A stretch of 62,445 bases of DNA, the filler included, from Globobulimina sp. (lineage: Eukaryota), in the NCBI GenBank assembly GCA_003354225.1. It is 26 parts of 26 records of this genome, joined end to end, with 100 filler letters (N's around TTAATTAATTAA, not from the genome) between each part and the next. Parts side by side here need not be neighbours in the genome. Positions count along the whole stretch, not along the records: positions 50,526 to 52,829 come from PIVH01007507.1; 25 more parts are not named here. One strand, 5' to 3'. Both the position numbers and the translations under genes were made by a program. The notes beneath the pieces are model-generated. The model had not been told where the DNA came from, made no database searches, and worked only from the letters and a program-made list of their open reading frames with translations. This document shows positions 1 through 62,445 of the stretch, one piece after another (position 1 is the stretch's first letter; each line of letters opens with the position of its first letter).

Positions 1-190
1 CAAGAGTAAATTTAATGTCCAGTCGGAAAAGAATTTAATTGACTGAAGAATGTTTTTGGAATTTTTGAAGAATTTTAATGTTTTTTTGAGAATTTTAAGC
101 TAACTTTTTTTCACTAAATTTCCCTCATTTATCACTATGGCGAAAGCCAAAACCAAAAGCCACACCAAACCAACCGGTTATTGCTCGAAA

Positions 191-1096
191 TCAATAAGTC
201 GCTGCAACATAGACGACTAGTTGGTGTAGATTATAGACACTTAAATAATGAGATAACAACAAAGTAATGTAGATAAAAATAAAAGAGAAGCAGTTATCTG
301 TCTTTTGCTTTCTGTCAATTATTATTTTATGACTTTTGCTTGCTTTTTTCATATGCATGGATAAGTTAATATTTGTTAAGTGCGTGAGATACGGGACGCC
401 TCCAGACGCGATATGCGATTGTACGATCTCTTTGGTCTCAGAGAAAGGGTTTGATATAGCAAATTGTGCCAAATCAGGGGTTTTTTGCGTGAGATACGGG
501 ACGCCTCCAGACGCAATATGCGATTTTACGATCTCATTGTTATCAGAGAAAGGTTCTGAGATAGCAAATTGTGCTAAATCATGTGTGATATTCCGTTGTA
601 GGGGAATCACAGTTTGCGTGAAGTACAGGACGCCTCCTGACGCAATAGGCGATTTTACGATCTCTTTGGTCTCGGAGAAAGGGTTTGAGATAACAGTTAT
701 TGCTAAATCAAGTGTGATATTCCGTTGTAGGGGAATCACAGTTTGAACGTATCCATGAGATCCGTTCAGAAAATTCTGTTTTTTTCTGTTTTGATTTTTT
801 TTATTATTTTGGATATTCGGTGCGTTCGGATGTGTTGTGTTATTGGTATGGATATTTGCAGGAATTGTGTTTGATGACTGAGTGGTTGCGCCTGTCTCAT
901 CGACGCATATGCTGTTATGTACCGGTGAGTTTCTACCTGTCCACAATGAGTTATTTTGTGATCGATTGGTACATGTAATAATTTCAGCGACCTGGTTCGA
1001 TCTAACCAGCCACTTTCCACAGCCACTACCAATGTACAGCACCACCAGGACTAAAAAAGAAAAAGAGACAAACCAATTGTGCCATGACGAAGTCAT
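191..1096 (-). CDS. Hypothetical protein with three internal 35-43 aa repeats
   Basis: 301-aa ORF with a repeated unit (DLA..xISxPFSxxxEIVxSxIASGGVxYxT); no recognised family. Confidence 0.3.
   Translation of the reverse strand: MTSSWHNWFVSFSFLVLVVLYIGSGCGKWLVRSNQVAEIITCTNRSQNNSLWTGRNSPVHNSICVDETGATTQSSNTIPANIHTNNTTHPNAPNIQNNKKNQNRKKQNFLNGSHGYVQTVIPLQRNITLDLAITVISNPFSETKEIVKSPIASGGVLYFTQTVIPLQRNITHDLAQFAISEPFSDNNEIVKSHIASGGVPYLTQKTPDLAQFAISNPFSETKEIVQSHIASGGVPYLTHLTNINLSMHMKKASKSHKIIIDRKQKTDNCFSFIFIYITLLLSHYLSVYNLHQLVVYVAATY
381..745. repeat. Imperfect tandem repeat, 3 units, 105- and 129-bp spacing
   Basis: TGCGTGAGATACGGGACGCCTCCAGACGC-like starts at 381, 486 and 615; both spacings are multiples of 3. 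Confidence 0.9.
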
Positions 1097-1724
1097 GGTC
1101 TAAACTCACTAAACTCACTAATGAATATTTATAGGGAATAAAGATAAAGAACCAAAAAGAAAGCAAACATAGCCAGGGACAACCTTGAGCTCGTACTAAA
1201 AGCAATTCTGTGGTTTGTGTATATTAAACATAAATTTTCATGAGTCTGTTTTGTTGTATTTGATGATAAAATAAGCGATGGACATACCTTTTGTTGTCTG
1301 TAAATTAATATTTCTTCTTTTTTGGTTCATATTTTGTGCTTTTTCCCATTTGATTTGCGCATTGGTATGTTGATTGTATTGGATTTGTTTTGATTGTGAT
1401 TGGATTGTCTTCAGCTGCTGTATTGTGGTGGTGCTGTGGTGATCGGGTTTCTGATATCTGTCTGGATATGTTTCTTTTAGACCGTTTCTATTTGTTTACC
1501 AGTGGAAAAAAGGGGTACCCTTTAACCTTGTTGGAACATGTGAATTAATTCTAGTAAGTTTTCAGGAAAAAAAAAAACCAAATTATTGTGACACCCCTTT
1601 ACTATTTTCGAAACAAGGCAAATTAAGCTAAATTATATCGTCTCCAAACCAAGGCAAACTAAACTAAAAATGTAATATTCAAAACAATATAATTCAAACA
1701 TCACAAAAGACAACACAGATATCA

Positions 1725-2279
1725 TTATTGTGGCAATACAGGATTTTGAACAATCTGCACCAGATCATTCGCTGCAAACAAATTTGCAACAAATAAAACA
1801 CCATTTGCAACATTCATATACGTCGTTAAATTCAATTCTTTGTGGACTCGTGTTCCATTGCTATAAAATGCAATAGTCGCCGTATTATTATCATTATTTA
1901 ATTTGACTTTAATTTGACTAAAACACCACGCAGCACTCCACCCTTCATTTCATGAACTTCTATACAAATGTCCATTTACACCATATAACGAACAACCAGA
2001 CACAACAGCGTGACCAGGATAAGGAACCATTTTAAATGGTTTTGCTTCTGTCACACCAATCATTATTTGCCTATTCCCATGTGAACATATATGAAATTCA
2101 ACATATCTTTGTACAGTGCCATGCTTAGGCATCTCTAATGCTTCATAAACCGGCATTGATACGTGTATGGATACATTCAAATTTGACAGAGTGGCCAGTT
2201 TGGATTGCATTAATGGAAAAATTGTATTGCATAAATTTGGCACAAATGAAATATGGATGGAGTGGAGCAAAGGAGACAT
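1725..2279 (-). pseudogene. SPRY/B30.2-like domain ORF interrupted by one in-frame TGA (1950-1952)
   Basis: YVEFHI..QIMIGV..GCSLYGVNGHLY, then the same frame continues NEGWSAAWCFSQIKVKL..TIAFYSNG..FVANLFAANDLVQIV to TAA at 1725. Confidence 0.55.
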
Positions 2280-2307
2280 TTTAGGGATTGGAGAAATTTA
2301 TAATGAA

Positions 2308-2407
2308 NNNNNNNNNNNNNNNNNNNNNNNNNNNNNNNNNNNNNNNNNNNNTTAATTAATTAANNNNNNNNNNNNNNNNNNNNNNNNNNNNNNNNNNNNN
2401 NNNNNNN
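2308..2407. other. Artificial contig spacer N44-TTAATTAATTAA-N44 (first of 25; the others start at 4715, 7122, 9529, 11936, 14343, 16749, 19155, 21561, 23967, 26373, 28779, 31185, 33591, 35996, 38401, 40806, 43211, 45616, 48021, 50426, 52830, 55234, 57638, 60042)
   Basis: Identical 100-nt block with stops in all six frames recurs about every 2.4 kb; the intervening contig lengths never increase (2307 down to 2304). Confidence 0.99.
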
Positions 2408-2588
2408 GGGTGAGATTCGGTATCTCCCCTCCAAAAACCGACCTATGATTACCCGCGCCGAATAGCCAATATTTAGCACCACCGTAACCTGTCCAAGCCC
2501 CTCCCACGAGGTTCAAGAAATGCCCGCCATGCCTTCAAATCAGCATCAACCAACACCCAGGCGCTCTCAGTGGCCAACACACCATGCA

Positions 2589-2768
2589 ATGGCCACGAAA
2601 CTCTTCTTGGCCGGGGCCTGCCTCACGCTCGTCCTCCTCGCCGCCGGCTGCCAGGAAAAAGTCGTCGCCCGCAGCGGCATCGGCGCCGATGAAACCAACC
2701 CCAATGTCAGCGAACGCGAAGATTCCGATCGCCTCAGTGATTACATCTGGGGTGATAAGAAAAAATAA
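2589..2768 (+). CDS. Small bacterial lipoprotein
   Basis: MATKLFLAGACLTLVLLAAG-C signal peptide with lipobox; lies in a GC-rich, C-ending-codon segment. Confidence 0.7.
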   Translation: MATKLFLAGACLTLVLLAAGCQEKVVARSGIGADETNPNVSEREDSDRLSDYIWGDKKK

Positions 2769-2836
2769 CCCCCGCATCACCAACCCCCGACAACCAATCG
2801 CATAACAACCGCAAGCAATCTTAGAAAGTCAAAAGC

Positions 2837-3406
2837 ATGGGCATCGAACTGGCACTACCAGCCGACACCTTCCTCACCACCAAAATCCAAAGCCTCATCA
2901 ACTGGGGGCGCCGCAGCTCAATCTGGCCCATGCCCTTCGCCACCGCCTGCTGCGGCATCGAACTCATGGCCACCGCCTCCAGCCGCTACGACCTTGCACG
3001 CTTCGGTGCCGAAGTCATGCGCTTCAGCCCACGGCAATCAGATCTCATGCTCGTGGCCGGCCGCGTCACCAACAAAATGCTCCCCGTCCTCCAACGCATC
3101 TATCTCCAAATGGCAGAACCCAAATGGGTCATCTCCATGGGTGCCTGCGCCTCCACCGGCGGCGTCTTCGACACCTACGCAGTCGTCCAAGGCATCGACC
3201 AATTCATCCCCGTTGATGTCTACGTCCCCGGCTGCCCACCCAGACCCGAAATGCTCATCGAAGGCGTCATGGCCATCCAACGCATCATCGACCAGGACCG
3301 CATCCCACCCAAAGGATCGGACGGCAAACGCGTAGGCCTCGGCTTAGCCATTGAGCCCAATTATTCACCACAATCAGTTCCATTTGAACCACCATGGCCC
3401 GCGTGA
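2837..3406 (+). CDS. nuoB: Bacterial NADH-quinone oxidoreductase subunit B (the last ~15 codons probably come from the chimeric eukaryotic segment)
   Basis: [24 protein letters not shown] and [14 protein letters not shown]2 cluster motifs. Confidence 0.97.
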
Positions 3407-4714
3407 ATGAATTAAAGTTATTATCATAGTAATACGTACTGTAGATACTGCACCAAAATGGTACTTGTAAAGGATCATTGCTTGCAGTGTTTTGACACAA
3501 TTCCCGTACAACTGTTTGATTGATTACATTGTCGAATAGTTCCATGCCTACAATTGCATAAATATAAGCAATACAAAATTCCAATATAAACAATGAACGA
3601 AAAGATGATAACACCGCTTTGGAGGTTCTTAATATAACTCGAAAGCGAGTAAAAGCCCGCAATAACCGCAATAAACGAATAATACGAAAGATAATTATTA
3701 TTTTAATTGTATTTTGCAACAATTCTTCAAATAGAAAAGCAACAATAGATAATATAAAATCTAATTTATTGAAGTTATCCGCCAAATAACCACGAACACC
3801 AAACGCAATCATTTTGAATATAACTTCAAATAAAAACGCATATAAAATAATATCTGCACACCATTGAATGCGCGACGATAAATGATAGATATCCAAAATC
3901 ACAAAAACAGTGCTAAACATTACTAATAAGTTAATAAAATATTCAGTGGAGATTTCAAACGAGGAACATTGAGTTATCACATCCTCAGACCACGTCGAAT
4001 GTTTTTTATATACTGAGGATCTCGGCGATGATGGACTGCTATTAATGTCATGTCGAAATATGGAATCTATGGTCATTGACATTCTATGAGCATGTCCTCG
4101 AAACTTATCATTTGTTTCTTTTTTGCAACAAACAAATTCTTTCCGCCACTGCCAAAAACTAATCAATTTTAATCGAAATTGATACCAATAAATTGGTATT
4201 GAGTTCACTTTTGTCATTAAATTATAAGACGATCTGTTCAATATATTCTCTTTTTTATTATCTTCCTGTCCTATGATTAATAGATTTCGCTGCGTTTGGA
4301 ATTGTTTTGTTTTTTTTAACACCGAAATACGTTTTGCTTTTGCAATATCTTTTGTTATTTCTAACTCTATGAAAGCAGCAATTTGTAGGAACTGTTTCTT
4401 ATCCAAACCATTGTCATAATCCCTTTTCTCCTCATCAGTCAACTCATTGCCGTATGATAACACATTCGCCATTGCCAAATACATCCATTTTATTTGTTCT
4501 TCAACGGCACTTTCATTGTTTCCAAAAGTTGAATATAAATCTTTTCGCATTTTTTTCATAATCTGCGTGAACGTTGACAAATAGACAACTTTTTTATATT
4601 TATCTTTGCTCCGTTTTTTGGGTAACTTTTTCTTGACATTTTTGCCTTTGTTACTGTTTTGATGATACGTCAACACTTTGAATGCTTCTTTGATAGCTCG
4701 TTCACGAACGTTTT
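3357..4714 (-). CDS. Two-pore / voltage-gated cation channel fragment (linker plus second 6TM domain), truncated at both ends
   Basis: [25 protein letters not shown]4 [11 protein letters not shown], pore [21 protein letters not shown] (TPC-type VVNNW filter); frame open to the contig end. Confidence 0.85.
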
Positions 4715-4821
4715 NNNNNNNNNNNNNNNNNNNNNNNNNNNNNNNNNNNNNNNNNNNNTTAATTAATTAANNNNNNNNNNNNNNNNNNNNNNNNNNNNNN
4801 NNNNNNNNNNNNNNTTAAAAT

Positions 4822-5934
4822 TCAGGATACTTTTATATTGATCTCTTCGTAATCACTATTATGTCGCCTTTTAATTATAATTGTTTTGTTTGCATCTTTC
4901 AAAATCTGTGTAATGGATAATTTTATTGCCTTTGATTTGCAAATTTGGTCAATTGGGGCATAACACACTGTGCCTACATTTCGACCATTAATAAAAATGT
5001 CTGTCTCTGTTTTCTTAGTTAAATTTGATGATAACGCAATGCATCGTATTGCAGAGATTGGCATAATGTCAATAATTTCAATTATTCTGCAAAAATGTTC
5101 TGCTGTTTCAAATGTCAAACTCCCGTACGACTTAATTTTACACGCTTTCATTTCCCATAATTGAATAATATCATTATCAATATCAAATTTTAATAAACGT
5201 AGAACCAATGGCTTCCTTATTAGGAATACAATACAAGCGATCGAGCATATTAATATCAAAAATGGGATTATGCTTATCAATATGTACCATTCCAAATTAT
5301 CCGTTGTCTGTACAAAAATCCATAAAATCGTGAACAAAAATCCATTAATAAATACTAAAACAATGATGCAAACAATGATGCCCCGACAACGCAGTTTCCT
5401 CAGATGCTGACGTTTAACATAGAGATTTTCTGCCCATTCATATCCGGATCGCAAATGCATAGCTCGTATACGATCGATATCAAAATGTATAGCCCGTAAA
5501 TCAAAAAATTGATTCGATGTAATAAAATCACCCATTTTTATTTGATGTTTTCCATTTTCATTGGAATAATAACTCTGAATTATTTTAATAACATCGACTA
5601 CGTCGCATATATTTCGACAATATCCAGAGAACAGATACATATATCTCTCTTTATTTAAATTATCGATAATTCTCTCAATTCGAATTTGATTGATTTGTTT
5701 AATCGTAGCTGTTATTTTAGAATCGATAATAAAAATCTCGAGCTCATTAATTTTATCTGAATCACGATCTGAAACATCAATGTTTACCACATGCACTGCT
5801 TTAATTTGTTGATAGTTTGGATTGTTATTATTATTCATATTAATATATGGTTGGTAGTGATTGTTAAATAAGAGGGCAGAGAGAGCTTCATCCGATTCAG
5901 AAGTGTCGTATTCTACAAAGCAAAAATTAAACAT
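4822..5934 (-). CDS. Two-TM hypothetical protein with an LxxGYxR..DvI.II..Y motif
   Basis: 370-aa ORF with two hydrophobic helices and LFSGYCRNICDVVDVIKIIQSYY. Confidence 0.6.
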   Translation of the reverse strand: MFNFCFVEYDTSESDEALSALLFNNHYQPYINMNNNNNPNYQQIKAVHVVNIDVSDRDSDKINELEIFIIDSKITATIKQINQIRIERIIDNLNKERYMYLFSGYCRNICDVVDVIKIIQSYYSNENGKHQIKMGDFITSNQFFDLRAIHFDIDRIRAMHLRSGYEWAENLYVKRQHLRKLRCRGIIVCIIVLVFINGFLFTILWIFVQTTDNLEWYILISIIPFLILICSIACIVFLIRKPLVLRLLKFDIDNDIIQLWEMKACKIKSYGSLTFETAEHFCRIIEIIDIMPISAIRCIALSSNLTKKTETDIFINGRNVGTVCYAPIDQICKSKAIKLSITQILKDANKTIIIKRRHNSDYEEINIKVS

Positions 5935-7777
5935 ACAAACTATTATAATAATATAATTATATTAATTGTTATTATACCAAACTATTTTCTTCCTTTTCAT
6001 TATCACTGTCTGAGTCTGACTCTGATGAAAGAATTGTTCCATTAATCATGTAACTTTCAATAGCAATATGCGCCTCCGTCCACTCGATATTTGTTAAGCA
6101 ACGTTGTTTGGAATATTTGACCAAGACATGAGCATTTGTTGGAGGAATTCCATTCTCAGTCAGATATTGTCTTAAAACGGAAGACATGCTCCTTAATAGA
6201 GTTTATTATATACTTTGGTTTACAAGCTGATGCAGTGCAAGGATAATGTATAGATCCTATATCAGTTTATAAGAGAAAGTGATAAATACGAAAGCTGAAA
6301 ATATAATATAAACACAAAACAAAAATATCACAAATTTATTATTTAGCCAATTTTGTGAATATTTCCAATATATTAATATTGATATAAATGTCCAGCTTCT
6401 TGTTGCACTAAAAAGCAATCTTCAAATAATTGAAGTGGAACAACGCCATATCTCATCAATTCCAATTATTCGAATTCTGTTCAAAACAACACACATTTTA
6501 ATACTTCACAACACACATTGTACCATCCTCAAAAAAAGCAAATGGAGATTATATATTTCATCAGAAGTTGGATTGAATAACAAATTATCATTTAATTAGA
6601 AATTATCACTTGTTTATAGAAGTCATCTTGGCACAAAAACAATATTAAAAAAGAATAACATACCAAATAACAGTGGATTCAGAGCTTAATTCCATATCTC
6701 ATCCAATAACTGTTCAACAACAACAATAAATTACTTTATATATATTAATAAAATGTTAACATACAAAAAAAGTGAGAAAACATTATATTTATCAGACTCG
6801 ATAACATTTTTATCATTTAATTATAAATTATCATTTGCTCTGCAAAAGCATAGGTTTTGCTCATCAAACAATCACAAAATATAAATTGGTTTCAATTACA
6901 TACATGACAATAATTAAACACTTCCACTCAGAGCCTGGCCGGCCATACAAATCTGTGTAATTATAAAATATTAAAATCATTCATATTCAATACAAAAATA
7001 CGAAAGAAAATATATTGTGTTTATAGATCAGAGTTTTTTTTTTCAACAACAATCATTCAGGTTAGTTCCAAGAGTATTTAGTCATAATATTGGCAAATAA
7101 TATTAAAATAACATACGATAANNNNNNNNNNNNNNNNNNNNNNNNNNNNNNNNNNNNNNNNNNNNTTAATTAATTAANNNNNNNNNNNNNNNNNNNNNNN
7201 NNNNNNNNNNNNNNNNNNNNNATTTATACTTGTTATGATATCAATTTGTGGGTGTTTTTTTTAGTGGGTTTTCTGATTTGGGATTTATTGTTTTTGTGTT
7301 GTTTTTTTTCAATTTTTTTTCCATTTTTTAATATATTTTGTTTTCTTTCGTTTTCTCAGTCTCATAAATTTTAATTTATATTTTGTTCTTGAAATATGGA
7401 TTCAATTTTTGATATAAATTATTCGTTGGTTTAGTTATCTCTCAACGATTGTTCAATTAATTGAGTCTTGCTCTTGTTTTTTTGTTATCTTTTTGTCCCA
7501 ATATCTCCCAATTTGCCTTTTTGTTTTTTTTTGATGTATTTTTTTTGTCGTTTCTTTTTGTTCATATCTAAAATATTTACTTACATCTGATTCTGAGCCG
7601 ATAGGATGAAAATGTAGATGAACTCTCGGGCTATTTCAGCAAACTGTAAACTGTCGGTGTTTGGAATATAAACCTGCAGTGTTTTGAAGAAACTGTAATT
7701 TTATTTAAAGTAATTGAAAGGGGAAAAATGAATGAATAAAATACAAAATAATAGTGTCAAAATTAAAAGAATAAATG

Positions 7778-9295
7778 TTATAAAGCAGCATCTTCTTTGT
7801 CTTTGTCAACAGATTGAGCGACCTCCGCTGGTTCAAAATCGTATCGTTGTGATATGGATCCATACGGTTGTTTTCCTCTATTTTGACATCTTAAATAAAG
7901 GACATATCCCAAAATAATAAACTGCAATAAAAAATAAATAAAAAATGAAGCAAATCCTCCATGTACAGCAGCAATAGAGCCAAATATAAAAAAAAACCAG
8001 CCCTGAACACAAAAAAATGATGATAATGAAATATATTTACGTTTCATATACCAAAATATTAGAAATAAACCAACAAAACCAATAAGAAAACTCCATATAA
8101 TTGTTGATAAATAAAAATTTAGAAAATGTTTATTGACTCTTTTATCCATTCCAGATTCATGACATTGCCATTTATACACATAAGTCTCTCGCAATTCATC
8201 CATAAATTCATAATCTGTCAGTTGTGTCGACGTCGTATTATGATGATTATCCATACGCATTTCATCTATATCTTGCGTAAATTGGTCTGAATTACTATTC
8301 CATGCTTCAATGCCACATTGCATCACACTGAATTTGTCATTGGTCACTAAATTAGCTTTCCACGACGTACACTCAGCTTTGTCAATAAGGTCGATAACAT
8401 CATCGCGGTCCGCTTTATGCAAATTGGAGTAGGAATCGACACATTTATATGCTTCGTGACTTATTTTTGTGGATAATTTAAGCATATCAATGGCTGAGGA
8501 AGAAAGGGCATTGGATCTATTCATTGCCATGGCATTGTCGTGGAGCACGTCGTGGAGATGTTTGTTGACTTTGTTATAATCATCATTTAGGGATAAATCA
8601 TTTTTAGCATTATTTAAATATTTATGGCAGACCCAATTTCGACAATATCCCTCAGACTCAATGGCAACATCAATGGCAGCATCAGACTCTGTCTCTGACT
8701 CTGAGTCTGTTGGCAAACAGTAACAGGATTTAAAATCATCGTACTTATAACACCATTGTTTGATAACATGGTCATTATTTATTAATATATCATCATCAAA
8801 AAAACCACATTCTTCCACACCAAATATTTCGATATTATTTGGTAATAATAATTTGGATAACAAAGCTTCGGATTTTGTTTTATTTACAAAATCATAATTT
8901 GCGATGGTGGCACATATCCACGATACACAATATTCGCCATTGTTTATTTTACAATCACATAGTTGTAATTCATTGTTGCTATTTTGTTGGGTCATGTACC
9001 AGAAATCACACAATGCCATGTTTGTGGTTTGGTTGTATACCGCATGTGTGCAGGTAGAATATTCTTCATTTTCGTCACAGCATTCAGCAAAACCACCACT
9101 GTAAAATGGCCAGGAATTACAAAAAAAACCTGCACGACGACCCATTGCGGTTGAACCGCAATTTAAATTATCAGCACATTCTGATTCTGCATATGGACAT
9201 TGAATAAAATTGGACCCAACAAATTGTGTTGTTGTTAAAAGGTGAAACAAAAAACACATCATCTTGTTCATAAGGATAATATGCTTTGTTGTCAT
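7778..9295 (-). CDS. Cys-rich extracellular protein with about 3 C-terminal TM helices
   Basis: 505-aa ORF with a signal-like N-terminus, repeated CxC..YCxxWxC motifs and a hydrophobic C-terminus. Confidence 0.7.
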   Translation of the reverse strand: MTTKHIILMNKMMCFLFHLLTTTQFVGSNFIQCPYAESECADNLNCGSTAMGRRAGFFCNSWPFYSGGFAECCDENEEYSTCTHAVYNQTTNMALCDFWYMTQQNSNNELQLCDCKINNGEYCVSWICATIANYDFVNKTKSEALLSKLLLPNNIEIFGVEECGFFDDDILINNDHVIKQWCYKYDDFKSCYCLPTDSESETESDAAIDVAIESEGYCRNWVCHKYLNNAKNDLSLNDDYNKVNKHLHDVLHDNAMAMNRSNALSSSAIDMLKLSTKISHEAYKCVDSYSNLHKADRDDVIDLIDKAECTSWKANLVTNDKFSVMQCGIEAWNSNSDQFTQDIDEMRMDNHHNTTSTQLTDYEFMDELRETYVYKWQCHESGMDKRVNKHFLNFYLSTIIWSFLIGFVGLFLIFWYMKRKYISLSSFFCVQGWFFFIFGSIAAVHGGFASFFIYFLLQFIILGYVLYLRCQNRGKQPYGSISQRYDFEPAEVAQSVDKDKEDAAL

Positions 9296-9628
9296 TGTAT
9301 TGATTTGAGGAAACCTTTAATTCGATGAGTTGTTGATGGTTCAAAAGTTTTTTTTAGTGAAATGCAGTTTACTAGAAAAGGTACAGCGTCGTAGCAGCGA
9401 TGTCATGGTTGTGGTATATTAACATATTGTACCCCCCCTATTGTAAGCCCCTTATACTTAAGCTAGTCTTAGACCTTAATTTAGTACTTAGTCATTCCTA
9501 CTAAGAAGTTACGCTATACCATATTTGGNNNNNNNNNNNNNNNNNNNNNNNNNNNNNNNNNNNNNNNNNNNNTTAATTAATTAANNNNNNNNNNNNNNNN
9601 NNNNNNNNNNNNNNNNNNNNNNNNNNNN

Positions 9629-11448
9629 ATCAAAGATGGGTTCAATATTTTGCATTTGGATCTACTTCAAACAACTCTAAATTACGAGTTATGCAAATAT
9701 GTGATAAATATTACGGTAAAGATCTCACAAATATTAATCCATTATGCTATTTAGCATCAGAACAAGTACGCAAACGGACGGAATATAAAAATAACTCATT
9801 AACATTTTATTTCTGTGGTATTCGAGTCCCAAAAACGCATAAAATAACAAACAAAATAAGTATACGTAGCAGTATCACAGTTGAATCATCATTGACTGAA
9901 TCAGATACAATATATTCTTTGAAAAAGTTAGTCAGAGACACTTATGATATCTCACACAAAGTCGGTATAGCAATTTTCTATTCCAATCGGATAATATCAT
10001 TGAATGACGCAGTGATGTTAAAAGATTTTGGTGTTACAAATGAGTCATTATTTGTATTGGCAATCATTAATTATTCATATTGTATTAAGGCGGAATGGTC
10101 ATGCAAAGCATGTACTTTTTTAAACTCTTATCATCGCAAAAAATGTGAAATGTGTGATGTTGTCAAACGAGTTGGAATGTCCATAGAAAAAGCCAAGAAT
10201 CCATTGTTAGATAATTCTAATTCTGCTCAGGAAAAATGTCGTGTTTCTGATATGAAAACAAACGCTGAGACTGTAATTAAACCAATATTAATGACAGGAT
10301 TTGATATAATTACGCAAGAATCAGATGTGAATGTCTATAAAATGCCCGGTTGCAATCATGTAATGAATAAAGAATCATTATATAATTATGCATTAACTAC
10401 ATTTAAAGACGCCAATAATCTGTATATAAAATGTCCGCATCCAAATGAAGAAATGAAATGTGATGAGTGGTCCTGTTCATTTTGCACATTTTTAAACGAT
10501 ATTCAACGAACACGATGTGAAATGTGTGACAATGCGAAGCCTGAAAAGAAGAAATATTGTCATGCAAAATGGGAATATTGTTTGATTAAAAAAATTTTGT
10601 TATCAGAAGAAGAGTTGGATAGTTCACGGAATATTAATTTTAAAACCTATGAATTAGAATTATTATCAGCACGGAATACGATAGAAAAAGGTTGCGATGT
10701 ACAGAAATGTCCGAAATGTCAGACGTTATATTATAGGAACAATGTTGGCAATAAACTTGTGCTGAATGATATTAAATCTGTACGAGACATAAATCAACAT
10801 TTTAAAAGTAAATGTGTTTTATGTTATGACAAGTTAGAGCTAGAAAGGAAATATGAACCTGAATATGAAGAAACTTTACTGGTTTGGCAAAAATGGAAAG
10901 CAGTAAATAAGGCTTGTAGTGTTGATGCAGAACATGAAGATGAAGAAACTGTTTCGTCGTTAATGGTTCAGGCAAAAAGAAATAAGTTTGGTAGTCTCCC
11001 ATTTGGTTTTGAAAAGCCATTAAAATGGAAAGCAGTAAATAAGGATTGTAGTGTTGATGCAAAACATATATGTGATTATAATGGATACTTTTGTTGGGGA
11101 TGTGGCTCAGAGTGGGAATATGGACATATTTGTGATTCGTCATTTAAACATGATTTAGTGAATATTTTGTTAAATACAGAAAGTAAAAAAATTGGGAGTG
11201 TCAGTGGTGTACCGTCAGTGAGAGCGTGTCCACGGTGTTGCCAATTAATAACTCATTCGGAAGCATGCAAACATATGAAATGTGAATCGTGCAAATTAGA
11301 TTTTTGTTTTGTATGTTTAAAAGCAAAAAAAAAAGGTAATTGGCAATGTGGTTCATCATCTGCTGTTTGTCCAATTACACCAATACAAAATATGGCCACA
11401 TTACCAAATACAATTGTGTTAAATAAAAGAATGTTTAAATTGTTTTGA
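9629..11448 (+). CDS. UBL + two RanBP2/NZF zinc fingers + RBR E3 ubiquitin ligase (5' truncated)
   Basis: UBL (DTIYSLKKLV..LKDFGV); NZF WSCKACTFLN..CEMC and WSCSFCTFLN..CEMC; RING2 CPRCCQLITHSEACKHMKCESCKLDFCFVCL; frame open from the contig start. Confidence 0.88.
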
Positions 11449-11576
11449 TATATATTTTTTTTCCTTTCTTTATATTTTATATATAGTTTTTTTGTGTTTT
11501 ATATAGTTTTTTATGTTTTACATTTAATGTAATTGTTATATAGCTTACATTTTAAATTGTAAAGAAAAATGCAATC

Positions 11577-11764
11577 AAAATGTAAAACAATTGGATTTCA
11601 CACACACGAATCAGTCACAAAACTCCAAAAATGTAAAACGACTCTGGATTCATACCCCAATCAGTCACAAAACTCCAAAAATGTAAAACAATGGGATTTC
11701 ACACACACGAATCAGTCACAAAACTCCAAAATGTAAAACAATGGGATTTTGACTAGCTAGAATC
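11577..11764. repeat. Minisatellite, ~51-bp unit, ~3.5 copies
   Basis: AATCAGTCACAAAACTCCAAAAATGTAAAAC core repeated, with related 19-21 nt intervening segments. Confidence 0.85.
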
Positions 11765-12472
11765 AAAACCGCCATGAAGTGCAATAGATTGATTTTCAAT
11801 ATATTTTTAGTATTGACCAATCAATTCCATTCATGCTTTTTGGAATGTGTAATATACTCAATACTGTCCAGGCAATTCCCTTATAATTCCCTTTTTCTTT
11901 TATAAAATGTATCTTTCCCTCCTTTAATTTTTCTTNNNNNNNNNNNNNNNNNNNNNNNNNNNNNNNNNNNNNNNNNNNNTTAATTAATTAANNNNNNNNN
12001 NNNNNNNNNNNNNNNNNNNNNNNNNNNNNNNNNNNAATATGAAAGAGACTGAGAAAGGACCAAATAATTAAAAAAAGGAAATTAATATCTACTTTTGTCG
12101 GTCTCTCAATGTCTTAAAGTTGATGACATTGAGGAGGATACTGATACGATAATAACAATGACTTGATTGATGAAGAAACAATGAAAGCAGATGCTTTTAT
12201 GTCCGCATAATCAGACATTATATTTATATGTAGAGTGGAATCAAAATGTGTAATAAGTTCCTGATTGATTGGATGCAAAATTTTAGATTGCATAATTAAT
12301 ATAATATTAAGACGCACACTCAATGCATAATTGCATCATAATAATTACAACTGAAAATTGAACATGCATCAAAACAAACAGTTTAAAGATGAAAACGAAA
12401 CGAAAGGATAAGCAGAAGCAGCTTTGTTGCCGTTTCTGTTTTGCAATATAATTAATTATATATATAATAATT

Positions 12473-14342
12473 TCAATATCCGTTTCCATTTCGTGTATAC
12501 GTACCATGGGTATTATAAGTAATATTATTATAACGATTATATTGTCCATGGCCATATGAAGAGTGATTATTGTAATGACCATAATAGTGACTAGAATTAT
12601 TATAGCCATTATTATTCGTACTATATCCAGCAGAACCTCTTGATATCGATGTCATAGATCCATTATTCTTGTAATAATAATAATTATTTTTATATCCGTT
12701 TGCAGTGTTTCTAATTCTTCCTGGAAACCGTGATCGATATCCACCCGCTCGAGACAACGGAGCTATGTTTGTTTGTGGAGCAATATCTAATTCTGTTAAA
12801 TCACATATTTTTGCTTTTATTTTATGACCAAACCAGAAACAACGCGCTATATTTTCGATTTTATCATTAATTTTATATTGCCGCAATTTTACCAAAACAT
12901 AATCAGGTTTGAACCAAATACAATCATCAACAATATTGCAATTAAAGCCATATGTTTTAAACATCAATTTGACGATTTCCTTATTAAAAGCATGTTGTTT
13001 CGGTAAGCCCGTAATTTGAACATATCGCGATGCACAAAATCCGCTCTTTACTGGTTTCGGTTTGCTTTTATTTTGTTCGTTTTTAATTAATTCAATAATT
13101 ATATTATCACTCGTATAGTCAATGGCTGTTTTGCCAGCTTTATCTATCATATTTACATCAAAACCTTTAGAAATTAATAGTTTTAACATTTGCACATAAC
13201 ACTTATTTGCTGCAATAAATACTGGAGAATGCCCGGATTTATCCGTCATTTTCTTATCAAAAACGACAATTTTATCATTTGTATCTGCATTAATATTATT
13301 TATATTATCCATATTTTCTAATTTATTCCAATTTATATTATCTGCATCCATTAATGGCATCGCATCCATTTTCTTTTCATCGTCATCAACTTCATCAGCT
13401 TCAACACGCAAAATATGTTTAATTGCATCCATATCATTTTTATGGACAGCGTCGAAGAATAATGAATAATTAAATAAATCAAATGTTTCGTCTTTAAACT
13501 TATCATCAGATTTATGTTGCAATTGCACCGATGGAGTATGATAGCCTCTTTCTGCTGAAATATCCACACATTTTCTTAACCATCGTTTCATTGTTTGTAT
13601 GCCTGGATATTTCATGTCAATTTCTCCAAAAAATTGTTCGAAATTGTGAATTGACTCCAATTTGTTACAAAATGATTGCAAACGTAACGAAACAGATTGC
13701 TCCACGCATCCAAGCGATTGATTTAATTCTTGGAATTTTTGTGCCGGAGAAATAACACCCAAACCACATATTTTCTTCATAAAAAAATATTGAAACATAA
13801 ATAACTTCCTTGACACCTGAGCCCCAACAAAAGCTTTATTGATATCAAAATCTGCCGCCGTTTTCTTTTCATAATTTGCTCCAAATTTTTTAATGATCCA
13901 CCGTTGATTTCGAATGTGAGACTCTTCCAACAACGCTTGAAAAATACATCTGGACGGAATATTGTTGCATAATGCAAACCAAATCATAAAATTACCTAAA
14001 TTTGGCACGTATTGCTTGCTTCTTTTCTTCATATCAACCACAAAATTCACACATTTTTCTTGTATCAATGCGTGTAATATATCATAATATTTGTGGTACA
14101 CTGCCAGTAATAGATGGAAAAAATGAAAATATGTTTCCAACACATTTATAGAATGCTGGACTTTGCCGACTATGATCGCTTCCATTAATTTAACCACCAA
14201 ACTACTCATCACACAACAAATTAAATGAATGCTCATAAATGGATGGTATTGCTCTAAGCGTACATTTTTTTGTTGAAATAACTTTAACGTATATTCTTTC
14301 AACACGTTTAAAGCTTCAATTCCGTGGTATCTTCCATGTGCA
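12473..14342 (-). CDS. 5'-truncated multidomain protein: helical domain like that found C-terminal to UBC domains in fungal/protist E2-family proteins, ankyrin repeats, RRM-like region, N/Y/G-rich tail
   Basis: YFHFFHLLL..RSKQYVPNLG..LLEESHIRNQRW; ankyrin GHSPVFIAA..GFDVNMIDKAGKTAIDY. Confidence 0.65.
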
Positions 14343-14442
14343 NNNNNNNNNNNNNNNNNNNNNNNNNNNNNNNNNNNNNNNNNNNNTTAATTAATTAANN
14401 NNNNNNNNNNNNNNNNNNNNNNNNNNNNNNNNNNNNNNNNNN

Positions 14443-14787
14443 ATAAAATAGAAAGGAAAAACCTACGTTTTTCAAGCTCTGAGGGGAATTTATAAATGAT
14501 CGGTTTATGGTTATCATTTACAGTTAATGAAATTTTATTGGCTTTACCACTTTGAAGGTGTGTTTGTGGATTTTCTATTTTGTGTTTAATTGCTGCGGAT
14601 TTATCACTTTGTCGAATCACTAATTGTCCATTCGATAAATGTTCTATTATTACTGTTGAGCCTCCTCGGCGAAATTGACCTTTCTGTGTCACCAAATACC
14701 TTGCTAATACTGTATCGTCTGTCTGTTTGTTAATATAATAATAAAAAAAAGGTTATAAGTTGAAAATAAACCCGAAAGAGGTACCAT
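14443..14787 (-). CDS. PH-like domain protein N-terminus with a 62-nt intron directly after the ATG
   Basis: ATG at 14787, intron 14723-14784 (GTACCT..AAACAG), spliced MTDDTVLARYLVTQKG..IYKFPSELEKRRFF. Confidence 0.55.
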
Positions 14788-14856
14788 GGTTTTTCAGACT
14801 TCAGTAAAAAAAACCACATAAATTACAATTCTTCAAAACACTAAGAAATCAATGCA

Positions 14857-15609
14857 TCATTGATAGTTTACCATCTTTTGTAACATGTGTATTGTATTAA
14901 CATTCAGATCTGTATTTAACATATATTCAAACAATTTGTCCTTTAACTCAATGGGTTTTAAATTATTTAACTCCTGCGAAATTTTTATTCGCTTCGCTTC
15001 AATCTCCGCATCTTTATACATTTTCAGTTTCTTATTTAATTTCGATACATCTTTTTCCATATTGTTAGCATCACTTTTTGGTACGTTTTGTAGCATGACA
15101 TTCACATTTGACTCAACAGCTATTTTTTGTTGTGATGGAGCACGTTCTGGCTCAAAGTTAGTTGGGTTATCCATAGCCATTCCAAATTCGTCTGAATAAT
15201 TATGATCCAGCAGTGTTGGTGCTGGCGGCGAAAATGGTGAGCCAATTGTTATTATATCATCAATCGATTTACGTTCAGATAGGTTTGGTTGAGATTGTGG
15301 CACAAGTGCTGTAACAGGTTGTTTTTCCTCATGTTTAGCTACAATCTGTACCAAATGCTTTGGTTTAACAAATATTCCTTGACCTTTTACTTTACATTCA
15401 AAATACTGATGTTTACCGGTATTCCCATTATTCTCTCCTTCATATTTCTCTGTTAATTCAATTCCATACCAAGCTCCATCTTTGTTAAATAATTGTCCAA
15501 TATATCGGATAATTCCTTGTCGTTTCTTATTTAATAATACCAAGTCTCCGACTTCATATACTCCCTGAATCTTAGCCAGTTTTTTACTCTTTCGCTTCAT
15601 AAAAGCCAT
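14857..15609 (-). CDS. CAP-Gly domain protein
   Basis: GIIRYIG..WYGIEL..GENNGN...YFEC..GQGIFV. Confidence 0.92.
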   Translation of the reverse strand: MAFMKRKSKKLAKIQGVYEVGDLVLLNKKRQGIIRYIGQLFNKDGAWYGIELTEKYEGENNGNTGKHQYFECKVKGQGIFVKPKHLVQIVAKHEEKQPVTALVPQSQPNLSERKSIDDIITIGSPFSPPAPTLLDHNYSDEFGMAMDNPTNFEPERAPSQQKIAVESNVNVMLQNVPKSDANNMEKDVSKLNKKLKMYKDAEIEAKRIKISQELNNLKPIELKDKLFEYMLNTDLNVNTIHMLQKMVNYQ

Positions 15610-15687
15610 GATACAAAGATCACAAACTAAACAACAAAAACTTGAGTTAAAAGTAGAAATTTGTAGAAAATTCGTAATTTAGATATT

Positions 15688-16668
15688 TTACACTTGTCTG
15701 GTTGCAAATAGATGAACCATTTCGATCATCATTAGTGTATATTCAAATGAAAACATTAATATACCGCCACCAAGCCCTAACCGTAATAACTTTGGTATAA
15801 ATCCACGATACAAAGCATGAAATCCTTCATCTTTATAAACATTATAAACTGCTCTTAAAGCCCACGGATTTTTGCGAATATAACTCATGTCCGAAGTAGC
15901 AACATTCTGCAAGCGTGACTTTGCCACATCGAAGGGCGAGCTAAATATTGATCCAGTAGCACCACCAATACATCCAAACAAAAAATCGTGAAATTTGGAT
16001 TTACCAAACCTATCCGATGCTTTTTTCTGTTTTCCTAAACTACCAAAATATACACCATGCCACAATCCGTTTCTCCACAAAGTCAGCTCCATTCCACGAA
16101 ATAAGCACATAAATCCGTATAGTTTTGAATTGAATGGAGGTTGCTTCCAAATGAGATGATACAATGCGGAAAAAGTGTTTCTATAAACATCCTTATATTG
16201 ATATGATTGCATTCGAACTTTAATAAATTCAAATGGCGACACTATAAATCCATCAATAATACCGGTTCCAATGCAGGCAATACAATTTAAGACATTTATA
16301 TTCTGAATGAAATTTATATTTTCATAAACTAGATGTTGAATGGAATAATTTGTGCCAAATTTTAAAAATCCTCTGGGACATTGCATCATGAGTACCATTG
16401 GAAGGCCTCGATAAATGGATATTATTCCTTCAGTGCGAATCATTGTGCTCATCATTCGTAAGGTTGAGGGTGTTTTACTTGTTTCAATGTTTGATATTAA
16501 TTGGTATCGAGTCTTTAATGTATCCAATGGATGATTTAAACATGATTCAAATACCATTCCGGTAGCACCTGCAAGTGCATGGAATATAACTTCGAGTCTT
16601 GGATTCAATATGTAATGTCCATCAGAGTCCTTTATAAATTGACTGGTTGCCGGGTTGTCATGTTTCAT
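15688..16668 (-). CDS. Mitochondrial carrier (SLC25), 2-oxodicarboxylate carrier-like
   Basis: Three Px(D/E)xxKxR motifs: PLDTLKTR, PFEFIKVR, PFDVAKSR; LWRNGLW; RLGLGGGIL. Confidence 0.93.
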   Translation of the reverse strand: MKHDNPATSQFIKDSDGHYILNPRLEVIFHALAGATGMVFESCLNHPLDTLKTRYQLISNIETSKTPSTLRMMSTMIRTEGIISIYRGLPMVLMMQCPRGFLKFGTNYSIQHLVYENINFIQNINVLNCIACIGTGIIDGFIVSPFEFIKVRMQSYQYKDVYRNTFSALYHLIWKQPPFNSKLYGFMCLFRGMELTLWRNGLWHGVYFGSLGKQKKASDRFGKSKFHDFLFGCIGGATGSIFSSPFDVAKSRLQNVATSDMSYIRKNPWALRAVYNVYKDEGFHALYRGFIPKLLRLGLGGGILMFSFEYTLMMIEMVHLFATRQV

Positions 16669-16848
16669 TTAACTTAGGCAACGTTGAGGTACGCGTTTTT
16701 CAAACTAAGATGGAAATCAGCTTAAATAAATCTCATGAAAACGTTTGTNNNNNNNNNNNNNNNNNNNNNNNNNNNNNNNNNNNNNNNNNNNNTTAATTAA
16801 TTAANNNNNNNNNNNNNNNNNNNNNNNNNNNNNNNNNNNNNNNNNNNN

Positions 16849-17617
16849 TGAACATAAATTTCAGTTTGATTTCTCTTATTTTTATTTGATAATTTTCCAT
16901 AATAACTCCGAATGAATAACTATTCATAAAATCAACTCTCCGCTGCAAATCTGTATCATTTTGTTTTTTTAATACTTTGACTTTCACCAAATCTCCTTCA
17001 TTGATACTAACATTGTAATGCAGTGACTTGGCCATATCTATTGCTCTCAAAAAGTGATATTTTCGTCCAATTTTACATAATTGTATTGTTACAATGTCTG
17101 ATGTTATATTGTTGTCTTTCTTGTATTGTATCGTAAGTGCCTGCAATCCGACATGTCCAAACTTTCGAAAAGCATCGCCGCCGACCATTTTAATGCTGCT
17201 TTTAACCGCCGACATACTTTCTAATATCGCCAAATGTGTTTGTATTTTGTGATTTTGCCATTCATCAAATAATACGCTTTGAACGTCCGTGGAAAGTTTA
17301 ATTAAATATTCTGTTTTTATCGTATACAGTCCTATACTGGCTACGCACCACTGGGCTGAACAGGTATTGTTAAATGTTCTGATTAAAACATTATATAAAT
17401 CAATGATAGACATAACAACCGCTACGTTATTATATAAATCAATATTTGATAAATACATAGGTCCTTTAATGATGACTATATCACCGCATTCAAACGTTTT
17501 TGACGATATTGTCTGATCCTTATGTGATACATTGAATGCATCATTGAATGCATGAACTGGCTTTTTGCATTGGATAATACCAATAAAAAACGCATACAAC
17601 AAAAACAATAATGTCAT
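16849..17617 (-). CDS. Hypothetical secreted protein (3' truncated)
   Basis: Signal-like MTLLFLLYAFFIGIIQC followed by a long open frame. Confidence 0.5.
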
Positions 17618-17689
17618 TCTAGATTTTAGAAAGCACGAAAGCACGCGATGAATGAGATGAAAATGCAAGTTTTGTTTAATTGGATAATT

Positions 17690-19154
17690 TTATTTAATAT
17701 TTGCTGAATCATTATTTCGAGACAATTTTTGTCTCTTTGAATTTGGCAAATGATTATTATCAGAAAACGACCGTTTTCTTTCTTTTTTTTGTGAGTCGTA
17801 ATTTGCAATTTTATTAATGACAAACAGCAAAGCATCAAATCCGCCAATGTCAATTTGCAGCGTATAATATTTCCATTGTTTATTATGAATATCTAATAAT
17901 TTGGCCAATAATTTTCGTTCCATAGTGAGTAATAAAGCTTTTCCATTGGTTTTTAAGATCCTATTTATTGTTTCTAATATTAATGGATAAATTTTTCTAT
18001 TTTTTTTATGTGTGCCACATTTATGTCCAAATGGCAAATCACTGAGAACAATATCAATAATCCCATTTTTAATTTCTTTTTCTGTCAATTGACAAAAATC
18101 CCATTTAAAAAATTCAATCACATCACAATCATCAAAATCTACCTTAAAATCATCATTTGTATTTACGTTTAAATTGCAATATTTCGCATTCATAATAGCT
18201 TGTTTTATAGCTTTCCCATTTATATCACTTGCAATATATTTTACATGTTTATATTTTTGAAATGCCAATTTACATTCAATTACAAGCGAACCCAAACCAC
18301 ACAATGGGTCAAATACAACCATATTCTCTTTAATATCCGCTATTGAGCCAATTAAAAAACATATGTTATTATTTAATATGGTCGAATAAGAGGTGGTGAC
18401 TCTACTTCGTAAATGTAAATCACTTATTATTGACACACCATACAACATCATTCGATCCACAATAATCACAAACAACTCAATATCATAATATTTTAAATTC
18501 ACCTCAAAATGCAATATATTATGAAATGGCGCAGCTATCTCTTTTTCGATCAGCAATGAGTTGTATTGGTGCCTCCCTTTACGAACACAAGTGCTTCGAT
18601 AACCCGGTGATAAAATGTTAATATTATCTGAATGGAATTTGTCATTTGTTCCTCCTTTGAATTGATCTTTTTTTAATTTACTTATTTCTTTTTTAAATCT
18701 ATTCCGTGTCTTTAATGGTATTGATATATTATTTATATATAATTTATTCTCATCAATAGTTTCAAGACAATGCATATTACACTTCCAACATTCATATCCT
18801 GTTTCATATTTACTTCGCCTTTCATTTGTAATTTTAATTACTTTCTCATTCAAATATTTTTCAATTTCAATTTGTTTTAATGGTAAATCATGCAATTCAT
18901 CGATCTTAAAAACTATTTTGCTCACTGATCGTAATGATCTCATCTTTTTTAATAATACGGATAATACGGAGATTGAATTCAATTTGAATCTGGTAATTAT
19001 AATACCGGGAACAATACGTGTTGATAGCGGGTGTAATAATTGTTCAATTTCTTCTTTTGCGTATTTCTCCAATCCGTTTACAGTTAGCATAAAGAATTCT
19101 AAATCAGTATCGAATTTCATTCCACTCTCTTCTAAAGCTTCTTCTTTTTTTTCC
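17690..19154 (-). CDS. THUMP + UPF0020 RNA guanine-N2 methyltransferase (THUMPD2/3, Trm14-like)
   Basis: TVNGLEKYAKEEI, SAM motif FDPLCGLGS, SDLPFGHKCG. Confidence 0.9.
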
Positions 19155-19276
19155 NNNNNNNNNNNNNNNNNNNNNNNNNNNNNNNNNNNNNNNNNNNNTT
19201 AATTAATTAANNNNNNNNNNNNNNNNNNNNNNNNNNNNNNNNNNNNNNNNNNNNAGTTAGCGGTACTGTCAAATTG

Positions 19277-20818
19277 TCAAATCGTTTTTGTCAATTTGTC
19301 AAAAAAATAGGGGACCAAACCCTTAATATCCGGGTCATCGTCATACTTAATCACCATTCGACTCAGCCGCAAATTATCCAGCAACGTCTGTATATCTTCC
19401 TGATTATTCCCCGGCGTCGCAGTCAATGCTAATAGACGAATGTGCGGGTTCTTGCACATCAAATCTCGAACCATGGTATGATACGAATGCTCTCCCTGAG
19501 CTTTATGAGCTTCGTCAATCACAATACACACGAACTTATCCACCGGCACTGTACTGCGCTGCAGGTCTGATTTCAATGTCTGCGGCGAGACAAAATAAAA
19601 GCGAGCCTGTGTCCATAGCTTCTTACGTTTCAACGGCGCAGTTTGTCCCGTCAAATCCGCGTAATCTCTCTGTGGAACGTCTAAGAAGTCGTAGCAAGCC
19701 TTCATTTGCTGCTCGACCAAGGCTCGAGTGGGACAGGCAAAGACCACTATGCCGTGACGGTACCAACGGTAAAAGTTGTACATAACCACTGCAGCAATCA
19801 ATGTCTTGCCCATACCGGTGGGAAAGCAGACCAATTCGTTGGTGAATAGAGACTGTTTGACTGCTTCGAATTGGTATTTACGTATTTGTAGATTGGAAGG
19901 GTAGACCCACATTTTGGAAGCCTCTTCGTCCATCAATGGCACTTTGAAGCGTTGGCGTTGATGGTTGAACTTTTTCATGGCCCGATGCACGAGGTCTTTG
20001 TCGGGGAGAGGTTCGCTTTCCATGTCCTCTGAGAAGGGCGCGGAGTGCATGAATTGTGCGAGTTGCTGTTGGCGTTGTTGTTGCAGGCTGGAGATGTTCT
20101 TTTTAGGTGGTGGGGTTTTGTAGTGCTTGTAGTTGGTGTTTGGAGGTGAGGTAAATGTGTGATTGGTGTTGTTGTTGTGATTATTGGTGTTAGTATGTAA
20201 TGGGAATGTGTTGTTGTGGATGGTATTGTTGGTGTTGTGGTTTGCAGTGAAATTGTGGCTGTTTTGTTTGTTGTGGTTGGTGTTTTGCTTTGTATTGAAA
20301 TTATTGTATGATTTATTGTATGCGTTATTTGCGTTATTGCGGTTGTTATAATTGTTCCCAGCTTTATATGACAAGTTATTATTTGGAGTATTATATGGAT
20401 TACAATAGGAATTATTCGAGCGGTTATGATTATTTTTGCGTGTTGAGTTTGGATTTGAATACGTATTATTTGATTTATTTGATATTGCAGATATATTTGA
20501 GATGTTTAAATTATTGGTGATATTTATATTAATTGGAGTATTTTGATTACTTTGATTGTAATTATTGTATGAATTATTCATTTTATGTCCAGTATGATTG
20601 TTGTAATTAGTATTATTACTAACGCAGTTATTTTGCTTGTAATTGTTTGAAGAATTGTTTAGATTTGGTCTCCTATTCCTACGTACACCGAAATTTGGTG
20701 GTGCATCCATATTGTTATTATTCATATTATTATTTCTTCGTCGCCCAAAGCCTGGAGGCGCACTGTTTATGCTGTTATTACTATTATTCATATCACTGAA
20801 GTTTGATACATTTAACAT
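19277..20818 (-). CDS. FANCM: FANCM/Mph1-like DEAH helicase N-terminal part with a long Asn-rich extension
   Basis: WVYPSN..RKYQ, PTGMGKTLIAAVVMYNFYRWY, VIDEAHKAQG, LALTATPG. Confidence 0.92.
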   Translation of the reverse strand: MLNVSNFSDMNNSNNSINSAPPGFGRRRNNNMNNNNMDAPPNFGVRRNRRPNLNNSSNNYKQNNCVSNNTNYNNHTGHKMNNSYNNYNQSNQNTPININITNNLNISNISAISNKSNNTYSNPNSTRKNNHNRSNNSYCNPYNTPNNNLSYKAGNNYNNRNNANNAYNKSYNNFNTKQNTNHNKQNSHNFTANHNTNNTIHNNTFPLHTNTNNHNNNTNHTFTSPPNTNYKHYKTPPPKKNISSLQQQRQQQLAQFMHSAPFSEDMESEPLPDKDLVHRAMKKFNHQRQRFKVPLMDEEASKMWVYPSNLQIRKYQFEAVKQSLFTNELVCFPTGMGKTLIAAVVMYNFYRWYRHGIVVFACPTRALVEQQMKACYDFLDVPQRDYADLTGQTAPLKRKKLWTQARFYFVSPQTLKSDLQRSTVPVDKFVCIVIDEAHKAQGEHSYHTMVRDLMCKNPHIRLLALTATPGNNQEDIQTLLDNLRLSRMVIKYDDDPDIKGLVPYFFDKLTKTI

Positions 20819-21170
20819 AGCATCCGATTGTTGTATGGCTGTGTCCCACTTTATTTAATTTTTTTAATTGTGTTTATTGACTTTATTCGCGAATCACACA
20901 ATCACTTCACGTCAATATCATCGTCAAATTCAAAACCAATTCTGTTAAAAATCAGAACGATCAATTATGTTAATTAAATCGCCGCAATTTTATTGTCTAA
21001 AAATAGTTGACATTATCCGTCCTCAAACTGCTTGAGTACTGCAAAGTTTTTCTGTTGAGAACACACCAAAACCACTTCACTTCCTACATTTCACACATTT
21101 CAACCATCCGACACTGTTGCTCCACCAAACAAAAACAACACTTAATTTTAATCCATCCCAAGTCTAAACA

Positions 21171-21560
21171 ATGGCCGATTTCCCAGGCCAAGGCTATCCA
21201 TCCCATGTCCCGCCCCAACACGCCCCTCGTTTACAACAAAGAAAAAGAAAACAAAAACCGCCCGCATCATTATCCAAACTCCATCGTCCTTTAGTTTCGT
21301 ACAAGCAACAAATTAGAAATACAAACCCCTCATCACCACATAAAAAAAAAATGAAAAAAAATACAAATCCAAAGACTCGATTTTATTGTAATGACTGTAA
21401 AAAGAAATTCAGATCGAGAATATTAGCAAATAGAAATAATAATGCCGTACAACATTATTGTTCATTATATGCCAAGATAATTACACGTAAAGTCGAGGCA
21501 GCGGTTAAGTACCCCAAAATCCATTATTTGCTTGCGAATTTGCGTGGAGATCACCCCCAC
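21171..21560 (+). CDS. Hypothetical basic protein with a CxxC..H/C zinc-finger-like motif (3' truncated)
   Basis: FYCNDCKKKF..HYC; divergent from FANCM. Confidence 0.35.
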
Positions 21561-21660
21561 NNNNNNNNNNNNNNNNNNNNNNNNNNNNNNNNNNNNNNNN
21601 NNNNTTAATTAATTAANNNNNNNNNNNNNNNNNNNNNNNNNNNNNNNNNNNNNNNNNNNN

Positions 21661-22218
21661 GTACATTCTGAATGTTTAACGTCAGTTATACGCATACTAT
21701 ATTCAACTCAAATCGTATCAGTTTCAAATGATGATAGCCTGAATTGTTCAATATGTGCAACATGTAATTCCAATGTATGTGTCATTGTCAAACCATGCTG
21801 TGGATGGAGAGAATATATTACTCATTTAATCCATCCATTTTTCAATAAATGGCAACTTATATTGATTTGGAGAGCTATCAAATCTTTATTCGGAATGTTT
21901 TACCATGCAATTGGAGCAGTATTACTTTTAGAATTATTCATGAGACAAATTCAAAAAATCATTCGCAAATCAGTAGCTACAAAAGATAACAATAATGGTT
22001 TAAGGACAGTAACACTTACGATTGGAAACAAAGTTATCACATTCACACAAATCATATGGATAATAACGTGGTTATGCAGGGTATTATTTTTATGCATATT
22101 CAGTGCTTCGAATTATTTGAAACTAAATTCTTGCGCAGCAAAATTAAAATTAGCTGTCGAAACCCAACTAACTATGTTTAAAATAACATTGCAACTCGAA
22201 TTGGCTCCGCGGGATTGA
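21661..22218 (+). CDS. RING-CH (MARCH-like) membrane E3 ligase C-terminal fragment
   Basis: Frame open from the contig start: VHSECL..CSIC followed by two hydrophobic helices. Confidence 0.55.
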   Translation, partial: VHSECLTSVIRILYSTQIVSVSNDDSLNCSICATCNSNVCVIVKPCCGWREYITHLIHPFFNKWQLILIWRAIKSLFGMFYHAIGAVLLLELFMRQIQKIIRKSVATKDNNNGLRTVTLTIGNKVITFTQIIWIITWLCRVLFLCIFSASNYLKLNSCAAKLKLAVETQLTMFKITLQLELAPRD

Positions 22219-22288
22219 ATGCAAACAACTTGAATATGTGCAAGGATGTACAATGTAAGTTTTTTCCATTTAATATTGTATATTTTAC

Positions 22289-23197
22289 CTAGAAATATGG
22301 CCAAAATAAGGCTTTGAACAGCCACCAAATAATGGGCACAATGAGTGCTATTAAAATTGCATTCTCCAACACAACATGCCAGATATTAGCAATTCTCGTA
22401 CCAGTGGATGGTGGGATTATTACTTGTTGATTAGGTTGCAAATTTTGAAAATATTCTTTTTTTTCTTCTTGCATTTTTTGAAGTTTTTGCTCTTGTGCTT
22501 TTTTTTCAACTTCGAACAAATTTTGCTGCGTATCAAAGGACTCAAACTGTGTCATAAATTTTGCATCTTTTGGCCTTGATTCTGGAAATCTGAGATATAT
22601 GCATTTTAAGAGATGTTTTAATGGCTGAAGGGAATGCATCACATAAAAATTAAAATCTTTGTTGTTTGGTTTTAGCATAAATCCAATATAATTAAATATT
22701 TTTAGCCCAGCTCCATGCGGAATATTTTCTATTTTTGTTTGAATTTTTTGAAAATTTAAATGTCTGTATCTCTCATTTTGTGGATTTTCAATAATATTTT
22801 CGCAAACTCCCGTTAATAATTCAATAAATTGCATCAATTTTATTTCATCCAATGTTGATGAGGAATGCATCAAAGCATTCCATTCTTGATCCAATTTCCA
22901 AACATTTGGATCACTGAATGAAGATACATTGTTGACATAAATTGTATCTCCAGATTTGAAGTATTTGTTCATTGTAATTTTATCGTTGATAGCAATTGCT
23001 TTGAAAATATCAATATATTCATCTTTATCTTCATCATCCGTGGGGACTGTCATTTTTTCAATATTTAACTGCATGATGTGCTTATTTGGTATGATAAATG
23101 CATTTGCTATGATTTCCCTGATATTGGCAACAGTTGTGGTGGTTGGAATATCCACGACTTTTTCTCTATTGTCATCACCAAGCAACCTAATGTCCAT
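22289..23197 (-). CDS. Ubiquitin-like + PUB domain protein with a C-terminal TM anchor
   Basis: TTTVANIREII (UBL-like); NIIENPQNERYRHLN..IGF (PUB); hydrophobic tail. Confidence 0.7.
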   Translation of the reverse strand: MDIRLLGDDNREKVVDIPTTTTVANIREIIANAFIIPNKHIMQLNIEKMTVPTDDEDKDEYIDIFKAIAINDKITMNKYFKSGDTIYVNNVSSFSDPNVWKLDQEWNALMHSSSTLDEIKLMQFIELLTGVCENIIENPQNERYRHLNFQKIQTKIENIPHGAGLKIFNYIGFMLKPNNKDFNFYVMHSLQPLKHLLKCIYLRFPESRPKDAKFMTQFESFDTQQNLFEVEKKAQEQKLQKMQEEKKEYFQNLQPNQQVIIPPSTGTRIANIWHVVLENAILIALIVPIIWWLFKALFWPYF

Positions 23198-23274
23198 TGC
23201 ATTTAAATACAGTTTTCGAAACTTAGTGTGCTGTTAAATAACATCATAAAGACAAAGTCCACAAAACGGATTGA

Positions 23275-23910
23275 TCAATGCAATGTATTCCAACGTTTGC
23301 CTGTAACTTTAATAACAATTTCGCATATAAACCATCTGAAATCATAGATTCTTTTCTGAGGCCAATTCAGATTCTGATAATATTCATCCTGCCTCGATTG
23401 AGTGAGTTTCTTTGCCCAAATGATCCACGCCCTGCTATCCAATCTCATCGATTTACAATACAATGATTCAGGTTTGTTATCATGACATATTCTCCATGTA
23501 TTCTCTCGAACACTTTCCATCATTTCTATATCTTCTTGCTTTCGAACTGTGTCTCCACCATAAATTTCCTGCAATCTTTTATCTAATAATTGCAGGGAAA
23601 TATTATACAATTTCCAATCACAATCATTCATGGCATCTATCAGCAGTTTATCTAACTGCGTAATTTTTTTATTATAATGTTCTTGCTTCTGACTCTGATA
23701 AACAATATCATCCCAACTCATGTTATAGGCATATTTGAGTACCAACAATGAGTCCGTCCATCGATCCTGAACCAGAAGTAACCATTTTCCATTTTTTATG
23801 TTGTCCCAGTTATTAATATTAGCATAAATACCATGTTCTTTCTCAAGCTCCAATGATAAGCACATTCCATTAAATGATATACTCATTGTATTAGAATTAA
23901 TCCTGTCCAT
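23275..23910 (-). CDS. Hypothetical protein
   Basis: 211-aa ORF with no recognised motif. Confidence 0.5.
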   Translation of the reverse strand: MDRINSNTMSISFNGMCLSLELEKEHGIYANINNWDNIKNGKWLLLVQDRWTDSLLVLKYAYNMSWDDIVYQSQKQEHYNKKITQLDKLLIDAMNDCDWKLYNISLQLLDKRLQEIYGGDTVRKQEDIEMMESVRENTWRICHDNKPESLYCKSMRLDSRAWIIWAKKLTQSRQDEYYQNLNWPQKRIYDFRWFICEIVIKVTGKRWNTLH

Positions 23911-24066
23911 TTTTTGTATATTAATCTTTCTGTTTGTTTTTCCCTTTTTGTACTGAAGATATTCTGNNNNNNNNNNNNNNNNNNNNNNNNNNNNNNNNNN
24001 NNNNNNNNNNTTAATTAATTAANNNNNNNNNNNNNNNNNNNNNNNNNNNNNNNNNNNNNNNNNNNN

Positions 24067-26372
24067 TTCTGCTATTTATGGACAATAAGACGCAAAAAAA
24101 CGATAATGATTCTATAATGACGCAGAAAATCCACAGGCATTTAACGCAGAAATTGACGCAACACATCACAGAAAAGACAGAGATTTGCAGGGAATCCATC
24201 AACGATCAATTGACACAAAAAGAATGTATCGGATTCTTAGGCTGTTATATCTTAAAAATGTTATTTTTTACGCAAACACAATATGTTTACAAACAAGTTA
24301 TTGACAAATTATTATCGCGCATTGTCAATGCAAAAGATAATATTAACAGACTTGGCTCGTTGCGTTTATTTCAAATATTAAGCAGTAAGAAACCGTCCAT
24401 ATTCCTCAAAAAAGACATTATGACCAAATTGGATGTCTATTTAGAAGAAATCACAAACTTACCGCCGTTAATTGCCATTGGCTTCTTACATTCATTAGCT
24501 TCGATTATTGAGTTACGCCCGGATTTCAGTGATAAAATATTATATTTATTGCGCAAAGCTTTATATTCGCCATCATTAAATGTACGGATATTAGGCGTGG
24601 AAGGATTTATTTCCATCCTCCAGTTCACCAAAATTTGTGCTGCTTACTCCTCCGCGCTGTCACAGCGGCACAACAGTAATAACAATGGCGGCTATTCGCA
24701 GAAATTCGGTGCGTTGAACGCTTCGCAACAAGTTTTTAAGAATCCGAGACAGCATTTAATTGTGGAGATCATTGGTTATTTGCGACGCGCTTTGAATGAA
24801 CAGGCATTGATTCGAGAGCGAGTTTATTTTGGTCTCAATCGGGTAATTGATAGTGATTCGGATAATAAATTATTTTTATTACATTTGTTGTTAAAGCAAT
24901 TGAAGATATATTATGTAAATCCCACTGTGGCGCAGGAACGGAGTATTCATTCACCGTTACATTTTGAGTTATGTTTTGATAAAAAAAATATGGAACAATT
25001 AGTGGAGCCGCTACCTGCTTTGTTGATGATTGCATGCAATTTGTTATATCAATATGAATATGGCGAAGGTTATGATTTTAATGAATTATATCGACAGCAG
25101 AAAGAGCATGAGGAGGAGGAGCAGGATATGGATGAATTTGAGCAATGCGTACAATTGCAAACGGATCAATATTTAATGTCGTTGCCATGGAATATTGCCG
25201 CATTGTTTGAGATAAAATTGATAATCGACGATGTGGTGAAGAGATTATCCGTATTGAAACTGGAACACATTGATTTTGAGAAGCAAAATGAGTTTGGAAA
25301 TGATGCGGAGGCTCATGGCGTATATCAGGGACATATCAGATATCTGTTATTTGGATGTCTGAAGGCTTGTTCCTGTTATTTATTGCGCTGTTATTTAGAC
25401 TCCAAAAAGGAGGGTCACGTCAAATGTGCGGTGAAATTGATAGCAAAGTATCATGAAATTGAAGAGCGAGATTTGAAAAAGAAAAAGGAAAATAGTAAAA
25501 AGAAGAAAAAAATTAAGAATTCACAGCCCCGGCTTGTACCATCACTGTCAGTGTCACAAAGTAGTAATAATCAAAACGTTCGAATTTATGAAAATAAGCA
25601 GTTAACGCGTTTCTATTTCACATTAAATGCATATTTATCCGGCTCGAAGATCATAAATAATGCAGATTTAAAACTGATGCTAATGGATAGCGATCGGAAG
25701 CATATTTTGCATAGTTTTATGTTGGAGAATATGTTGGAATATTTGAAGAGTGCCAGCAAATATTTAAATGATACAAAATCTGAAAACATACACAAGAAAA
25801 GAGAATGGAGTGTCATTATACCCAAAATTGCGCCGTATTTAGGCACAATTGGCTGTTATAAGGATAGTTTTGGTGGTATTTCAGAATTATTTCATGAGAT
25901 TACCTTAATTTTCCCCTCCTTATTCAAAAATAGCTTTGTTGAGACCCGTAGTCTCTCCGTAAAAAGGGGGCAAATGGCAAATCCACACAATTCAGATGAT
26001 GACGATAGCAGTGAAGACGAAGAGGACAGCGATGTTGACCATGACAGCGATGAAAAGAAAGCAAAGAAAAAGAAGAAAAAGAAAAAACCAATCACAAAAT
26101 TAAAAAAACGCACAAAATTATGTGAAATTGCAGTGGAATGTATGCGATATATGGTAGACATTGCTATGTATAACGACAACAACACTGCGTTTAAATTATT
26201 AGTAAATTGGGGCAAAGACAACGACGCCGCGGATGAATATAATTATAATGTGTTGGAAGATGATGATTGGAACTCGCCAGAAATACAAAACATAATCAAA
26301 CGGAGACTTAAATGGGCCCTCAAAGCAGTATTCCAATCACACAATGCAGGTCTTGTCAAATTATCCAATTTA
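24067..26372 (+). CDS. FANCI: Fanconi anemia group I protein, internal fragment
   Basis: LLRKALYS..RILGVEGFISIL and EIIGYLRRALNEQALIRERVYFGL match the FANCI region around the ubiquitinated Lys; EPLPALL. Confidence 0.85.
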
Positions 26373-26472
26373 NNNNNNNNNNNNNNNNNNNNNNNNNNNN
26401 NNNNNNNNNNNNNNNNTTAATTAATTAANNNNNNNNNNNNNNNNNNNNNNNNNNNNNNNNNNNNNNNNNNNN

Positions 26473-27323
26473 AAAATCATTGTAAATTTTAACAAGACAA
26501 AACGGCAAACCATTGCCAAAGCCATTTATTCTTATCTCTTTAATAAAATTTATAGTCACTGTGCACTGCGGCAATCAAATATTTACCATCATAATATTCC
26601 TTTGAATATTCAAATAAAGCGTTTTCAATAAATTTCCCATAAACCGCTTGGTTTACATGACAGTTTAGATCAATATCACTATGTTGAACTTGCAATTTGC
26701 ATTCAAATAAACAATGTTTATCCTTCAACAAACCACTCATTTCATTCATATTCACGCTTAAAATACATTAGAGTGCAATATATGAATATGTCATACCTTA
26801 ATTCATTGCGTATTTGCTTTAATTTTGCCAACTCGCTCTTGCTTTGTGTTGATAAATAACGATTAATAGAATCTCGTGCTTTGTCACATACTTTTATGGC
26901 CCTTTTCGTTGCTGTATCAATATGACAACCCAATAATATCTTAGATAGCAATGGTTCTTTCATATGTTTATGCCGCAATGTTATTAAATGCGTACATGAG
27001 GTATTACCATAACCTATGAGTTTTGAATTGATAAATAAATCAGTTTCTGTATTACTTTTCAGCGAATTTGATATAACTTTTGTTGCAAATTCAGCTGTCA
27101 ATAACGATGGTTGGTGGACAATAAAATGAAAACATTTTATAAAACCAGGACAACCGCAATGCCTCTTTGATCGTATAAGGTTTAGATCCAATGATTGTTG
27201 ATTCCGTAATGAAGTAATGTATAAAATTCGCTGCATTTCACGAAATTCCATGAGTCTTTGTAAATACATATTGTTTCTGGTCGAAAAATCCCTTCCATGA
27301 AAGTGAAACGGCAAGCTTGCCAT
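26473..27323 (-). CDS. Double-HotDog acyl-ACP/acyl-CoA thioesterase with a 40-nt intron (26757-26796) and a probable 1-nt indel near 26570
   Basis: VQHSDIDLNCHVNQAVY motif; splice AG|GTATGA..TTAAG|C restores the frame; the alternative frame TVTINFIKEI continues to the contig end. Confidence 0.75.
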
Positions 27324-27461
27324 TAATTTTTTAACAAAAAAATCGTATTTTACTGAAAACTTTGAAAACATCTTCTTTCCAACAAAACCAACAATCGTCA
27401 CTCATTCCGACAAAAGAAACGCACACCAAACACACCCATACCCCTAACGCAGTCGCGCTAA

Positions 27462-28778
27462 ATGGCATCAGTCGCAAAAAGATTGAATGGAGATAGCAAG
27501 ATGCGTAAAAAAGACAAGAAAATGAAGAATATCTATACGCCGCGACCCGGTGGCGATCCAGATGACGGTTCCGATCATGATTGTGAAGTCCCCACCGATA
27601 AAAACGGGGACGCGCCAGTCTGGCATCGCCATTTCGAAGCGGATGAGTTATTGGGCCGTTATGAGCCAATCCGAGAATTAGGCCGTGGTTCCTATGGCGT
27701 CGTGTATGAAGGCAAAGTGTTGCGAAAATGGGGCAAATTAGAAGCGGGCCAAAAAGTAGCCATCAAGAAAGTGCGTCGTGTTTTTCACACCGAGACCGAT
27801 GCAAAGAGATTGTTGCGGGAATTGCGAATCTTGCGCATATTACGCAACCATGACAGTATCGTGACTTTGTTCGACATCGTCCCGCCCCAAAATGCGCGCA
27901 AATTTGCAGCCTTGACCTTGGTTTTTGAGTTTGTGGATGCTGACTTGGGCAAAATATTCCGTACCAACCAATTTTTCACCACCTTGCATGTGCAATACAT
28001 GCTATATCAGATCTTATTGGGCATGAAATATATGCACAGCGCCAAGATCGTACACAGAGACCTCAAACCCGCCAATATCTTAATCAACGAAGACTGTTCC
28101 ATCAAAATCTGCGACTTTGGTATCAAACTGCCTTATTTCTATTTCTTTATGTCTATAATCCATGCTTTTCTAGGTTTAGCCCGTGGTTTTAGCGAAGATC
28201 CGGACCAATTAAAAGATAAAGGCAACGACGATGAGAAGCAACACGATTCCAAACAAAACGGCAGAATCGAAGAAAAGAGCAAAAAGCGCACTTTATTGAA
28301 GAAAAAGTACAGTTTCTCTTTTTATTTTCAGTTTCAACGGTTTTTTTTTTCAGTTTAGTTTAAACGTTGAACGCAATTAAACCTGCAAAATGAAATTAAA
28401 CCGAATTGAAAGAAACTAAAAACTCCATCCTTTCACTAATTCTATATTTGCCTATCTGCGCTTTTGCGGCCTCCAAAAAAAGAAAAGCAGGAAAAGACCA
28501 AAAGGGCAAAATGAAGCGCGCCATCACGCGCCATGTGGTGACGCGGTGGTATCGCGGGCCCGAAGTGATATTATTGCAGCAAAAGCAAGCGACGTTGTCT
28601 GCGGTGACATGTGGAGCATCGGCGCCATCTTCGCCGAGTTGTTGCAGATGCAACGCGAGAACCGGCCGGACCCCACCAAGCGCGGTCCCATCTTCCCGGG
28701 CGATTCGTGCTTCCCGCTGTCGATCAAGGACCAAATGGATTACGCTTCGCGCGTCGACCAAATGCAAGTCATCTTCGA
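27462..28778 (+). CDS. Atypical MAP kinase (TRH activation motif); introns 28120-28173 and 28307-28482; -1 frameshift at ~28606; 3' truncated
   Basis: GRGSYGVV, VAIKK, AKRLLRELRIL, HRDLKPANILINEDCSIKICDFG|LARG, TRHVVTRWYRGPE, DMWSIGAIFAELL. Confidence 0.92.
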
Positions 28779-29016
28779 NNNNNNNNNNNNNNNNNNNNNN
28801 NNNNNNNNNNNNNNNNNNNNNNTTAATTAATTAANNNNNNNNNNNNNNNNNNNNNNNNNNNNNNNNNNNNNNNNNNNNTCGATCTGAAAATATAATTTTT
28901 AGTTTCAAACTGATATGATTTGCATGTATTTTCAGTTTGAAACTGAATCTCAAAAATAAATGCAAAAAATATAATCATAACCCAAAATGACATAGTTTCA
29001 AACTGAATTATTACAG

Positions 29017-29255
29017 GAATACCATATATTACACGTTTCTGTGAAAGAACCGTATTGGAATTAACAGCACAAGAAAGAGTATTTAATTACACTCATTCGA
29101 GTACGCGAGTGGTGAATGAGAATTATTATGGAAGATTACATGCATTATTTCCTATTTTGAATGATTTTTCATGGAGATTGGACAAATTAGATGTTATATT
29201 TCGTTGTTGTTTAGTTTTAACAAATGACAGTGTTGAATTATCGCCTATGCGATAA
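29017..29255 (+). CDS. PIF/Harbinger-type DDE transposase, last exon
   Basis: After the TTACAG acceptor: ELTAQERVFNYTHSSTRVVNENYYGRLHALFPIL..IFRCCLVLTN (DDE_Tnp_4 C-terminal N..hS..R..vE..fGrLk pattern). Confidence 0.75.
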
Positions 29256-29731
29256 ATATTAATAAAATTAATTTATTTGTTTCTTTTTGTTTGCATTTTC
29301 AGTTTGTTGTGACTTTTTGATGTTTGTTATGGCTATTTTATGTTTGTTATGGCTGTTCGATTACAAATTATAATTTTAAATATATAGAAACGTTTATAAA
29401 ATGATATCCTTGCACCTCACTGCTATCCTCGCACAAAAGTAATATCCTCGCACAAATATTTCATGAATTTACTCTAAAAAATTGAATATTATAAATTTAA
29501 TATATAAAAAGAGATTGACCAAATAAAAAGACATAAAACATACAAAAAATTACGTAAAATATCCACTATTATTTGTTTTATCAATCGTTTGACAAATAAT
29601 ACTAGCAAATGCAAAAAAAAAATAATAGAAATAACCATTTACCATAAAGGGAGTACATAAAAATAAAAAGAAAATATATAAACTAAAAAAGGTATAATTT
29701 TATTATTTAAAAAAGTAAAAATAGATAATTT

Positions 29732-30836
29732 TTATTGATCGCCAACACCTTTTAAATTCAACGAAATATTAAAAATCCTTTGAGCAATATCCAACGTTCC
29801 AAATCGTCGCTGCACCAAACTCTTGTAAACCAATAAAATAATTTCCCTTTCGGCACCAAAAAATGCACAGGAAACCTCTCCACGAACACTGTCATCGATT
29901 TTCGTCTTTGATAAATCCAATAAAAATGAGGTCGCATCCATCGTTAATGGATAAATACGTAATGACGGATGCGAGTAAACACCATTCCCATTCTCCAAAT
30001 TCACATTCTCTAAATTCCCATTGTCCAAAATCCCATTCTCATCAATTTCTGCGTCCAATTTCAATTTTTTCTTTCTTTTCTTTTTAATCTCAGCCATCGA
30101 ATTAATATCAATCTCAGCCATCGCATCCTTTTTAATCTCATTCGGCTCACTCACTTTCTGCTCAATCACTGCTTTATTCTCATCATCCAAATTATTCTCA
30201 GGCAATGCCATCGCTCCAAAGCCTTCAAATTCAGCCAATTCCATACGGCCACAAATGATATGTTCAAACTTTGCGGTCAAATCATCAGTTTCTTTGTTAT
30301 TTGAATTTCCATCATCATGACGCCGATACCATACAATTTGATCACTGTCAGAATCTGTTTCTGGCGGTAATTGACTTTTTTTCTTTTTCCCGCTTAACTC
30401 CGATCCCAATAAAGATATTATTTGCGTTATATTCGATCCTTTTAATTGTTTAGTTGATGCCATCAATGTTTTCTTATTTTTCTTTGCCTCCGATAATGAA
30501 TTTGCTGCATTCAACGCTTGCGATGCTGTGTTTTGTTTCAGTTTCAAACTGAGTCTCATTTTTGTATCATTGATCTACAAAAATCAGTTTGAAACTAAAA
30601 ATACAAAAATCAGATTGAAACTAAAAATAAAAATCAGTTTCAAACTGAATACCCAAATAACATACAACTCGACGGTGCCACTTTGATATTTTGATTAAAT
30701 CCCATTTGTGATAATGCATTTTGCGTCAAAATCGTCAATTTATCGCTGCCATGATATCCACTGATCGCAATAATCCTTTTTTTCAACGACGTCACCGATC
30801 TGCGCCTGATATATTCGCTGTACACCGTATCCAATC
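29732..30836 (-). CDS. Probable Harbinger second protein (Myb/SANT-like), last two exons 30666-30836 and 29732-30525
   Basis: Intron 30526-30665 (GTATGT..CACAG) joins the exons in frame; RRSVTSLKKRIIAI resembles a Myb-like recognition helix; convergent with the transposase. Confidence 0.5.
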
Positions 30837-30927
30837 CTGTATATTTAATATATTTCGTGTGAGTTTCAAACTAATTTTTGAAGCAGTTTCAAACTGATTT
30901 TGTACCTCAAAAACTAATCAATTTTTG

Positions 30928-31184
30928 CAGTTTGAAACTAAATTCATTTTTGGATTCAGTTTCAAACTGAAAATGCATGCAAATCATTTCAGTTTGAAAC
31001 TAAAATTATATTTTTTCAGATTGAAACTACAACGCTGAGAGGGAGGGGCGGCGAAGCCGCCCTCCCCTCCCTCTCAGTGTTGGTGTATAAAACTCGTAAA
31101 ATATCATTTCAGTTTCAAACTGAAATGATTTGTATGCAGTTTCAGTTTGAAAGTGAATCCAAAAATGAATTTAGTTTCAAACTG
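30928..31184. repeat. Foldback element: ~90-bp inverted arms around a GC-rich central hairpin (31031-31081)
   Basis: 30928-31020 is the near reverse complement of 31091-31184; centre CTGAGAGGGAGGGGCGGC-GAA-GCCGCCCTCCCCTCCCTCTCAG; a homologous arm lies at 28881-28960. Confidence 0.9.
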
Positions 31185-31730
31185 NNNNNNNNNNNNNNNN
31201 NNNNNNNNNNNNNNNNNNNNNNNNNNNNTTAATTAATTAANNNNNNNNNNNNNNNNNNNNNNNNNNNNNNNNNNNNNNNNNNNNTCGATAATATAAATAC
31301 TGCAATAAAAAAAAAGTGATTATTGCGTTTTGTTGCATTAATTTGTGTTTCTGTGTCAGTATCAAAATGATGCGATAATAAATATATGTTCATGTTTGAT
31401 GTTATGATTTTATCCAAATGCAGATTGATAATATTTGTTATAATATTATGATTTGTAATTCTATCTAAAAATTGAGAGGACAAACCTCAGGCTCCAGGAA
31501 TTTAATATCTTCACTATACTTTAATATTATTGTTCGTTTATTATTGTGTAACAAATGATGTATAAAATCTAGATAAACGCTTTCTGAGTTTTTACAGACT
31601 GGCTGCTTTTCAAATACTTAAAATATACTACTAAACAGAACACATTACAACATTATGTGCACAAAATGACACAATATACCTTTGAAAGCCATGTGACACA
31701 CATATTTAATATTTATGAGAAGAAAATGAA

Positions 31731-33319
31731 TTAATGTCTATTTTTTTTTATATGATTTATAATTTTTAATTGATGTGCAAGCAATGTAATGCCAATCTTA
31801 TTTAAATCATTTTCATCATTTATCTCCTTTACCATTTCAAGCGAATCAAAACCATGTTGTATAAACATATCGTAATATCTAAGCAATCCGGCCAATTGAG
31901 TTTAACCACACAGTAATCTCTTTTGCTCCGTCCTCATTAATATTATAACCAATTCCTTCAATAAAAGCATTCTCTGCTGGCTCATTAACAATTATTTGTT
32001 TTGTTGAACAATCAGCAATAATAAAATCATCAATATACGCACCATCCGTTTCAGCCACAGCAACATCATGTAAATTATCCATAATTCCAATATCTGTTTT
32101 ATTCACCATTTCCAATACATCATCATCCGCAATCTCTACATTCATATTATTAATCTGCAACATTCCCATATCTGTTTTATTAATAGTTTCCACCAAATCA
32201 CTATCTCCCGAATTATCCATAATATTCAAATATATTTCATTGATATCTGCCACAACAACGTCACCATCACCACTACGTTTTGCATTTGCCATTTCTACAT
32301 TGCTCAAACTTGAAACATGATCCTTTACAATTATTGCATTATTTTATAAAAAAATAACGCAGCGACACCAAATGCAAAACATATAACAATTATAATCACT
32401 GTAATATACAGACCAGAATTGTTATTCTTTTGATTTCCATCAATGTTACTTTCATAGTCACCGTTGGTCGAATATGTTGTCGTTTCTCTTTGTTCTTGTT
32501 CTGAATATGCATTAGTCACTGGATTTTGGCTTGGAATGTTTGTGGGTGGTTGCGTTGGATCAATTGTTGGATATTTTGTTGGCTCAGTTGTTGGTGTATC
32601 AGTTGGATTATTTGTTGGTGCAGTTGTTGGCGGATGAGATGGTACAGTTGGTGCAGTGGATGGAGTCGTTGGAGCAGAACTTGGATCATTGGTTGGTGCG
32701 GAGGAGGGGGGTTTTGTTGTTGCAGTGGGTGATATAGTTGGATTTAAAGTGACTGCAGTTGGTGATGGTGTCGGTGCTGTGATGTGATTTGATTTGATTA
32801 TTAACAATATTTATCACTATGGATACATAATATAACATGCCATAGTCCATTGGATAATATGACCATGTGCTATCTGCATCGCCCCAAGCACCGGTGCTTG
32901 AAATATCGCCAATGCGGACAGTTGCCGCCTCAGTGAGTCCCATGCCTGGTTCTGTTGTCTACCATGGTGCTACATAGCCCATCTGTCGTATATGAAAATA
33001 TACATTTCTCCGTTGGAAGGACGTACTGGCCATATACGACAATGTCAAATGTTAATGTAACGTTTTCATAAAGAATGGTAGATATCATATCATGATATAT
33101 ATAGTCGTCACTAAGAATGGACCAACATGGACCATCCACTGCATCAGGACAATTCGCATTGTTTCGTTGAACTGGAGTCACAGATCCTTGCCAATCTGAT
33201 GTAAATGTTACAATATCATTCCACAGCACAACACAGCACAACACATCTCTATGGTAATTAAAAAAATAGAAAATCTCTGCAAATTTAGGTAATGAGAATA
33301 AAAATAGAAGCACTGACAT
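31731..33319 (-). pseudogene. Frameshifted receptor-like gene: ectodomain, P/T/S mucin repeats, TM, C-terminal SAM domain
   Basis: Four consecutive track ORFs in shifted frames plus a fifth frame GLLRYYDMFIQHGFDSLEMVKEI..DLNKIGITLLAHQLKII (SAM) after 31890. Confidence 0.75.
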
Positions 33320-33690
33320 TATCGACTAATGAGAATAAAAATGATATTAAAAAGATAACCTCCCCGCCCCTGTATACCATTATCTCAGTTCACGTTTGTT
33401 GGAAACGTAAGAGAAATATTCTAAACACTCAGCTTCATAACAAGTCAAGATACAAACAAGTCGCCTCAACATTGTTTTCAATCCCTTCCAAAAACAAATA
33501 TTACGGATTTCGAATTGATTTACCCTTTTTTTTTTTGATCAAAAGTTGTAAAAGGAAAAATATGATGAAATGTTAAAATGTATGGAAATCNNNNNNNNNN
33601 NNNNNNNNNNNNNNNNNNNNNNNNNNNNNNNNNNTTAATTAATTAANNNNNNNNNNNNNNNNNNNNNNNNNNNNNNNNNNNNNNNNNNNN

Positions 33691-34120
33691 CGAAAATGGT
33701 TTGTTGTAAAGCCTTCTCTTCATTTTCGAACTGTTTTGCGTTATGAATCTTAACCATTTGTTTTAAAACCGTCGACTTTCCAGATCCACCGGCACCTAAT
33801 AACAGTAATGCAATTGTTGTCGATTCTAATTTGGATTCTGTTCCTAATTTCTTTTCGATCTCTGAATGTGCCTTTTCTTCACCTGTTTTATCATTGGAAC
33901 CAAAGCGACTCAGCCACTGCTTTAATGCACCCATTTTGCCAGATTTTTTACCACTTACTCGCTGGCTTTCGCTATCCATATTATTCGCGTTGTTTAAGGT
34001 TTGCATGTTATTTAGCGAACTGCGATTAAAATATGGTTTTGGATCAGAGACTGTTAATGAAGAAACACTGTTGGATTCTTCGTGTTTGGCATGTTTGGAT
34101 TTCTTTTTTGGGTGCGACAT
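33691..34120 (-). CDS. Heterotrimeric G-protein alpha subunit N-terminal fragment
   Basis: LLLLGAGGSGKSTVLKQMVKIH. Confidence 0.9.
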
Positions 34121-34689
34121 GGTTGAGGTATAAAAAAACTTCAACGCATATGTGATGACTACTTCATTTTTTTAAAATACATAAGTAAACTTAGGAACTT
34201 ATTCATGGGAAACAAATATATATTTGTTGATTTATATATTTGTTGATAATATTTCATTTAAACAACATAACGTTCACAATCAGATTGAATTGGTGTTAAA
34301 AGTGAATAAAATACAGCTAAAGACAGAAACAAGTTTCTTAAGTTTTTTAGTGAGTTTTGTGCTCTTCGACATGAAGTCATGAACACAATTCCGTCCATCA
34401 GTCTAACCAATACCATAATATCAAACCATGTTCCAGGTAGCACACGTCTGACACCTCTACATCCCAATATACCTCTACATTTTCTAATTGTTTTACATGT
34501 GCGTTTTCTACAGATAATCGATTACAAAACAAATTTATATCGCGAGTATTATCACTGCAACAGACAAGTCCACGTAAAATAAACTATACAATATACGTTA
34601 AAATTGCTATAAATCCAACAGCGGAAACCAAAGAAGTATTCTTCTCATATCAACCAGACACTGAATCGTTAGAATCGGTAATTAATGAA

Positions 34690-35070
34690 ATGATCGATGC
34701 ATTACAATTGAATAAAGATTTTCATTTCAAAATAATTATACAGTCAATACAGAATGCAATGAAAACAAAGCAAATGAAGATAGTGCCAACGCCGTGTGTT
34801 AAGCCAAAGATTCTCACAAAGAGTAATTTCAATAATATTAATAATAATTTACATACGGATGAAAATCATGAAATTGCATTTTTACCATTGTCGCCGTTGA
34901 TATTATCGCCACGTATACTTCATAAGAGACCTTCAAATGCAACATTTCCAGATTTAAGGAGCAGTTCCATGTCTGAATCAGATCTGTTTTCATTGATAAA
35001 TGCTAAGCCAATAACACATAACAGTAATAAATATGGAGATGAATTGTTTGATTATTCAGACACATTGTAA
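34690..35070 (+). CDS. Hypothetical protein (probably the last exon of a gene starting near 34379)
   Basis: Open frame upstream of the ATG with coding-like composition. Confidence 0.35.
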   Translation: MIDALQLNKDFHFKIIIQSIQNAMKTKQMKIVPTPCVKPKILTKSNFNNINNNLHTDENHEIAFLPLSPLILSPRILHKRPSNATFPDLRSSSMSESDLFSLINAKPITHNSNKYGDELFDYSDTL

Positions 35071-35451
35071 CCAATATGGAATAATATTGATTATGATGGT
35101 TTATTTTTTTTTAGTGTACACTAGCTACAATATCCAGATTGTCAGATATTATATTTGTGTTTTTCTTGTGTTACTTACTTTTTTCCCCTCGTAATTCTAA
35201 TATTTTAGCATATTGTTTGCCTATTTTGTGGTTGTTTGAATACAATATTTTAATGTTAATTTGTTTCAATTCAATTCAATTGAGATTATTTATTACCATC
35301 GATCATGTTTATGATTTTCTGATGCATAAACTATATTAATTCCGAATAATTAATCTTTTGTATACCATTTATTGAATCCGAGGAGGTAAACAAATAGGAG
35401 GTGGTTAGAATTGCAGTACACAAAAAAACTAAGAACGTCACTTTGAAGATA

Positions 35452-35995
35452 ATGGAAAGCCAATCTGAATCTGCAGACTCTTGTCTTACAACAATCTATC
35501 AATTAAAGTATTTTTTACACTGTTTTCGTAAGAATAAATACGTCAATCTCCAAAAATTGTTAATTACAATTAACAGTATCCAAGACCGTACAAAAGGAAT
35601 TAAATTATTAAACAAAATATTTTCAAATCTGATCGCTAATCCAAACGAAGAGAAGTATAAAAATTTAAATTTTGAAAAAATATCTCAAAAATTACAATTC
35701 CAATCATTTATAGATTTGCTATTTTTGGCAGGATTTGTTATATCACCAAACCTGAAACGTTTATATTTTGATGATTCGCAAACAAATAATTTATTAGACA
35801 TAAATAAATTATTACAAAGTAAGATTAATAAAATGGGCAAACAATTGAAAGAAGAGAAACAACCAGAAACAGAAAGAGAAACAGATGAGAAACAAGAAGA
35901 GAAACATTCGAATACAGATAATAATAATATGTACATGTCTAAATCGAGTGTTTTATCGTATTTAATGAATATGGGATACGAAAGAAATGAGGTTG
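35452..35995 (+). CDS. PUB domain protein followed by the start of a UBA-like motif (3' truncated)
   Basis: LLNKIFSNLIANPNEEKYKNLN..LFLAGF; LMNMGYERNEV. Confidence 0.8.
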
Positions 35996-36417
35996 NNNNN
36001 NNNNNNNNNNNNNNNNNNNNNNNNNNNNNNNNNNNNNNNTTAATTAATTAANNNNNNNNNNNNNNNNNNNNNNNNNNNNNNNNNNNNNNNNNNNNTGATA
36101 TTTAGATCTCTTGAACATATGGTGACCCCGGAGTGATTTTTGACGCAAAAACTTCATAATTTATAATTTATTTGTGTATTATATCGTGTATTTGGTGAGG
36201 CCATAAATAACGTGTATTATACGTTATATAGCTTCACCCTTCGATGCTGCAAGGCTCGAATGAGTATTCTGATGAAAACCCAAAAAACAAAAACACACAC
36301 TGTATTATTTAGATTGATGAGAAACTTGAAGAAAATAGAATACATTTTGAAGACAGTACTAGAACAATAAGTTGTAAATAACGGCTCAGCAGTGAACATA
36401 AAATATCAAATTTTATT

Positions 36418-36456
36418 GCCAAATTTTCGACCAACAACTGTGGTCTTCCTCAGGAC
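36418..36456 (-). ncRNA. Minimal (Penelope pLTR-type) hammerhead ribozyme motif
   Basis: Minus strand GUC-CUGAGGA-A-GACCA(CAGUUGU)UGGUC-GAAA-AUUU-GGC, with AAUAAA immediately after. Confidence 0.7.
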
Positions 36457-36655
36457 CTTAAAATAACAAAGTTACATACATTAAGTCAACAAAATAATCA
36501 CTTGAAAATCTTACTTAAAATAGACAGAGAAATGCTACAAGAAGAGACAACAAACACCACACTTTGACTACACTCTATCAGTACATAAGTACACAGATAA
36601 ATCAGACACATTGTATCTATAGCCATCAGCAAAAAGTTCTAATTGGTGTAATAAA

Positions 36656-38400
36656 CTATTGGACAAAATGCGAGAATGCCCTGTGGGATAATCCTTTTGT
36701 TAGGTTGACCCTGTTGTCCTTAGAATCAATCAAAATGCCCTCTTTTGCCAGGAGATGTGAAGGCCGGTTTTCTTTTGTCTTGATTTGAATGGAATCAGCA
36801 TTGAATTTATGGGCACGATTACCATTTTCAAGAGTGCAGAAATATCCAAAATTGTGACCAGATTGAGCCATATGAGCATAGAGTGCATTACTTTCTTTTT
36901 CTTTTAAAATCGCATCTGAGTGTTCTTTCAGGCGAATGCGCAGATTTCTTTCAGTTTTCCCAATATAAACCTTATTACAGTCCGAACATTTAATCTGATA
37001 CACCACATTTTTCTCATCATAGAAGTCACATTCAGGAGAATTCTTGGACAAAAGCTGACCCAAAGTACAACATTTCTTGAAAAATACTTGAATATTGAAT
37101 CGGTTGAGAAATAACCTAATCTGTTGAGATAGCTTAGGAACATATGGAAGACCAATTTTTGGGGCCTTTTCATCTAAAGGTTTTCGTTTTGCGCCAATTG
37201 GGTCAAGCTTTGACTGGATAAGAGCAGATGGAAACCCACAATTTTGAAATGCCAAACTTAGATTTTCTTTTTCTTCTATGAGTATCTGATGAGTAGATGA
37301 AATTTGATGAGCCCTTCTGGCTAAACAATGAATTGTGCCAACCTTTTGATTGATTGGTTGACAAGAGTTAAAATGGATGTATCGATTGGAATGGGTAGGT
37401 TTTCGATAAACTTTAATCAAAAGGCCATTAGTTTCGCGATAAAGATCACAATCTAAGAAGGGCAGTCTCTTATTGTCTTCAAATTCGGCCTTAAAATGTA
37501 TTCTTTTTAAATGATCATGAAGATTGAACTGTTCAAAAATTGTCCTCAGTTCATCAATGTTTTCAGCCAACAAAAATATATCATCCACATAACGTGCATA
37601 ATATAGGAGAGAAGTGTTTGTCATCAAAGCCTCATGTTCAAACTCTTCCATGAATAGACCTGCAAGAAAACCAGATAAGGGAGATCCCATCGGCAATCCA
37701 TATGTTTGCTTGTAATAATTTCCATTAAAAGTAAATAGTGTTGCTTCGATACAAATTTGAACAAATCCAACAATTCGACATGCCCGCAACATGGTCTTAT
37801 GATTCCATAAATCAGAATTTTCTTTCAAACGACGTTTTAAAATTTTAATTGCTGTAGGCACATGGACATTGGAAAAAAGTGAGTCAACATCAAATGAAGC
37901 CATACATGTATTTGACCAATCAACTTTAAGGGATTGCAGCTGGGAAATAAAAGATGAGGTGTCTTTAAGATGAGTGGGACGAATACCAAGAAGGGGACTT
38001 AAGATTGTAGCTAAATGAGATGCCAATGGGTGAAAATATGAACCAACACAGCTAACAATAGGTCGAAGTGGACAATTTTCTTTGTGGATTTTGGGTAAAC
38101 CATAGAAATAGGGAGTTTTAGATCGATCAACAGATGGCAAAAGATAATAACGTCTTTCTTTCTTAATTTCCCTGTTGCTGATTGCAACATCCATAAGTAA
38201 TAGCAAATTTTCTCTATTTTTCTTCTGTTGCTTAACAAAATCAACTCGTGAGAGAAGTTCGTATGTTTGCACATCTGAGAGAATATGTTCACATTTGTTA
38301 ATGTATGATTCTGGATCCATCAAAACCGTTTTTTCCCCTTTGTCTGCTTTCATAATTTTAATTTTCTTCTCCTTTACATCTTTCTGTAATGTTTTCACAG
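36656..38400 (-). mobile_element. Penelope-like retroelement ORF: reverse transcriptase + GIY-YIG endonuclease (5' truncated)
   Basis: KADKG, YGLPKIHK..PLRPIVS, SFDVDSLF, GLPMGSPLS, RYVDD, YRKPTH, VVYQIKCSDCNKVYIGKT. Confidence 0.97.
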
Positions 38401-38500
38401 NNNNNNNNNNNNNNNNNNNNNNNNNNNNNNNNNNNNNNNNNNNNTTAATTAATTAANNNNNNNNNNNNNNNNNNNNNNNNNNNNNNNNNNNNNNNNNNNN

Positions 38501-39099
38501 AATATTCGCAAACAATTCCGGTAAGAAACACATTGGGGCAACGATCCACTGATCGAGATATATTATGCAGTCATTTAACAAATTATACATTGAATAAAAA
38601 GAGCCCTTTGTATAAAAACAAGGGTAAAGAAATAAAATGGGCATTGGAAGAGTTTTGGGATATCATTGAGAAATATAATATTAATATTAATGAAGAGGAG
38701 AAGAAAGAAGAAGAAGCCTACAATTTAAAAGAAGATATATTGAGACAGATTGAGGATATTATTATAAATGTATTTAAAATTGGATACAAGAAATTAGATG
38801 AAGGCTTTGGATATAACTTCAGCAATGAACATAAGAATCATGGCCGCTGTTTTGATATTTTAGGAATGGATGTTTTGATTGATGCGAATTATAAGTGCTG
38901 GCTAATGGAATTTAATAGATATCCATCATTGAAATGTGAACATAAAGTTGATAAAAATATAAAATATGATTTATGCAACGATTTATTTAAAATGTTAAAA
39001 ACAAGAATTGTTTGTAATCATACCCATAATATAATGTATCATCATAAAATGCCAATTGTTTTGAATCCAAACGGTACAAAATGGAAAAGAGTCATCTGA
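38501..39099 (+). CDS. Tubulin-tyrosine ligase family (TTLL polyglutamylase-like) C-terminal fragment
   Basis: HLTNYTLNKKS; CFDILGMDVLID..WLMEFNRYPSL. Confidence 0.9.
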
Positions 39100-39382
39100 T
39101 GGAATTGAAATGATGTTAATTTTATAAGTTTCATATTGTTAAATAATTTGAATTTTACCTGTTATCAGTGATGGTTGTTTCAATTATTTAAATCTTTTTA
39201 TTTTTTTTTTTTGTGCAGGAAATACGGTGTTGATATTGAAATGTACTGTCAAACAATAATGTTTTTGAGTCAACCAAACTAACAACTTCAAGCCAACTTC
39301 TTTCTTTTCAGCAAACAAAGTAGGTGCTCTTTTTGACTTTATTTATGTCATATTTTTCTAATTGAATATACTATTTACAGAC

Positions 39383-39440
39383 GAAAGGGTCATTCGGCGT
39401 TATTTGAAAGGGTTATTCGGCGTTATTTGAAAGGGTTATT
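39383..39440. repeat. 23-bp tandem repeat (~2.5 copies)
   Basis: GAAAGGGT(C/T)ATTCGGCGTTATTT repeated upstream of the protease-like ATG. Confidence 0.85.
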
Positions 39441-39475
39441 TGGAAATCAACAAATTTGAAAGAGTTATTTGAAAG

Positions 39476-40684
39476 ATGAGCACGAAATCAACAAATTTTG
39501 CCAGAGTATCAACCGAAATCAATGAACAGTCCGATAGTGAATGTGATATTGATATTAATGTGGAACAAATTCCAGATAATGGGAAAAGTAATATGCCTAA
39601 AGAAAAATTAGCCATTACATTGATTTGTATTTTCTTTTTTTTAGTCACCGTAGCAATTACTTTGGGCGTATTATTTGGTATTTTCGGTTTACATAAAACC
39701 CCCAATCCAAACCGGCCAAAATCATCAATTGAAAAATGTGATAATTTACGTTGTTGCAAATTTAAATCATTAGAAATCGAAGCCGCAGAAATTGATTTCG
39801 ATTGTACATCGTTGCAAATTGAAGAATGCGTATCCAACGACGACGTTTGCGATTGGAATTGCGATTTATCAACACCTTCATTTTTAAATCGCAACTTTTT
39901 ACGTTTCGACCCAGGCATTGGTGCAATGAATGGTGATGCCGGTAATGAGGTGAATGATGACGGTATTGCTGCTGGTGAAGAGTTATCCGAATATCAAGTA
40001 TCTTCCGTAGAAGATTATTTACGGCAAAGTAAAATGTTATCGTATTCAGAATGTGGCGATGTATACGAAGTTGATGAGGATTATACGACTGCCAATGACC
40101 GATTTAATGATATAACACCCTCGCATCTCAGCAAAGGCCCAAATGAAGAGCAAGATGCACGACGAAGATTAATTGTTACTCCTCCGGATGGTCGAGTTCA
40201 ATCGTCTGTTCACGATACGGTACCATATAAATCTGTCGGTTGGTTACTTGCCGACAGTGGCGAGTCTACGTATGCTTGTACAGCTACATTGATATCCAGA
40301 AGAGTTGTAATCACCGCAGCAAGCTGTGTTTATGATAGAAGTGTGAATTCGTTTATGTCCAATTTGAAATTCTTTCCAGATGTTACGTCATGGTCGGACG
40401 TGTCAACAATGTTTAATGATGCTACGTATTTTGAGGGGACTGCAGGCATTGAGGTGCCACCGGCCTACATTGCAAATACTGATCCATACTCAATGATATT
40501 TGATAATTGGGCATTGGTGAGATTATCAACAGCTGATACAGGTGAAGGATGGATACAAATTGGATATGACACTGCTTTAGCCGCACCTTTGGCTGTTACT
40601 GGTATTGGTTATCCCTGGGATAAAGAATTGGCAACGAGATGGGTGCAGTCGTGTAGTACGTTTTCCGCTGTGTATCCGCTATAG
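39476..40684 (+). CDS. Type II membrane trypsin/V8-like serine protease homolog, catalytic His and Asp apparently substituted (3' end probably spliced or truncated)
   Basis: TM at aa ~46-70; PYKSVGWL, CTATLISRRVVITAASC, DNWALVRL, IGYPWDK. Confidence 0.8.
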   Translation: MSTKSTNFARVSTEINEQSDSECDIDINVEQIPDNGKSNMPKEKLAITLICIFFFLVTVAITLGVLFGIFGLHKTPNPNRPKSSIEKCDNLRCCKFKSLEIEAAEIDFDCTSLQIEECVSNDDVCDWNCDLSTPSFLNRNFLRFDPGIGAMNGDAGNEVNDDGIAAGEELSEYQVSSVEDYLRQSKMLSYSECGDVYEVDEDYTTANDRFNDITPSHLSKGPNEEQDARRRLIVTPPDGRVQSSVHDTVPYKSVGWLLADSGESTYACTATLISRRVVITAASCVYDRSVNSFMSNLKFFPDVTSWSDVSTMFNDATYFEGTAGIEVPPAYIANTDPYSMIFDNWALVRLSTADTGEGWIQIGYDTALAAPLAVTGIGYPWDKELATRWVQSCSTFSAVYPL

Positions 40685-40805
40685 TACCTACGTGTGGTCG
40701 TGTAGAACATAGTCTGCTGTGTATCAGCTATGGTACCTACATGCAGTCGTGTAGTACGTGGGTCCGCTGTGTATCCGCTATGGTACCTACGTGCGGTCGT
40801 GTAGT
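40643..40805. repeat. 49-50 bp minisatellite, more than 3 copies, running to the contig end
   Basis: GTGCAGTCGTGTAGTACGT..TCCGCTGTGTATCCGCTATRGTACCTAC repeated. Confidence 0.9.
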
Positions 40806-40905
40806 NNNNNNNNNNNNNNNNNNNNNNNNNNNNNNNNNNNNNNNNNNNNTTAATTAATTAANNNNNNNNNNNNNNNNNNNNNNNNNNNNNNNNNNNNNNN
40901 NNNNN

Positions 40906-43178
40906 TACAATTGACAATCATCAACGCCATACGCAATTTCTGCACTGCCATCGTGTTGTTGATGCAGCTGACCATAGCCTGCTTTTTCTCGTATATTGCT
41001 TACAAATCGCAACAGCAAACCAATTGGAACCAGCAAAGTCAGTCTATAATCTGCAAAGAGACTGCAAAATTAGCCTTTGTGGTGATTTTGTTGGCATTGA
41101 TTGTAGCCGTGATATTATACACTGCTTCCTGGTATTTACGCAATTTGAAATATAAAACATCGCTCAATATGCCATTTAATAACGCGAATCAACGCATTTT
41201 TTGGAGTATATTGGAGTTTTCCGGGTTTTGGTTAATTTTATATCTGACCCGATTAAGGAAGCCAGTGTCGGATAATGATGAGTTTCCGAGCAGAGCGAGC
41301 AAAAATAGTAAATTATTTCTGACGCACGCTTTGTCTGCAAAGCAAAGGAAAAAAGCATTGAAACAATTTAAAATTGAAAAGTTACAGCAACGCAAAAGAG
41401 AATTTCAAGAACGAGAGAAAAAACGAAAATATGTTCAAAGGCCGTCATTCAACACAATATTTATCAAACAAGTGGCCAAATATGAAAAGGAGAAACGATT
41501 AAAGTTAAAATTAATGGCTGAGTTACAACAGAAACACGTCACAAAATCACCCACAAAGTCCATAAACAACACTAAACATTCAGAGCGCGGCAGACATGGC
41601 CAGGTAACACTACATTATGTAACATCAAACACAAATAATATGCATACATAATATATGCATTCACAGAGTGATGGATTGTTGCATATGAGGAGCGATAACA
41701 CGACACAGATACAGCCAGTGTCCGCAACTGCATCGAGGACAGTATCCAGAACACACACATTGGACATAGTGGAAGAAGATGATAATAAAAACGTGAAACT
41801 CTCATTGAATTTAGACTTGCCCGACATGGAAGATGTGGAGATCGAGATGATGGAGACTCCGGTTCCAAGCCATGTGAATAGGACTGAATTGGAACAAATA
41901 TCCACCACACCAATGATAGCCAGGGCCAGCACACAAATGCCAATATCGTCCACACCGACAACGTATGCATTAACACCGAGGCACGGACATCAACAGAAAG
42001 CCATTTCCATTGTCATCACACCCGCCGATCCAGATACGTATGCCGATATAAATAGAAACACATCGCAAAAAAGAAATACTTCAGCGATAAAAGCTACTTT
42101 TTGGAATGAGGCAGAGGGTCACGACTATGACACAGATGAGGACTATGAGAATGTGATTAATAATATTGGATTTATCAGCGCGATGAGGACTAAAATTAGC
42201 GCGGCATTCACGCCACATCCAGACTATGAGAATGAGCAAAAAATAGAATTACAAACGTTCCCAAATGTGCGGGTACTGTCAAGTGACAAAGAGGATGCCC
42301 GCAATTCGGGATTTATGCTGCAGTTTGACGCTGAACGTAAGAAGGAATCAATGACAGTGTCGAGCACGCATAAAAATATTAACTTATTGGACATAACGGA
42401 TGATGAAGAAACCAATGATTTGTCCATTATTGACAGTGATGAACGTAAATCGAATTCTATTGATGAAATAGTGGGGATTTATATGGATGCTTTTGAGGAA
42501 GAGATAAAAGAGAAAGAACATGAATTTCCAGATATAGCTTGTATTAATACTGCAAGCATGAAACAGCAAAGTGGGGATTTCACAGATTTAATGTTTGATA
42601 ATATTCATTTGAAGCCGCGGTTATTGAAACGCTCCCATTCTGCGCCAGATATACGACTAAGAGATAAGATATGGGATCAAGTATTATTTGCATTGAAGGA
42701 AAATAAAAATAATAACAAGTTCTCCATAAAGGAGTCACGAAGGACCAGTATCACTGGCGATTATCCTAAGGATGATTCTCAAATATCACATATGTCGCAG
42801 GTGTCGCATCAAACGCAATTATCATACCATGACATGTCTGAGTTTAATGTGTTCAGTTGGTTTGATAATAAGAAAAAAAACAAGGAAACAAGAAAAAAAG
42901 GAGGAAATCAGATGCATGCCACCAATAATAGGCATTCGTTAGAGATACCAAAGAGTGGCTTCCCCGTTGATATGATACAACAAAATAATAAACCACAAAG
43001 AACCGCTGTTAACGTTGGATTACACAATGAAACTAAAAATAATGATATTGAGAATGAATCGGTGGATGATTTGAGTAAATTAAAAACACATTCAAACGGG
43101 AATAGGAAATTAAAATCGAGAATAAACAGGAAAAACCAAACAAAACAATGGATTAACAATGTTCATCAAGTATTTTGA
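40906..43178 (+). CDS. Multi-TM (GPCR-like) protein C-terminal part with a long low-complexity tail; 63-nt intron 41604-41666
   Basis: Three TM segments; two same-frame ORFs joined by CAG|GTAACA..CACAG|AGT. Confidence 0.7.
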
Positions 43179-43310
43179 TAGTTTCTTGTTTATTACACAC
43201 TTTTTTTATTNNNNNNNNNNNNNNNNNNNNNNNNNNNNNNNNNNNNNNNNNNNNTTAATTAATTAANNNNNNNNNNNNNNNNNNNNNNNNNNNNNNNNNN
43301 NNNNNNNNNN

Positions 43311-44333
43311 TCGGAGTTATCGTACGAAATATAACCCACCGCGTTTGAATAAAAGCAAAACCAATCTGACATGGCATGGTTTGGCAGCGCAACGTTGCCA
43401 GTAACCTGCGAGTATGTGTCCATAAACATAATTTTGGGAATCTCTGGGAATTCATAGTCATCGCCAGTTGCTGCAAATATATCTTTAATATCAATAACAC
43501 CGATTATGCCTTCCTTGCCATCATAGTCTGCAGCATAAATATTCGATGCTGAACCACGCCCAGATAACGCAATAATTAATGCATCAATGTTTTCTAAGTC
43601 CTCTTTGCTTTCATACGAGCTTTGAATTTTGTCCCTCGCTGTTTTAAATATACTCAATATCTCATTCTTTTGTAAGCCAAATTGGTTTTCATTTTGGTCA
43701 TTATGTATTGTTTGAGCCAAATCGTATTTATATTCGTTAATAAATAAATCGAGTATCATTTGTGTGTCTCGTCTGCATCCTGCTAATGGCGGGAAATTTT
43801 TATATTGTGAAATATTGATACTTACAATCAACGGATTTCTAATCACATAGTTAACAGCGTCATCTTCTTCGTCCTGTTGGTCGTATACAATATAAATTGA
43901 ATATAAATATATAACATAATTAACGTACTGTTGGTGCTTTTGATTCTTGTTTGGCTTCCTCTATCCGCGCCAATTGCATTTGTTTTGCCTCCTCGGCCTC
44001 TTTCATCTGCATTGCTTGTCTCATTTTTTCTTCTTCTTCGAATTCTTTGATTGTTTCTTCGTCGTTGATTTGAGTGACATAAATTTTTAGTTTTTTGTTT
44101 AATTTAATGATTTCTTGCACAGCGTCTGATAAATCAGCGAGACAATCAATGTCAGTCTTACAATCATCCTCTTCTTCATCATCATATTCTAATTGGAACC
44201 ATTTCACTTTGCATTTTTTTCGAACAAATTTTCGCAAGTCGGTCAACGAAGTTCGCCCAATGGGTTCTGTTCTCCATTTATACTTCTTTTTCTTGCCAGA
44301 TTTTTCGAAAATAACTGGAATTATTAAAGACAT
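43311..44333 (-). CDS. PB1 domain + caspase-like (p20) domain with a degenerate catalytic dyad; intron 43874-43928; 3' truncated
   Basis: PB1 acidic motif FQLEYDDEEEDD..DLSDA; caspase-like IRNPLIVSINISQY..LAGCRRD..LF, IIALSGRG, IPKIMFMDTY. Confidence 0.75.
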
Positions 44334-44395
44334 TGAAGCTGACTTAGCTGACTCTGACAGCGCGAAAATCTTCAAAAAATTGCTGACTTCAAAAA

Positions 44396-45589
44396 ATGCA
44401 TTGTTTAAGCTTCATATTCAAATTTATGGTATCAATATTAATTTCCAACAGCAAATCAAGCGAATTGAACATATGCATACTGAAACAATGCAAGGAATCA
44501 TTTGACTTTTTTGCATCCAATAATCAGAGAGCTGATGGGATAGTCGACAACGGGGTTGAAGGTTATCATAAATCAATAATACACAATCATTATGAATGGT
44601 TTGTAAACAAAAATGGAGTCAGTACAAATAACACATTATTCGAGTGTTGCGAACCGTTTGTTGAAGCAGCAAAAGCGCAATTATTTGCTGATTCTGATAA
44701 TAATTTACAATTAAAAATACGGCAAACGGGTCATATCTATTGCCTTTACATTAAAAAATTAAACATCAAATTCATACAAACGTCCTGGTTTGATGTCATT
44801 CAATATTATCACCATCAAGATAAAAATTTGTCAATCATCAAAATAGTGTCAGCAAACCAAACAAAACCACTTCAATCTGTTTTACGGAGTCCATCGCAAT
44901 ACCTCTCCGGCTCTGAGAGTACGAGCAGTGTCAGTTTTGATCCTAATATCACTCAAGAATTAGACAATCAAGAAATGGAATATCAGCGAAAAAAATATCA
45001 TAAAATCATAGAATGTTTTGACAATATTTTGTTACTCAGAAAATTAGAAAGAAAAGGAATTATTTCCAGAAATAATACAGGTAATTGTTATTATGGATCA
45101 TTATCAAATAAAAAAAGGATATATTACAGTAACAAACCATCGAATGCTGCAGTAATTGTATTAAATCAACCAATTCCAAGGTCCATTGGTTTTGACACTG
45201 TCACTATGTATTACAAGACAGACAGCACAGATCCGGGAAAGTTAGCGGATATTTTATCCAATCAAACTTGTTTGGATTCATCAGACAAAGGTGTTTGTGT
45301 GACATCAAGCTTCTGGTTAGCTTCGTATCTGTATGGTGCAGACTTACTGTACACTGATTATAATAGCTCGGACGAATGGATTTATTCTCTTACTCTGCAA
45401 TTAAATGTGGTACACAATAAAGCTGTCGAATGTACAACATTTAATATCGATCATTATATATTTAAACAAATACCGAGTAATTCTGTTGAAAAAATTAGGT
45501 CAGCTGTTTGTAAACAGAAATATGTTCAAATTGTTGCATTGGTTGTCAAACGGTACGCGTTGAGCGAAAAGGATATTAGATTAGATTAG
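44396..45589 (+). CDS. Hypothetical protein, possible degenerate ADP-ribosyltransferase-fold C-terminus
   Basis: 397-aa ORF; TMYYKT..DKGVCVTSSFWLASYLY loosely matches the YHGT..GxGxYxT pattern. Confidence 0.5.
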   Translation: MHCLSFIFKFMVSILISNSKSSELNICILKQCKESFDFFASNNQRADGIVDNGVEGYHKSIIHNHYEWFVNKNGVSTNNTLFECCEPFVEAAKAQLFADSDNNLQLKIRQTGHIYCLYIKKLNIKFIQTSWFDVIQYYHHQDKNLSIIKIVSANQTKPLQSVLRSPSQYLSGSESTSSVSFDPNITQELDNQEMEYQRKKYHKIIECFDNILLLRKLERKGIISRNNTGNCYYGSLSNKKRIYYSNKPSNAAVIVLNQPIPRSIGFDTVTMYYKTDSTDPGKLADILSNQTCLDSSDKGVCVTSSFWLASYLYGADLLYTDYNSSDEWIYSLTLQLNVVHNKAVECTTFNIDHYIFKQIPSNSVEKIRSAVCKQKYVQIVALVVKRYALSEKDIRLD

Positions 45590-46033
45590 ATTAGATTAGA
45601 TGAATTTAACATAAANNNNNNNNNNNNNNNNNNNNNNNNNNNNNNNNNNNNNNNNNNNNTTAATTAATTAANNNNNNNNNNNNNNNNNNNNNNNNNNNNN
45701 NNNNNNNNNNNNNNNTAAATGACACTGGAATACAAAACCATGCTTAAATCTGATACAGCACAGTCGAAGTTGTCCACTTCAAATTCTTCCGTGAATTTCA
45801 TAGTGAAATTTTAAGTGCGTTGTATTGACCTTTTATTCCCATCCCAGCTCGCTTATACTCCAAAGTTTCGATATCATTGACCCATATTTACTCTTACTCT
45901 CACTTCCAATGGTAATTCTGATAAATCATAAATATCCTCTGTTACTAATCTGTGCCTTGTTTGACATGCTAACAAGTGGTGGTTAGTGACCACTGACCAG
46001 TGGTAATGTTTTCGAGTGTTAAACATCACAAAT

Positions 46034-46825
46034 TCATATTACATACATTTCCCTTTGTATATCTGACATCGATGTTTGAGGAAATATATTTTCATATTGC
46101 GATCTGGAAATATATGTATAATTCTGCTTCGGTTCATTTCTATATTTTCTTTTCAAAAAAATGCAAGGAAAATAACAACAGCAATAAAACAATAACACAA
46201 CACTCCATGATATGATGAATACTGACGCACTTACAACAATTCCTCTTGCCATTCCACACAAAATTAAAACTGTTGGCATAAACCATACGGAACAGATAAA
46301 TATACAACATGGCGCGCATAGATATTTGCAAAAATGCAACGAGTCATCTATATTATCCTCAATCTGAATGCATTTCCCGCTGCAAATATATACAATGCCA
46401 ATTAATTGTTTACGGCTATATTGATCGTAGATATTTCTTGATAACCTCAGGTCCACACCATTGTATAACCTGTATTCATTTGCAGTGCTTGGCTCTGGCA
46501 CTGCATATTTTATATTGTAATAGTATAAGGTGTCAGTGCCTCCTTCTCCGTCACCAGTCTCTTTGGTCCATTTATTAACTAATAATGCTTTACAATGTGT
46601 TCCTCTAATTCGTAAAGTGCATGCTATGATGATTTGTTTCAGTCCATACACCATCCATATCATTGGCAAACATAAACAGACACCGAATATTAATATATAT
46701 TGATAATTGTTTAATACGCCATCTGTATCTGCAGTATCACTGTCATAATCTGTTGCAAAATACAATGTTTGGTTTGACTCAATTTCAAATATACTCTCCA
46801 AAAACGTTTCTGTGGTGTTTGCCAT
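46034..46825 (-). CDS. Membrane protein (TM, beta-rich loop, 2 TM)
   Basis: 263-aa ORF with three hydrophobic helices. Confidence 0.65.
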   Translation of the reverse strand: MANTTETFLESIFEIESNQTLYFATDYDSDTADTDGVLNNYQYILIFGVCLCLPMIWMVYGLKQIIIACTLRIRGTHCKALLVNKWTKETGDGEGGTDTLYYYNIKYAVPEPSTANEYRLYNGVDLRLSRNIYDQYSRKQLIGIVYICSGKCIQIEDNIDDSLHFCKYLCAPCCIFICSVWFMPTVLILCGMARGIVVSASVFIISWSVVLLFYCCCYFPCIFLKRKYRNEPKQNYTYISRSQYENIFPQTSMSDIQREMYVI

Positions 46826-47017
46826 CAGTCACATAGATGACTAGCTCACTTCAAGAAAATTAATATGGAGGATAAAATTGATATTCTTCTGTCAGAAGAA
46901 GCTGCAAAATAGGCCCTCTACTCGAAGTAGTCAACAATGTTATTACATATTATTATGACACCATTCGAAGATGTATAAATACTGCTCTTTTATATCATTG
47001 ATAAACTTGTGGGATTA

Positions 47018-47101
47018 TTGGGGTATGGTATTTCCATATCTAAACTTTGCATATGTTGCTTTCACTTTGCAAAGTTTAGATGTGGAAATATTATACCCCA
47101 A
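47018..47101. repeat. 84-bp inverted repeat (34-bp arms, 16-nt loop)
   Basis: TTGGGGTATGGTATTTCCATATCTAAACTTTGCA / TGCAAAGTTTAGATGTGGAAATATTATACCCCAA. Confidence 0.9.
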
Positions 47102-47255
47102 ACCGCTTTGTTTTTTCAGGCAGTAAAAGTAAATCAAATTGTACAGCTAATTCACTATCGCCCAATTTCATAAATTGTACAGCTAATTAAAAAAAAAGCA
47201 CAGCAATCACAAAATAACACAAGAAGAATTGTGTAATTTTAATTTCATTTAAGTC

Positions 47256-48020
47256 TTATTTATCCTCAATCATATTTTCTTCCTCATCATCACCACTAAC
47301 ATCTACTTTTTCAAATGCATACAATTCCTTTTTTTGATTCCTACATTTTACCATATAATAAATCATTAAACAACACGCAACCACAAAGAAACATGACACC
47401 GCGGAAACGCCAACATTTAATAATAAATACATTCCATTCCATGTATTATCTAATTTATCTTCAACACCTCTCGATATCTCAGAGATATCGCGTACTTTTG
47501 CAGCTGGTTTTGCTTTCATTGCTGCTTCAATTGCTTGTATTGCCCTAGCATTTGTTGGCAATCCTTGCGTAAATCCATTACTCCCTGGTCCAGCTGCATT
47601 GCATTCCAATATAGAACAAGCACCATAAAATAAGGTATAATCGAACCTAAATTCGACATCAGCAGAACATGCACAATCTGTATTAATTATGTGTGTGAAT
47701 AGAAGATTAATATATGATACAACATACCTGCACAACTATAATATGTATAACTTAATTGTGGATAATCACAGGTTGTTATAACACCGCCGTCGCCATCTAC
47801 TACACATTCATCTGCTACGCTTTCAATATCAAACAACGGAGCTAAACAGTTTGGATCTTCCGCACAATCGCAATATTTGATTCTAAATGAACTACATTCT
47901 GCATTGACACCATTACCATTTGCATCACATTCACACAAATTGTTTCCGTTCGAACAATCGTAACTTTCCGTTGTAAATGACCCGACACAATCATTACTAT
48001 CATAATAATCTACAGAGACG
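47256..48020 (-). CDS. Cys-rich single-pass membrane protein C-terminal part, with one short intron near 47679-47727
   Basis: Cys-rich exons joined by a GTATGT..TACAG intron; C-terminal TM and acidic tail. Confidence 0.6.
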
Positions 48021-48395
48021 NNNNNNNNNNNNNNNNNNNNNNNNNNNNNNNNNNNNNNNNNNNNTTAATTAATTAANNNNNNNNNNNNNNNNNNNNNNNN
48101 NNNNNNNNNNNNNNNNNNNNGGTATTTATGGCAGTTATACAGTATAATTAATATGAACATAAATAAGAATTACATCGATCATGTATCGCCTTTTGCTTTC
48201 ATTTTTTTGTGTTGTTTGCTTTCATTTGATTATTTTTTGTGATTGTGATTCGAGAACATTTTACATGTAAAACATTTTATTTATTTGAATGAGAAAACAT
48301 AATGCTCTCTGATCATCATCATCATCATACTTTTACTTTATTAGATGTAAAAAACTTTTACTTTTATTAAACTTAAAAAACTTTTCCCTGATACA

Positions 48396-49882
48396 ATGTC
48401 GAATGTCAACAAGTCGGATCTCACATTCAGAAGGATATCAACCGCCAATAAAGCACAAACAAAATCTGTAACTAAAATACCAACGCATTTAAGAGTTAAA
48501 CTACCCGTCCTTCCATCAAACATAATACCCCCAAACCATACAATATAGAATGCGCCATTATACCAACAAATCCATTGGTCAAATTGCGTCATTGTTTTTG
48601 GAATACCCTTATTAGCCATTTATGGTTTATTCACCACCACCATTCAGTTCAATACTGTCATATTTGCATTAATTTATTATTTCTTCACAGGTTAACTTCC
48701 ACCGCACATCCTCTTAAACAAAAACACAACAAAAACAAACAAAAAAAGGAATGGGTGTTACCGCTGGATATCATCGATTATGGTCCCATTGTTCGTACAC
48801 CGCCTCCACATTCGTACAGTCAGTATTAATGATCGCAGCCAGTGGTGCCTTACAAGGCTCAGCCAAATATTGGTCACTTTTGCATCGCGCACATCATCGT
48901 TGGACCGATACTGAACGCGATCCATACAATTTCCACCGTAGTTTCTGGTATGCTCATTTTGGTTGGCTTTTATTCAAAACGGAGCGTATTGAACATATAT
49001 CCATTTTGGATTTAAAACGAAACGCAATCATTGAATGGCAACATCGCAATTTTCCCTGGTTTGGCCCTTTTATGACTCTGATCGCGCCGGCAATCTTTGC
49101 CTGGTTATTTTGGAACGATTTCCGTGGTGGTTTTTACATTGTGGGTGCTCTAAGATGCGCCATTTTGCATCAAGGGACCTGGTGTGTCAATTCCGTGGCG
49201 CATTCGAGCATTTTCGGTGGTCAGCAAAACTTTGATGATACCATCACGCCGCATGACTCCGTCATCACTGCCTTTCTAACTTTTGGTGAAGGATATCATA
49301 ACTTCCATCATGAGTTTCCCAATGATTTTCGAAATGGCGTAAAATGGTATCATTATGATCCAAGTTTCGGAATATTTTTTTTTCATTTTTGCCCAGTTTT
49401 TTAGTGTACGAAGGTTTTTTCGTTTTTCATTGTTGCATGGCGACTAAGTTTGTTTCTATTTGCTTTCAGCGAAATGGTTTTTGCGTTTTTGTGGCTTGGT
49501 TGGCTTAGTGGGTGAGTTAAATGAATGCAATGATAATGAGATCAAACGAGGTATGTTGGATATGAGAGAGAAGAATTTATTGCGGGAGAAAGCCTCTGTG
49601 GATTATGGTGTGGATGTAAGAACATTGGCGATTTGGACGATGGAGGAATATGAAAAAGAATTAGAAATGAATAAATCGAAGAATTATGTTATTTTTAATG
49701 AGGTTATACATGAGATTCCAGAGAGATTTGTCAAAGAACATCCTGGCGGAATGGATAGGATTAAAACAAGAATTGGTGCAGATATTACCGATGTGTTCAA
49801 TGGGGCGATTTATAATCATTCAAATGCTGCAAGAAATATATTGAGTCATTTTAGGGTGGCACGCATTTATCGTAGTAATTAA
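48396..49882 (+). CDS. OLE1: Delta-9 acyl-CoA desaturase with C-terminal cytochrome b5 (Ole1 type); introns 48691-48748 and 49364-49469; in-frame TAG at 48546
   Basis: His boxes HRLWSH, HRAHH, HNFHH; YDP|TKW; b5 heme ligands HPGG and HSNAA. Confidence 0.93.
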
Positions 49883-50173
49883 TATTTTTGTACATTATTA
49901 ATTTTAATATTGCTGGAATTGTGGATATCTTTTTTTCATCGCTTTTTGTGAGTGGTATAAAAGAAAAGAAATACAATGACAGCTTTGTAGTTAGTATTCT
50001 ATGTAATAATTATTAAATATGCTATTTATACTTTACTTGAAAGGTTTTCACAGAAAAAACAACCTAAATGTAACATTTTTTCGTTGGTTAAATCCGAGGA
50101 AAGGAAAAGCAGCTACATTTAAATTAATGACGTTTACATTACATCTACAATTAACAAAACAGAATGATTTCAT

Positions 50174-50425
50174 TCACTCTAAATTTTGCAAGATTGTTTG
50201 CAAACGAATTTTCCAGTGATTTCCAGTGCATACTTCAACAATATGCACATATTCAAGAACAACAAATAAAGCCATTAATCGTATCACAGAATCTGGAACA
50301 AATTCATTCTCACAGAATTCTGTCAATTTCCAAATACTTCGAATATATCCAAACACCAAACATTCCAATTCCATTACATCTCCATTCAAACAAACACAAA
50401 CAAAATCTTTAGCTGGACTTACAAT
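50174..50425 (-). CDS. Small protein or fragment with an LVFGYIR..VPDSVIRLM motif
   Basis: Same motif class as in 4822-5934. Confidence 0.45.
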   Translation of the reverse strand: MVSPAKDFVCVCLNGDVMELECLVFGYIRSIWKLTEFCENEFVPDSVIRLMALFVVLEYVHIVEVCTGNHWKIRLQTILQNLE

Positions 50426-50525
50426 NNNNNNNNNNNNNNNNNNNNNNNNNNNNNNNNNNNNNNNNNNNNTTAATTAATTAANNNNNNNNNNNNNNNNNNN
50501 NNNNNNNNNNNNNNNNNNNNNNNNN

Positions 50526-50768
50526 AAGTTGTGGGCCCATCTTAAACTTTCGCATTCTAGCATAATTAATTGTTAATAATTTGTTTGTCTTTTTAACTTT
50601 AATGTTTCCTAATGATGATACTTCATATCGTAAAAAGTCGGGAGCATCAATCCATTGTTCTGTTTCAGTTGATGTGTATCTTGACAATTGTGATATTAAT
50701 GATTGATTCAAGCACCTATGTCTAACTAGCACAAAAGCAAGCATCTCAAGCTGGAATTGTTTCAACAT
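50526..50768 (-). CDS. NUMOD4-motif protein (HNH endonuclease-associated) N-terminus with a presequence-like leader; 3' truncated
   Basis: EQWIDAPDFLRYEVSSLGNIKVKKTNKLL matches the NUMOD4 W..ipg...YeVSnlGrv pattern. Confidence 0.65.
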
Positions 50769-50829
50769 GGCCTCATGCTTACTGTTCCGCACAAGTCGCA
50801 GTCTCAACTCATACATAAATCACTATTCA

Positions 50830-52654
50830 ATGTACTCATCGTACATTACCAATTCACTCCGAAATTGCACGATATTATCGACACCAAAATCACCAAACAA
50901 CTCATCAGCAACAGATAACCCTTCAGCAAGTAATATCACAGACAGATTAACCGGAACATCATCTCATTCATTTATAGACATAATGAACCCATCGCGTGTT
51001 GGTAAAGTCACAGACATAACAAATACAATAGCCACCATTGACGGGTTCACCTCCGCCAAACCATACAGCATAGTTGAATTTGATAACGGTGTTCGAGGAC
51101 TGGTACTTAATGTATATTCATATGGGTGTAAAATTGGTATAATTGACAATGCAAAGCATAACAACAAATTATTAAAAGTATCCGATATGATCCGATTGGA
51201 TAAAATTGAAAATATTGACATGAAATCACCAGCCACTGTTGTTGGACCAGGAATACTCGGCCGTATTGTTGATGTATTTGGTAATGACTTTACTGACGAA
51301 CCAAATGACAACAATAAAAATGAGAAATATGTACTACCAATTTATAACGTAAATTTATTTCCAAATTCTAAATATATAACACATTGGAATACCTATTCTC
51401 GTGTCAGACAACGCATTCATACCGGAATCAAATCCATTGATACGTTTTATCCCTTTGCCTATGGATTAAAAACCGCTATTATCGGTACAAATATCCATAG
51501 AAAATCCGAATTAGCCATTGATATCTTATTAAGTTTTGTAAATCATAACCAATCAACAGAAAACATGCGAGAAAGTTATGTTTTTATGTGTGAAATTTCT
51601 TGAAAATGATTGCAATGTTTTTCAAATTTCAAATTATAACACAGAAATGTTTGGTATTTATGTGATGATTGGTAAGCCCGTCGAGGAAATATGGCGATTA
51701 TACAACATATTGGCAGAGAACGGAGCATTGGAATATTGCACCATTGTCGTGTCACGTAATGATGATTTGTTATGTAAACAGTTACTGACACCATACAGTG
51801 GAGCAGCAATGGCTGATTTTTATAAGTTTTATGGCATGAATAGCTTCATCATTTACGATGATTTCACAGTGCATAATCGGATATGCAATGCTGTATATTG
51901 TGAATCATTGGGATTGATGAATTATGGCAATTGGAGTGGCGAGTTATTGGAGAGATCGTCACAACTAAATAGCAAATATGGCAATGGGTCATTAACGTCG
52001 CTGTGTATTGCAGATAGAGGGAAGACCGCAGCAGTTGGAGATGATGAAATATTTTATAATTATTTGCCGTATTTAATGAGCCACGTTGACCAACATATTA
52101 TGCTTTGCGATGAATCATTTAATAACAATTTATTGCCGCCAATATCGCTATTTCCAGTGCCTTATGGACATATAAAAAATATACAAAAGAATGAAGTATT
52201 ATTGAAGTTGTCAGTAAATGTGAAAAGAATATTATTTCAATTTGTGGAGTTAGAGAGTGTGGCTAGAAACCAGATGGAGTTAAACATTGATTTGGAAGGA
52301 GATATTGAACGCATTGCGTCAAAAGTAAACAAATTGCAAGTGTTATTCACACAAAATGAAGAGATTGATGTCAATAAATTAATATTAATATTATTATCTA
52401 TCAATCATAAAATTGTTGAATATATTCATTTGGATAAAATACATTTATTTGAGAACAGATTATACGAATATTTTATTCCAAACAATAGTAAAAAATGGGA
52501 AAATGTTTGTGAGGAAATTGAAAAAATGGGGAATAAATATGACATTGATAATGCTGATATCGGTCATATGTTTCATGAATTTTTAGATGATAATCATGAC
52601 CTATGCCAACCAAATGCTTTGAGTCTACAAAATCTGCATACAGAACAATCATAA
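50830..52654 (+). CDS. Divergent nuclear F1-ATP synthase alpha-subunit paralog; intron 51575-51644
   Basis: VEFDNGVRGLVLN, VGPGILGRIVDVFG, TGIKSIDTFYP, IYVMIG, GALEYCTIV, LTPYSGAAMADFY, IIYDD, LLERS..GSLTSL. Confidence 0.88.
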
Positions 52655-52929
52655 ATTACAAATCAACATTTATGTTTTTGCTTAATATTCTGACAATTAT
52701 ATCAGTTTATAATAACGATGAAGTGAGTTTGTAAGGATGCTAAGACGTCGATTTCATCTCTGCGAGGTAAGTAACAAAAACGTTCACCCTATAATACGAA
52801 CATGGCCACTGTATTTGAAGTGTCTAATCNNNNNNNNNNNNNNNNNNNNNNNNNNNNNNNNNNNNNNNNNNNNTTAATTAATTAANNNNNNNNNNNNNNN
52901 NNNNNNNNNNNNNNNNNNNNNNNNNNNNN

Positions 52930-53823
52930 ATGCCATTACATGAATGGCAGTGGAACGATGTGAGTAAATTACACCTTGTGGTTTGCCGGTTGTTCCAGAA
53001 GTAAAACATACGATGACTCCGCTTCTTTCGTCCAAGTTTGGCCACATAAATGCTTTACTATTACAGCCACGCGATATTAATGTATCAAAATCAATTACAT
53101 CACAAACATTGGATAACGTTGTATTCCACTTTCCTGGCTGCATAATACGTGCATACCGGTATTATATATGTAAATATGTTCAGATATGGATATAGATATA
53201 ATTTAATTGTGCTTAACTGCTTCATTTTCACCACAAACTATAATCAACCGAATTGTAGTTAATTGTTGAAATGGAATCTTCTCGAAGAGAGGCAATAACA
53301 AGGCATCAATAAATATTATTTTATCACGAACATGATTTATAATATAAACTAAATCGTCAGGGAATAGTCGAAAGTTGAGTGCATTTAATAACATTCCCGC
53401 ACAAGCAGCGGCATAATGAATTAAGAAATGTCGACCGTTATTATACATAAAGGAAGCAACACAGTCACCCACACCAATGCCAATATTATTCAATGCAGAT
53501 GCTATATATGTGTTGATTATTGATAGAAAATTGAGAATGAGAAATATCGATCAACATGAAATGGCATACGGACCTAATTTTTTTCCTTGAGAAGAAATTT
53601 CTTTGTAACTTCGAAAACTATATCCACTCTCAATTTTTGTATAAACTCCACTGTTTGGTTGGATTAACGAGGCACGATTTATAAATGGTGTGAGTGATAG
53701 AGGATATTCTCTGTCTGGCATCGTTGAGGGATGGCCAAGCACATGATTTGATGCAGTCCCCTCATATTGTCGCAAACGTGTTTGCAGTTTTTTGATTCTT
53801 TTTTGTGCAGCTTCCAGTGCCAT
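52930..53823 (-). CDS. Bacterial-type medium/long-chain acyl-CoA ligase (DmdB/AlkK-like); introns 53502-53573 and 53138-53217; 3' truncated
   Basis: YPLSLT, GDCVASFMYNNGRH, LNFRL..YIINH, WPNLDE..CFTSGTTGKPQGVIYSHRS. Confidence 0.88.
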
Positions 53824-53870
53824 TATCTTTTAATTTAGATCCAAAAAACCAGCCTTGAAGTCGCGTCAGT

Positions 53871-55233
53871 ATGTCAAATGGATCGGAACAGAAAAAGGCA
53901 ATCATCAAGTTACCGAGTTTAGATTTATCGCTATTGGAACGTAGTGAGAGATTAGGTATAAAATATATTATTTTAACAATTCATATGAATATACACTCTT
54001 CCCACAGTAAAAGATGCACATTTAAGCGCAAAAGAATCTGCAAGATCGAGGAGGAGCATTCCATTATCTTCAAGAACATTTAGTACATTGAAATTAACAG
54101 ATGTCGACGAGTCCAATCGCATTAATGTTCAGAGCTCGAGCAGTGATCGGAAATATAGAAAATATAGAATACCACTCTCAAATAGATTGCCTCCACAAAT
54201 GACAGAATCATTAAACGAGAAAGCAATAAATACGTATCCATGTATGAGGAGTGCCAGAGCATACAATAAAGAACGAAGAAGATCATTAATTGTTGATAAT
54301 TCAAAAGAAAATCATGATTTTATATTGTCATTATTAGATTGTCGGAGAATGGAAGAATTAAAGAATGAATTTCAAAGTAAAAACCACGAACTACAATTCG
54401 AAGAATTCGTCCATGTGGTTTGGAAATTTATGAACGTGCAGAAAGGTAAAGAAACATTCGCGATCTGTGCCTTATTACAGTTGTTTGAAGATATTGATAT
54501 CAACGATGATGGGAAAATGCAATGGAGTGAGTTCAGTGATTTCTTAGCTGCCTCGCAAAGACATTCAAATGATTCCGATATTGATTTAGCTAAATATGAG
54601 ATTTGCAATTTTAAGAAACCGTTCAGTTTGCGAGGTTCCTCCATTCAGCAATTACAATATTCCTTATATTATGATGTAATCGCTATTTTAATGGCAAATA
54701 GTAAACAAATCACCATTTTTAATCATGAAAATAACCAAATTGTAAACACAATTAAAGGACATACAAATTATATAATAAGTTGTATATTTTTAGATGGTTT
54801 TAATGGAATCCCATTGCAACCAATCAACACAACAAGTCATAAAAATATGAAAATTATAATAGCGTCTTCGGGCTTAGACGAAACTATAATAATTTGGTTA
54901 ATAACCTCTACAAAAAAGAGGCCCACGCGGCTTCAAACAATATCTGTGAATTGTGTACATAACATATTATATTGGAGTGGCAAGAAATTTATTTCTGGCG
55001 ATATGAACCATAATTTATATATTTGGAACCGCAAAATTACAGAAATTATTTGGAAGAAAAACTACCACTCGGATATGATTATTGATATCATTGTAACACA
55101 GAAAACATCATTATTATTATCCGCGTCATTAGATACAAGTGTTGTTGCTTTTGATTTGAATAATGATAGAATTAAATTTAAATTAAATATCCATAAACGT
55201 GGATTAATAGCAATGGCATATAAACCCGCACCG
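53871..55233 (+). CDS. EF-hand + WD40 protein (WDR49/WDR64-like); intron 53956-54007; 3' truncated
   Basis: EF loop DINDDGKMQWSE; WD repeats KGHT..SSGLDETIIIW and HSD..SASLD. Confidence 0.85.
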
Positions 55234-55335
55234 NNNNNNNNNNNNNNNNNNNNNNNNNNNNNNNNNNNNNNNNNNNNTTAATTAATTAANNNNNNNNNNN
55301 NNNNNNNNNNNNNNNNNNNNNNNNNNNNNNNNNTT

Positions 55336-55677
55336 ATGAATAAATTAATTGTCGTGTTGTTAGCTATGCTCCCCTTATTAGCTTTGGGCGGAGGAACACC
55401 AACAAAAACATTGGGGCAAGTAGAATTGCGCGGAGATGTAGTATTAATAAGTACAAGTGAAGACAAAGGATGGGGAGATCCAGATGAGTGCGCAGTAGGT
55501 AATGGGTTTAAATCTGTAGCGCTTGAAAAAACACATGAAAGCTACGCAGAAATGTATTCTACGATATTAGCTGCTCGTTTAAGCGGTACAGATCTTTCTT
55601 TTTGGGTTACTGGTTGCTATGAGTGGGGTACTCACAAGTATCCTAAGATTTCAACTATTTATATTAGAAATAAATAA
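55336..55677 (+). CDS. Bacterial small secreted protein, integron-cassette-like ORF
   Basis: Signal peptide, WGDPDEC..YSTILAARLSG...FWVTGC; the ATG sits inside a (G)TTATGA core-like site; an attC-like site follows the stop. Confidence 0.75.
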   Translation: MNKLIVVLLAMLPLLALGGGTPTKTLGQVELRGDVVLISTSEDKGWGDPDECAVGNGFKSVALEKTHESYAEMYSTILAARLSGTDLSFWVTGCYEWGTHKYPKISTIYIRNK

Positions 55678-55678
55678 T

Positions 55679-55726
55679 CCATAACAATATCATTCACGGA
55701 ATTCATCCGTGATGAAAGCGTTAAGT
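55679..55726 (+). other. attC-like integron recombination site (48 bp)
   Basis: R'' CCATAAC, L'' ATTCACGG, 7-nt centre, L' CCGTGAT, R' GTTAAGT; 10-bp stem with one extra base. Confidence 0.7.
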
Positions 55727-55743
55727 TCCACCAAGGAGAACAA

Positions 55744-55862
55744 ATGCTAAAAATAGTTATCTTGCTCATAGGTGTTTTTATAAGCTCCTATCTAAGCGCT
55801 GCTGGTCCTGATAATTCTGGTCTAGGAATGTTTATATTACATAATCAAATTGACCTTCTTGG
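55744..55862 (+). CDS. 5' part of a second cassette-like secreted protein, cut by a chimeric junction
   Basis: AAGGAG RBS at 55733-55738; signal peptide MLKIVILLIGVFISSYLSA. Confidence 0.6.
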
Positions 55863-57612
55863 AGTATTTCTACTGCATTTCCCCCTTTTACAAATGTCCA
55901 ATCAATACATGTCACCGCAGATTTATGTCCAGTTAACGTTTTCAAATATTTATAACCATTGCCAGTATCCCATATTTTTGTGGACTGATCCTCCGATGCC
56001 GTGGCTAAATACCTCCCGCATGGACTATATACACACGACCAGATATCCGCAGCTTTATGGATCGAACCAAACTGTTTCTTATATTCTTCATCATCGGAAT
56101 TAACTGCAGGATGTGCCATAAATCGATTTAATAATTTTGTTTTATACTGATCTGTTTTTGAAAATTGAAAAGTAAATATTTCCCCACCATTGCTACCCAC
56201 ACTAATTATAATATCATCGTCTTCCTTAAATCCTTTATATTGATTACAAGTGGCTTCGTATTGATATTTATATCCTATGCAAGTTATTCCTGAATCACAA
56301 TTAAAAATGACTGGCAATACACTGTTGTTTTCATTTTCATTGTTATCGAATTTATATAAACATAATGAACCATCCAAGCAGCCAATAAATATAATATTTG
56401 TATTGGGAATCCATTTAATGGAACGTATCGACATTACACATGATTTCCTCATTAATGGTTTGCATTTATTATAATTTATATCTGTGTCATGTGACCAAAT
56501 ACATAGCGAACATCCTAAGTCGCCAACTGCTATGTATTCACATTTACCCTCGTTATTAAATGATAAATCGACGCCGCAACATGTTATGCTATGATACTGT
56601 AACGTTTCCATTTGTTGTTTCTGTTCTTTTTCCTCTGTTTTCATACATTGTAGATATACGCTGTCGGAACTTACGCAATATAAATAATTGTAATCATCGT
56701 TGTCATTTAATTTTATTTGCTGTAAAACATAAATGAATTCATTTGCCGATTTATATTTATATTTACATTCACATTTGACAACATCCCATAACTCAATGAC
56801 TCCGTTTTTTTGTGAAAATATAATCCCGTTTTCATGGTTAAAATTACACGCAATACACCACAAATTTGGTGATAAATCAGTATGTTTAATAATATTTATT
56901 AATTGTAATGTCACCGCATTGATAATGAATATCTCCTTATTGGAGGTCGCAATGGCAAGCATTTTGCCACTCTCATTTATGGCTATGGCAGCAGTCCATG
57001 TCCGGTTCATTGCATTGGTGAAACTTCCAATGAATAGCAACTTATTTTGGCTTAGTAATTCAATTATATTTGGATCGGTATTAAATGCCAATATTTGATT
57101 ATGTTTATTAAATAACGCATATCTGTAACCATCTATTTTGGTGGATAATAATTGCAATGAATAACTGTCATCTTTTTCATTATAATTTAAATTATATAAC
57201 GAAATAGTACAATCTTTATAGGTTGATTCATTTGATTTGATCTGTACTATTAATTGTTTTCCATCTTTACTCCAATCAATCTGTGGTTTGCCAGAACAAT
57301 ATGAATGGAATTTAATTAAATGAAAAACAAACGAAACTCTTGAAACAGGTTCGTTTTTTATACTTGCAACTGTTTGACACAATAAATTATAATTTTTGTC
57401 CCATATTTTTAGCATTGTATCATAGCCGCACGTCGCAATGAATTGGTTGTTATAATTTTGTATGGATGAAATTAATGCTTCATGCAAATAAAATGTATTG
57501 ATTCGTTCTTTAGTTTTAATATTCCATCTTGCAATTTGCGAACTGATCGGAATATCAATACAATATGGTTCATCCTGTACGGTGGATAAATCATAACACG
57601 CGGAATGAACAC
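55862..57612 (-). CDS. Eukaryotic WD40-repeat protein (truncated)
   Basis: IATCGYDTMLKIWD, LATASEDQSTKIWD, LTGHKSAVTCIDW. Confidence 0.9.
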
Positions 57613-58115
57613 CTAAGACTAATTAAATCAATTTGGTNNNNNNNNNNNNNNNNNNNNNNNNNNNNNNNNNNNNNNNNNNNNTTAATTAATTAANNNNNNN
57701 NNNNNNNNNNNNNNNNNNNNNNNNNNNNNNNNNNNNNAGTTCACTTAATCAGAGTGAGATAATGGGATGTTGGTACAGACAATGTTTAATATATCCGAAC
57801 CTATTTTCTAGCATGTATGTAACAACATATCATCGAGTGATTTGTTCAATAAATGCTGCTGCAAGTATAGGGAATGTTTGTGGGACAACTATTGAGCTAA
57901 TTTATTGTGGTGAGCAGTAATGAAAGAAACATAATCGGATTTTGCTGGTTCCATTCTTCTGCCAGAACGAACTTGTTTTGCTGCATAAAAAACCTGAAAC
58001 CTAAAACCTCTGCGATAAATACAGTTGTTTTATTATCACAAACAATATTTTATATTACAGATTGCATAATAATTACAGATCTTATGTGACTGTTTGTGCC
58101 GGTATCGTTTTCCTA

Positions 58116-59735
58116 TCAAAGCATAGCAAATTGTCTTTTACAAACTGTAAACTCAATAGTTTTATTTGGTTTTGTTAACACTCCATACGTTGGCCGTATT
58201 GCATTAATTTGGTTATTTGTGGATTGTTTTAATTCCAATTTAAATTTTGTTAAAACATTAACTAAAAATATTAATGCTTGCGTTTGAAACACCTTTTCTC
58301 CGCAACATATTCTATCGCCTAAACCACCAAATACATTCCAATTTGCATCAATAACATTCTCTTTATTATCACTTTGATGTCTGTCTGGTTTAAATGTAAA
58401 TGGATGCGTCCATTGTTTTTTATCAGTATTAATAGCCGCTAAATCCACAATAATTGGCATTTTTGCTGGAACTTTTACTTTTTTTTTCCTTCCAAATTGC
58501 AATGTATTTAAAATAATATCGCCCTCATTACAAACCCTCGCTGTCCATGATTTAATTGCTGTGATTCGCAATGATTCAACAATCACATTCTTACAATATT
58601 TTAATTGCATTAATTTATCCATATATTCATTATATTGCTTACATTTATTACCATCATCAAATTTACACATTTCAGCCATTTCTTTCTCCTCAAAAACACC
58701 ACCAATTTCATCAATAATCTTTGTTTGAATCTGATTATGTTTGGCAATAAAATAAGACATCCATAACAATCCATAATATACTTTATATATTCCATTCATA
58801 ATTGTTACAATCTCATCCAATATACATTCATTATTCGGATATAATTCATTATTCTCTTTAAAATGGCTAATAAAACAATGTTTGTCCTTTACTGTTGCTG
58901 TTATACCCAACATTTTATTAATATTAAATTTTAATTCTTTCATTAATTTCTCATTATCTGTCACCGAACCATGGCCATATAATCTCTGCTCCATCGCTGC
59001 AAAGCATTGCTTATAATTCTCCACAATCTCAGCGATTAATTTCTTATTATCATCATTGCCAAATATTGCATATATTGCTGATTGTGCTGCAAATAGAAAT
59101 AAATCTCTTTCCATATCGATATCATTTGCTTGATTGGTATTTAATTTCTCAGTCCATTCATTAGTGATATTATTAATCATTTTATGTTGATTATGTATTA
59201 ATTTTTGAATATTTTCTTTTCCATACATTTTATGAAATATTTTGCTCATTTTTGCATGATAAATATGCCCGTTTGCAAATTCAATGCTATTCAGACCAAC
59301 GAATGGTATTAATCCTTGATATAATAATAATGGTTTGCAATCTAAATTTTTTAATATTTCTTTATTCTGTGGTTCGGATAAGATTGCTTGTGATGATATG
59401 TATGCAATTCGTGTTTGTCCCCAATAAAACGCACCGATTGGACCATATATACGGCTTAATCCGGCAATATATTCATGCAATGAGCCACATTTCGATAATT
59501 GTGATAAATTCCCAGTTTGTGCATCAGTGGCGTTTGGTCCTGGTATTGACAATGGATCGGATGATATTCGATGTTGCCGTTTATTCCACCATTTTAACAT
59601 TATTGTAGCGAGAAATAACATGACTGAAAATATCATCGCAAAATAGCGCAGTTCTTCTGAATTGGACCATTTAGCCACACCATAGACGCATGCAAATAGT
59701 CCAATGGCAAAGCCCCGACTCGCTTTAAACTGCAT
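58116..59735 (-). CDS. Cytochrome P450, CYP20-like
   Basis: N-terminal TM, IPGP..GNL..GSLHEY..YGPI, ExxR (ESLR), PDRH, heme FGGLGDRICCG. Confidence 0.92.
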   Translation of the reverse strand: MQFKASRGFAIGLFACVYGVAKWSNSEELRYFAMIFSVMLFLATIMLKWWNKRQHRISSDPLSIPGPNATDAQTGNLSQLSKCGSLHEYIAGLSRIYGPIGAFYWGQTRIAYISSQAILSEPQNKEILKNLDCKPLLLYQGLIPFVGLNSIEFANGHIYHAKMSKIFHKMYGKENIQKLIHNQHKMINNITNEWTEKLNTNQANDIDMERDLFLFAAQSAIYAIFGNDDNKKLIAEIVENYKQCFAAMEQRLYGHGSVTDNEKLMKELKFNINKMLGITATVKDKHCFISHFKENNELYPNNECILDEIVTIMNGIYKVYYGLLWMSYFIAKHNQIQTKIIDEIGGVFEEKEMAEMCKFDDGNKCKQYNEYMDKLMQLKYCKNVIVESLRITAIKSWTARVCNEGDIILNTLQFGRKKKVKVPAKMPIIVDLAAINTDKKQWTHPFTFKPDRHQSDNKENVIDANWNVFGGLGDRICCGEKVFQTQALIFLVNVLTKFKLELKQSTNNQINAIRPTYGVLTKPNKTIEFTVCKRQFAML

Positions 59736-59801
59736 TATTATAATTTAATAAAAAAGTCCAGTTAAAAACTGCTTTTTATCTTGCACAGTTAATAGATAAT
59801 A

Positions 59802-60041
59802 ATGACTGTTGGAGATTACTCCGGAGGCGATTGTGGGAAATTGGAGTGGGGCTTTTGTTGTGGAGGCTGGTTTCTTATTGTTGGCACAATTGCTTTGGTT
59901 GGTGCCGTTGTCTCGTTTGTTGAATATAAATCATTGAAAAATGCAGAAATGACGGAATGTTTCTATGTTGATAGTATAAAAGAAGATTGTACCATCACTT
60001 CAACAGGAAAAGGTAGTTCAACCTCCTGCTGAACCGGAACC
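59802..60041 (+). CDS. Cys-rich membrane protein N-terminus
   Basis: TM segment followed by a Cys-containing loop; TGA at 60030-60032 just before the contig end. Confidence 0.45.
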
Positions 60042-60141
60042 NNNNNNNNNNNNNNNNNNNNNNNNNNNNNNNNNNNNNNNNNNNNTTAATTAATTAANNN
60101 NNNNNNNNNNNNNNNNNNNNNNNNNNNNNNNNNNNNNNNNN

Positions 60142-62445
60142 GAGCACATTCAAGAGCGTGTTGCCAAATTGCAATATTTACAACAGTCATCAGCTGATTT
60201 CGAGTTATTTAAAAAGAATGGCATGGATTCATTAGACATATCGGTGGTGGATGTAAGCTCAACCTCTGTTTGTTTGGCCTGGAGAGCGAAACACGAAGCA
60301 AATAAAATATGGCCCGATTGCTATATATTGCAAATGAAAAGTAATAAAATAAATAAATGGCTAACCATCATGAAAGGGGATGGCCGACAGTGGCTAATCA
60401 ACAAAGGTTTAGTCGCGAGAAGAAAATACTATTTTCGCATGCAACCACTCCATATACAATTAGCAATTCGTGGCAAATGGACACAGACTGTGTCGGTTAC
60501 CACCTTACCAGATTTGACCTGGAATTGCAATGGCAATGCCAATGCGAATGCGAATTATAATATTATTAATAATAAGAAAATATTAAGCCGAAGTTCGAGG
60601 AGTTGTGTTGAATATTTTAATGGCAATACCCGTGTGATATTACAATCGGGCGGCGATCGATGGAGAACCATCACTGCGAACAAAGGTTTTAAGGGTGGTC
60701 GGCGATCGTGGACCATAAACATATTCAAATCCGAGCGTACCTTTATATTTGTCGGGGTCTGTACAGCCGACGCAAATATTGACACATTTTGTGGTGGGGA
60801 TCAGTATGGCTTTGGATATTTTTTACAGGATAGATATCGATATCATAATCGTGGCAAAATATCTGCAGAGCGGGTCGCTTCGGCGCATAAATTTCAAAAA
60901 GATGATGAAATCACATTAACTTTGGATTTTAAGCAACAATCGTTGTCAATGAGTGTGAATAATGTAAAACATGGTGAATTATTCTGTGGCTGCTTTGATT
61001 CGAACTCGACCGAGCATTGGTTCCCTGCGGTCAGTTTGTATCATCGTGGTGATGGCGTTGAATTTGTGGATAAGGATCCGGATAAAAACGAGAATTCAAA
61101 ACATGTCACAGACAAAAGCAATAAAAATGAGAAACATGTCACAGATTCAGTTGAAAAAAAACAAATGGAACCGTTTGAACAAACATTTATTAATTTTAAG
61201 GATACCTTTTTTTTATCCAAAGCTTTAGCTTTATGTAATGGGCAATTTATAGCAAAAGATGTAATGGCGAATGCGTATTGTGAGTGGAAATCGTGGTATT
61301 CTGATACAATCCGAGTGGTTTGCACCATGCACCAGACTCTGTTTATTGATATCGACCATCAAAAATGCATTAAATTGCTGAATGGATATAAACCAAATGA
61401 TAGTATTGACACAGCAAAATCGTTTGGTACATTTAAGTTATTAGGTTTAGCTCGAAATGATCATTATGACACTGCAGATTTTTCTGAATTTTATTATATC
61501 CGCCAAGGAGAGAGCGAGACGCTAAAAGGTTGCATTCGCGCCTTACTCAAAGAAATTGATAATAATGATAATGATAATAATGACATTAATTATGAAAGTA
61601 AAGAAGAAAAGGAGGAAAAATGGGAGAAAGAGATGTCAGATTTTATCTGTTCAGTGTCAGATTCATCGATATGGACACACGAAGTGGACAGTTTATTATT
61701 ATGCGCCGTAAATGAGATTGCAGCACGACTCGATGTCTCTGTTTGGTCCCTATTAAGTGTCGATTTGTTCCAATTGAATGTTGTAAATATTATTAATAGT
61801 GTTGATATTGATATTATTATAAATATTAAATCATTAACACAAAGATTTATTTTATTAAAAATATTTAATCGCTCATTATCGTTTATTTTGCCATTTATCT
61901 CGTTTGATATATATATGGATGATTTAAATGAGGATTTAAATAATTACCGGTGTGGCTCATCCATTTGTAAGTATTTATTTATTATTAAATCGTTGATTGC
62001 GTCCGATTTAAAAAATAATTTATTAGAAAAGTTAATATTTAATACACATACACTAACCGCAGCAAATGAGGATCCCTACGAAGACCCACCATCACTGAAA
62101 CAAGTGAGCATTAATCGCCATAAAGCCAGAAAGGGCAAAGAGATGAATAAAATGAATAATTGCGTGTTTTATCAGTTATATACGCAATTGAAACATTTAG
62201 ATGACAGTGATTTGCGTAGGAATTATGTGGCAAAATTAGATGATGGACAAGAGAGGACATTTAAAGTCAAGTTCTTTGGTGAAGGTGTACAAGATAACGG
62301 TGGTCCATATCGGGAAACCTTTCATGAACTCATTGATGAGGTATTTAATGAAAAGAATATGTTGCCATTGTTCATTGCCTCACCAAATTCTAAATATAAT
62401 GATGGTGTGATCCAAGATAAATATATCCCAAATCCATCCTGTTTA
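60142..62445 (+). CDS. Large FN3 + SPRY + HECT E3 ubiquitin ligase, internal fragment (768 codons, absent from the ORF track)
   Basis: Frame 1 open across the whole contig: SSTSVCLAW..KYYFR (FN3); FIFVGVCT..EITLTLDF..WFPAVSLY (SPRY); FKVKFLGEGVQDNGGPYRETF..LPLFIASPN (HECT). Confidence 0.92.

Follow-up and report, generated by a model that had tools for sequence, protein, structure and literature searches.

Foldback repeats of a 13-bp palindrome in the non-coding gaps of a contig with a PIF/Harbinger transposase exon

Drosophila foldback (FB) elements and foldback-type MITEs have long inverted arms composed of short sub-repeats and form near-perfect hairpins, and the 12-bp TnpA motifs of En/Spm are subterminal protein-binding arrays of a cut-and-paste element. 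The repeat element described here is like the FB elements by anatomy, but it is much shorter (257-285 bp in the window and in its metagenomic relative L028), has a GC-rich core and carries a GCGAAGC loop that is conserved between two sub-families. With the En/Spm arrays it shares a motif of 12-13 bp repeated in both orientations at irregular short spacing, whereas the motif here is itself a palindrome and a putative binding site.

PIF/Harbinger transposons and Tourist-type MITEs (Harbinger3_DR, Ping/mPing) are alike in having a DDE_Tnp_4 transposase, a second gene and short non-coding inverted-repeat relatives. According to the available part of PMC9710019, the partner protein of Harbinger3_DR binds a short motif repeated subterminally, a 9-bp motif recognised by a Myb-like protein, and an excerpt of PMC13668399 likewise describes a partner protein that binds terminal or subterminal sequences. 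The present locus differs in having no Myb/SANT/MADF match in the exons present and in carrying its arrays in gaps within genes, as opposed to demonstrated element ends. Introners (Micromonas, Aureococcus, dinoflagellates and fungi, with hairpin introners in Amoebophrya) resemble it as non-coding, hairpin-capable inverted-repeat elements that fill candidate introns, as far as the excerpts of PMC7789003 and PMC12130899 describe them. Unlike in introners, no host-intron copy was seen here, one related copy lies 3' of a stop codon and there is no border duplication at the best-defined candidate intron (intron 2).

Parts of two convergent genes

The window, meaning the whole stretch of DNA analysed (62,445 nucleotides), is a chain of 26 contigs of 2304-2307 bp each, ordered by size and joined by linkers of 44 N, TTAATTAATTAA and 44 N. 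The palindrome locus at 28879-31184 is exactly one whole contig of 2306 bp, with 1202 bp (52%) in ORFs. Its left and right ends each break within a palindrome array, and the Harbinger element ends (terminal inverted repeats and TWA target duplication) lie outside it. The coding stretches and the spacer between them are as follows.

29017..29255, + strand: last exon of a PIF/Harbinger DDE transposase (DDE_Tnp_4); acceptor TTACAG ends at 29016, stop codon at 29253-29255
29256..29731, no strand: spacer between the two convergent stop codons, AT-rich, without a palindrome site
29732..30525, - strand: the second gene's last exon, with 263 codons in frame and its stop codon at 29732-29734; no Pfam match
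30666..30836, - strand: exon A, the upstream one of the second gene's two exons here, with 57 codons and an ATACAG acceptor ending at 30837; no Pfam or homologue match

The original prediction had assigned 29017-29255 to a Harbinger transposase and named a profile search as the check. That search bears the assignment out: for the ORF at 29007-29255, Pfam DDE_Tnp_4 scores 31.7 bits (E 1.5e-7), over its curated cut-off of 24.8. The match spans profile positions 95-158 of 158, that is 64/158 positions of the domain; a second match, to Plant_tran, is weak and below its cut-off (E 0.003). A protein search with this exon at longer lengths gave no match, and tblastn of the three exons against 111 loci and the window returned self-matches only.

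On the opposite strand, the region 29732..30525 contains an open ORF of 280 codons, for which the chance at this composition is about 2e-11. The product of this last exon combines a basic stretch, KKKRKKK, with others that are acidic and N-rich, and its C-terminal portion of about 82 aa is conserved. Exon A lies in an open frame of 76 codons at 30640-30870 (chance about 0.001) and has no start codon before its last 13 codons; one or more further 5' exons are therefore expected beyond the contig.

The sequencing data comprise three runs from one sample of one study, in contig form, of which run X1 was aligned to the locus. Of the 40 substitutions listed in its variant contigs, 27 were classified for the tally of coding constraint. 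A variant contig has 13 listed differences within the transposase exon, of which 10 are synonymous; for the second gene, this holds for 7/8 listed differences at the 3' end and 2/6 in the middle. Taken over the transposase exon together with the second gene's (ORF2) 3' end, substitutions fall at third codon positions in 16/21 cases (binomial p 7e-5). We regard the convergent second gene as real because the variant copies differ mostly at synonymous sites, and it is, to judge from these sequence differences, under purifying selection.

The sole relative of the second gene is P0001, a protein fragment of 132 aa found by HMMER among 1.84 billion representatives (E 1.3e-51), which stands alone in its own cluster and comes from a 660-nt contig. 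Protein searches were negative for ORF2 exon B (near lengths) and exon A (longer lengths); scores in the ESM Atlas reached at most 0.83 and gave no lead, PDB sequences matched only at E of at least 0.38, and an AF2 model of the product has a pLDDT of 36.6. The expectation of two convergent genes, one encoding a Myb/SANT partner, thus held in part: the second gene is real and constrained, but its two exons have no Myb/SANT/MADF Pfam match at E up to 1, and the 5' exon or exons, the usual place of the domain, lie off the contig. The second gene is a lineage-restricted orphan and presumably encodes the element's accessory protein.

Palindrome sites and the foldback family

The palindrome YAGTTTSAAACTR has 16 sites on the contig against a chance expectation of 0, counted on the 11-nt core AGTTTSAAACT with one mismatch allowed. 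They are the same 16 that had been predicted, and they fall into three groups in this core scan (at most one mismatch).

28901, 28934, 28994: left cluster
30540, 30586, 30612, 30636: gap 30526-30665
30862, 30885, 30929, 30958, 30991, 31018, 31111, 31144, 31173: right part of the contig

A scan of the whole window with the exact pattern CAGTTTSAAACTR returned 18 strand matches, corresponding to 12 sites, all within 28900-31184, compared with a mean of 0.00 matches over 100 shuffles. At the stringency of the core scan, the other 25 contigs (about 58 kb) contain 0 sites. The motif is thus absent from the rest of the window, as had been predicted, but that rest consists of 25 unrelated contigs, so the statement amounts to absence from these contigs only; in a chain of unrelated contigs, absence elsewhere tells little about the locus. 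Also in line with the prediction, 0/16 sites lie in the ORF stretches 29017-29255, 29732-30525 and 30666-30836. The 16 sites represent three clusters, not 16 independent events, and one cluster is a 257-bp foldback; that all three clusters lie outside ORFs is unremarkable at 52% coding (0.48^3, about 0.11). Within an array the palindromes are spaced 23-33 bp apart. In the searched literature there was no occurrence of the palindrome 13-mers; the 11-mers occur in 21 papers, and among the 15 of these that were listed none concerned a transposon in the accessible portions.

The clusters were resolved into the following repeats and candidate introns.

28879..29005, + strand: partial foldback arm with three sites (28901, 28934, 28994), truncated by the left contig end and directly upstream of the transposase exon
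30526..30665, - strand: candidate intron 2, 140 nt long, in the second gene; ends GTATGT..ACAG, phase 1, four palindrome sites
30837..30927, - strand: proximal part of the open-ended gap 3, between the foldback and exon A, with sites 30862 and 30885 23 bp apart
30928..31184, no strand: whole foldback element of 257 bp (inverted repeat I1), with seven sites, terminating exactly at the right contig end
31035..31077, no strand: core hairpin of the foldback, GC-rich, whose loop GCGAAGC occupies 31051-31057

The whole foldback is the sole real long inverted repeat in the window. Its arms, 30928-31051 and 31061-31184, are 124 nt each, 88% complementary and 9 nt apart, and each starts and finishes with a palindrome. 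It folds at -116.1 kcal/mol as DNA (z -21.1) and at -171.2 kcal/mol as RNA of the gene strand (z -22.6). The sequence GGCGAAGCC occurs once in the window against 0.02 expected. An Rfam search returned 16 matches, all under their gathering scores; those on the foldback were look-alikes of miRNA precursors, the best at 44 bits against a threshold of 140.

The left array is another copy of the foldback arm. Alignment A2 shows this array matching the whole foldback's left arm in reverse complement, beginning with the contig's first base. Its segment 28897-28955 has 93% complementarity with 30947-31005 and 86% identity with 31107-31165, and the array matches the nhmmer arm profile at E 2.4e-20. The contig thus holds one whole and two partial copies, every one with one flank cut by a contig end. 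None of the other 25 contigs matched this profile at E<0.1, and a suspected relic in a kinase intron (about 28300-28420) was dropped for that reason.

Outside the window, a scan of metagenomes for motif pairs gave 72 loci, all of which were counted for sites and searched by BLAST and 19 of which were inspected in sequence. Among these 19, only L028 and L046, both from one record set, share architecture or spacer similarity with the window element. L028 is a 285-bp foldback with 139-nt arms that are 83% complementary and carry ten sites, mostly 24 bp apart; it has the same GCGAAGC centre as the window element within a different GC-rich stem. Two extra sites follow it, in the same layout as in gap 3 of the contig, and it lies upstream of an ORF in an ambiguous context. 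L046 is a cluster of three sites, 81% identical to the window arm over 59 nt, located 3' of a U-box gene, 115-200 nt past its stop codon. The other inspected loci were unrelated satellites, tandem arrays or coding repeats, and the remaining 53 had no BLAST match; five of the latter (L002, L038, L042, L061 and L062) have three core sites each. Scans of viruses (1 locus) and prokaryote genomes (38 loci) stayed at background level; the one of these that was inspected, L083, is a bacterial look-alike.

A comparison of the window arms with those of L028 gives an identity of 72-87% for motif columns and of 51-61% for spacer columns (pooled, 202/250 against 168/290), a sign of constraint on the motif. 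As in MITEs and foldbacks, both elements are short and non-coding, with long terminal inverted repeats: the arms measure 124 nt in the 257-bp window element and 139 nt in the 285-bp element of L028. The palindromes are better described as sub-repeats of a foldback (MITE-like) family than as introns built from a palindrome.

Candidate introns and the origin of the arrays

The sites had been predicted to lie in three introns. The gap at 30526-30665 is the only complete intron candidate among them (GT..AG, frame restored); the other two gaps run off the contig. Removal of candidate intron 2 joins two ORFs of different frames, in phase 1 on both sides. Its tandem array at 30576-30652 is made of 24-26-bp units (Tandem Repeats Finder: period 26, 2.8 copies), and as RNA the intron folds at -40.7 kcal/mol (z -5.85). 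All three gaps have an ACAG acceptor and are in phase 1. In candidate intron 2, the first and last sites leave just 18 and 13 nt on their outer sides, and the distance from the last site to the acceptor is 11 nt in gap 1 and 24 nt in gap 3. No direct repeat is present at the borders of intron 2 (..GAGTT|GTATGT compared with ACACAG|CATCGC).

The reading that we favour, and to which we give an even chance on the strength of the sequence features above, is that a Harbinger element carries, nested in its introns, a foldback (MITE-like) family that probably bears protein-binding sites. The contig would then be an internal piece of a PIF/Harbinger-type DNA transposon from an AT-rich eukaryote, with the last exon of the transposase and, in convergent orientation, the two 3' exons of another gene of the element. 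The 13-bp palindromes would be the repeating sub-units of a dispersed foldback family, in each member of which a GC-rich hairpin with the GCGAAGC loop is flanked on either side by an arm of palindrome sites; one whole copy (257 bp) and parts of others occupy the non-coding gaps of both genes. Within this reading, the identity of the transposase, the constraint on both coding regions, the structure of the foldback and the presence of related copies elsewhere are established. These gaps are putative spliceosomal introns in which the repeats may be tolerated because they are spliced out, and the strong hairpins could fold out of the pre-mRNA and shorten the effective intron. It is plausible, by analogy with the subterminal motifs of other Harbingers, that the palindrome is a protein-binding site, possibly the recognition site of a dimeric DNA-binding protein; the likeliest binder would be the element's own accessory protein or transposase. 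The foldbacks may have entered the autonomous element as its non-autonomous partners or as copies of its end-type arrays. If they are spliced and are partners of the Harbinger, the locus would be a compact case of hairpin MITEs that are tolerated in genes, or that create introns, with a transposase at hand. The locus is an unusual layout of known kinds of mobile DNA, with no new mechanism; what is new is a Harbinger lineage whose second gene is an orphan, and a family of foldback repeats in which a 13-bp palindrome is conserved and the core has a GCGAAGC loop.

One observation counts against simple nesting: there are three arrays in 2.3 kb and none in the 58 kb of other contigs. This density exceeds that of random nesting, and a closer link is therefore needed, be it function, local self-insertion or intron creation. 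The common ACAG acceptors and phase 1 could hint at a shared intron-making origin.

Such an origin is the core of an introner-like explanation, in which insertion of the foldback created the three introns and supplied their splice signals (the extended palindrome contains TTTCAG in either orientation). The arrays take up the gaps nearly as far as the splice sites, acceptors and phases agree in all three gaps as described above, and, relative to transcription, the arm that adjoins the exon is of the same type in each gene (93% compared with 86% identity); hairpin-forming and TIR-type introners are known as well, as the excerpts of PMC7789003 and PMC12130899 describe. We nonetheless consider this explanation unlikely. 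The 25 other contigs, about 58 kb with many host genes, contain neither a site at one mismatch or fewer nor an arm-profile match at E<0.1; the sole definable host intron (28120-28173, 54 nt) lacks the repeat; the L046 cluster lies downstream of the stop codon of the U-box gene; and intron 2 has no direct repeat at its borders. Host introns are also short, so that insertion into an existing intron of about 50 nt would appear identical. The suggestion in the original prediction of an introner-like family found no support here: no host-gene intron in the 25 other contigs, a very small sample, bears the repeat, and the L046 copy follows a stop codon.

Just as improbable, in our estimate, is that the end arrays represent long inverted repeats of the element itself, terminal or subterminal, so that the contig would be a nearly whole, internally deleted non-autonomous Harbinger with its left end joined to the tail of the transposase. 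The left and right arrays are indeed inverted (93% over 59 nt), both contig ends fall in arrays, only 64/158 transposase profile positions are present, and Harbinger partner proteins bind subterminal motifs according to the accessible text of PMC9710019. Against this, the transposase ORF opens at a consensus acceptor (TTACAG|G) right behind the array, and exon A is open for 76 codons with no start before its last 13, so that more 5' exon is expected past the right array. Moreover, the third array (30526-30665) is internal and bounded by a frame-restoring GT..AG, and the right array is a complete foldback and not a single end.

We rate as slightly more doubtful still the proposal that the two genes of a Harbinger family are interrupted by the family's own foldback partner, a hairpin of arrayed protein-binding palindromes that inserts in coding DNA and is removed as an intron by means of its TTTCAG/ACAG acceptors and hairpin folding. 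If this were true, an intron-generating non-autonomous element would be tied directly to an identified autonomous transposase, and binding sites for the transposase or its partner would lie in the element's own introns, permitting feedback on expression.

Least probable of all is that the palindrome works outside transposition, either as the site of a host factor (its core TTTGAA/TTCAAA is of the CHR type bound by CXC-domain proteins) or, through hairpin RNA of the intronic foldbacks, in silencing of the element by small RNAs: the folding is very strong (RNA -171 kcal/mol, z -22.6; intron 2, z -5.85), the miRNA-precursor look-alikes exist below threshold (44 bits against a gathering score of 140) and the 11-mer occurs in a paper on LIN54/CHR recognition, in the part of it that was accessible, but no Rfam family reaches its threshold, a likeness of six bases to CHR could be chance, and the site occurs in none of the other 25 contigs and is therefore no common host promoter element. 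The LIN54/CHR paper was one of the matches listed for the 11-mers.

Run X1 across the arrays

Of the 65 contigs of run X1 that aligned to the locus, 25 did so only in part, and their loose ends and joints are concentrated in the arrays, which indicates that array-like sequence continues into other contexts. No exon-exon joint appears in the alignment, and the three joints listed are cross-joins from one array to another. The bins 29264-29417 were uncovered; depth in such an alignment is no measure of copy number. We rejected an assembly artefact as the source of the layout, as contigs of this run bridge the exon-array junctions with no differences (records 1, 7 and 8, with record 6 reaching the intron edge). 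Run X1 may, however, itself be the source of the assembly. One variant contig covers about 30573-30690 and has the same exon-array junction; within the sites it has a single change, 30614 A>T, which brings the palindrome back to the consensus.

The focal contig and its two genes

The window holds several loci rather than one, and comprises 26 stretches of 2304–2307 bp each, in falling size order, separated by linkers of 44 N, TTAATTAATTAA and another 44 N (for example, 28779–28878 and 31185–31284). As this is an artificial chain of unplaced contigs, linker-spanning features and arguments from neighbourhood across contigs are void. Exactly one entire contig, of 2306 bp and 31% G+C, occupies 28879–31184. 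The remaining 25 contigs hold usual eukaryotic host genes, including those for an ion channel, a mitochondrial carrier, a kinase, FANCI, tubulin-tyrosine ligase, a P450, WD40 proteins and others, and no second Harbinger piece was found on them. A retroelement lies alone on one of these contigs, where a 580-codon open reading frame (ORF; 36659–38398, minus strand) encodes an RVT_1 reverse transcriptase domain (E 4.5e-14). In the kinase gene on the adjoining contig, a clear 54-nt GT..AG host intron (28120–28173) splits the DFG|LAR motif, and the frame switches at about 28560–28600, between the overlapping plus-strand ORFs 28400–28777 and 28420–28776, through either an assembly frameshift or a very short intron. 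The main features of the focal contig are as follows.

29007–29255, plus strand, ORF containing the transposase exon
29732–30525, minus strand, last exon of the second gene (ORF2)
30526–30665, minus strand, gap between the exons of the second gene (candidate intron 2)
30666–30836, minus strand, exon A of the second gene
30928–31184, foldback element

The plus-strand ORF matched Pfam DDE_Tnp_4 with 31.7 bits (curated cut-off 24.8; E 1.5e-7) over profile positions 95–158 of 158. This homology identifies it as the C-terminal portion of a PIF/Harbinger transposase, as had been proposed for the exon at 29017–29255, which from its sequence opens at an acceptor, TTACAG|G (29016/29017). On the minus strand we found two ORFs in different frames, of 280 codons (29735–30574) and 76 codons (30640–30870), with chances of about 2e-11 and 0.001, respectively, at the composition of the contig. 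Removal of the 140-nt gap between the exons, which starts with GTATGT at 30665 and finishes with ACAG at 30526, joins both ORFs in phase 1. Exon A opens at an acceptor, ATACAG|G (30837/30836), and lacks a start codon until its final 13 codons, so a further 5′ exon is expected beyond the contig. The acceptors at 29016/29017, 30526/30525 and 30837/30836 share the reading ACAG, and each of the three gaps is in phase 1, in what is a small sample.

The original prediction called for profile searches of the products for DDE_Tnp_4 and a Myb/SANT-like domain; the former was found, and the latter was not found in the 3′ exons, the 5′ part, where such a domain usually lies, being off the contig. No Pfam domain was detected in the second-gene exons on the contig at E up to 1, and neither these nor the transposase exon had a match in three word-index protein searches. 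The ESM Atlas, PDB sequences and an AF2 model gave no lead on the second gene. When 1.84 billion representatives were searched in full with HMMER, a sole relative emerged, P0001, a 132-aa protein (E 1.3e-51) that forms a single-member cluster and comes from a 660-nt contig; it is approximately 90% identical to the second gene across the last 82 residues and far less so upstream.

Only three sequencing runs, all from one sample and available as contigs, contain the focal contig. In one of these, X1, variant contigs differ from it by 7–10% (18 letters in 184 nt and 11 in 155 nt). Of 51 substitutions, 40 were listed, and we classified the 27 in ORFs, leaving out those in the spacer (8) and intron 2 (5). 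Among those listed, 10 of 13 were synonymous in the transposase exon, 7 of 8 at the 3′ end of ORF2 and 2 of 6 in its middle. In the transposase exon and the ORF2 3′ end together, 16 of the 21 listed substitutions fell at third codon positions (p 7e-5), which indicates purifying selection on both frames among the copies, be they paralogues or alleles. The long open frames and this third-position bias agree with the two convergent genes predicted.

Palindrome arrays and the foldback element

The exact 13-bp palindrome, CAGTTT(C/G)AAACT(G/A), gave 18 strand matches, representing 12 sites, with 0.00 expected. With at most one mismatch in the 11-nt core there were 16 sites, all on the focal contig and at the places where about 16 copies had been reported, and none in the other 25 contigs; the claim that the window has no copies elsewhere is thus correct, 'elsewhere' meaning 25 unrelated contigs. 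The reported absence from exons also held, with 16 of 16 sites outside the three ORF stretches. The sites group into just three clusters, so ORF avoidance is by itself without significance (approximately 0.11 for three clusters).

Foldback elements are a known kind of mobile DNA. The right cluster includes one of 257 bp, the window's sole real long inverted repeat, with arms (30928–31051 and 31061–31184) that are 88% complementary and 9 nt apart. Predicted folding energies were −116 kcal/mol for DNA (z −21.1) and −171 kcal/mol for gene-strand RNA (z −22.6). Each arm starts and ends with the palindrome, sites within arms are 27–33 bp apart, and the centre is a GC-rich hairpin (31035–31077) with a GCGAAGC loop. 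The contig terminates exactly where the foldback ends. The arm recurs in the left cluster, which is 93% complementary to 30947–31005 and can be aligned from the contig's first base, so a second foldback probably lies just to the left. Taken in each gene's direction, both genes have the same arm type beside the exon.

The stretch between exon A and the foldback has two more sites, 23 bp apart, and intron 2 holds four, three of them in a 24–26-bp tandem array (folding z −5.85). One X1 variant contig covers the junction of exon A and this array (approximately 30573–30690), so at least two copies have it; its sole change within a site restores the consensus.

Relatives outside the contig

Scanning metagenome contigs for two sites 8–38 nt apart yielded 72 loci, all of which were subjected to site counting and BLAST. 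Seventeen of the 19 examined individually were unrelated, being satellites, tandem arrays or coding repeats. A further 53 had no BLAST match; five of these carry three core sites each. Metagenome contig L028 has a 285-bp foldback with 139-nt arms that are 83% complementary, ten sites mostly 24 bp apart and, matching the window layout, two additional sites beyond it. It lies upstream of an ORF open from base 383, an ambiguous context. Motif columns are 72–87% identical between the window and L028 arms, compared with 51–61% for spacers, a modest indication that constraint in the arms lies with the palindrome. GCGAAGC is central to both sub-families (31051–31057; L028:150–156) despite unlike GC-rich stems; d(GCGAAGC) is an unusually stable DNA mini-hairpin. 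After the L028 ORF comes a tandem repeat (965–1269) of approximately 40–80 nt with GGATGGATTGGTTTGGATGG-like units. On metagenome contig L046, a three-site cluster, 115–200 nt beyond a U-box gene's stop codon, is 81% identical to the window arm over 59 nt (BLAST). Scanning viral sequences and prokaryote genomes yielded no more than background, and an arm profile search of the other 25 window contigs gave no match at E<0.1.

Possible origins of the arrays

The reading we favour, to which we give about an even chance, is that the contig would come from the inside of a Harbinger-type transposon, with copies of a MITE-like foldback family sitting in its non-coding gaps. The gaps would be introns, three having been predicted: that at 30526–30665 is complete, GT..AG and frame-restoring, and the other two, open-ended, are deduced from their acceptors and the need for upstream exons. 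The palindrome would be a site for protein binding, with the element's partner protein or transposase as the most likely binder, by analogy with Harbinger3_DR, in which, according to PMC9710019, a Myb-like protein binds a subterminal motif; PMC13668399 likewise has a Harbinger partner protein binding terminal or subterminal sequence. Three arrays lie within 2.3 kb, compared with none across 58 kb of other contigs, which argues for a link between foldback and Harbinger beyond random nesting.

That the three introns arose as introner-like elements would fit gaps filled by arrays, with ACAG at every acceptor and phase 1 throughout, but is unlikely given that the repeat is absent from host introns in the window contigs and that one relative (L046) is non-intronic. 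The two end arrays match inverted at 93%, as they might if they were the terminal repeats of a Harbinger deletion derivative; we doubt this, because an acceptor adjoins the left array, exon A lacks a start codon and the third array is internal. It is quite improbable that the palindrome is a host-factor site or the foldback has a hairpin-RNA role, for which support comes down to fold strength and Rfam look-alikes below threshold.

Harbinger elements with MITE partners (PMC9710019, PMC13668399) and hairpin-forming introners (PMC7789003, PMC12130899) are known kinds. The 13-mer palindrome was not found in the literature searched. What is new is a Harbinger lineage whose second gene is an orphan, together with a foldback family that has a GCGAAGC core and a palindrome that is conserved; no new mechanism is shown. 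Separately, an array of TTCAGTTTSAAACTGAA-like palindromes, motif look-alikes in an unrelated context with no GC hairpin, occupies an intergenic stretch (260–680) of L083, a Cyclobacteriaceae MAG contig.

Follow-up and report, generated by a model that had tools for sequence, protein, structure and literature searches.

The F1 head is viewed as among the most conserved of eukaryotic machines. Its alpha subunit and the B subunit of V-type ATPases are non-catalytic partners in hetero-hexamers, in which fold and interfaces are kept; both are stoichiometric stator subunits that still give the finger to the catalytic neighbor.

An inert alpha look-alike family was first described in July 2026, in microalgae only, under the name xATPA (bioRxiv 10.64898/2026.07.08.737214), with P. 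tricornutum UniProt B7FRE6 and Chlamydomonas ATP1B (Cre10.g419050) as examples. In the portions of that preprint available to us, xATPA is alpha-like, has a mass of about 70 kDa and lacks a consistent P-loop; it binds beta in vitro and pulls down both beta and gamma. An ATP-contacting arginine is given there as well conserved in all members (Fig 4C), and canonical alpha lacks the bump domain, some 60 residues long, that occupies a fixed site in the central domain. The bump is placed at columns 929-1133 of a domain spanning columns 588-2171, with the arginine at 1804-1814; in P. tricornutum numbering it is placed at 444-499, which we could not reconcile with those alignment columns. The same portions link the family to microalgae and plastids, report oomycetes as lacking it, and propose roles matching the assembly factor, inhibitor and mixed F1 head ideas raised in the initial annotation of the gene studied here. 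Our literature searches for an alpha paralog with lost motifs found none besides the xATPA preprint, and those on xATPA itself found only the preprint and one citation of it. A search on Chlamydomonas ATP1B gave nothing further, and the available parts of an Acanthamoeba ATP synthase paper and a mitochondrial T2SS paper make no mention of such a protein.

A second set of alpha-like proteins is found in oomycetes, exemplified by Saprolegnia parasitica SPRG_09148, Aphanomyces invadans H310_04274 and the Achlya hypogyna protein P0245. These are annotated as hypothetical or as [quoted passage not shown], PF00006 is the only Pfam domain detected in them, and our literature searches found no characterization of them. 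The alpha-like genes of Aphanomyces, Phytophthora and others sit on contigs of 2.4-13 Mb, and Aphanomyces mtDNA encodes a canonical atp1 (PMC5093560, Table 1, the paper being available in part); the oomycete alpha-like nuclear genes thus coexist with a mitochondrially encoded atp1.

Locus and gene model

The window, which is the whole 62,445-nt stretch of DNA analyzed, consists of 26 pieces of about 2.3 kb each, joined by 25 linkers of the form N44-TTAATTAATTAA-N44. The alpha-like gene is the sole occupant of the piece at 50526-52829, and therefore its neighbors in the window are not its neighbors in the genome. It has two exons, with an ATG at 50767, a 70-nt GT..AG intron at 51575-51644 and a stop codon at 52652-52654, and its product is an F1-alpha homolog of 605 aa and 69.0 kDa. 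The initial annotation had described a full-length, intron-containing alpha-like ORF, a description that holds except for its start at 50830: the true ATG lies 63 nt upstream and is the first ATG in the transcript contigs, which begin at 50751 and 50763. The splice junction reads ...MRE-K-MFG..., with the same residues in the full-length orthologs P0006 and P0008, which come from two EukProt species. The features, all on the + strand, are as follows.

50747..50766, +: short 5' UTR (about 16-20 nt); the X2 contig starts at 50751, and the X6 and X7 contigs fit from 50763
50767..51574, +: exon 1, codons 1-269 and base 1 of codon 270, holding the leader, the beta-barrel crown domain, an insert and the start of the nucleotide-binding domain (first ATG within transcript contigs; PDB matches)
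50767..50960, +: N-terminal leader of about 65 residues (composition count; ortholog alignment; model of P0006)
51292..51405, +: linker segment between the crown and nucleotide-binding domains, with a clade-specific insert (insertions tabulated relative to 12 canonical alphas)
51484..51507, +: degenerate Walker A GTNIHRKS, residues 240-247 (canonical GDRQTGKT), Lys-Ser kept (alignments)
51575..51644, +: intron, 70 nt, GT..AG, phase 1 (joint 51574->51645 in contigs of 4/4 runs)
51645..52654, +: exon 2, with the remainder of the nucleotide-binding domain, the helical C-terminal domain, the C-terminal extension and the TAA at 52652-52654
51854..51877, +: Walker B region, YDDFTVHN in place of canonical YDDLSKQA, with a 3-residue deletion after it (alignments)
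51902..51955, +: P.GREA.PGD loop, rewritten and shortened, now ESLGLMNYGNWSGELLER (alignments)
52136..52180, +: arginine-finger segment (canonical SVSRVG), replaced by PPISLFPVPYGHIKN (alignments)
52283..52312, +: site of a 4-residue insertion common to all alpha-like proteins examined (alignments)
52598..52651, +: C-terminal extension past canonical alpha (DLCQPN...) (ortholog alignment)
52655..52693, +: short 3' UTR (26-39 nt); contigs end at 52680 (X7) and 52693 (X2), then adapter sequence

The window copy stops 3 residues short of the EFY/QFY end of its orthologs. The gene had been called nuclear, and this assignment is supported by its intron, which is of the spliceosomal GT..AG type and is spliced out in the contigs. 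An Rfam scan of the whole window gave no matches, and a search of its 62 kb for a second alpha/beta-family locus found none; neither a canonical alpha or beta nor a gamma was seen. A desaturase encoded on another piece matched best to an unnamed EukProt protein at 75%, whereas named matches, from fungi, reached at most 54%. By eye, the ORF listing of the 26 pieces, few of whose ORFs were scanned with Pfam, contains no photosynthesis gene; a G-protein alpha-like ORF was noticed in the same listing. The source of the gene appears to be an AT-rich, intron-poor organism, and its 62 kb carry no sign of photosynthesis.

Expression and selection

The gene is spliced, transcribed and under purifying selection. 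The intron-less joint 51574->51645 was seen in contigs of all four runs examined, from three studies, the kind of these runs being unrecorded or guessed and none of them listed as RNA. The same sequence is present in runs of four studies, and one contig of 1891 nt has 7 differing positions. The X6 and X7 contigs begin with a loose 15-nt 5' end, for which a spliced leader was considered and rejected because, compared by eye, the 15 nt match genomic 5' UTR sequence (50747-50762) in diverged form.

Ten orthologs were found, with identities of 55-73%. Among the 40 differences from close relatives that were listed, of 100, 32 are synonymous and 8 non-synonymous, 31 fall at third codon positions, and the resulting pN/pS is about 0.064.

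Relationship to F1 alpha and predicted fold

Searches against the PDB place both exons with F1 alpha. Exon 2 gave a best E of 2e-17, with F1 alpha chains making up all 60 of the matches listed, and exon 1 matched yeast mitochondrial alpha best (E 1.2e-11), followed by most bacterial alphas at about 1e-6 to 1e-4, a chloroplast alpha at 0.048, and beta chains no better than E 0.01. Pfam PF00006 was detected in exon 2 at 53.5 bits (cut-off 29.5), PF00306 reached 24.5 bits, under its cut-off of 27, and PF02874 was not found. The AlphaFold2 model of the ortholog P0006 has a pLDDT of 80.5 and a pTM of 0.81, and its best Foldseek matches are mitochondrial F1 alpha chains, with a TM of about 0.8 (target-normalized) and 20-24% identity. 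Judged from these matches and the model, the protein is predicted to keep the three-domain alpha fold and is closer to alpha than to beta.

Rewritten nucleotide-handling motifs

The four motif substitutions that had drawn attention to this gene are all literally present in our alignments, and the proposed loss of the arginine finger is borne out by them as well. The statement that the P-loop had been lost requires narrowing, as the substitution to GTNIHRKS stands, but there is no wholesale loss: Lys-Ser and the first Walker B Asp are retained in 6/6 aligned rows of the window's clade. The GDR.TGK[TS] consensus of canonical alpha is not matched by the window protein, and the second glycine of GxxxxGK[ST] has become R, K or P in the aligned clade rows (n=6), with one clade member having G at that position alongside a 1-residue insertion. 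With Lys-Ser and the Walker B Asp in place, binding of a nucleotide or of phosphate may persist.

Retention does not extend to the loop and the finger, which an alignment might otherwise have recovered. ESLGLMNYGNW stands in place of the P.GREA.PGD loop, with a net deletion, and a regex screen of proteins P0149-P0296 for P.GREA.PGD found it absent from all those classed as alpha-like. The finger segment reads FPVPYGHIKN and does not match the canonical S[VI]SR[VI]G. The residue-level alignment here is ambiguous, HMMER placing a His at the finger position and MAFFT aligning Lys447 with the Arg that related alpha-like proteins conserve, and neither alignment yields an arginine; across the wider clade the residue varies between K, A and R. 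Within the close family the new motifs are fixed, with YGNWSGEL, and PVPYG with its following Lys, invariant in 9/9 members, and DD..HN invariant in 9/9 aligned family members.

Leader and inserts

The first 45 residues contain 14 Ser/Thr, 4 basic and 0 acidic residues, in agreement with the Ser/Thr-rich, presequence-like leader of the initial annotation, and most relatives are similar. An R-x-C-T-I-L motif is common to the leaders of the window protein and its orthologs, and the equivalent region of P0006 (residues 1-64) is disordered in the model (pLDDT <50). By its composition, the leader most likely belongs to the mitochondrial-looking type and would target the protein to that organelle; a Ser/Thr-rich leader without acidic residues is also compatible with a chloroplast transit peptide.

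The clade-specific insert between the crown and the P-loop has 16 residues in the window protein and 19-21 in two close orthologs, making it the largest among the alpha-like rows compared, and the matching segment of P0006 (168-182) is disordered in the model. An acidic insert of the orthologs is partly missing from the window copy. At 52283..52312, 4-8 extra residues are present in 24/24 alpha-like rows and none in 10/12 canonical rows, the 2 exceptions running off into unrelated text.

Family and phylogeny

A phmmer search with P0006 against 1.84 billion representatives returned full-length relatives at 33-36% identity (E 1e-62 to 1e-74), with canonical alphas only at about 1e-26. In an unaligned Atlas feature search, which serves as a lead only, the nearest cluster was a eukaryote-only, mainly chlorophyte alpha-like one (0.95), with the canonical cluster at 0.94. 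A search of JGI metagenome contigs gave 294 pattern matches, none of which was confirmed.

We built a tree of 68 rows, comprising 44 canonical alphas, among which two plant-mitochondrial rows represent mitochondria, and 24 alpha-like proteins. A phylogeny had been proposed as a check on this gene, and it places the window protein outside all 44 canonical alphas: a branch with an SH-aLRT of 100 parts 44/44 canonical from 24/24 alpha-like rows, though the latter are all long-branched and the long branches meet. The window's own clade has a support of 100. Long-branch attraction alone could group fast-evolving alpha copies in this way. The P.GREA.PGD loop is shortened in all 24 alpha-like rows. 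When the window's clade was constrained to group with the plant-mitochondrial rows plus the two rows nearest to them, a group picked after the tree was seen, the cost was 63.9 log-likelihood units (p-AU 0.015).

The window's clade and the oomycete group came out as sisters with an SH-aLRT of 90, on long branches. This sistership is not claimed because a tree separating the two is as good or better, lying 7.09 log-likelihood units above the free quick tree (p-AU 0.62). Since the gene sits in the alpha-like clade, whose oomycete members coexist with mitochondrial atp1, we infer that it is a paralog of canonical alpha in its organism.

Discussion

Splicing, transcription, a low pN/pS and orthologs in which the rewritten motifs are invariant all agree with the proposal, already made in the initial annotation, of an intact but non-canonical pseudo-ATPase. 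On our analysis it is somewhat probable that this nuclear gene encodes an F1-alpha-derived pseudo-subunit which is targeted to an organelle, most likely the mitochondrion, exists beside canonical alpha, is itself inert and binds F1 partners; what we infer here is where it resides, what it binds and that its organism also has a canonical alpha. In this model, the elements for holding its own nucleotide and for activating the neighboring beta would have been recast as a new pattern that is strictly conserved, and the alpha surfaces that the protein retains would let it bind beta (and gamma) in free form, or F1 that is incomplete, by analogy with xATPA. As it has no arginine finger, the interfaces it forms would be catalytically silent, and it would hold or regulate F1 parts not yet assembled, in sub-stoichiometric amounts, instead of serving as a working stator subunit. 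The eukaryote-only alpha-like group as a whole would stand beside canonical alpha and not replace it. More tentatively, and with appreciable doubt, the gene could represent a more degenerate branch of an ancient, plastid-independent, mitochondrial alpha-like pseudo-subunit family that includes the oomycete genes.

Two other origins seem unlikely to us, and to a similar degree. The gene could encode a bona fide, plastid-targeted xATPA of an alga, with its short insert representing a reduced bump domain. Its size is close to the xATPA mean of 70 kDa, its P-loop is degenerate, its N-terminal extension is Ser/Thr-rich, its nearest Atlas cluster is chlorophyte alpha-like, and its insert of 16-21 residues lies between crown and P-loop, where the bump columns given in the available part of the preprint seem to fall. 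However, the arginine reported there as conserved in all xATPA is Lys in the window protein and its close orthologs, and Ala or Lys in P0150-P0152; no bump of about 60 residues was found, and no photosynthesis gene was seen by eye among the ORFs of the 26 pieces. Equally doubtful is a convergent offshoot of mitochondrial alpha in one protist lineage, unrelated to xATPA or the oomycete proteins and grouped with other alpha-like rows by long-branch attraction. The long branches of all alpha-like rows, which meet in the tree, fit such an origin; the best exon 1 match is a mitochondrial alpha (yeast, 1.2e-11), and a tree that parts the window's clade from the oomycete group is as good or better (p-AU 0.62). 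It is harder to reconcile with an insertion of 4-8 residues at the same site in 24/24 alpha-like rows, with the shortening of the same loop in all of them, with two more changes that the rows share (a His following Walker B DD-x-x and the loss of Arg in G-I-R-P-A-I), or with the AU test, which rejects joining the clade to the mitochondrial lineage as sampled (p 0.015, two plant-mitochondrial rows).

We consider it very unlikely that the protein is the sole alpha subunit of its organism, a rapidly evolving stator in an ATP synthase that has been modified or reduced. Walker A Lys-Ser and the Walker B Asp are retained, and no canonical alpha was seen, an absence that carries no information, as the DNA examined amounts to only 62 kb from a fragmented assembly. 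Against this role, the finger arginine is missing from the close family, with K, A or R at that position across the wider clade, and work on E. coli F1 mutants reportedly showed this arginine to be needed for steady-state catalysis. Moreover, the related oomycete alpha-like proteins coexist with canonical atp1, and F1 is described as conserved across eukaryotes except euglenozoans in the abstract of another preprint (PMC13545225). Scarcely credible is a decaying duplicate, a pseudogene in the making, or an assembly artifact. Near-invariant alpha motifs have changed, and the window copy lacks its last three residues and part of the orthologs' acidic insert, but the frame is open over 605 codons, splicing is exact in 4/4 runs, and no parts of the family are more conserved than the altered motifs. 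The signs of decay named in the initial annotation were missing expression or orthologs and a neutral dN/dS; what we observed were spliced contigs, ten orthologs and a pN/pS of about 0.06 (from 40 listed of 100 differences), and the same sequence recurs in runs of four studies, which also argues against an artifact.

What is new in the pseudo-subunit described here is a branch that lacks even the arginine finger, yet has new motifs that are strictly conserved, and whose nearest named relatives come from oomycetes that lack photosynthesis and have retained a canonical atp1. If our interpretation is correct, the alpha-like function would relate to how F1 is built or regulated in general, also in mitochondria, and oomycetes, or a culturable member of the window's clade, would provide test systems for the question left open by the diatom work. 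Should the broader mitochondrial-family proposal also hold, xATPA-type proteins would not be a microalgal or plastid invention. They would instead represent a widespread eukaryotic F1 partner, lost in animals, fungi and land plants, with a role as holder or regulator of unassembled beta/gamma.

Comparison with known systems

Set against V-type B and F1 alpha, the window protein has no arginine to offer and probably does not serve as one of three stator copies. With canonical mitochondrial F1 alpha (bovine and yeast, PDB 2jiz_A and 2hld_A) it is predicted to share the three-domain fold (TM about 0.8), and it shares the signatures LGR.VD, TGIK.ID, GALEY, LLER and GNGS.T.L. At about 22-24% identity to these chains, it differs in the Walker A glycine, the P.GREA.PGD loop and SVSRVG, all of which are altered, and it adds a leader, inserts and a C-terminal extension. 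The oomycete proteins, at about 20% identity to the window's family, lie on the same side of the tree and have the 4-residue insertion, the shortened P.GREA.PGD loop and a basic leader in common with the window protein; unlike it, they keep an intact Walker A (GPRGSGKT and similar) and an arginine in the finger segment (SVRGPPF).

The comparison with xATPA rests on its published description, as available in part, since the 68-row tree contains none of the preprint's 222 validated xATPA sequences. Both are nuclear, eukaryote-only, divergent and expressed alphas that appear to keep the alpha fold and not the P-loop, both are set apart from mitochondrial, plastid and bacterial alphas, and both carry an N-terminal targeting-type extension, at 69.0 and about 70 kDa, respectively. 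They differ in the arginine conserved in xATPA, which is Lys in 9/9 close family members of the window protein and Ala or Lys in the distant full-length members P0150-P0152, and apparently in the bump, of about 60 residues there as opposed to a largest insert of 16-21 here, the bump site being placed only tentatively on our alignment. They differ also in setting, xATPA being microalgal and plastid-linked and the window gene having a mitochondrial-looking leader and coming from an organism with no sign of photosynthesis in the 62 kb examined. By its shared properties, and by the lead from the Atlas feature search, the window gene would belong with the xATPA-type alpha-like proteins, and xATPA is the closest known kind.

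A spliced alpha-subunit homologue under selection

The alpha-like gene, found on the plus strand of the piece 50526-52829, is by homology an F1-ATPase alpha subunit. Its product is expressed, is under selection, and combines an alpha fold and a leader with a deformed P-loop and the absence of an arginine finger.

50767-51574 and 51645-52654, plus strand, the two exons of the alpha-like gene

Two open frames (50707-51603 and 51542-52654) are linked via a 70-nt GT..AG intron at 51575-51644, and this interval is skipped exactly in contigs of all four sequencing runs matched to the piece, which come from three studies and are of a kind either unrecorded or guessed as RNA. The initial annotation had rightly described an intron-containing ORF; its start codon gives way to the earliest ATG within the contigs, at 50767, 63 nt upstream. 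The contig of run X2 (1891 nt) spans 50751-52693 with 7 differences from the window, that of run X7 (1886 nt) spans 50763-52680 with 81, and adapter sequence ends the contigs at most 16-39 nt from the coding region. They are most simply read as spliced mRNAs whose UTRs are very short. The encoded protein is 605 residues long (69.0 kDa), and the residues at the splice junction (...MRE-K-MFG...) are identical in two full-length database orthologues.

In comparisons with the PDB, exon 2 matched alpha chains at E values down to 2e-17, every one of the 60 matches listed being an alpha subunit, while exon 1 placed mitochondrial alphas on top (yeast, 1.2e-11) and beta chains at E 0.01 or worse. PF00006 scored over its Pfam cut-off in exon 2 and PF00306 slightly under; the N-terminal barrel family gave no Pfam match in the gene. 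An AlphaFold2 model, made for the full-length orthologue P0006 from a 50-row alignment, reached a pLDDT of 80.5 and a pTM of 0.81, with disorder at 1-64, 168-182 and 613-626. Its top Foldseek matches were mitochondrial F1 alpha chains, at a target-normalised TM of ~0.8 and 20-24% identity. The PDB matches, PF00006 and the fold of the P0006 model all uphold the original identification as an F1-alpha homologue.

The orthologue search gave 28 proteins at E ≤1e-3 among 1135 candidates. Over exon 2, ten database orthologues share 55-73% identity, followed by canonical alphas at 24-29%, and NCBI-annotated genomes were the source of none of these ten. Contigs of close relatives show 100 differences from the window, of which 40 were listed; 32 of these are synonymous and 31 fall at the third codon position, giving a pN/pS of ~0.064 for those 40. 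With these results the ortholog and substitution checks proposed at the outset rule out a decaying copy, a reading that we dropped. The gene is real and functional.

Rewritten motifs

All four motif substitutions described in the initial annotation were found in the sequence. Walker A has become G-T-N-I-H-R-K-S; the P-loop had been called lost, and the glycine preceding the lysine is indeed gone, but Lys-Ser is kept. This pair and the leading Asp of Walker B are conserved in all six aligned rows of the clade, so that nucleotide or phosphate binding may persist, although binding in the canonical form is unlikely as judged from these motifs. The P.GREA.PGD loop of canonical F1 alpha is both shortened and altered, and its replacement, YGNWSGEL, is invariant in nine of nine close family members. 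The same holds for PVPYG and the Lys of the finger segment, PVPYG-x-x-K. In the MAFFT alignment this Lys faces a conserved Arg of related alpha-like proteins (P-K-F vs S-R-F), and more distant clade members carry Ala, Lys or Arg at the finger position. The best conserved stretches of the protein are therefore its rewritten motifs, which argues for new constraint rather than relaxation.

Wider family and phylogeny

A phmmer search of P0006 against 1.84 billion representatives returned 1353 proteins at E ≤1e-3, 11 of them at ≤1e-30. Three full-length relatives (P0150, P0151 and P0152; 33-36% identity, E 1e-62 to 1e-74) have YGNW..LLER, PVPF and a degenerate P-loop terminating in K-S. A second, diverse alpha-like set (P0155, P0156, P0172, P0175 and others) is marked by basic leaders and the lack of the P.GREA.PGD loop, with Walker A retained in most members and the finger-segment Arg in many. 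It includes the Achlya protein P0245, whose orthologues, annotated as hypothetical, occur in Saprolegnia, Thraustotheca, Aphanomyces, Phytophthora, Pythium, Peronospora, Bremia and Peronosclerospora. These oomycete genes (P0245, P0297-P0337) are nuclear, and the contigs carrying them reach 13 Mb; their proteins have an intact Walker A, no P.GREA.PGD loop and no bump domain. As the mitochondrial DNA encodes atp1 (PMC5093560, for Aphanomyces), the oomycete alpha-like gene is a true paralogue existing alongside a canonical alpha.

A 68-row tree (IQ-TREE quick search, LG+C20+F+G4 by PMSF, 516 columns), built without beta sequences as root and with mitochondria represented by two rows, has a branch of SH-aLRT 100 that divides all 44 canonical rows from all 24 alpha-like rows. 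The window's clade of six rows also has a support of 100 and is drawn as sister to six oomycete rows with a support of 90; for the tree as a whole, the program warned that long branches meet. A tree placing this clade beside the canonical rows, apart from the other alpha-likes, lies 7.09 log-likelihood units above the free quick tree (p-AU 0.62) and is as good or better, so that the tree does not fix the order among alpha-like groups. Forcing the clade onto the plant-mitochondrial pair and the two rows closest to that pair, a group picked after viewing the tree, was 63.9 units worse (p-AU 0.015).

A C-terminal-domain insertion of 4-8 residues at one site is present in 24 of 24 alpha-like rows and absent in 10 of 12 canonical rows, the two exceptions being rows with sequence running off. 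All alpha-like rows also share the shortening of the P.GREA.PGD loop, and together these two rare changes support common descent of the alpha-likes independently of branch lengths. Two distantly matching, AT-rich canonical-type alphas (P0166 and P0179) are likewise without this loop, so its loss alone is not exclusive to the alpha-like group; one alpha of this type retains GDRQTGKT and SVSRVG.

Surroundings in the window

The window's 26 pieces of ~2.3 kb stand in falling length order, separated by 25 linkers, each of them TTAATTAATTAA flanked on both sides by 44 N. The alpha-like gene lies on a piece of its own and, as the pieces are artificially joined, its window neighbours are uninformative on its genomic context. 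G+C is ~32% across the window. The pieces carry long, Asn-rich ORFs with almost no introns, among them a trypsin-like protease, a caspase-family peptidase, an ion channel, a reverse transcriptase with a GIY-YIG domain, and a desaturase whose closest match is 75% in a EukProt proteome (named fungi ≤54%).

Features of the window
2825-3403, plus strand, complex I 20-kDa subunit (PF01058, 102.5 bits)
3288-4712, minus strand, AT-rich ion-transport protein ORF (PF00520)
36659-38398, minus strand, reverse transcriptase and GIY-YIG nuclease ORF (PF00078 and PF01541)
50529-50819, minus strand, NUMOD4-motif ORF (PF07463, 29 bits against a cut-off of 23.4), head-to-head with the alpha-like gene
52738-52770, plus strand, short ATG-opened frame M-L-R-R-R-F-H-L-C-E ending at GTAAGT, read from the sequence

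Run X2 also yielded a 1061-nt contig, distinct from the first, that spans 50527-50726 and continues beyond the piece edge. The alpha-like and head-to-head transcripts would then start no more than ~25 nt apart, which points to a highly compact genome. The frame at 52738-52770, ~45 nt past the alpha-like transcript end, resembles a next gene's basic leader and early intron. The complex I ORF lies inside a G+C-richer stretch (0.436 in 2001-4000) and overlaps the end of the ion-transport ORF, which may reflect a chimeric contig or a real tail-to-tail overlap; if real, complex I is present in the organism. The PF00078 and PF01541 pair in one ORF is the domain combination of Penelope-like retroelements.

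Possible role and comparison with xATPA

The leader is basic, with no acidic residues in its first 45 positions and a conserved R-x-C-T-I-L motif. Most likely it would deliver the protein to mitochondria; its composition may also fit a plastid destination, and the host is probably a heterotroph. In the mitochondrial model, retained alpha surfaces would bind beta and gamma while the protein could not complete a catalytic site. Its role would then be to keep or regulate F1 parts that are not yet assembled, or to cap heads that are incomplete, as has been proposed for xATPA (bioRxiv 10.64898/2026.07.08.737214).

Literature searches for an alpha paralogue with lost motifs brought up that July 2026 preprint, which first made this protein type known. 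There, xATPA is described as a divergent F-type alpha homologue of 222 members, with a mean of 70 kDa, an N-terminal sequence for targeting, a ~60-residue 'bump' domain that is obligatory for inclusion, a well conserved arginine and no consistent P-loop. Its range comprises Chlorophyta (Chlamydomonas ATP1B), euglenophytes, dinoflagellates, haptophytes, chlorarachniophytes, cryptophytes, several heterokont algae and some labyrinthulomycetes. In the diatom, the protein localises to the plastid and binds beta with an affinity five-fold below that of alpha; it also pulls down beta and gamma, and behaves unlike alpha in an ATP1-less yeast strain. For oomycetes, where we find alpha-like paralogues, the same text gives xATPA as 'never detected'.

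Compared with this description, the window protein shares size, leader, fold, degenerate P-loop and separation from canonical alphas, but the arginine is absent. The sole candidate for a bump in its clade is an insert between crown and P-loop of 16 residues (19-21 in the full-length orthologues P0006 and P0008), disordered in the P0006 model; alignment coordinates in the preprint suggest that the bump lies in this region, with which the diatom numbering 444-499 is not obviously consistent. In an Atlas feature search, P0006 (0.95) and the alpha-like protein P0231 (0.96) had one nearest cluster in common, a eukaryote-only group of 728-residue alpha-like proteins, chiefly from chlorophytes, with canonical clusters at 0.94-0.95, a nearness we take as a lead only. 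Judged by its sequence, the window gene encodes a separate variant of an xATPA-type protein, and a more degenerate one.
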